Origin: Octopus vulgaris
Taxonomy: Eukaryota
Direction of reading: 5' to 3'
DNA length: 64,000 bases
Assembly (NCBI GenBank): GCA_951406725.2
Contig: OX597818.1
Span: forward strand, 682,001-746,000
Part shown: positions 1-64,000 of the stretch, in pieces
Position numbering within the stretch: the stretch's first letter is position 1
Layout: each line of letters opens with the position of its first letter
Translations under genes and position numbers: made by a program
Notes under the pieces: model-generated
Databases searched by the model: none
What the model was told of the DNA's origin: nothing
The model's input: the letters and a program-made list of their open reading frames with translations, nothing else

Positions 1-904
1 CTCACTTTGGCACAAATTTGTAGGACCATAGTAAATTATAGTCAAGTGAATAAAATTGAGAGTATAACTAGTACTTAATGCAAAACAAGTCAACTTGAAA
101 AGTGTAACTGCAAAGCATTTAGTTCACCACTTCATTCCTCACTACCATCACTAATAATAACATCCTACAGAGACACAGGCCCTATTTATTTGATATTCAT
201 GGCTTACTCATTCACCCAAGAAAGGTGTCATTATAATTGAACAACTAGCAGTAGTCAGCTGAAAATAAATATTTCAATGTTGTTAGTTATTCAAGGCAAT
301 GCTGGGGTAAATAAACTGTATTTATATCCAGAAAAAGAAAATTCATCTCAAGAAACAGGAGTGGATATTTTAAGGTGGAAGGAAAAAAAGGAAGGAAAGA
401 TGGGTAGGCTATATCAGTTATCTCCGTTCATGTTTTGTCATGAAACTGCAAAGTAAAAGAAATGGAAACTGGAGAACAAAGAGGAGAGATTACAATCTTT
501 AATATTTAACTGTACCAAGTGAGACGCAGCCACACATCAGTAAAACTATGTATGGACAGGCCAGAGAGAAAGCATGCATAAATGCATGCACGCACACACA
601 CACACAATACAACTACAAACTGTTAAAAAAAGGTCAGACAGCTACTGTGTGTTTGTGTATGCTTGTGTTTATTACACACTCTCACTAGAATAAATACCAA
701 CCAGTTCTATGACTCCATACAAAAAAGTGCTTGGGACTGCAGAAATTCTGTTTCCATTTATATTTTCTTGTTTCTCACTTGATCTTCATCACAGGAAATA
801 CAATATTTTACAAATATTTTTCAAGTGACCAACTCACTCACTCTCTCACTTCCTATACATATATGCCTCCCGCCCACACACACATACATATGCAGGCAAG
901 GATG

Positions 905-1310
905 TATACAGGCATGTCTGTGTGGTTCAAAGTTTGCTTCCCAATAACATGGCTTTAGGTTCAGACTCACTGTATGGCACTTTGGGCAAGTGCCTTCTAC
1001 TTTAGCCCTGGGCTGGCCCAAAACTCCTTGTGAGTGGATTTGGTAGACAGAAAATGAAAGATGCCCGTTGTATATGTGCATGTGTACACACATGCACATA
1101 TGCACCAAGCATCTATGACTTGTAAATGACAGTCACCATCATACAAACAATGACATTTATTTCCCATCTTCTGCAAAAACATGTTTAGCAATGAGGAAAT
1201 ATTACCATGCTTAGAAACAAGTGAGAATTGGTAACAGGTGGGGCATCTGGCTCTAGAAAACCTGCTGCAACAATTTCCATCTGATCCAATCAAGTATAGA
1301 AGAGTGGACT
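905..1310 (+). mobile_element. Degenerate tRNA-derived SINE (head family A) with RTE-type 3' tail
   Basis: Head 'ggcatgtctgtgtggtt...gttcagactcac...ttgggcaagtg...gtgagtggatttggtagacag' recurs at 27650-27795(-), 30770-30920(+) and 33070-33127(-). The 3' part resembles the RTE 3' end at 53215-53378. Confidence 0.7.
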
Positions 1311-1795
1311 TCTATGCTTGATTGGATGACATGCACACACATACATAAACAAAAACACATACATACATATACACACAAACATATGCATACATACATTTCA
1401 ACCCAAACACATACATACCCACACATATGCTTTTGATTGTATATTTATAAACTTAGTGTAAACTAACGGAGCAGTTAAGAAGCATTACATGCTCCTCCTA
1501 GAGATGTAGCATCTTGGATTAAACATTAAGTTTTTTTTTTTTTAGTGATTTGTCATGTCATTTGGTACGGTGCAGAGCAAGGACAACAAATTAGGGACAG
1601 TTATAAAAGAGTGACTACCTGACTACTTCAACACTTTAGTTACTAATTAAAGAGACAAGAGAACAACTCACTGAAACCAAGCATGGTTCTGGAATTATAA
1701 GGAATTTATAATATTTAGGTTTGTATGGAATAACTGAGTCTTTTTCAGTTCTATTTCATAAACAATAGTTGTAGCTCTGAAACTTTTTAGTAATT

Positions 1796-2051
1796 GCAGC
1801 ATGGATGACATACATCAGCCATTCAAAAGTACAAAAAAGAAAAACTAAACTTCATTTAATCATTTACTGTTCCATGTCAAAATTTTCATCACACTATTTG
1901 CGACCTGATCACTGACACAGTTCCACTGCAGCTGACCAGCTTACAGTTAGTTCCACAAAAATTTTGACATGAAATAATAAAGGATTAAGTGAAGTTAATG
2001 GTTTTTATGAGTTCTTGAATGGCTAAAAAAAATGTTTGTCTTCCATGCTGC
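1796..2051. mobile_element. Short Penelope-like remnant: two inverted pseudo-LTR halves
   Basis: Imperfect inverted arms (gcagcatgga/tccatgctgc, agccattcaa/ttgaatggct, catgtcaaaatttt/aaaattttgacatg). Homologous to 10708-10862 and contains a hammerhead-like motif. Confidence 0.6.
1874..1918 (-). ncRNA. Minimal type I hammerhead ribozyme motif, G3-C8 core variant
   Basis: Minus strand reads gugUCA-GUGAUCA-g-gucgca-aauag-ugugau-GAAA-au-UU-UGAcau: stem I, core, stem II, GAAA, short palindromic stem III, UH. Confidence 0.6.
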
Positions 2052-2749
2052 TACTGGTCTCTGATCAAATCACTTGCCAAACAAAGACATTTCTGAAAAC
2101 TTTTAATTCTCCTTAAACATTTCACTGAGAATGTTAGAATAGATTTGGCTTAGACTTGTATGAATTAGGAAATATTCTAGCTTGGCATGTGTTTGTGGGT
2201 GCACATAACAAAATGTTTAAGTGGATACATAGCACAAAAATAACACACACAACAAAGTTAATATTATGTAGCAGTGCCACTATCAAGTAGTTTAGCAATA
2301 TTGAAAATAAATCCAAGAGCAGATTCACCCTGTTTGACATTTTAGAATTTTTTCCTTCCATTTTTAAAGGTTCCTAAAAACAGTGCAATAACTGTTGTTG
2401 ATATCAAAATTATGTTGAATGCAAGCGATTTTTTTTTCACAACAACCCCTTCCAGGTTAAAAAACATGGAAATGAAATTTCTGATGCATCTATGGGTAAC
2501 TATGATAGAGCAGAGGTTTTGGGTTGATCAGATTATGCATAATACACATACTGAATAACAGAATAAGATCCATGAGCACAGAAAATTACACAGACAATGG
2601 ACTTGTCATGTCTCATTACTTGAACATGCACAACATGGACAAATGTTGAAAGACAATGAAATATAAACCTATAGATAATTGAAAGACGTTGAAATACAAA
2701 CCTATAGATAATTTCTTACAAGTAACACTACAAGTAAACACAATGAATT

Positions 2750-5700
2750 ATCATCATCATCGTTTAGCATCCGCTTTCCATGCTAGCATGGGTTGGATGG
2801 TTCAACTGGGGTCTGGGAAGCCAGAAGGCTGCACCAGGCCCAGTCTGATCTGGCAATATTTCTACCATTGGATGCCCTTCCTAACGCCAACCACTGTAGT
2901 GGGTGTAGTGGGTGCTTTTACGTGCCACCGGCACAGGTGCCAGATGACGCTGGCAAACGGCCATGATCGGATGGTGCATTTTACGTGCCACCAGCATGAG
3001 GCCAGTCAGCTGGCAACGGCCAAATTCAGATGGTTTTCTTATGTACCACCGGCACTGGTATCACAGCTGCAATTTCCATTGATGTTGATCGATTTCGATT
3101 TTGATTTTCATTTTCACTTGCCTCAACAGGTCTTCACAAGTAGAGTTTTGTGTCATAAGAAGGAAAGGTATGCATAAGTGGACTGGCTACATCCCAGGTA
3201 GAGGCCACGGGTTATGGTCTCACTTTTCCTGCCGGGTCTTCTCACGCACAGCATACTTCCATAGGTCTCGGTCTCTGGTCATTTCCTCGGTGAGACCTAA
3301 AGTTCAAAGGTCGTGCTTCACCACCTCGTCCCAGGTTTTCCTGGGTCTGCCTCTTCCACAGGTTCCCTCAACTGCAAGGGTGTGGCACTTTTTCACACAA
3401 TTATCTTCATCCATTCTCGCCACATGACCATACCAGCGCAAACGTCTCTCTTGCATACCACAACTGATGCTTCTTAGGTCCAACTTTTCTCTCAAGGTAC
3501 TTACACTCTGTCGAGTACGAACACTGACATTACACATCCATCGGAGCATACTGGCTTCATTTCTTGTGAGCTAACACATATCCTCAGCAGTCACGGCCCA
3601 TGTTTCACTGCCATGTAGCATGGCTGTTCGTACACATGCGTCATACAGTCTGCCTTTTACTCTGAGGTAAGAGCTCTCTGAACTTTGCCCAAGCTATTCT
3701 TACTCTAGCAGTTACACTTTCAGCACACTCACACCCCCTACTGACTTGGTCACCTAGGTAACGGAAGCTATCAACTATTTCTAGTTTTTCTCCATGGAAT
3801 GTGGCGGAAGTTGGTCTCAGAGCATTTTCAGTGTTTATTGCTCCTGAGCATCTGCCACATACAAAAACTATCTTCCTAGTTAGCCTTCCTTTGACATTGC
3901 TGCACCTCTTATGTGTCCATAGCTTACACTTGGTGTATCTTATAGAGTTTCTACCTACACCTTTTCTACAGATCGAGCAGGGCCATCTACCTGAAGACGT
4001 TTGTGATTTGTCTACCTTCATACTTATTAGGACTTTGGTTTTAGCTAAGTTGATTCTAATGCCCTTCGATTCTAATCCTTGCTTCCACACCTGAAACTTC
4101 TCCTCCAGTTCTGATAGTGACTCAGCAATTAGAGCAAGGTCATCAGCATAGAGGAGCTCCCAGGGGCATCCCGTCTTGAATTTCTCTGTTATTGCCTGGA
4201 GGACTGAACCTTGGTGGACCCCTACCTCTACCCGGACTTCTTCACTGTACTCATTGCCAACCCTCACCTTACTAGCAGCGTCCCTGTACATGGCTCGCAC
4301 GGCTCTCACTAACCATTCATCTATCCCTAGTTTTCTCATTGACCACCAGATAAGGGATCGGGGGATCCTGTCAAAGGCTTTCTCCATGTCAACGAAAGCC
4401 AGGTACAGGGGCTTATCTTTGGCTAGGTATTTCTCTTGCAGCTGCCTTACCAGGAATATAGCATCAGTGGTACTCTTCTCTGGCATGAACCCCAACTGCA
4501 TCTCATCTAAACTAACACTCTCTCTAATTAGTTGGGCTATGACCCTCTCCGTAACTTTCAATACCCGATCCAACAGCTTGATACCTCTGTAATTATTTGT
4601 ATCTAGGGCGTCACCTTTACCTTTGTAGCAGTCATTGGGTATAACTCCTTCGTGTATCACCTGATTAACTATACGGGTGACTAGGCTATAGCCGACACTA
4701 TCAGATATTTTGAGTATCTCTGCAGTGATTCCTGTCTTCATGCTTCTAATTGCCTTAACTACCAAGGAACTGTGAACTCGGATAGCTGGTCCCTCTGTTG
4801 GGTCGACATTCGGCAGACTCTCTTTATCCCATTCATTTTCCTTATTCAGCAACCTTTCATAGTGGAGTTTCCAAGCCTCTCTCTTTGCATCCTCATTTAG
4901 TGCAAGTGAACCATCATCCATGCGAACACATTTCTCTCCTACCACATCACGATTCTCTCTCACGCACTGTCTTGCAACATGAAACACCTCAAGTCTTTGG
5001 TCCTCAAGGTGCAGAACATTAGCAAATTTTTTCTTATCTGCTTCCCCTCTGGCTAAATAGACCTGTCTCCCAGCTTCCCTTTTGGCAGTCTGATACAATT
5101 CCCTGCTACCACCATTCTTCCAGTCCTTCCAAGCCTGTCTCTTTTCTCTAATAGCCCTGTCAACAACAGTGTTCTACCACCACGTTATTTTGGGTCGAGA
5201 GGGGACTTTGCACCAGCCACAGATCTGGTCAGTGGCTCTCAGCAGGTTGTCCCTTAGAAACCTCCAGTTGTCTTCTACCCCATGTGAAGCTATATCCCCT
5301 TCTATTTCGTCAAAGGCTTCAAGTAATATGTCCCTAAGTCTCTGTCCATTCGCAGGATCTTTAAGTTTCCAGATCCTTCTTCTCCATGTTGTTCGTCTTC
5401 TGGTCGTCCTCTTAGTCCTGATCCTAAGGTCACTAACAACCAGTCTATGTTGTGGGGTACATTCTTCGCCTGGGAAGGTTTTTAGCATTTATAAGCAACC
5501 ATCTTTCCCTTTTCCTGGCAAGGATGTAGTCAATTTGGCTGGTATGTCAGCCCGATCGGTAGGTGACTAGGTGGCTGGTAGGTTTCCTGAAGTTAGTGTT
5601 GCAAACCATAAGATCATTCGCATCGCAGAACTCCAGCAGCCTGGTTCCCTCCCCGTTGTGGGAACCATGACCATAGCTTCCATGTACACCATGGAAGCCC

Positions 5701-5912
5701 TCAGCATGTTATCCAACATGCCCATTGAAGTCACCAGCCACAAAGAGAAGGTCTCTGTCGTTGGTCAACGAGGTAGTCTGCAGTAGGGTGTCATAGAATT
5801 GGTCTTTCTGTCCATCGGGTAGCCCTGGCGGAGGGGCATAGGCCGATATAATGATGAAGCACTAATCTAATCTTAAGTATTCTGTCACTTACTCTGATTA
5901 CCTCAATTACCT
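2750..5912 (-). mobile_element. RTE-clade LINE, 5'-truncated and degraded
   Basis: (ATG)n tail at 2750. RT ORF with DMEKAFD and LLYADD. APE endonuclease remnants (SAYAP, AGDFNGHVG, QHRLVV) at about 5450-5860. C-terminal RRLRWYGHVARM...GRGRPRKTW is typical of RTE. Confidence 0.92.
3641..5098 (-). pseudogene. RTE reverse transcriptase with embedded PHD-like Cys/His finger (disrupted ORF)
   Basis: NYRGIKLL, STTDAIF, FVDMEKAFD, GVHQGSVL, YADD, FRYLG. Internal deletions, and a frameshift before the C-terminal piece at 3304-3549. Confidence 0.9.
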
Positions 5913-6940
5913 TATATATATATATAAATATATATATATAAATAAGAGTTCCAGCTACACATACACACCATCATACAGAATATTATAGACAATATTAGCA
6001 GACACTATCACTGAACAGAGAAATATTTAACAATATTGCTCCACACTACAATTTTAACATCAAACTGAAATACAATGCAACTCACAACAAATACTATCTA
6101 ACATAATAGAAAAATCATCAGGTTTAACCTACCTCATTGTGTAAATGTATATATAGAAATTGCTAGAGCTTTCTTTCCACTGATCAGTGAGCACTTCTTT
6201 GCTTCATACAGATATCACAAAACTTCAACAGAAATTCTTTTAAAGCCAGTTGTAGTTGCATGGGTAACACAAAATTACAAATGTCTAACCATAATTTATA
6301 AACACCATACTAACAACCTAACCTGATTGCGACGACAACACACAAAGTGATGCCCTTTATATGGAAAATACCTGATAGAAAAATAATAAACAAAGCAGAT
6401 GTAGGATTGGTATACTAAACAGTAAAAATGTATACCAGTCTGACCAAGAATACCTGTAAAATATGTCACATACTTTTCAAAATACAGTTGTTTCCTAAAC
6501 AGCAGGAGAAAAGAAACAGCTTCTTGATAAAATGCTTTATTGCTGCAAAGATAAAAGTATAGACATGCCAGTATAACCACTGTCAATAATATGCAACTGA
6601 AAAACTTAAGGTTCTTATGCTACTTGGTCATATCTTAATCAGGAGAGAAGAAATTGTATTGAAATACCTCTACACAAAAAAAAAAAAAACCTCAAGCTCC
6701 CAGTTTCACCTGAAGGCTTATTAAACCTTTATCTCTTCTCCCATTATTGAGTCACCCCTCAGTAAATGTTCCCTTTATTACTCTTAAACTAGCTTTACAA
6801 TAATAACTTCATGTTAATATTCACATATATATATACATATATTAATGTTTGGTTTCATGTTATAATAAAAACAATTTTACATTGAACTGAAGGATCACTC
6901 AATAATTTTGGTAGAGTACAAATTTGCTACTGTCTAACAA

Positions 6941-7056
6941 GAATAGTATTGACAGTGACTTTGAAGTTCAGGCCAATCAATCCATCAATTAAACCATCGT
7001 CAGACGGTCCAGCAATGGGTTAGCTGGGCAAAACTTCAAAGTCAATATCAATACTA

Positions 7057-7059
<3 letters not shown>
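6941..7059. repeat. Inverted repeat, probable PLE pseudo-LTR relic next to (TA)n(TG)n
   Basis: gaatagtattga...gactttgaagtt pairs with aacttcaaagtc...tcaatactattc. Minus strand has CTGACGA...GAAC-ttcaaag-TC, a degenerate hammerhead-like motif. Confidence 0.5.
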
Positions 7060-7129
<70 letters not shown>

Positions 7130-7135
7130 GTGTGT

Positions 7136-7246
7136 GGCCTGCTCGCTTAGCCAGCAGGGTGGCGTCATTTGAAGGCTAAAACAATGCGAACGCATTGTGA
7201 CCAGCGGTGTGTAACAACATCTGATGGTCTGGTCGGTCTCGTGATA
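7136..7246 (+). mobile_element. SINE 3' fragment (family B tail)
   Basis: 'ggcctgctcgcttagccagc...gtgtaacaacatctgatgg' matches 25836-25900 and the reverse complement of 55450-55530. Confidence 0.65.
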
Positions 7247-8358
7247 TGTATGTGTATATTATCAACCACACATACTTAATGTATATGCTTTGTATGTTTG
7301 CCCTCAAAGCACCAGGTGTTAAAACACCTAAAAGTCATGGACAAGTGAGACAACTTGCCCCTAATCCCATTCAAGAGTGATGGACACCTATGTTTCACCA
7401 TTTTTGTAGCTTATCAACATTACATACCCAAACTGAATCGGAGGTGAATAATACCACCAGTCCACGACTTATATGCATATAGTGTAAAAACAATGTGCTG
7501 GTATGCCCCGACAATGCATATCCAAAAATAAATTCAGATATGAAATAGAAGCAGCACGAATGTAATAAACATTATCGACCACACATACATAACACATATG
7601 CCCTGTATGCTTACTGGTGATTTGATGTAGTGAATATAGTTTATGTGTATGTGTGTAAGAGAGAGAAAGAAAGGGAGAAAGAGAGTGAGAGAGTGTGTGT
7701 GTGCGCGCGCGCATACCAGTTGTAGACTAAAGTTAATTTAAATGTGTGAACCATAGCCATTACTTTTTGACTTTCTGAAAATGTTCATGTCCTCAGTTAA
7801 CTGTCAGGTGAACAATACTGACAGCCATCTAAGGATGGCTAAGTTAACAGAAACTCAAGAGCCATCCAGATACACAAACAAAATTATTTTCAAAAAGTCA
7901 ATAAAAGTAGAGAGATACAAACTAATTAAATTACCATATGAAATAGCAGTCACCTGCAATTACAGTTAAAAATTAAGTGGAAAATTTTCAAACTCTGCCT
8001 CTCCTCAACAAACAAAGTGTGTGAAAGCTTTGTTGAAGATGACGCAATAGTCAATTCTAACAGTTTAACCGTAATGGACAGCTGTTTCTTTTCAAGGTGG
8101 AATTACTACTACTATTATTATTATTATGAATTATGTGAAAGGTGAGCTACAGCTGGTTGCATGTGAAAAAATTTCTCCAATACAAAGTTAATGTTTTATA
8201 ACCTGTCATTGTTACTAGTGCTGCATGCACAGCTAAGACATTACATACACAATACTGAATTAGTGTGTGTGTGTGTGTGTGTGTGTGCAATCATTCAGTC
8301 TCATTCCATTCAGAATTAATGCACCTAGGTGTGCATTATCCAATATATCGATTGGCTT

Positions 8359-8583
8359 TTAAGCCTTTTGTTACCATGTTTCTGTTAATATACACTGCCG
8401 TTTTTCAGTTAATTTTGAAAATAATGAAGAATTTAATAAAATAACTTTGATATTATTAAAATGGTGGTGAAATGAATTAACATGAAAATTTGATGAAAGG
8501 CTTCTATTTAAAACATTCTAAACAGGAAGTTTGTATCAAAGAATGAGGGATGATCTTGGGTGGGTTGATATTGAAAGGTTTAA
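8359..8583. mobile_element. Old piggyBac-type MITE relic
   Basis: Ends ttaagccttttgttac / gatattgaaaggtttaa resemble the TTAA-CCCTTTCGTTAC termini of the younger copies. Confidence 0.45.
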
Positions 8584-9742
8584 GATAAAAGGGTGGTTTG
8601 ACTGCTATTTCCAGTGAACAACCACAAAGAGGTTCCTTACTTGCTAGAAATTGTTTCATCAGGACACAGTACTTATATCTAAATCATGCCAAAATCAATC
8701 TTCATCATCATTTTAACATCTACTTTTCCATGTTTGAAAGTTCAGACAAACCCACTTTAAACAGATTTTCAATGAATGGATGCTCTTTCCATCACCAACT
8801 CTCACTTGTTTCCAAACAAGGCAAAATTCTCTCATAGTCTGGGCATATTTTTATAACAGATTTCAATAAATGCCACCAACTGTATGATGCTGACATTTGT
8901 TTACAATTAGCATGTGATGCCAAGACAAAGACACACAGGCATGCAAACATAAATATATGCACACATACATACTCATACTTAAATGGCTATGCATACACAC
9001 ACACATTCATATGACATGCCTCTATTTCAGTTTCTGTCTGCTAAATTCACTCAAAAGATATTGGTCAGACTGAGGCTCTAGTACAAGACACTTACCCAAG
9101 GTGCCACAGAGTCGCATAGCTATACCTGCAGATATCGTTTATAGATAATCCTCTGGCTTTGTTTATCCCAGTGGTACAAGCTAAATGAAATATAAATGAA
9201 GTCACACCACTGATACTGAGTTTGAAACACAGTTTTCTGACTAACCCATAGGTGCTTTAAGGACATGAAACCAATAAAAGCAAAACTTCATTAAAAAAAA
9301 TTACACCTTCTTTTCTCAGCATAAACTGGCTTGGTCAGAAACTTCAGATATTATTAGAACAAGTTTATATTTGATGTCATTCCTAATTATCATGTACCCG
9401 AATAGAAATTACACCTGTTTGTGGTTGTATTGGGTGTGGTTACAAAAATATCTTATCAAATATTGACATACAATATGAACAATCTTATTGAAAATACTTT
9501 TAATTTGATTTTCTAAACTTTTTATTTTTTGCCACATTATTTTTTGTCATGTTATTCACAAACAGTGATATGAATTAAAGGAAAGTCTCTAGGTGGCAAC
9601 TCGACCACATCTTCCACATAGCATCCACATCTTCCTCACATTGCAGCCTATTATCTTAAAAACAGATGCATTGGATAACATAATATTGCATACATGATAT
9701 AGTAAAAGAAATATGATTTTTCGCAGCTAGAATGCTGGAAAA

Positions 9743-9972
9743 GGCGGCAAGCTGGCAGAAACATTAGCACGCTGGGCGAAATGCTGAGTGGTATTTCGTC
9801 TGCCGCTACATTCTGAGTTAAAATTCCGCTGAGGTTGACTTTGCCTTTCATCCTTTTGGGCTCGATAAATTAAGTACCAGTTACGCACTGGGGTCGATGC
9901 AATTGACTTAATCCCTTTGTCTGTCCTTGTTTGTCCCCTCTATGTTTAGCCCCTTGTGGGCAATAAAGAAAT
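9743..9972 (+). mobile_element. tRNA-derived SINE with Meta-like central domain and 15-bp TSD
   Basis: TSD tagaatgctggaaaa at 9728-9742 and 9973-9987. Central 'gactttgcctttcatccttttgggctcgataaattaagtaccag'. Confidence 0.8.
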
Positions 9973-10707
9973 TAGAATGCTGGAAAAAGTCAGGTTTTGA
10001 AAAACAAAACATGATTTTCTTGATGTTTATTATTAATCCACTATATATCCACATTAAACATTTAAAAGCACATGTACCCATCATCATATTTAATGTCTAT
10101 GTTCCATGCTGGCATAAGTTTGATAGGATTTGGTGGTCCTAAGAACTGCATCATGCTCCAATGTCTATTTTGACAAAGTTTCCATAGCTAGATGCCCTAC
10201 ATAAAACCAAACATTTTACATAGAGTACTTGGTGTTTTTGCCTCTTCTTTTGGCACTAGTGCTAGTGAGGTTACCATGCAACTTTCAAGATTAAAATATT
10301 CTTCAATTGAGTGGGCTACAATAGAGAGGGAGGTAGCTTGGGTAAAAAAAAAATTTGAAAAAGGACAAGAACAGTACAGATTTCTTACTCTAGGATGGCA
10401 CATTACCTACTATTTTACTTATACTGAAATCACTAATAATGGTAAGAAATACAAATATTCATTTTACACTGCTATAAGTAGCTCTGAATGTTCAGTATTG
10501 TTCAGTGACATTATTTGATCTTTCCATTATAAACTGTCTCAGCTTCATTATTTTACTCCATTCTTCTCCCTTTCTGTGAGTGACACAATACAATTTTAAT
10601 GAAAAAACAATTATCAATAATCATCTTTCCTTCATCTTAAAGTGTTTGAGTTTTATATAAATAACTGTGTAACACTTAGCAGTGAAGTGGGACAACATCC
10701 TGAAACA

Positions 10708-10862
10708 GGAGTATGCAGCAGCGTGGAAGGTGTTTATAAGCCATTTAAGAAACACACAAAAACCGTTAGATTCACTCCAACATTTAAATTTAATTTGCCA
10801 AAATATTTTTGTCGCTTTGAGACCGCGACCTGTTCACTGACAAAATTCCATGCTGCATCTCC
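10708..10862 (-). mobile_element. Short PLE pseudo-LTR remnant with G3-C8 hammerhead motif (10794-10844)
   Basis: Minus strand: uuuguca-GUGAACA-g-gucgc-ggucucaaa-gcgac-AAAA-auau-UU-uggcaaa. G12 is A in this copy. Same family as 1796-2051. Confidence 0.6.
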
Positions 10863-11337
10863 GTAATTCCTAAAATGTTAAAAATATACTGAAAATAAAT
10901 ATATTGCTTCAAATTATTATTTAGTTAGCAAGAAACAAACAGAGAGAGGTAGAGATCCATTTAGATAATCACAACGGACCACAAGAAAAAATAGAATTTA
11001 GTGTTAAAAACTGTATTATATAATTAAAGTCCTTCATATTCTTACAACATGGCCTTGTTGCATCACTAAAACACACATTCACTAAATGTCATTATGTATT
11101 CATCACAGATGTTTTTTTTTTTATGAAGCTTAGCAAATACAGGCTTTACTAAAACATTATGACAATGTTGGCAGAATATGCAGGGCCATCACTAAGCCCT
11201 TGCAACCCCTGCAGTCACGGGGGGGGGGGCCTCTGTAGATGAGGGGCCCCATGTTAAGATCAAAGTTCATATATGAGTCATCTATTTACTTTGGTTAAGA
11301 TGTTAACTGAAAATTTCAAGCCAGACAAGGAGGGTGT

Positions 11338-12452
11338 ATCATCATCATCATCGTTTAGCATCCACTTTCCATGCTAGCATGGGTTAGACAATTTGACTGA
11401 GGACTGGCGAACCAGATGGCTGCACCAGGCTCCAATCTGATCTGGCAGAGTTTCTACAACTGGATGCCCTTCCTAATACCAACCACTCCAAGAGTGTAGT
11501 GGGTGCTTTTACGTGCCACCAGCATGAGGGCCAGTTAGGCGGTACTGGCAGTGGCCATGCTCAAGTGGTGTTTTTTACGTGCCACCTGCACAGGAGCCAG
11601 TCCATGCAGCACTGGCAACGACCTCGCTTGAATGTTTTTCACATGCCACTAGCACAAGTGCCAGTAAGACAACATTGGTTACGATCACGTTTGAATGGTG
11701 CTTTTTATGTGCCACCGGCACGGAAGCCAGTCAGCTGCTCTGGCAGCGATCATGCTCGGATGGTACTCTTAGCACTCCACTGGCACGGGTGCCAGTCATC
11801 AAATTTGCAAATTTGATTTGATTTTGATTTCACTTGCCTCAACAGGTCTTCGCAAGCAGAGTTTAGTGTCCAATGAGAGAAAGGTATGCATAAGTGGGCT
11901 GGTTACACCCTTGGCATAGGTCACTGGTTATGGTCTCACTTGGCTTGCCGGGTCTTCTCATGCACTGCATGTTTCCAAAGGTCTCGGTCACTAGTTATTG
12001 CCTCGGTGAGGCCTAATGTTCGAAGGTTGTGCTTCACCACCTCATACCAGGTCTTCCTGTGTCTACATCTTCCACAGGTTCCCTCAACCGCTAGGGTGTG
12101 ACATTTTTTCACACAGCTATCCTCATCCATTCTCGCCACATGACCATACCAGCACAGTCGTCTCTCTTGCACACCACATCTGATGCTTCTTAGGTCCAAC
12201 TTTTCTCTCAAGGTACTTACACTCTGTCGAGTATGCACACTGACATTACACATCCATCAGAGCATACTGGCTTCATTTCTTGTGAGCTAAGGCATATCCT
12301 CAGCAGTCACGGCTCATGTTTCACTGCCATGTAGCATGGTTGTTCGTACACATGTGTCATACAGTCTACCTTTTACTCTGAGCGAGGGTCCCTTTGTTAC
12401 CAGCAGAGGTAAGAGCTCTCTGAACTTTGCCCAGGCTATTCTTATTCTAGCA
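11338..12452 (-). mobile_element. RTE LINE 3' fragment nested inside the hAT element
   Basis: (CAT)n tail at 11338. ORF 11936-12253 has RRLCWYGHVARM. Close match to 2750-3710. Confidence 0.9.
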
Positions 12453-12820
12453 GGCTAAGAGAAATGAAAAAAGCTTGTCAACGAATTCCCTAGGGAGATA
12501 AAAGAAAAATGAAAGAAATTCAAAACAAAGAAAATAAAAACAACTTGAATAGAAAAGACAAGAAAGAGAAGCAATGGTGATGACAGGTGGGGATGTATAC
12601 TTACACACACAAAGATACACATACATGCATACATATATACATACAAACATACACACACATATTTACTGTTTCTGTCTACCAAATCCATTCCTTGGGATGA
12701 TAGATAGATAGATAGATAGATAGATAAAGGTGTACCAAAGACACACACATCTCGTAGTCTCTCTGTCTCTGTCTGTCTCTCTCTCTATATATATGTATAT
12801 ATAAATGTAATATGTGACAA

Positions 12821-12878
12821 TTATTCAGTTGTTTCGGATGTCAGGGTGGAAATCCATGCCGCCATCTCTTCAGTTATC
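12821..12878 (-). ncRNA. Degenerate hammerhead relic (C3-G8 core)
   Basis: Minus strand: CUGAAGA-gauggcggcaugga-uu-uccacccugacauc-C-GAAA-caacug-aa. The UH site is lost. Confidence 0.4.
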
Positions 12879-13830
12879 TGGCCATCATAAAAAATGCTAT
12901 GAAAATGACCCATGAATTTGTGATTTCAGTGAAAGGTAAGAAATTCTTCATATTTTGCATCTTTGGTATTTTGACTTTACAGTTTGAATTTTAGAATTGT
13001 TTATCCAATCGAAATATTGCAACAGCTAACAGTGAAATATAGAATTTTAAAAAAAGGCTTTTTCGACTGTTATCAAGTCTTTGAGAACATAAATTTTTTT
13101 TTTTCAAAAATATATAATTTGAAATAGTTTGCTTTAGTTTGGGACTGAAAATTTTTGGTATTTTAACTTGTACGAGTATTTTTTAAAGACTTTTTTTAAA
13201 GATTCTAATATAACTTGATTTGAAATGGATATTTGTAGATATTTTAAATGTAGTCATGAAAAGGACACTGTTCTTTCTCAGGAAAACTCCAAAACATGGA
13301 ATACAAAAAAAAATCAAACCAAGATCTTGTGTCTTCCTCAACTTCCATCATTTCTTATGGACCTGCAGAACATAATGAAAGCTTCCCTATACCAATTGAT
13401 CATGAAAATCACTGAAATAGGGTGACAGAATTTTTTGGTAGCGAAATGTAAGCATCCGCAGCGACTGTCTGGAAAATGAATTATTTGAAATATTTGAAAA
13501 AAAAAAAGCTCAATAAATGAAGTGTCCCACTAAATGGAACAATGGGCAAGCAAATAATGAGGGAAACATTTTTTAAATTTATATTTCACTGCATGTTCTG
13601 TAGCTATACTTATGTCCACACTAGTATTTTGTATTTGCATCACCTGTATCTGTTTCTCATAACCAAATATATGCAGGCCAAGATACATATTTATACCTGT
13701 TGATAAAGCCCTAAGTATTACGTGTCTATGAAACAATTATAAATCTTGCATTAATCTTATGCAATAAATTTCATGCTATTTTTACTGAGTACCTTGTATT
13801 TCAGATTTCAAGTGGTGTTGTTCCAAAAGC

Positions 13831-16296
13831 ATGAATCCAGTGCACAAAAGTGCAAAAAACGAGAGAAACTGGCAAACAACAGGAAAGGCTGGAATTATGG
13901 ATCAATTTAAGCCACCGTATACATCAGTGACATTACTATCATCGAATAACAATGCACCACTGCCCGGAGAAGACAGGCAAGCAAATAATGATGGAAACAC
14001 CAAACAACAACAAATGCGTGGATGCAATGAAAATTCACAGTAGGTTACTACATTTTCAGCAGTGGAGGGAAATGCGAAGGACTTATATGATGCGTGCTGT
14101 CAACAACCTTTAACTATTGCTGAAAATATGGTTGTGCAACAAGAAGCAGTTACTACCACTATTGACACTGCATCTTGGCTAGAAACTATATCCATTAGCA
14201 TGTGTACTGACATTGTGAAACTTAGAACTGTTCAAGTAAAAGAATACAAATTTCCTAAATCAAAAGAAAACTGCAGATTCAATATCAACTTCTATTCTAA
14301 GATGCTGCCAAATGGCGAAATGATATTTCAAACGTAGCTTGTATGTTCAATTCAGCATGATGCAGTATATTGTTTCTGTTGTAAGCTGTTTGATCACAGA
14401 AAAAAATGAAACTAACGTCTGAAGAATTCAGCAGTTGGCAATATTTGAGCAAGACCTTAGAACATAAGAAATCAATGGACCATAGACAGTACATGATGAA
14501 ATGGATGGAGCTTGAATTTCACTTTAGAACAGCTTCAACTCTTGACAAACAGGCAATTGCTTTAGTGGAAAAGGAGAGAGCTCATTATCGTGCAATGTAA
14601 GAAATGTATCTTGACAATTGTTCTGTTTTTAGCAGACAGGAATATGGCCTTTCGAGGTGTTTCCAATATATTAATATGCTGCAGGTGTTCTGCCAAAATG
14701 GGATTGAACTTTGCAAGCAACTGTACTTTGCCTGAAAACTTTCTATTACTATATACAGAATGCAGAAATAGTGGCTCATTATTTGGGATCTGATAGTCAA
14801 AATGAATTGATATCACTCATTTCTGACCACATTTTGAAAGAAATCACCAATTGGGCAAAGGCTGCTAAATTCTACAACATTGTACTCGACTGCATGCTGG
14901 ATATCAGTCATCAGGAGCAAATGACCATGATCATCTTTTTCATTAAACTTCAAAAAGACTAAACCGAAATCAAAGAGTACTTTGTTGGGTTTTTGAAAGT
15001 TACTGACACAAGTAGAGCAGGACTTTTTGAATCACTCTTGGAGAAGCTCACTTCGTTGGGGCTGGATCTGATGTATTGTAGCTATGATAAGTTATGATAA
15101 TGGCAGTAATATGGAGGGAAAATATTCTGGAGTCCAAGCAAGATTTCTATAGAAGAATCCGTGAGCATTCTATTTACCTTGCATGAATCACAGTCTAAAC
15201 TTTGTTGTGTGCAATGTAGCAAACCCATCAGTGACGGTTGTCTCTTTGGTTACTTCCAGCATGTATATTCATTTTTTGCAGCATCAACGTCTAGATAAAA
15301 CACTTTGAAGGAATTCTGCTCCATCACAGTGAAATATCCACCAGACACTCATTGGGAAAGCAAAGGTGAAAGCATAAAACCCCTTCGATTCAAAACCAAG
15401 GACATCCATAGCATGTTGATAAGCATTCGTAATGCTTTCAGAGGCAAATGTATTAGCTGCAGAAATTGCTTCCTTCTGCTTTCTTCTGTGTTTGGTAATA
15501 TAGTACAATATGCTAACTGATATCAATGAGGTCAGCAAGATACTTTCAGCATGCAAACATGCAAACTGACATTGCCCAGGAGCTTATCTCATCCACACAG
15601 TCCTTGATGCGCAGCTATTGAGAAAACAAAATGTTTTTCTCATCAGCAGTCAATGTAGTAACTGAATTATGTAAACAATTGGAGATACCAGTGGAGATGA
15701 CAAGCGAAAGGAGACCGTGTGCCACACCACTTTGGATATGAAAGTGAAGATGAATCTCTCGATGCTTTGCAAAATTTGAAAATGCACTTCTTTTTTCATG
15801 CAATCAATGTTGCTCTTGCCTCCCTTAGTGAACGCTGTGACATGTTGAGCATGCACAACAACGTCTTTGCATTCCTTTACAACATTACTGAAACACTGGG
15901 AAAATCAGAAGCTACTGGAACACTGTGCAATTGTTTCCATTGCACTGTACATACTGATGATGATGTTGTCAAGGCAGATAATGTAAAGACAGAGCTAGTA
16001 GAAGAGCTTCATTCACTTTTGCATTTTCTATCACCTGAGTGCAGGAAATTCCATGATGTGGTCGATTATATTCAGAAATCTGGCCTTATGGAGATTTTAG
16101 TGGGTTTGCAAATTATCCTTTCAATGCCTGTGAGTGTTGCAAGCAGAGAGTGCAGTTTCTCCAAATTAAAGTCAATTAAATGATACCTGCAGTCCACTAT
16201 GGCACAGGAAAGACTTTGTGGATTGTCTATGATATCTATCGAACATGAACTTAGCTCTCAGCTTGATTATTCTGAACTGATCGATGATTTCACAAA
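13831..16296 (+). pseudogene. hAT transposase pseudogene
   Basis: Fragments VYCFCCKLF (TTF-type zinc finger), LDCMLDISHQEQM, YDNGSNMEGKYSGVQ, PCMNHSLN, THWESK and PVSVASRECSFSKLK...STMAQERL (hAT dimerization domain). Many stops and frameshifts. Confidence 0.9.
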
Positions 16297-18889
16297 GTGA
16301 AAAGTGTGCTGTGTTTATCTTTGAAAGTTACCTGGATTATAAAAGGGCTCTTTTATTCATATCTGGAAGCTTTACTTATTGAAATTTGTAATAGACCTGT
16401 AGCAGAACTATATCATCTCTGCAAAAAGATGTGCAGAGGTACGCAATATTCAATATATTCTATGGCTGACCAGTTCAATCATGTGATAGAATGCAGGAAT
16501 ATTGATTAAGTTCTTTCTAGTCAACATATACTACAGGCAAAGTCAGCTTGCCTTCATATAGAACGGATGCTTTGTCAGGTGTCTTGGTTATAACAGATAC
16601 CTTTGCTTTTTTGACCAACAAAAGTGATGAATAACTATACTCACAGTTCGCATTATCATAATGTTTCGGCATTTATCAAATTATGAATATTTCTTCTAGA
16701 TTTCACATTATGACCAGTTTGCTTTTATGTAAGTTAAATAATGCCATAATGTTATTTGCACACACACACTCTTTTGTTCTGTTTATACAACTTGCTGCAA
16801 TATTCTTGAATAAACTTCTTCGCATACAAGCTGAGACAACTATACTCCAACAGTTGTTATTTTGAAATGCTTGTCTTCTTATATTTGTGAGTCCATCGAA
16901 CAAATATTCAACCCTATCAAATGTTGGCTTTCCTAAACATGAAATGATACGATAGTTCCAGCCTTAAATAAATTTAACTTGTGCTTTTAAAGATGTTCTT
17001 TAGGATAACGTGAAATATTGAATAAAATAAAATATAGCTATAAATAAAAGGTGTGTAGATTATGAATTTGGATTGAAGAGATGGGGCCCCAAAACAAAAA
17101 GTTGCAGGGGGCCTCTAAAAGTCATGTGACAGCCCTGAGAATATGAATAATTATGCATACACACCTTGATACTTCTTTTCTTTTTTTTTTTTCTGTACAT
17201 GAAGTAGGCTCATATTAATATTCTGTTTGCAATAAATTTTTCCCGCCTACTTAAATTTCAATAGAAAAAGAAGAGATACAAAAAATACTTTAAAAAAACC
17301 TCAGCAACAATAAATGACCTATTAAAAGATAATGACAAACATTCCATAATAAAATATATTGAGATTCCATTCCATTCTACATACAGTAGAGGATACCTGA
17401 ACTCATAAAAATCCGTTCTATTTAAGCAAACAAACATATGAACTTAAATCAATATATTCAATGAAGACAGATGTTTTTCTTTCATCCAATCCATTCATAA
17501 ATTGTAGATGGTATTAAGAATTACTTGTTTCTTTTATGTCATCATTATCATCATCATATCATATATTTACAATGCAGACTATGTATAAACAGTTTTGTTA
17601 TTGATAGAAACCCATGCAACTTGTTTACAATTGATTAACTTTACACAACCTCACACACATTCCAGCCCTCACAATGTGGCATCATACACATAATATTGAC
17701 AAAATTAAATTCTCATATAATACGAAGGTTGAGTATGATGAGGTTGATGATAACAATGAAGCTGGATGGAAGTGATGATGATGGTGATGACAACAATATC
17801 GATGACAATGATGATAAAGGAGACTGATGATGACAACAGTGAGGTCAACAACAATGATGACAGTGATGGTGATATGCATATACACACACACCTGGGTCTT
17901 ACTCAACAAGGAAGCTTGAAGAAGCTAGAAATAGTAGTAAATCTGCCTTAAAACACAACATAACATCTTAAGGATACATTAAGAAATAATACAGTCCTAA
18001 AGACACCTTAAAACCTAGAATGGTCAAGGCTGAAATATCTCTGGATTGGTGGTTGCAAGCTCAATTCCTAACCTAGCTCTGGATTATCACAAGAACATAA
18101 CTTTAGATAAGACAGTTATGTCTGATGGACAGCTGACTTCTACAGCTTTACAACAATGCATCTCTTTTGTTCTGTATCACATACAAGTCATATAAAGTCT
18201 ATTATGTTTGTAATGTATTGCTGTTTATATTGTTATGTTCCACCAATATTGTAAATGTTTGAAAGTATAAATACATTCTGGTTCTCATACATCTAGTATG
18301 ATCATCAGCTTTGCAAAATAAATTTGTATGAATGTTTGCATGTATACAAGTATGTATGCATATGTGCAATTATACACACATACACATAAACAAGCATATA
18401 TTAGATAAAAGAACATCGAAACTCTAGAGTTCCAGAACCTTCATTATGATCACCAATTCAATTACCATAGATGAAATATCAAAGAAAACTCTTTAAATTA
18501 TTGACCTGGGTCAATATAAAGTCAAATCTCAATGGCAGATCAGCTTCCCACATTTAAAAGAAACAAAGTAAGTTAAACACACAAAAATGATAGTATACTT
18601 CTATAAATAAATTAGTTTAATTTTAATTAGCAATGTTAATAAAGTCTCAGACAATCAACATTTGATTTACACAGCAGGAGATATACAATATGTTTGTACT
18701 TCACAGTAACTAAATGACTGTTGTCTCCTTAAAATCATTAGTTTAACTGGCATGTTTTTCTGTTGTGTTACATGTATTTAACAATGCTAGTTAGAGTGCG
18801 GATTTGTAAAATTGGTTAAACTTAAGTATTTTTGAGGCATCTGCTTTTTGTAATCATACAGCTAACCACTCAAATGTGAAGTAGGAATG

Positions 18890-20610
18890 GAACCTCTTGT
18901 CAGCAGATACATTGATACAACCGGCGTATCGATTGAGGACCCTTATCAACAGAGTCAATTATTTGCCGAGGCTTTTTCAACTATTTTCAAACAAGATGAT
19001 GGTCGTGAACCCCCTCCATTTGATAGATCGGTACCTCCAATGCTTCGATTGGTCATCACGCGGGACGAAGTCAAACGTGTTATTCAAAGCCTCGATGTCA
19101 ACAAGGGTCACGGCCCTGACGGCATACACCCACGGGTTATCAAAGCGTTGGCTCCGGTCATCTGCGAGCCCTTAACACGACTATTCAATATGTCATTGGC
19201 GACGGGTGTTATACCTGCAGACTGGAGAACAGCGATAATCTGCCCAATTTTCAAGAAAGGGAGCCGCGAAGACCCGCTTAACTACCGACCGGTTTCCCTT
19301 ACATCAATAATCAGCAAGATGTTCGAAACCATCCTTAAGAAAGGTATGATGCTCCACCTCCTAAACACAGCCTCTATCTCTGATTCCCAACACGGCTTCG
19401 TGCCGAAGAGATCATGCTTGACCAACTTACTAGTAATGGAAGAATTGGTGACGCGCATCCTCGATGATAGTGATGCTGTTGACATCGTTTTATTGGACTT
19501 TGCCAAAGCTTTTGACTCGGTAAACCACCGCCTATTACTTGTCAAGCTTCAAGCATATAGTTTCCATCCGGATATTGTACGATGGGTTGGTGCCTTCCTC
19601 TCAGATCGCTCCTTCCAAGTCCAAGTTAATGGTTCGCGGTCCGACGTCTCCAGTGCGAGCAGTGGCGTGCCTCAAGATTCAGTGCTTGGGCCCTTGTTGT
19701 TCTTAGTCTTCATAAATGACTTGCCCGACGACCTCACGCAACACACCCTTCTATTTGGTCGCTCCTCGCGGTAATATAGAGGATCTTCGTCGATGCCTCC
19801 ACCAAATTTGGAAGTGGTCTAACGATTGGGACCTGTGTCTGAACGTGTCATCTGCCTGTCGGCTCTACTCCTGCAACTCAACTTGATTTCGAGCCGGGTC
19901 GTCTGCTGCTGGAGAGGACCGATCAGGTAAAGGACCTGGGTATCTTGGTGGATTCCTCCTTTTCGCCTTCGGTCCAGTGCGTCCATGCTGCCAACAAAGC
20001 ACGCGGAATTCTGTTCTTGATTCGACGGTCATTCGGAATGCTCACAGCAGCCATATTCCTACCACTCTATGTCATGCTGGTGAGACCCATATTGGAGTAT
20101 GGGATTCAAGCCTCTTCTCCTTATCTCCCCAAAGACATGCAACATCTCGAAAGAGTCCAGAAGCTGGCTACCCGCATGGTTCATGGTCTCAAAAATTTGT
20201 CCTATGAAGAAAGGCTGAGGACGCTCGACCTTTATTCTCTTGAAAAACGCCGCCGCCGTGGTGATCTCATTCTCACCCACAACATCATAAGCGGAAAGTG
20301 TAACCTCTCGAAAGAGCTGTTCTTCACTCCTGCTCCAGAGCGTCAGCTGCGGGGTCATTCCGAAAAGCTCTACCTGCGACGATTTCATCTCAATCGAAGG
20401 AGAGGAGCTTTCTCCGTCCGGGTTGCGGATCCATGGAACAAGCTGCCAGACGAGATGGTGAAGATGCCGACGACCGCTTTGTTCAAAGCCTCCCTGGACC
20501 TCAAGTGGCCTGAACTCTTTACATGAACATCACCCTGTACTTAACTCCATGTCCCCCTACATGGCCTTGCTATTTGCTTTTAAGCCAAATTAACTAACTA
20601 ACTAACTAAC
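18890..20610 (+). mobile_element. CR1-group LINE, 5'-truncated, with (CTAA)n tail
   Basis: ORFs 18887-19774 (GPDGIHPRV, NYRPVSLTS, DFAKAFD, SGVPQ) and 19945-20526 (LVRPILEY, LERVQKLAT, YEERL, RRRRGDLI). The YADD motif is deleted. Tail ttaactaactaactaac. Confidence 0.9.
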
Positions 20611-21144
20611 AACCATAATAAGTATCTTGCTCAAAGAGCACAGTTCATACAGTAGTTGTCCAGTATCTTACACTCATAAATTTTGGGTCACATTCTTTGA
20701 ATTTACAAAAAGTCTTAAAATAATAATGGTGACCTGAAATAGTAACATTTCTGCAATTAATGTCAAATAGTTTAATTAAAAATAAATCCTATATACCAAT
20801 TTAAAACTTTAGAGTGCTACTACTTGAACTTGTCTAAGGACACAGTATATCAACAACCATAACACAAAGTGGTAGTGAGGGTCTTGGCTATGGACACAGT
20901 ACATCATCAATAACAAACTCCTGCTAGGCTGATTATGTCAGCCTTGATAATTAGCCACCAAATTGTGGGTGAAACTCAAGATAGTCAACTCCAGTACTTG
21001 TAATTCATTTAATTGGCCCTAAAAGGATGAAAAACAAAGCTAATACTGGCAGGTTTTGAACTCAGAAGAAAACGAAAAAGATTTAAGAGACTAAAAAATT
21101 TACTATTTGTAAATCTCACGAGAGATATTCAGCAACAGTACTTT

Positions 21145-21247
21145 GGAGTGAAGATTATTTGCCAACATAACATGGCAGTCCTGGTTTACAGCAACATTCG
21201 TCCTAAACCAGGACTACCATGTTATGTTGGCAAATAATCTTCACTCC
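21145..21247. repeat. Near-perfect hairpin: 44-bp arms, 15-nt loop
   Basis: ggagtgaagattatttgccaacataacatggcagtcctggttta versus its reverse complement, with one mismatch. Confidence 0.95.
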
Positions 21248-21254
21248 TATTTAA

Positions 21255-22372
21255 CCCTTTCGTTACCAAACCGCCCAAAGCCACCTGAAAAAAATTTTGG
21301 TTAATGTGACCAAACTGCTCAAACCCGCCCGAATTTACCTATTCATATTTAAATGAGAATATCAGAGCAAATCTCTTTAGTACATTCGTGAAAACACGTG
21401 ATTATACTTCGTAAACAGTTCATCTACAGTTTTGTACAACGATCGACGTGTAATTTTAATTCCCTGAATTTTGGCAGATTTTTTTTCCACATTTTTTTCA
21501 GCATCAATTTTTCTTCAACTTTTAAAATGGATAGGAGTTTCATGTTATCAAGCATTGATTCCGAATTGGAAAATTTGTGAAACAAATACTGGGTACTGTT
21601 GTGGATTTAGTTTTTATACAGGGAAACTAATGTTAGTCAGCATGGCTTAGGGTATGATGTGGTCTGGAAGTTATTGTTTGAAGCGATCAATGCGGAAACA
21701 AACTTATGCAAAATGTAAACAAACACAAAATGGGGGTTCAAATTTCGGAAAATTTGTGAAGCAAATACTGGGTACTGCGTGGATTTAGTTTTTATACAGG
21801 GAAAATAATGTTAGTCAGCATGGCCTAGGGAACGATGTGGTCTGGAATTTATCACTTCCATACCATAACCAGGGCCGTATATTAATTTTTGACCGATTTC
21901 TTTAGTTCGGTCAAACTTACGGTGGATTCCAGTATTTCACTTTATTCCACCTTTATGGTACACCTGTTGTGCATTAAATTCAACTAATGATATAGTGATG
22001 TGCACAATTCTTCTTTATCAAAATTTTGTTGCATACCCATTTGAATATTAGCTGATGATTCATTTTCTATGGTGATGTTTAAACAAAATTTTAATATTTT
22101 TACCTTTTGCTCAATCTAAAATTTTAATATTTTTACCTTTTGCTCAATTTACCTGGATTTACCAGTAATTAAAGTCACTTCGAGACAAAAGTTATGCAAT
22201 AGAATTGATTAAGAACCCTTTCTTTAATTATGTTCCAAATATCACATTAATATGTTGATAAGTAAAAAAGTTACAGTTATTTAATGAAACAAGCTTAAAT
22301 TCATGACTATTTTAGAATTTAATTGAAACTCATGAGGGGTGTATTTTGGTCAGAAATATAGTAACGAAAGGG
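21255..22372 (+). mobile_element. Non-autonomous piggyBac derivative
   Basis: TTAA on both sides. TIR ccctttcgttac / gtaacgaaaggg. Internal duplicated ~100-bp transposase relic (CEANTGYC...YTGK...HGLG) at about 21567-21669 and 21745-21848. Confidence 0.9.
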
Positions 22373-22402
22373 TTAAGAGATTTTGTCCAATGCTCTATCA
22401 GT

Positions 22403-22446
<44 letters not shown>

Positions 22447-22448
<2 letters not shown>

Positions 22449-22801
22449 GAAAGAAGGTTTGAAAATGCAATTTTAAAAGATGTTTATTTACTTTACTGGT
22501 GTCACTCTTTGGAAAAAGATTGTCAAAAGTAACATGTAATCTTTTATGCCCAATATTTTAAGGAACTTGTTAAACTTTTTTATGTCCTTAACATGTTCTT
22601 GTTACCAAAGACTGTATATATGTAATGTAGCATTTTGTAACAACCAATAATTAACGCAACCAAACTTTTACATGTTACTTTTGACAATCTTTTTCCAAAG
22701 AGTGAAACCGGTAAAGTAAATAAACATCTTTTAAAATTGCATTTTCAAACCTTCTTTTCGTATATAATTCCACTCGTGCAGTACCCTACAACTCCACTTT
22801 G

Positions 22802-22802
<1 letters not shown>
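22447..22802 (+). mobile_element. Mini Penelope-like insertion in (TA)n: inverted pLTR + body + pLTR + tail
   Basis: About 95-bp inverted arms at 22447-22540 and 22668-22762, then a ~40-nt unique tail. Flanked by (TA)n on both sides. Confidence 0.75.
22675..22719 (+). ncRNA. Minimal hammerhead motif, U3-A8 core variant
   Basis: uuacuu-UUGACAA-ucuuu-uucc-aaaga-gu-GAAA-CCGG-UA-aaguaa. A second, mutated copy lies on the minus strand at about 22488-22532. Confidence 0.6.
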
Positions 22803-22843
<41 letters not shown>

Positions 22844-22942
22844 TATGTATTATATATAATATACATAATATATATATAATATATATTATATATATTATAT
22901 ACATATAATATATATCAAATATTATGTATTATATATATTATG

Positions 22943-22979
<37 letters not shown>

Positions 22980-22982
<3 letters not shown>

Positions 22983-23223
22983 TAAATGCGCCCTTTTAAA
23001 GCCTAGCCAGGCTCATGAGCCCGGTTTCAATGGCGTATGTGTTCCCCAGCTGGGCGGGACGCCAGTCCATCACAGCGTTACTCATTTTTGCCAGCTGAGT
23101 GGACTAGAGCAACATAAAATGAAGTGTTTTCCTCAAGAACACAATGCGTCGCCCGGTCCAGGAATCGGAACCACAACCTTACGATCATGATGCTGACGCC
23201 CTAACCACTAAGCCACGCACCTC

Positions 23224-23226
<3 letters not shown>
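22980..23226 (-). mobile_element. tRNA-derived SINE with CORE-like domain
   Basis: Minus-strand A box tggcttagtggttagg and B box ggttccgattcc, followed by 'cttgaggaaaacacttcatttt...ccactcagctggcaaaaatgag'. Confidence 0.75.
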
Positions 23227-23274
<48 letters not shown>

Positions 23275-23377
23275 TATATATATTATATATACATATATAA
23301 TATATACATATGTAATATTTGTATATGTATAAATATACATATATTATATATATACATATATATATTATATATGTACA

Positions 23378-23822
23378 TCCAGACTGGGCATTGTGAGTGT
23401 TTATTGAGCGAAAACACCTAAAGTTCCATGAGGCTCCAGCAGGGGGTGGTAGTGAACTCTGCTGTACTCTTTCACCACAACTTTCTCTCACTCTTTCTTC
23501 CTGTTTCTGTTGTACCTGTATTTCAAAGGGCCAGCCTTGTCACCCTCTGCGTCACGCTGAATCTCTCCGAGAACTACGTTAAGGGTACACGTGACTGTGG
23601 AGTGCTCAGCCACTTGCATGTTAATAAATGAGCTGCAACGTCACTGGTGCCAAGCTGCATCGGCCTTTGCCTTTCCCTTGGACAGCATCGGTGACATGGA
23701 GAGAGGAGGCTGGTATGCGTAGGTGACTGCTGGTCTTCCATAAACAACTTTGCCCAAACTTGTGCCTCGGGGGTGGCTTTCTGGGTGCAATCCCATGGTC
23801 ATTCATGACCAGAGGGAATCAC
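23378..23822 (+). mobile_element. SINE family B, long-tail variant, 5'-truncated
   Basis: 23378-23500 matches 25709-25830, then continues with a different ~320-bp tail. Confidence 0.65.
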
Positions 23823-23867
23823 AACAATATATGTACATATATATATTATATATACACATATACATAT

Positions 23868-23931
<64 letters not shown>

Positions 23932-23935
<4 letters not shown>

Positions 23936-24395
23936 TCATCATCAAAGTTTAATGTCCGTTTTCCATGCGAGCATGAGTTGGACGATTTGACTGAGGACTG
24001 GCAAGCCAGATGGCTGCACCAGTCTCCAATCTTGATTTGGCAAGGTTTCTACAGCTGGATGCCCTTCCTAACGCCAACCACTCCGAGAGTGTACTGGGTA
24101 CTTTTATGTGCCACCAGCACAAGGGCCAGTCAGGCAGTGCTGGCAACGGCCATACTCAAATGGTGCTTTTTATCTGCCACTTGCACAAGAGCCAGTCCAG
24201 CAGCACTGGCAACGACCTCGCTCGAATGTTTTGTCATGTGCCAGTAAGGCGACGCTGGTAACGATCACGCTCAAATGGTGCTTTTTATGTGCCACCAGCA
24301 CGGAAGCCAGTTAGCTGCTCTGGCAATGATCAAGCTCGGATGGTGCTCTTAGCGCTCCACTAGCATGGATGCCAGTCATCGAATTTGATTTTGAT
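23932..24395 (-). mobile_element. RTE LINE 3'UTR fragment
   Basis: (CAT)n tail and the repeated ggtgctttttatgtgccaccagcac units. Confidence 0.85.
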
Positions 24396-24403
24396 ATATA
24401 TAA

Positions 24404-24451
<48 letters not shown>

Positions 24452-24453
<2 letters not shown>

Positions 24454-24672
24454 GCAAGTAGAAAATGGAGGGAAAATAGTGCAAACGACCAACTTCTCGT
24501 TATTTTTCTTCCATTTTCTTCTCACATATAATTTAAACTATGGTTTACCTGCTGAATTACCTGCTACTGTATACCTTTTACCAAGGATTGTACCTACGCA
24601 GGTAATCACCAGGAGCACCTTTGGATTTAACCATCCCTTAGAGGTTTTAAACACCTCTAACTTATACCTGTA
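24452..24672 (+). mobile_element. PLE 3' tail fragment in (TA)n with short inverted 5' piece
   Basis: Its reverse complement aligns by eye to 47680-47865 (ctaagggat...ggtatacagtag(c/t)aggtaatt...gagaagt). agaaaatggagggaaaata is inverted to tatttttcttccattttct. Confidence 0.6.
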
Positions 24673-24815
24673 TATACATATAAATATATATATATACAGT
24701 AATGCCTCTATATACGAGTTAATTTGTTCACTGAGACCATTTGGAAAGTGAAAACACATAAAGCAGAGCAATAATTTCTCATAGTAGCAATGTTATACAT
24801 ATATATATATTATAT

Positions 24816-25010
24816 ACAACTTATAAATAAGGGCAAACGAAAATGTCCAATTTTCCAATATGTCCAATTTTCGGCATATTTGGCATTAGAAATTTTTTCG
24901 TTTGCCCTTATTTATAAGTTGTTTATAATGTTAACCTTTAAAGGTATTTTTTTAATATGCTAGCCATTGATAAAATCTTTTTTTCAAAAAAATCTTATTC
25001 TACATTAAAT
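24816..25010 (+). repeat. Insertion in TA-rich DNA with 28-bp inverted arms (PLE-like architecture)
   Basis: acaacttataaataagggcaaacgaaaa / ttttcgtttgcccttatttataagttgt, followed by a unique tail. Confidence 0.5.
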
Positions 25011-25017
25011 ATATATA

Positions 25018-25245
25018 TCATCATCATCATTTAGCATCTGCTTTCCATGCTAGCATGGGTTGGATGGTTCAACTGGGGTCTGGAAAGCCAGAAGGCTGCA
25101 CCAGGCCCAGTCTGATCTGGCAATGTTTCTACAGCTGAATGCCCTTCTTAACGCCAACCACTCCGTGAATGTAGTGGGTGCTTTTTACGTGCCACCGGCA
25201 CAGGTGCCAGATGAGGCTGGCAAACGGCCACAGTCGGATGGTGCT
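25018..25245 (-). mobile_element. RTE LINE 3' end fragment
   Basis: Near-identical to 2750-2975. Confidence 0.85.
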
Positions 25246-25503
25246 ATTACATATATACATATATATTTACAGCAGGGGTCATATATACATATACATATAT
25301 ACATATATACTACATATATTCATATATATATATATATATATATACTACATATATTCATATATATATATATATATATACTACATATATTCATATATATATA
25401 TATATATACTACATATATACATATATATATATACTACATATATACATATACTACATATAGACATATACATATATACTACATATATACACACACATACATG
25501 TAT

Positions 25504-25565
<62 letters not shown>

Positions 25566-25595
25566 ATACATGTATGTGTGTGTATATATGTAGTA

Positions 25596-25635
<40 letters not shown>

Positions 25636-25645
25636 GTGTGTGTGT

Positions 25646-42488: not shown

Positions 42489-43146
42489 AGTAATTTTTAT
42501 TAACTTTTATAGCTTTAGAATTTTATGAACTGTACCACGGATTTAATTATTATTTTTCATCTCCATATGTGTTAGCCCTTTTTTTTTTTTTATAAAAAAA
42601 ACTATTAGCCAAATATGTATAATATCGGTACTTATTAATATTAATATATACACTGTTATATATTTTGTTTTATTTTGTTCTGTTTACCTTCCTTTTTGTA
42701 CAAATGTGTATTATATTATATAAGTGTAGCATTATGATGTATAAGTTTTTATATTTTACATTTTTATATTTTTATATTTATATGTATATGATTATATAAT
42801 ATTTTTCACTATTATAACAAATTTAATTTAATTCTCTGAAGAGGCCGTGGGGCATCCTTGTTAATGCCTCATTTATACCTGCCTTTATGGCTTATAGGTT
42901 AAATGAGGTATGACTGTCCTCACTGCCGAAACAGCTGTCAGTTTTGATTTATTTGCATATTATATTTGAAATTTTTTACTTATATCTCTTTATCTTTTTA
43001 CTTTTACTATTACTGTATATCTCATTTCATTTTATATATTGCCTTTACTCATATGTAATGGTGTATTAAAGTATGGATTGAGTATCATCGGATAGTTGAT
43101 GTTTTACTGATTTAAGTATGTTTCTCCATTCTCTAATTTTGTAGTT
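39846..43146 (+). mobile_element. Penelope-like retroelement, 5'-truncated (Hydra-clade-like), in (TA)n
   Basis: GIY-YIG ORF, about 2.2 kb of AT-rich 3'UTR, hammerhead at 42830-42945, and a tail ending at (TA)n. Confidence 0.85.
42830..42945 (+). ncRNA. Type I hammerhead ribozyme, canonical core, long stem II
   Basis: CUGAAGA (42836-42842), GGC...GCC, GAAA (42928-42931), palindromic CAGCUG, then UC. Predicted cleavage after 42939. Confidence 0.8.
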
Positions 43147-43177
43147 ATATATATATATATATACATATAAACATATA

Positions 43178-43401
43178 TGGCTCCTGTGCAGATGGCACGT
43201 AAAAAGCACCATTTGAGTGTGGCCGTTGCCAGTGCCAGTGGCACGTAAAAGCACCCACTACACAGTCGGAGTAGTTGGCGTTAGGAAGGGCATCCAGCTG
43301 TCCAGCTGTAGAAACTCTGCCAGATCAGATTGGAGTCTGGTTCGCCAGACCTCAGTCAAATCATGGAAAGCGGACGTTAAATGATGATGATGATGATGAT
43401 G
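43178..43401 (+). mobile_element. RTE LINE 3' end fragment
   Basis: ggcacgtaaaaagcacc units, 'gttggcgttaggaagggcatccagctg' and (ATG)n tail. Confidence 0.85.
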
Positions 43402-43828
<427 letters not shown>

Positions 43829-43933
43829 GTAACAGAAAAGAGGAATTTCGATTATCCCCACGTGTTGAGTTGTATATAAGAAATTAAAAAAGGAAAATAT
43901 GCACACTTACATAGTTTTAATATAATTTTTAAT

Positions 43934-43968
43934 ATATCGACTGGTTTCGCTATCGCTATTCATGATAT
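43934..43968 (-). ncRNA. 35-nt minimal hammerhead motif, A3-U8 core variant, in a PLE-like remnant starting at 43826
   Basis: Minus strand: auauc-AUGAAUA-gc-gaua-gc-GAAA-CCAG-UC-gauau. Its downstream tail ends at (TA)n. Confidence 0.6.
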
Positions 43969-44732
43969 TATGTTTTACTTATTTGAATATGTATTTATTC
44001 TTAAGAAGAAATGTTGTCCATGTTGTGTGTGATGATATTTACGAGTGAATGACTTCACAAGTAGCAAAATAAGGGGAGGTAATTGGTTATCATTATTATT
44101 GTTATAAGAACTGGTTTGAATTCAGCTTACACTATGACCAAAGGTACCCAAAGACCAAGGATTAATGTGTCACAGCATGGCACATTATGTCCAATGCTCA
44201 ACAATATGAAAGGTTCTTATATTGATTCATATGAGAAAGATAGTTTAGTTAAGAAAAAAGTTAGAGAGAGAGAGTTATAGGAAGCATGCAACTTCTACTG
44301 TGAAAAAATCTCTAAGTATAAATTCTCTGAGTGATAGATGAGAAGATAAAAGGAATACAGAAGCTAAAATTTACATATTATCAATGCTATTATCTTGAAC
44401 TGAAAGAAAGACAATTGTGTCTGTAAGACATTATATAGTATGTTACCAAAATTAGAAAGATCTAGCCAACAAGATAAGTGCCAACATATTCACTTTTGGT
44501 TCAGGAATATTCACACACTCACAGTTAAGACATTGTGTACAGTGTGTTAAAATAAATCTACTGAATCTATTGAAGTGTAGGCCCTCTTGCTGCTCAATTA
44601 ACTGCTTAAATTAACTGTTCTGAAAAGTGATTTGATTAATGAATAATTTTAAAAAGTAATTCAACTAATGAGATAATTGTGTAATTAAAATGTAACTTCA
44701 AAAGTCTAATTTAACCCATTAGCATTTATAAC

Positions 44733-44900
44733 TAAACTATGAGAAGATCTGGTCAAATTAAATAGTTATATTATTAGCTAGCTGAAGGTGACCTGATATG
44801 ATTAACGATTAACTATGAAGATCTGATCAAATTAAACAGGCTCAAAGTAGCCTTCACTGTACAGATGTAGTTAAACACTATGAACATCTGATCAAATTAG
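44733..44900. repeat. Degenerate tandem repeat, 3 copies
   Basis: actatga(g)aagatctg(g/a)tcaaatta at about 44736, 44812 and 44877. Confidence 0.7.
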
Positions 44901-47222
44901 TGATGTGGTTAAAGACTAGGTAAATTGATTAAAGACTAACTTATTTACTAAAGTGCACATATAATTGGTCCAATGGTGGTTTATGGAAAGTCAGTCTGAT
45001 ATCAAATAAGGTAGTGAGAAATTATCATCAACAATATTTCACTGGTTTCAGCTATTAGACTGTACATGGCCATGCTGGGGCACCACTTTCAGAGTATAGT
45101 TGATTATATATTAACCCCAATGTTTTTTCCTATTCTTATTTTATCACCCTAGAAGAAGAAAAGATATGACTGATTAGGGTTGGATTTGAACACAAAGGAA
45201 TGCAACCAAACGCAATAAGGAGTTTTGTGTGGTGCTCTACTGATTCTCCACAAACACTTAAAATATGAATGTGTGGGAGGGAGAGAGAGAGAATGTGTAT
45301 ATATGTGACAGAGAGAGAGAGAGAGTGTGTGTGTGTATGTGTGCGCACGCACATGTGATGATGATGATGATGCTGATGATGAAACAAAACAAAACTATTC
45401 TAAAACAGGCATATTTTCACTTAAGAAAATAGATGCAACCTAATGACAGACTACAATTATTAACCCTTTCAGTGCTAAATTTATAACTAACTTTACATGT
45501 ACATTTCAATTAGTATTGGAAATAATCAAGAATCTAAAGAGATTTGATAAAAGAGAGATAGTGAGGTAGGTTGTCTATAATTATTTCATATAATTATCAT
45601 TAAAGTCAGCTGGTAAGATGTGTAACATACTTAAACTCTTATTGTATAGCAGCTTCTTGTTATCTATATATCCTCCACTAATTATACCATTAATTAGTTA
45701 TGTGTCTGCAAGAATGATGAACTGCCATTATTATTATTTTATTTTTCTTTAACTAAATTATCTCTCTTTTAGCTGGTGCATAACATATAGCATAGCAAGA
45801 GTTTTACTTAAAATTATAAGTCTTAATTAAGATATGACTGTTTTAAAACAAGAAGTCTTATATAGACTCAGAAGCAGCTCTAAGTAGATTAATATCAAAG
45901 GAATTAAGAGACAGAAGATTGACTTACGGATAAGAAATAAATAAAAAAGACAAAAAGAAATCAAATTAATAGAAGAACCTGTTATGATGCTTCAATAAAA
46001 TCAATTTCAGAGACCAAAGAATAGGAAATTAAGAAAAACGAAAATAAAAAAAAATTCTTAAGACAGATTTTCTCTATTTACTAAATGACATTTCAATAAA
46101 TTTTAAAATACAGTAAGCAGTCATTATTATTAGGTATGAACAAAGGCATTGAATTGACAGAATTGTTAGAGTATTGGACAAAATTGCCTTATAGTAGTTG
46201 TTCCAGCTCTTTAAGAACCACCAAGTTCAATTCATGTTGAGATCAAATTTACTTTTTATCCTTCCATAGTACCAGTCAACGACTGAGGTTGATGGTATCA
46301 ACTAACCCAGCCCCTGGAAGTTACTGGCCTTCTGCCTGAATTAGAAATCATTATCATTAAGTATGGATATGGCTAGAAAATGATAGTGCTATGTTACACA
46401 AAACTTAAAGTAGCAGCCAGTTCTAGTTTCAACTCCAGCTGAAACTCCTTCACTTACTCTAATGATGTATTTAGCTTCTGAGGTAGCCTCACCGCAGCCA
46501 CTTAAGCCCATAATTGAACCTCTGTGAAGTCAGTCAATCCACTAAAAACAGCAGCCAAATTTCCTTCAAATCACACCCTACCATCTCACAGCAGACAACT
46601 CAAATATACTAAAAGTGTCATGGGATGGTATTGGTTAGATTCACAAGTCTGACAAATATAAATCAGGGAAACAACTCAAAGCATCCCTATATAGATCCCT
46701 ACATACACAATCCCTATATAGATATGTGGCCTTGAATTTAAAGATATCTGTATATCAAATGGTATTTCCAGGATGGTGGTTAAAGTAGAACACTATTTGG
46801 TCTTTTACCTTATTTTTGACACGACCCCTTTCTAGCCAGTCCTGAATTGACTGCAAGATAGAGAAGTAATACTATACAGGATGAAGAAAGACCTTGTACA
46901 CTCACTAAAATAATAATTAGGGCTTAAAATGGAAATTCTACTTCAACAATATTCGCATAAAAAATCTTCAGTTAAATCATGCACTCTATTTAAGATACTG
47001 ATGACACAGAATATATTTGAAAGTAAATGAAAGACAACTAACTTCCTAAACAGCATGACTGGAGAGATGGCACCGTTAGCAGCAGCAGAAATGTAAACAG
47101 AGTGGGAGTAATAAATGCTAAAATAATAGCTAATCAAAATTAGGCCATGTTTTAATAAGTACTGTGAGAAAATATTGCCTTACAGGCTTTAGTTAACCCA
47201 TTGAAGCTTGCATCTGTTGATA

Positions 47223-47470
47223 ATCTATGCATATATAAAGCTGAGTGTGTGTGTGTGTGTGTGTGCATCATTAAAACTTGAGAACAACCCAATAGATTTC
47301 ATTCAAATTTTACACATGCCTTACTTAGGGCCCATACAGTATCATGGGCCAAATAAATTTCAACTTTTTGCCAAATGTGAGCCCAGTGCAGCCTCTTATC
47401 AGACTGTTTCTGTATTATGTGTCAAAAGTGAAACAATAACATCTATTAATACTTTCATTTTTATATGGTT
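47223..47470 (+). mobile_element. Helitron-derived 5' fragment
   Basis: Starts atcta...tatataaagctgag and matches the reverse complement of 52390-52770. Confidence 0.6.
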
Positions 47471-47595
47471 TCAATTTCTATTACTTTCAGTATGTATGAT
47501 GTATGTATGTATGTATGTATGTGTATGTGTGTGTGTATGTATATCTATGTATATATATATATGTGTGTATATATATATATGTGTGTATATATGTG

Positions 47596-47639
<44 letters not shown>

Positions 47640-47897
47640 GTGTGTGTGTGAGTGTGTAATGTCAAGTTAGATAGAAGTCAGAGGTTATGCAACCATCTAA
47701 GGGATAGATGTATCCATAGGCACTCATGGTATATTACCTCAGTATGTATAGACCTCGTTATATGGTATACAGTAGTAGGTAATTTAAAGGTAAAAACGTG
47801 GTTTAATATATAGAGAGACGATAAGAAATGGAGCAATAATTAACAATGAGAAGTGGATCATTGGTGTTTAAAAGTCATTATTTAATTTAATTAGGAG

Positions 47898-47980
47898 ACT
47901 GTTTACAGCTGTTTCTGCTTATTAAAATGGGGTGAATTTACATTTACCTCATTACATTTAATAAACATCTTCAGAATGAT
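47898..47980 (-). ncRNA. Type I hammerhead motif, canonical core, long stem II, in a PLE remnant (about 47665-48460)
   Basis: Minus strand: CUGAAGA-uguuuauuaaa...augagguaaau-guaa-auucaccccau...uuuaauaagca-GAAA-CAGCUG-UA. Confidence 0.72.
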
Positions 47981-48489
47981 TATATAGAAAGGAAAGGCAA
48001 AGACAAAGAGAAGGAAAAAAAGTAAAAGAAAAGAAAACAGGAGTTTGTTAAAGCAATAGTCTTACATTTTAGTGACTTGTATATTTCCACATGTCAGTAG
48101 ATTCCTTCATTCAATGTTTATGGTGGTAAGTGGGGACAGTGGCTAATTGACCAGCAGTGTTGGCCAAAGGAGTTATATCTAGTGGGGATATCCAGTGTTG
48201 TTATTTGACTTAAGTAATGCTAAGTCAGACCCTGTAATTTCAATGGAAGCCCTAGTATAAACTAAGTACGTTATTTAAAATTAGTAGGATATAGTGTATA
48301 CATATGGGCTATGTAAAGGAATATTAGAAAGGGTTGAAGAGTACATAAAAAACAACTTAAAATCAATATAAGAAAATATAATGTAATATGGGTCAGTAGC
48401 CTAGCTAACAAGTGAATGTAAAATATAGGAAAAAGACCCCCTAATCATACTATGTAGATTAAATAAACTTGTCTCCTAGCTTACCTTCT

Positions 48490-48838
48490 GGGAGTCTGAT
48501 ACAATTCCCTGCTACCACCATTCTACCAGTCCTTCCAAGCCTGTTTCTTTTCTGTCAACAACATTGTTTCACCACCATGTTATTTTGGGTCAGGAGGGGA
48601 CTTTGCACCATCCACAGATCTGGTCAGTGGCCCTCAGCAGGTTGTCCCATAAAAACCTCATGTGAAGCTATATCCCCTTCTATTTCATCAAAGACTTTAT
48701 GTAATACATCTCTAAATCTCTGTCATTTATAAGCAGCCATCTTTCACTTTCTCTGGGAGGATGTAGTCAATTTGGCTAGTGTGTCTGCCAGAACGGTAGG
48801 TGACTGGCAGGTTTCCTGAAGTTAGTATTGCAAACCAT
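48490..48838 (-). mobile_element. Heavily deleted internal RTE fragment
   Basis: Collinear pieces of 5090-5610. Confidence 0.75.
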
Positions 48839-48864
48839 ATATATATATATATATATATATATAA

Positions 48865-49170
48865 CTAGCAGCTAAGCCCGGTTTCACCTGGTCTGTTTGG
48901 ATGATGTGGCAGTGATCGTTTTCGGTTAGGCCTAATCTATAACAGTGTTTCTCAACCTTATCATTTCGGGTCCCCTGTTTCGATTGGAGCCTCCAGCTTT
49001 ATGAAAATTTCATGACTCCCCCACCACCTAAGCAGAAAACAGCTTCGGGAGTTGTGAAGAACGAATTTGTACGTAGCCTGGGGGAATTTCATTAGAAAGT
49101 TTTAATCGATTTTCTCAGTAATTATGGGGGGTGGGGCTAGGAAAAAATACAAACTGCATTCCAAACTGCC
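48865..49170 (-). mobile_element. Helitron-like 3' end
   Basis: CTAG terminus at 48865-48868 with a subterminal GC hairpin (cccggtttcacctgg). The right boundary is uncertain. Confidence 0.5.
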
Positions 49171-49484
49171 TTTATGTTCTTAATAGCAGAATACAGTAGT
49201 CAAGGATGGAAATACAACTGATATGTCTATCTATGGTTTGTATTTCCACTTCACATACCTCTCATGTCATCTCATCATCATCATCATTTAATACCAGGTT
49301 TCATGCTGGTGTACATACATATATAAATACAAACATAAATACATAGAAAAATACACTCATAAATACATATATACATAATATTAATAGTACAAATAATAAA
49401 TTGTATGTATGTGCATATGCATGCATTTGTAGACATACATACCATGTGTCATGTCAAATTTATTCTTTGTACCATAAATATTTT

Positions 49485-49780
49485 AATGAAATAAAGTGAA
49501 GAAAACTTTGGGACAATTTTCGAGAAAATTGTCACTGAAGAGTGGAAACACTTCCTCGATGACTGCTTTATTTTGGGGAAGAAATCAAATGATGATCTAC
49601 AAATATTCAATAACATTCTGAACACTATTTAACCATCTATCAAATTCATGATAGAAACCAGTCATGACTTACTGCTCTTAGGCATTCACATAAAAATATG
49701 CAACTCCACAGCAACAACAGATATATATTACAAAAAACAACACACTGCCATTCTTCACACATCAAATGGAACATTCCTAT
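49485..49780 (+). pseudogene. Penelope-like reverse transcriptase relic (Neptune-like), not in ORF track
   Basis: Manual translation: EEWKHFLDDCFILG...IFNNILNTI*PSIKFMIETS...TDIYYKK...CHSSHIKWNIP. Confidence 0.75.
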
Positions 49781-50513
49781 AGTATCTATGGTTGACCCCA
49801 AAATACACATACAGACATGACAGACTTCTTCCTGCCAAATCCACTCACAAGGCTTTGGTCATGCTGAGGCTTCAGTAGAGTCCAGAACAATGTGGTTGGA
49901 AAGCAAACTTCTTACCACAGAACTGTGCCTCTATTATGTGTGTGTGGTTATATTTTTCAAATTTCTCAGCAATATATCCATGTGCAGATGTGTATATATC
50001 TGTGTGTGTGCGCGTGTGTGTATATATTCAACCATGTGTATATACGAGTGCATGTATGTTTATGCAAAGGTACTGAGCATATCTGTGTGTATATGCATGT
50101 TTATTCATGTGCATATAAGGCATATATGTTTACCTATGTGAATATGTGGAGAACATTATTGGCTGGTGGGTTAGGGTAGGGATCAGTCAATTAAGTATTA
50201 CGCAGTCACCAACACTGTATTGTCTTAGGCTAAGTTACATGGATCAGTCTATTTACTTGTAAATTTGTATTACAGAATATTATAAATCTCTTTATTTTGC
50301 AAAGAGAAACAGTACTGCAAAATTGACAAGAGTTATGTTTTGTAATCTTTCAAACCTGACTTTACTTTCACCTGTGAGAAATATTACTGATAGTGAGTCA
50401 ACCACTCAACCAAAACAACAGTTAGACTAATAAGAAACTTTTCACATGAAGAGTGCTGGGGTTATCCACTCTTACTTGCCTTACTTACAACATTATAATG
50501 ACAAAGTGTTTAA

Positions 50514-51554
50514 CCCTTTCGTTACCAAACCGCCCAAACCCGCCCGTATTTACCTATTCATATTTAAATGAGAATATCAGAGCAAATCTCTTTAGTACAT
50601 TCATGGAAACACTGATTATACTTCGTAAACAGTTCATCTACAGTTTTGTATAACGATCGAAGTGTAATTTTAATTCCGTGAATTTTGGGAGATTTTTTTC
50701 CGAAATTTGTTCCTATTGTGTTTTCAAAATTTGTAATTCTGACAAAAAATGGATACGAATTTCATTATATCAAGCAGCGAGTCAGAATTCAAAGGATTTT
50801 CTACTGAAGACCTTGATAAATCTAACTCTATGACTGAAAAAAAAAGCACGTGGTATTTGATAATGAATCTGATGTTTCATTTTCCGAAAGTGAAAACAGT
50901 GAATCCGAGAGCTCCGACAGCGATAAAGAAAATGAATTGGCACCTGAATGAAGTGAAAATTTAAAAACTGTTTCTTTCGGTGATTTTTCTGAAGAAACTG
51001 GACCAAGCCACAGACTTTCCCAGGAGAGTAAAGCCTTAGACTATTTCTTTTTACTTTTTTGAATGAGCCTATTTGAAATCATTACGGCAGAAACGAACCG
51101 TTACGCTAAATGTAAACAAAGTGAAAGAAAGGATAGTTAGTGGTTTCCCACAACCTTAAATGAAATTAAGACTATTTTGCCATAAATATTATTATGGGTA
51201 TCAGAAAGTTACCCAGAATAACAAATTCTATCGTAAAATTTTGTTGTATACCCAATTGAATATTAGCTAATAACCCATTTTCTATAGCGATGTTTGAACA
51301 AAATTTTAATAATTTTATATTTTGTTGAATTTACCTGTATCTACCTGCAATTAGAGTCACTTTGTGACAAAAATTATAGTATAGAATTGGTTGAGAACAT
51401 TTCATTAAATTATCTTCACAAAATCACATTAATATATTGATAAATAAAAAAGTTATAGTAGTTTAATGAAACCAGACTAAATTTATGATTATGTTAGAAA
51501 TTAATTGAAACACATAAGGGGTGTATTTTGGTCAGAAATATAGTAACGAAAGGG
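50514..51554 (+). mobile_element. Internally deleted piggyBac with N-terminal transposase relic
   Basis: TTAA on both sides and the same TIRs as 21255-22372. MDTNFIISSSESEFKGFS...ALDYFFLLF...AETNRYA...WFPTTLNEIK...MGIRKLP. Confidence 0.9.
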
Positions 51555-51619
51555 TTAAGTGATTCTCCTATTATCAAATGGTTAAGTAATGCACCCACTC
51601 ACCTGTGAATATATATATA

Positions 51620-52984
<1,365 letters not shown>

Positions 52985-53212
52985 TTGGTGGGTAAATATG
53001 TCATTATACATATCAATATTATGAATCAATTGCGTTGATTTACACCTCCCACTCGCAAAATCATAATGTTCTTATGCAAAATAAAACAAAATACCCTCTT
53101 GCATTTTAATTAAAGATTCATTTGTTGTATAATTAACAGATGATATTTGTTAAAATGTACATATGGTAAAGCAATATTGATAACAAAACAGCCATATTAT
53201 ATATATATATCT

Positions 53213-53379
53213 CACGGAGTGGTTGGCGTTAGGAAGGGCATCCAGCTGTAGAAACATTGCCAGATTAGACTGGAGCCTGGTGCAGCCTTCTGGCTTCCCA
53301 GAACCCCGGTCGAACCGTCCAACCCATGCTAGCATGGAGAACGGACGTTAAACGATGATGATGATGATGATGATGATGA
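53213..53379 (+). mobile_element. RTE LINE extreme 3' end, young
   Basis: CpG-intact 3' end with (GAT)n tail. Confidence 0.85.
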
Positions 53380-54144
53380 TATATACACACACACACACAC
53401 ACTTATGCACATAGGTATATTGTGGGGGTGTGATCGTAGTTTTACATCCAATTTTTCCATGCTGACATGGAATTCTAACAGTAGTGTCTTACATTTTCAT
53501 ATAACACTAAAGCAGACAATTCCAATCTGAACAAGTGATTCTTTCCTTTAAAAAAAATCTGTGATTTTCTACACCATTATGCTGCTACTAGAAAACCAGA
53601 AATATTCCCACAGGGGATGTAATAATCTTTACTGCAACATTTACAAGCCACTTTACCTACTACAAAATATTGTAGTAGGTACTTAGCACTTGGTTAACAA
53701 GTTTGTCACTAAAAAGAACTTTTTATTAACAACCAGTTTAACATTTGCTAAAGTGATGCAACAATTTGAAAATGTCAACACTGCAAATATGAAGAAAATG
53801 CTTTCTGGAAGCCTAACCAAATAATATTACATTGCAATTGTTAAATATAAATTAAATACATAAAACAAACTATAAAAGTGTTTGAATTGGTTTGAAAAAT
53901 TTGTTGTTTAACCCTAAAATGATTGAATTATCATCTACAAGCAGAAAAAAATATTTAATCAGTCTTTTCCAACTTAAGGCTAAGAAATAAGTTTGATGTG
54001 AATAAAAACTAAATTTTCTCAGGCACACACATTGTGTGTCTTATTTAAATAATATTATAAATTTAATCTCCAATTTATGTTACTGAATAGTTCCATGCTG
54101 AAAAACCTTCACCAGACAAGGTTAAATGGAAAAGTATATGACAA

Positions 54145-56451
54145 CCGTAAAAACCCATGTAACTTGTGCACCCATGTAATTTATGCAGGTAATTTTCACG
54201 ATAAAATTTGTTAAAAAAAGCTCATGTAAAATTCGCATTCAAAAGTTTTCATAATTGCCGATATAGCCAGCAGCAATTTAGTTGTATTTAGCATAATTTC
54301 ACTTACTTATGATTAGATTTTATTAAATTTTCAGTAAATAAAAATTATTTCTGTTTAACAGGTACCACAATGAAAGCTATTAAATTGCAAAATGTTTGTG
54401 TTGTTTATAATAAACTTTATTTTACATTTCTTGCCCACAAGAGATTATGTCTGATCTTTAGCATAATGTTCTATGTCTTCTCAAATCACAATCACAGGAA
54501 AAGTTGTTGATAAGAATTACTGAAAAAAAAACAAGCTGATAAACATGCACAGGTGTTGCACATCAGCTTGGATGACATTTTGCTCAACCGACATAGGAAG
54601 GTAACCGATCAAAGTGATTGTATAAACTGAATTATTTTCTGCCTATTCTTGTCAGAACCTTTTATACGGAGTATTGAAATATTGCCATTTTGGCGATCTT
54701 TCGTCTCTAGTAGATCTTTCCGTCGATTTCCGTAAAAAACTTCTTTTTTTTTTACATATGGGCTTGCGGGAACTTTTGAAGTAATGAGAGCGAAAGAGAC
54801 TAAGAGAAAGTGATTGTATGACGAGGGAAGTTCTTTTGAAGTTACCGTGCATGGGAAGCATTGATGTACATGTGTGTTTGATGGGGTGTGGGAGACAGAA
54901 AGTATGTTGTGTAAGTGAAGTGCTTCTGTTAGTGTGTGTGAAGAGACAGAGAGAGTAATGTGTGAAAGAGAGAGATAACTGAAATTTTTTACTCGGTTTT
55001 TGTAGTGTGTGCGTGTGTATGCATGTATGTGTATATGTATGTATGCATGTATGTGTGTGTGTGTATGTATCTATGTATGTGTGTGTGTATGTATGTGTGT
55101 ATGTGTATGTATGTATGTGTATGTATGTATGTATGGCCGATTCAGTGTTTACATTATTTCGAGTTAAAACGAAAGATTACCTTTGCCTGTTTATGTAACA
55201 GTCTGCTATGTAGAAAATAATGAGGTTGACTCAATGGAATAATGACAGTGATCGAAGATATAGACAAAATTTTTTTTATTTAATCGTTATACAAAAGTTT
55301 TAAGTCAAATGGAAAACACATCAATTGACTTAGCAAAGCCATGTTGATTCTTAAGTTTGGATGAGTTCGTGTGCCCTGGGGAGAAGAGGAATTTGGCATT
55401 TCGGAACTGTCCCTTCGTCTCAAAACAACACAAATCACTGTACCGACTAGACTGTCAGATGTTGCTACATATCGCTGGTCACAATGCGCTTCCTCACATT
55501 GTTGTAGCTTCTGAGTGATGCCACCTTGAGGCTAGACGGGTAGGGTTGCCCATTTAAAACTGTGTCGATCGTAGTAACGTGAAACGAAGCCTTTTGCTCA
55601 AAGCCTTTTCCTTTGCATGCAACTCTTTTCTCATGAGAAGAATATCTCCTCCTCATTTTATAACTCTCCCGTCTTTTTCTTACCATTTCACCATCGTCAC
55701 ATCAACAGAGACATTAAGGCTGCACAGTAGCAGTCGACAAGGCATGTATAACGATTAAATAAAAAAAAATTTGTCTATATCTTCGATCACTGTCATTATT
55801 CCATTGAGTCAACCTCATTATTTTCTACATAGCAGACCGTTACATAAACAGGCAAAGGTAATCTTTCGTTTTAACTCGAAATAATGTAAACACTGAATCG
55901 GCCATACATACATACATACACACACATACACACACACACACACATGCACGGTAACTTCAAAAGAACTTCCCTCGTCATACAATCGCTTTCTCTTAGTCTC
56001 TTTCGCTCTTATTACTTCAAAAGTTCCCGCAAGCCCATATGTAAAAAAAAAAAAAATTTTTTTACGGAAATCAACAGAAAGGTCTACTTGAGATGAAAGT
56101 TTGCTGAAATTTTAATCCCTTCCACACTTATAAAATGTTAAACAAACTTTAAAATTTGTCATTACCATTATTGTCAGTATGGGCAGAACTTATGAATTAC
56201 TTACTGTGAAGGGAAAATTGAATATGTTGACTGTGCATTTGAATGCGAGAATAAAACTGCCGGAAGCGGCTGTAAAAAACCCATTCTGACATTAAATGAG
56301 TCAACTTCCGGTAAAAAATGTTTACGTCTTGTACATCTTTTTGCAACAAAAAAAAATTCTGGAAGCAATCTACTCATGTAATTCATGCACCCACTAAAGT
56401 TTATTTTTTATTTTTGCAAAAAAAGTACATAAATTATATGGGTTTTTACAG
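54145..56451. mobile_element. Non-autonomous TIR DNA transposon (possibly Tc1/mariner-pogo type) with long internal inverted repeat
   Basis: TIR ccgtaaaaacccatgtaacttgtgcac versus gtacataaattatatgggtttttacag. Subterminal catgtaatt(t/c)atgca motif at both ends. No clean TA TSD. Confidence 0.6.
54687..56110. repeat. Long high-identity inverted repeat (54687-55293 versus 55745-56110)
   Basis: Arms align over about 350 bp with few mismatches. The left arm has about 240 extra bp. Confidence 0.93.
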
Positions 56452-56599
56452 TCATTTTTCATTCAGCCATGACCAATGATTGATAATTTAGCTCTCAGTA
56501 ATTAGAAAGTTCTTCAGCATAAATACAATTTCATAGTATAAATTGGCTGTTATAAGACTAAATTTATAATTTAATTTAATGCAAATAATAATACATCCA

Positions 56600-59170
56600 T
56601 TCAATTACCTAATAGGCAAGTGCCTGTTTTTTGAGTTTTTTTTAAATCGTTACACAACTCAGAGTATGGAAGTTTGACCCAGTTTTGTTTAAATGGATCC
56701 ACATACTTTCGACCATACTTATTACTGTACTTTCTTGTTCTTGCTCATCCTGTTTCAAATTCACAACACTCATTATTATGCTGGATCGCTTCATGAATGG
56801 GACCAAACATCTTAAGTTCTTAAACGTTTGAACTAGTATTAATCACCTCAAATTGATGCTGTTAATATATATCTTTAGCATAAACAATAGCTTGACTGAT
56901 TAAATCTTGTCTAAAGGCACCCTTGCAATTATGGATTTCCATTTTGTAGGCAGTTGTAAATTCCCTACAACATAAATTACATTGAAGAGGATTTTCATCG
57001 TCTGATTCCATATCCAAATCATTAATATTTGATGCTACAGCAAGTCCAATACGATGCTTCTCTGGGATATTCCCCTCAACGCTATAAACAATACATTTTG
57101 TTAAGCTGCCTCTACCTTTCTCTACAACACCAGTATCTTCAACAGTGTCTGTATCAAATATTTCATTTTCATTGGAAGCACAATCTTCATCAGATTCGCT
57201 TTCACAATTTCCTTCATTTACGTTGTTCGTAGTGCCATTGATAAGGTTGTATGTTGCTGTCAGTGGTGAGTTCGAATTTTCATAAACTGAAGCAGAATTT
57301 CTTGTCAAATCAAACTGTACTTCCATATGATCTCCTATGTTTTGTAATTTTCCAATTATCTCCAAGTTTTCAAACTCTTCAACAGCAGGCCTCCACTGTA
57401 TTACTTCCACCGCCACTAGTATTTAAAGCATCAACTAATTCAACAGGAATTATAACATCTGAACCCATATTAGATGCCTCATAGCTGTAGCAAAATGAGC
57501 GTTGATACTGCCTTTACTATCTTGTACACCAGTGTGTACAAAAGTACAAAGTTTAAAATTGTATCTATCTGCAATTTTATATAATGTAAACAATAAGTTT
57601 CTCTTCTTATGAAATCTTGCGTTGTCAAATTGTACATTAAGATTTCGAATGTATGGAAATTTGGTCGATATTTGTCTACATGCTGCATCAAAACAGGACA
57701 TAACAGCCACATAGTCTTGCTTACTATCCCCAGTAGAAATGTGATTAAAGTGATACGATAATCCTTTAAATTTTCAGTATTACGCCGTTTTTCAGCGGTG
57801 TATCTTGTATACATCATGGTTCCATGCCATGATGACCCTTTCTTAGTGTAAAAATCTGTAGTTTTTTCCCTATAGTATATAGCTTCGAATTTCATTTTGA
57901 AATCCATAACAACCGTAGCATCTCATAAATGTAAATAAAAGATATAATTTTTCCATAGCATCATTCAATAGAATTTCATGTTCTGGGCTCACATGCCATT
58001 TAATGTATTGTATTACATGCTTGGGAAAGCAACAAACACCACATTGTTTCATTTCTGCTCCAGAGATGGATAAAAAAAACTCTTTATCCATGACACTACT
58101 TGTAGAAATGTGTCCCTCATAAGTTGTCTTAATGTAAGCTTCTAAACCATTAACAATAGCAGTCAAAGATTCTGATTTGGCGCTGGTAGCAACCACAGTC
58201 TTCAAATGTGCAAAATTATCATGCATTAATACTCCCGACACATAATCGACTGCTTGTTTAATTGTTTGATCCTTGGTAGTTAACGTTTTGACTATCTTCT
58301 GGAATGATGTAGAGCCTAATTGTTTATTTTGAGGTATGGTTTCTTTGTAATCAAATAGCATTATAGTTGTATCATTTTTCCTAATCAGCTTGGGCAGATT
58401 TGGCATACATTAGCATCCGACAAAACAAGCTCCACTGCAACTTCCATTTGATCATGATCGTATCATCTAATTGATCTATTGGAAGGTGTAAGCTGCTTTC
58501 TACTTGCCATATGTTTATACTTTCATCTTAATGAAGCTATTTTCTTCATACTAATACCAAAATGATCTTTCGAAACACTTGAAACTAAGGATACTGCTAA
58601 TGGAACCGTAACAGCATCAGTTTGTAAAACATTTCTCGGCAATGCATCTTATACTTTAATGATATGTTCTGCTAATTTTCCTTCATTGACAATACCTTCT
58701 CCTTTGTTTTTAGCAACCGCTTTCATAAGGCCTTCGGCATCATATGGACTAATGATAGAGCATACTTTTTCATTATGGTACTGGTTAGTTTCACAAGTCG
58801 CTTATTAGCTGCTTCATTAAAGTCTTCTATTCAGGTACTTTCACATTTAGTTTTTCCCAGTAATGATGACACTGATTTTAAACCAAATGCTTCATATAAT
58901 GCCCCTACTGTTGAAACAATTCATGACGGATTGCTAACTTCTGGTTCAGAATCCTCTTGTTCTGTATACACACTATGTTTTCTTGTAATCATATTTGTTT
59001 TACATGTGCCGACACCTCCCATAAGTCGTACTCTCTTTGTGGCATGTTTGTTTACATTTTCATTGCGTTTATAATCTCCACATGTACATTCACATTTGTA
59101 ACATCCTTGACAACTAATATATCTACCTTTTTGCAAGTACATGATAATTCTGACATAACTGCCGATTGGG
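56600..59170 (-). pseudogene. Degraded Sola3-like DDD transposase
   Basis: VVMDFKMKFEAIYYREKTTDFYTKKGSSWHG; KQDYVAV; NVQFDNARFH; FVHTGVQDSKGSINAHFA; CNLCCREF...HNC finger; G*ARTRKYSNKYGRKY. The superfamily assignment is from motif recall. Confidence 0.65.
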
Positions 59171-59187
59171 TGAAGCAAAATCAAAAT

Positions 59188-59975
59188 CTGTGTAATGTCA
59201 ATGTGCACACATGACAGTGTGTAAGCGCCCTGAGAGAAATGTTTGACATAAACATCAGATGTGGTGTGCAAGAGAGATAACTGCGCTGGTATGGTCATGT
59301 GCTATGTATGGATGAGGAGAGCTGTGTGAAGAAGTGTCACTCCCTAACAGTGGAAGGAACCCATGGAAGAGGGAGACCCAGAAAAACATGGGATGAGGTG
59401 GTGAAGCATAACCTTCGAACGGTGGGCCTCATAGAAGCAAAGATGAGAGACCAAGACCTCTGGAGATATGCTGTGATTGAGAAGACCCAGCAAGGAAAGT
59501 GAGATCACAGCTGTAGCCTACACCAGTGTTGCAGAACCAACCCATTTAAAAAGTATCTCTGAATCGTTGGGCAACATTCTGTGCTTGGAAAGACCTATTA
59601 AGTCAAGTAACTCAAAATCAAATCAAACCAAATGGAAATTGTAGTTGTGGCCATTATCAGTGCTGGTGGCATGCAATAAGCACCATTCATTCGTGGGTCG
59701 CTGCCAGAATTGCCTGACTGCTTCCCCGTGCCATTGGAACGTAAAAGCACCATCCGAACATGGTCGATACCAGTCCCCACCCCCGACTGGCTCCAGTGGC
59801 ATGAAAAAGCACCCACTACACTCTAAGAGTGGTTGGCATTAGTTAGGGCATCCATCTGTAGAAACATTGCCAGATCAGATTGGAACCTGGTGTGGCCTCC
59901 TGGCCTGCCAGTCCCCAGTCAAACCATCCAATCCATGCCAGCATGAAAAACAGATGTTAAATGAAGATGATGATC
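59188..59975 (+). mobile_element. RTE LINE 3' fragment
   Basis: MDEESCVKKCHSL...GRGRPRKTWDEVVK, then the 3'UTR and (ATG)n tail. Confidence 0.85.
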
Positions 59976-59992
59976 ATATATATATATATATA

Positions 59993-61568
59993 CTAGCAGT
60001 ATCGCCCGGCGTTGCTCGGGTTTGTTTCGACCCGCTGGAATTGTAATTTTGAAAAGTAAAAATTTTGTGAACATTTTTCTGGTCGAAATACACCGAAAAG
60101 TGGCGACACAGCAGTGAAAAAATCGTAAAAAATAGGGATTTTCATAGAAAAAAGCAGCTTTTTGATGTAAATAATTTTTGGTGTTAATATGGTCCGATTT
60201 GAATTTTATGTTATACGGAAGGAAGAGCAACCCTTCTTCTATCATACTCTCAATTTTGGTCAACTTGCGCTGCAGGGTCTCGGAGGAGATAGTGTTAGTT
60301 GAAGGTTACCAAACGTGGCGCACACAGACAACTTCAGCTTTATATAGAGATAACACACACACATTAATACACATACATAGACACACACACACACACATGT
60401 ATGTATGGATGTATATATGTACATCTGTCCACTTCTTGCAATATTTTTATCCTTCACTTCCTACACACACACCTTATTAGCTTACAATTTCTTTCTGTCA
60501 ACAATTGACAACAGAAGTACGCTCGCCAATTAATACTACCAAAATTTAACGACAGAAAGTAAATAAAAAACCAATTTACCTTTTCTGTATTGTTATGGCA
60601 ATTCGACCATCGGTGTGTTTTTGCAAATGTGTTCGAATGAGAAGTGAGTTGTGTTTGGCGCCTTTTTACTAATAACAAACACACACGTGTTTGTATGTAG
60701 TTGTTTGAAACGTTTGTGTTTGTCACTGTCATATATGTATGTGTATGCGTGTGTGTGAGGAATGGCAAACCAGATAGATAGCGCGCGAAGTTCTTTTGAA
60801 GTTCGCGCTCCGCTTGTGTGTGTGTGCGTGCTTTAGGTGTACGTAGGTATGTGTACTCTCTCTGTCTCTTTACACACACTAACAAAAGCACTTCACTTAC
60901 ACACCACACTTTCTGTGTTGCACACCCCATCAAACACACACACACACATGTACATCAATGCTTTCAGAGTGAAATGTTAAAATATTGAGTTTTCTCGAAT
61001 TTTGTCTTAATTGGGGGTGAAATTGAAAGAAATTTTGTATGTCATGACCGAATGGAAGTACTTTGAAAAATCATAGGTAAACTCTAATTGAAGAAATTGT
61101 GTGAGGAGTAAATCGTTATGTATTTATTTGTTTCTGTTTGCTGTGTTTTTTTTTTTTAGTAGTGGTTTAAGGTACACTTGCAAAGAGAAAGTGGGAAAAA
61201 TTAGGGTGATAGCATGAGTGATCCGTTTTATATAAATACTTTCACTTTAATCGTTGCATACTTGCAAAGAGAAAGGAGGAGAAATTAGGGTGATAGCGTG
61301 AGTGAAGCAGATCGCTCCGTTTGTGTGTGTGTGTGTGTGTGTGTGCTGTAGCCCACACTAAGAAAAGCACTTCACTTACACACCACAATGTGAGTTTTCT
61401 CTAAATTTTGCTTAATTGGGGTTGAAATTTTAAAAACCGGACCTGGCACGACCCGATTTATTCTACTCTTAAAAATGCTAGGTAAATTGTAATTGAAGAA
61501 ATCCTATATTGTAGATTTCTTTTAGAGACAAAGGGAGGCAGATAAAATCTGCCTTTTATAATAAGAGA
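59993..61568 (-). mobile_element. Compound non-autonomous Helitron: one 3' end, two 5' ends
   Basis: CTAG at 59993-59996 with hairpin cccggcgttgctcggg. 5' TC termini at 60350 (a|tctctatataaagctgaag) and 61568 (a|tctcttattatataaaagg). Confidence 0.75.
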
Positions 61569-62795
61569 TATATTGCAACTACCACTTGCAATATAATAAT
61601 GTACAAAAGTATGGAATCCCAAGAGTTAATCCAAGCTTTTCTTCTTCTACCTTTCCCCCTACATAAGGAATATAGTATTTGAAGTGTCAAGAAATATTAA
61701 GAATAGCTCTTACAGAATGAAATGGAAGTAAAATCCCTCGAGAAAACCAATCTGGCTTCCTTCAAAAAAATCACAGGCACATCTGTACAAGATCAAAATT
61801 ATCAGCTTGTATTTATAGAATTAGAAAATTGCAACAACAATCTCTTCCAAAGTTTCAACAGTGTAGAGTTATGGGGTTACAAAACTAGGATGTTACCATT
61901 TTAGGGGAGAGAGTAAAAGGATGTGTTTTAGGGTCATAAAGTAGATAAGAGATCTTTCCTTACAAAGATGACATAAACCAATCAATAAAATCAACTGACT
62001 AAAAATGAAAGGCTTTGATTGAATTTCTGGTAGGAGGAAGATTAGAGAGAGAGAGAGGGTAGGTGTTTTATCAAACTTTTGACATTAGCATAACCAACCA
62101 TATCAGACCCAAAGATTCTACCTATTTCTGTTCAGACTGGCCAGATCTAGCCTACCACACCTACTCTACAGTGTCACACAAAAAATAAACAAAGCACATC
62201 ATCAAAATCTCAAAGCTAAAAGGAAATATATAATCAATTCAAAACACTGTGAATCAATAAGTATTACCTTTCACAGTAATTTGAATGGTAAAAGGTTAAA
62301 TTATATTTAGCTTTTAGTGTGGTATTTTAATAATTTTTCATTGGTAGTTCACAAAATTAGATAAGATGCATGTGAAGACAGGAATGACCATACTAAATAT
62401 TTGAACATTTTTTATATTTTATTAACCTACATCATTTACGTTTACACGTGCATACTTTAATGGAACAACATTCATGAGATAAAGAACATAATAGGAATCT
62501 TTCATTATATAACATGCTAGATAATTTTATGGAAATAGTTAATGGTTACTGATAAAATAAGTAGAAAGTATTTCAAAAATATGTGTGATTCTACAGTTCA
62601 AGTCTTGTAAACTTTTGTCAGATCTAGTCTTTCTCATTTGCAAAATGAACCCCACTTAATTTTGTTCAGATTGCTTTCAATTTTGGTGTATCAATGCAAC
62701 TCTGAATTTTGATTACAATCAACCAATTACTTTATCTTGAAAATTAAAGAATCTGATGTTATTTGGAATAAATGTTGGGAAATTTGTGTAATTTT

Positions 62796-62843
62796 AGCCA
62801 ATCAACAGACAGCATGGCATTAGCAGCTTGTTACCATGGCAAC
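62796..62843. promoter_or_regulatory. Candidate CCAAT box plus RFX X-box
   Basis: agccaatca at 62796-62804. GTTACCATGGCAAC at 62830-62843 fits GTTNCCATGGNAAC. Confidence 0.45.
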
Positions 62844-63921
62844 CGCATGCTGTGTTGTGATTCAGTGTTGCCTATGTTGACTTTTCGAGATAGTTTTAAC
62901 CTGCGTGTTTTGCTTTAATTCTTCTGTGTGTTAGTATATTACATATTTTTCTGTTGTTCTGTGTGTTAGTATTTTTACATATTTTTCATTTCATATATTT
63001 TTGGGACTCAGTCATTCAAATAGTTGGATTTAGGATTTCACTAGGTTAATTCTATACATTTAAAAAAGATATCTAGATAAGTTATTTTAACAGCATACTT
63101 TTAATGGCCTCACTTGGTTGGTAGGGAGGGATTTAAATTTCAAATTTTTTTTTGTTGCTTAGATCCCAGCAATGTACCACATGTGTGTTACTTTTCTGCA
63201 TCATCATTCTGTAAAATGTTCTTATGGGAAGGAAGTTATTGAAAAACTCAAACGATTGCTCTTAATATAGTGGACTGAATGTATTACAAGTTTTGTACAT
63301 TTGAACGATCTGTTAATGTGTAAAGTGTGCAGTACAAGTAAACTATTTTAAAATACCCACCAATTATTTAAAACTTTAAAAAATTGGTATATCTATAATA
63401 TACTGCTATTTTAAAAATGTTACAAGGGCTTTATAAAAAAATGTAATGACAAGAGCAGGGAAAAAGAATAATAGAAAGAAGTAAAATTTTAAAAGTAGAA
63501 GAAATCAAAATCATGTAAATTTATCCTTTATTTTTAGATGGGCTGGTGGTGATAGAATTCTTGGTATATGTACATTTAATTAAAAACAACAAATGAACAA
63601 GCTGTTTGAAAGAAATCTCTTTTGTAAAGAGCACACAAACAAACAAATGATGTATATGTATGAAGATGTAGTATTGACTATCATGCCATGATTTTAAAAC
63701 ATAGCTATCTCTGACTGTAAAAAAAATCTTCATTAAAAATAATGAAATTGATTTATAAATTTATTGGTCTTTATTTTCATTTTGTTTAAAAAATTTCAAA
63801 ATAACAGGATACTACATATTCACCAAAATATTAAAAAATTCATTCTGAATTTGCAGTTGGTATTACTATAAACTATCAGTAATGTGAACAGTACATGTAC
63901 AATGTAATTATTGAAAAATAT

Positions 63922-64000
63922 CCGGTGGCACGTAAAAAGCACCATCCGTTCGTGTCCGTTGCCAGCCTCGCCTGGCCCTCGTGCCGGTGGCACATAAAAA
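63922..64000 (+). mobile_element. Start of RTE 3'UTR fragment (runs off window)
   Basis: ccggtggcacgtaaaaagcacc units. Confidence 0.8.

Follow-up and report, generated by a model that had tools for sequence, protein, structure and literature searches.

A G3-C8 variant of the PLE-type minimal hammerhead in a decayed inverted repeat pair of Octopus vulgaris

PLE hammerheads and the motif at 1872-1920

The closest described systems are the minimal hammerheads of metazoan Penelope-like elements (PLEs). In the accessible text of Cervera and de la Pena (2014, PMC4209133), these have a type I topology, an extra nucleotide (consensus H) between positions 9 and 10.1, a G10.1-C11.1 pair, a palindromic stem III (15.2-16.2), and C3-G8 or U3-A8 as the 3:8 pair. 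They mostly occur as solo copies, and pairs are found on opposite strands, 100-700 bp apart. Natural U3-A8 hammerheads, including the one of Schistosoma Cercyon, have been published (PMC3088659; PMC4209133), and in the accessible parts of three reports G3-C8 appears only as a laboratory variant (PMC3884650; PMC11167929; PMC8495972). One of these variants, a C3G/G8C double mutant of the hammerhead of the Anolis Poseidon PLE, was partly active (Frangieh et al. 2024, PMC11167929). According to the same source, the lizard PLE cuts at ATT and uses uncut RNA as its main insertion substrate, and no RNA-seq ends were found at the cut site of this proven ribozyme. PLE insertions typically carry an inverted 5'-truncated neighbour and an optional tail of 30-40 bp (Craig et al. 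2021, PMC8557442). In O. vulgaris, PLEs make up 6.83% of the genome (PMC13282606), and a term search of the main text and one supplement of that report returned no hammerhead mention or motif.

The window, which is the whole 64-kb stretch of DNA analysed here, contained a single match to a hammerhead descriptor. The original prediction of a GUGAUCA core with an extra G before stem II on the minus strand was borne out, and the motif (copy 1 motif) was read as follows, all on the minus strand.

1872-1920: hammerhead motif, minimal type I, with a G3-C8 core, an extra G after A9 and an AAUU palindrome
1920-1913: 5' strand of stem I
1912-1906: core GUGAUCA, with G3 at 1912 and C8 at 1907
1905: extra G
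1904-1900 and 1892-1888: stem II
1887-1884: GAAA
1884-1881: palindrome AAUU
1880: U17
1879-1872: 3' strand of stem I
between 1880 and 1879: predicted cut

Stem I was composed of 8 pairs and stem II of 5 pairs closed by a 7-nt loop, and the two stems were arranged around the core in the type I order. The motif therefore has a genuine hammerhead-type anatomy with a G3-C8 core. The descriptor accepted any Watson-Crick 3:8 pair and required G12 and a stem I of at least 4 pairs; it was relaxed once to take in copy 1, which its first version had missed by requiring a Watson-Crick 10.1-11.1 pair. When 2000 block-shuffled windows were searched, 53 gave any match, 7 of those matches with G3-C8, and none reached at least 14 pairs in stems I and II. 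A chance origin was ruled out, as no shuffle was as strong. Rfam showed no hammerhead model among the best 150 of 162 matches or in focused scans, but a canonical-core control likewise scored none, so the blank is uninformative for a G3-C8 motif.

In both full copies of the window, copy 1 and a second one around 10794-10844 (copy 2), the Watson-Crick 3:8 pair was G3-C8 and the extra nucleotide between 9 and 10.1 was G. The published core CUGANGA, or its U3-A8 form, was absent, and the core of the family was GUGANCA. As had been predicted, the two copies differed in N7 (U versus A), in loop II (7 versus 9 nt) and in the stem III palindrome, which was AAUU in copy 1 and AAUAUU in copy 2.

When compared with the minimal hammerheads of PLEs (PMC4209133), the motif was alike in its type I topology, in the extra nucleotide between 9 and 10.1 and in G10.1-C11.1 (family majority), and the family was alike in the palindromic stem III and in its mostly solo copies. 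The inverted pair that holds copy 1 is comparable to their opposite-strand pairs, and the 3:8 pair is compensated as in the Cercyon form. However, the 3:8 pair was G3-C8 rather than C3-G8 or U3-A8, the extra nucleotide was G rather than H, no PLE ORF was linked, and the motif is known here from sequence. Because its core was GUGANCA and not CUGANGA, the family was filed as a variant and not as a standard member: it is a variant of the PLE-type minimal hammerhead with G3-C8 as its 3:8 pair, of which copy 1 is a decayed, self-blocked example. The Poseidon mutant (PMC11167929) shares with it the same base swap, a probable insertion from uncut RNA, an AT-rich (ATT) target and the lack of RNA ends at the cut, whereas that swap was made in the laboratory and this one arose in nature and became fixed in an abundant family of several organisms.

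The repeat family and its insertion pattern

The motif was part of a repeat unit, about 145-165 bp long, that is present in many copies. The family was surveyed in public sequencing runs using copy 2 as the query, and 4 of the 24 listed runs were aligned at 80% likeness, so that relatives less like copy 2, canonical-core ones included, fall outside the aligned set. Among the listed runs, twenty, from 7 organisms, contained 0.39-0.85 of 13 sampled copy 2 words. Copy 2 was matched by 1310 of 12.9 million and 1065 of 12.0 million reads in two RNA runs of organism B, by 14,593 of 52.2 million contigs of organism A and by 2,700 of 11.6 million contigs of organism F; these counts indicate a high-copy repeat and are not a copy number. 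Both contig sets carried no recorded DNA label and were treated as DNA from their behaviour. These alignments agreed with the original prediction of a hammerhead-type repeat family with a G3-C8 core. G12 was the majority letter of the family (79, 85, 93, and 92% of reads or contig depth in the four runs). G3 never read C (C>G at 10837) at 4% or more in any of the four runs, a result that rests on the full tally by change kind, the letter table showing the best 40 of 85 rows. C>G changes were absent from both contig sets, and the sole one of each RNA run was located at 10826. Since G3 did not revert to C3 at this level in any run, the G3-C8 swap is family-wide.

Among the rows listed, no variant of the contig sets was located in the core. 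Some were found at CpG sites (2-9%), and the others in loop II, the 3' spacer or position 1.3 of stem I, where A or G stood opposite U (51-58%). Both palindrome forms were perfect, and stem I showed a two-sided change, U-A to G.U, between copies 1 and 2, the two copies on which the covariation comparison rests. Perfect palindromes, a two-sided stem I change and core-free variants make a modest case that selection on master elements is plausible. Beyond these runs, a pattern scan of viral contigs (32 loci) and metagenomes (1 locus) gave only chance matches, none of which extended into stem II and GAAA; one of the loci, L033, was located in a coding region.

The copies of the family in the window were as follows.

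1796-1953, minus strand: arm A, a near-complete repeat copy, read as RNA downwards from 1953; AATT comes after its sharp 3' end (1796)
1943-1953, plus strand: 11-nt exact match to the end of the right-hand (RNA 5') extension of the family, at the head-to-head junction, compared by eye with loose ends behind 10860
1954-2051, plus strand: arm B, an inverted copy truncated inside stem II, with the AAUU palindrome and the 3' strand of stem I kept and no 5' core
10718-10860, minus strand: copy 2, solo, near the family majority (AAUAUU form), with G3 at 10837 and C8 at 10832

Self-comparison showed 1796-2051 to be an inverted pair, with a match of 68% over 269 columns (E 1.6e-20); its outer inverted ends were complementary at 18 of 20 positions. 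Arm A showed 71-77% identity to copy 2 over the aligned columns, and its ends agreed with the family ends and with the right-hand extension known from loose ends. Elsewhere in the window, this extension gave matches at chance level.

The depth of the family jumped from about 0 to full at 10717-10718 in all four runs, whereas it faded over 10845-10860, a ragged RNA 5' end. The predicted cut site lay some 83 nt before the sharp 3' end, and across it the depth stayed level in the four runs with no drop. The flank consensus of the sharp end finished in AATT, as did the flank of copy 1. Nine of the 15 joints listed (44 in total) connected opposite strands, joining a position in 10844-10861 to one in 10755-10807, which gave variable arm lengths; each was supported by at most two contigs, from a single run. 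Copy 1 was built in the same way, with a full arm, the 11-nt extension match (1943-1953), and then the inverted arm truncated inside stem II. To the left of the sharp end, the loose ends at 10718 had 30 nt or more in common, a candidate PLE tail, which had no match in the flanks of any of the three window arms. The loose ends at 10860 showed a right extension finishing in a palindrome.

The outer inverted ends would also suit a fold-back MITE with arms at 1796-1953 and 1954-2051, in which the likeness to a hammerhead is incidental. This origin is very unlikely, as copy 2 consists of a single arm, the arms differ in length across loci with no two fixed ends, and the motif was far above chance in the shuffled windows. 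Furthermore, no exact TSD of 2-14 bp was found at the copy 1 or copy 2 locus, and so the TIR MITE with TSDs, which the original prediction had named as the opposing case, did not match either the ends or the variable arms.

The original prediction had also held that the inverted layout matches PLE insertions, and head-to-head truncated partners were indeed found both in copy 1 and at the family joints. The PLE structure described by Craig et al. (PMC8557442) has in common with the family a head-to-head truncated partner giving outer inverted ends, and an optional fixed-end extension, which part of the family carries. In contrast, the family is only about 145-165 bp long, has no ORF, and shows no tail in its window copies. 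No RT or GIY-YIG ORF adjoined copy 1 or copy 2 within the 64-kb window, and the longer copies linked to such an ORF, for which the original prediction had called, were not found next to the window copies.

Taken with these ends and joints, copy 1 is likely to be the relic of a short non-autonomous PLE sequence, a terminal-repeat (pLTR) fragment or a mini-element, whose master had a minimal dimer-type G3-C8 hammerhead. A PLE RT/GIY-YIG protein acting in trans would nick AT-rich DNA, reverse transcription would start at the fixed 3' end of the uncut RNA, and an inverted 5'-truncated second copy would often be added at insertion. The master ribozyme would be slow, since the laboratory C3G/G8C double mutant was only partly rescued, and may need a dimer and perhaps the help of a protein. 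After insertion, CpG decay would destroy C11.1 or G12. Any transcript of the copy 1 locus would then fold into a long hairpin that hides the ribozyme, and such inverted-pair hairpins would be likely ADAR substrates.

The ends can also be read as those of a non-autonomous rolling-circle element (HINE/DINE-1, mobilised by a Helentron) that acquired the hammerhead by capture or by descent, with the plus-strand order TT, inverted repeat, body, inverted repeat, short spacer and palindrome. The short inner inverted repeat, end palindrome, left TT and absence of a TSD described for HINE/DINE-1 (Thomas et al. 2014, PMC4067079) are common to the family. Each unit had an inner inverted repeat of 11 bp (10 of 11 matching in copy 2), compared with 12-15 bp in HINE/DINE-1; TT directly preceded the left end, and that end only, in the flank consensus and in copy 1; and an 8-bp palindrome pair was located about 17-34 nt past the right repeat in the loose ends of part of the copies. 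However, the right ends were ragged and not fixed, the variable-length head-to-head partners are absent from the HINE features in the accessible text of that report, the inner repeat is equally an RNA stem that closes the motif in the unit fold, and the full hammerhead anatomy would require an extra capture step. Because of the ragged right ends, the variably truncated partners and the unit-closing RNA stem, the rolling-circle origin was ranked below the PLE origin and is unlikely. If the ends prove to be of the Helentron type, the hammerhead would be carried by a rolling-circle DNA element.

Decay, folding and RNA of the copies

Changes in the G12 residue strongly lower the cleavage rate of hammerheads (PMC8495972). 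Copy 2 read AAAA for GAAA through a G12 to A change at 10810, and arm B, which contained only the 3' half of the motif, had G12 changed to A at 1957. Copy 1 kept G12, whereas its G10.1-C11.1 pair had decayed to G.U and a second G.U pair was formed within stem II. Thus all three window arms lacked one base of the C11.1-G12 CpG, and the original view that core and stems are kept held for neither full copy. In stem II, the changes of copy 1 were of the C-to-T type and fell on CpGs of the majority sequence. Since such a change leaves a wobble pair, no selection is needed for the kept pairing, and the suggested selection on structure was not upheld for the window copies. Selection on these two copies was rejected, the commonest DNA variants of the family (2-9%) being the same CpG C-to-T changes. 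When arm A was compared with arm B (split at 1953), 72 of 93 aligned columns were identical, which indicates an old insertion. A dimer of the two arms was rejected as a ribozyme, since the two are found on opposite strands and arm B lacks the 5' core.

When arm A was folded alone, the pair probabilities of the hammerhead stems were 0.91-0.98, and in the predicted fold with arm B included they dropped to 0.0. The cost of the hammerhead fold was 20.9 kcal/mol in the whole pair and 1.3 kcal/mol in arm A alone. The inverted pair folded to a hairpin of -102.8 kcal/mol (z = -11.9). Because the inverted arm pairs with arm A and the hairpin hides the ribozyme, copy 1 would be inert; on these predicted folds it is probably a decayed relic and most likely junk. 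Instead, the host might have retained it as a functional ribozyme or a regulatory hairpin, as its core, G12 and all stem pairs (Watson-Crick or wobble) survive despite 23% divergence of the arms. This is extremely unlikely, because CpG C-to-T changes yield G.U automatically, G10.1-C11.1 was lost, and the hammerhead did not form in the fold of the full pair.

The original prediction had looked to cleaved or circular RNA, and none of the family was found in the two organism B RNA runs. No pile-up of molecule ends was observed at the predicted cut in either run, as is also the case for the proven PLE ribozyme (PMC11167929), and none of the 15 joints listed, of 44, was supported by RNA, in libraries that may miss small circles. 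These results bear on a further origin, in which the repeat is a monomer of a non-LTR retrozyme, whose tandem copies elsewhere would give a self-cleaved circular RNA that is reverse-transcribed and inserted. The unit size, the type I motif and the stable fold of the single unit (z = -3.4) are consistent with it. Animal non-LTR retrozymes, for which a derivation from PLEs has been proposed, include many solo monomers (10.64898/2026.07.22.740005), and they resemble the family as short non-coding type I hammerhead units with dispersed monomers. However, no tandem copies were present in the window and no circle junction was seen, and with no RNA joint among those listed and no end pile-up this origin is quite improbable.

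Of the variant places, 32 of 63 in one RNA run and 45 of 75 in the other were A>G or T>C changes, compared with 4 of 20 and 4 of 19 in the contig sets, a comparison that crosses organisms and in which contigs drop rare variants. Three of the 15 listed rows of this kind were dropped, namely 10810 and 10850, private to the reference, and 10762, polymorphic in contigs. The remaining 12 were at 4-28% in RNA, and 11 of them were below 1% in both contig sets. The excess resembles A-to-I editing of both strands, as would be expected of inverted repeats; such editing has been described in a lizard Penelope family and, at a high level, in octopus (PMC5625713). In both RNA runs, the editing-like excess was seen in 10743-10804, and 10803 and 10804, two positions of the stem III palindrome, were among the places affected. 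Other changes were also higher in RNA, such as C>T at 10830 (12% versus below 1%) and G>A at 10814 (26-27% versus 4-6%).

Natural G3-C8 and other features of the window

The extra nucleotide, the palindromic stem III and the opposite-strand pairs were already published, and the feature without a counterpart in the literature searched is a natural, family-wide G3-C8 pair. No natural G3-C8 or cephalopod hammerhead was found in the accessible text of the literature searched (including PMC6765202, PMC13725137, PMC10085705, PMC8967140, and PMC11703226), of which figures and most supplements were outside reach, so that absence from print is not established. Hammerhead searches use CUGANGA or the U3-A8 form, and a large G3-C8 family would therefore be missed. 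The swap, fixed across thousands of contigs and several organisms, gives population-scale support that the 3:8 pairing is conserved and not its letters, and the family is a natural test of whether PLE hammerheads need to cut.

A stronger reading is tentative and rather doubtful: the master would still be competent, with a deliberately slow natural G3-C8 hammerhead highly amplified across several related animals, and the head-to-head pairs would be a main source of edited dsRNA. If so, the family would be the natural counterpart of the classic rescue mutant, invisible to CUGANGA searches, and weak cleavage would leave uncut RNA for copying. If the editing signal holds, a repeat family that feeds A-to-I editing would be named.

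The window also contained the following features.

39836-40666, plus strand: GIY-YIG-like stop-to-stop ORF of 276 aa, with a C-terminal half like the PLE GIY-YIG endonuclease (Atlas 0.95-0.96)
42836-42939, plus strand: canonical C3-G8 hammerhead core, found by eye, with a long stem II insert, a CAGCTG palindrome and a weak stem I
about 47904-47974, minus strand: another hammerhead-like motif with a canonical core, again with a CAGCTG palindrome, an 11-pair stem II and a stem I of only 2 pairs
3641-5173, minus strand; 18866-20526, plus strand; 35099-37903, plus strand: non-LTR retrotransposon remnants with RT domains
31978-32736 and 36889-37647: inverted repeat of 759 nt, 90% complementary, overlapping a LINE remnant
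about 33000-34950 and about 37990-39400: two long degenerate (TA)-rich microsatellite arrays
15701-16183, plus strand: short ORF weakly matching hAT dimerisation (E 0.02, which falls short of the cut-off)
21149-21243: hairpin of about 95 nt, nearly perfect, matching miRNA models below their cut-offs

The GIY-YIG-like stretch had no match in Pfam, and none of 56 candidates was returned by a protein search. Its ORF was located 38 kb from copy 1 and beside a different, canonical-core motif, that at 42836-42939, which lay 2.2 kb behind it and was not among the descriptor matches. The PLE remnant at 39836-42939 was rejected as a partner of the family, as its core and palindrome are different and only a 21-nt match at E 0.29 was obtained. 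The non-LTR remnant at 35099-37903 had an endonuclease domain too, and an assembly gap (Ns) was present near 35200-35300. Repeat finding over the whole window was dominated by microsatellites.
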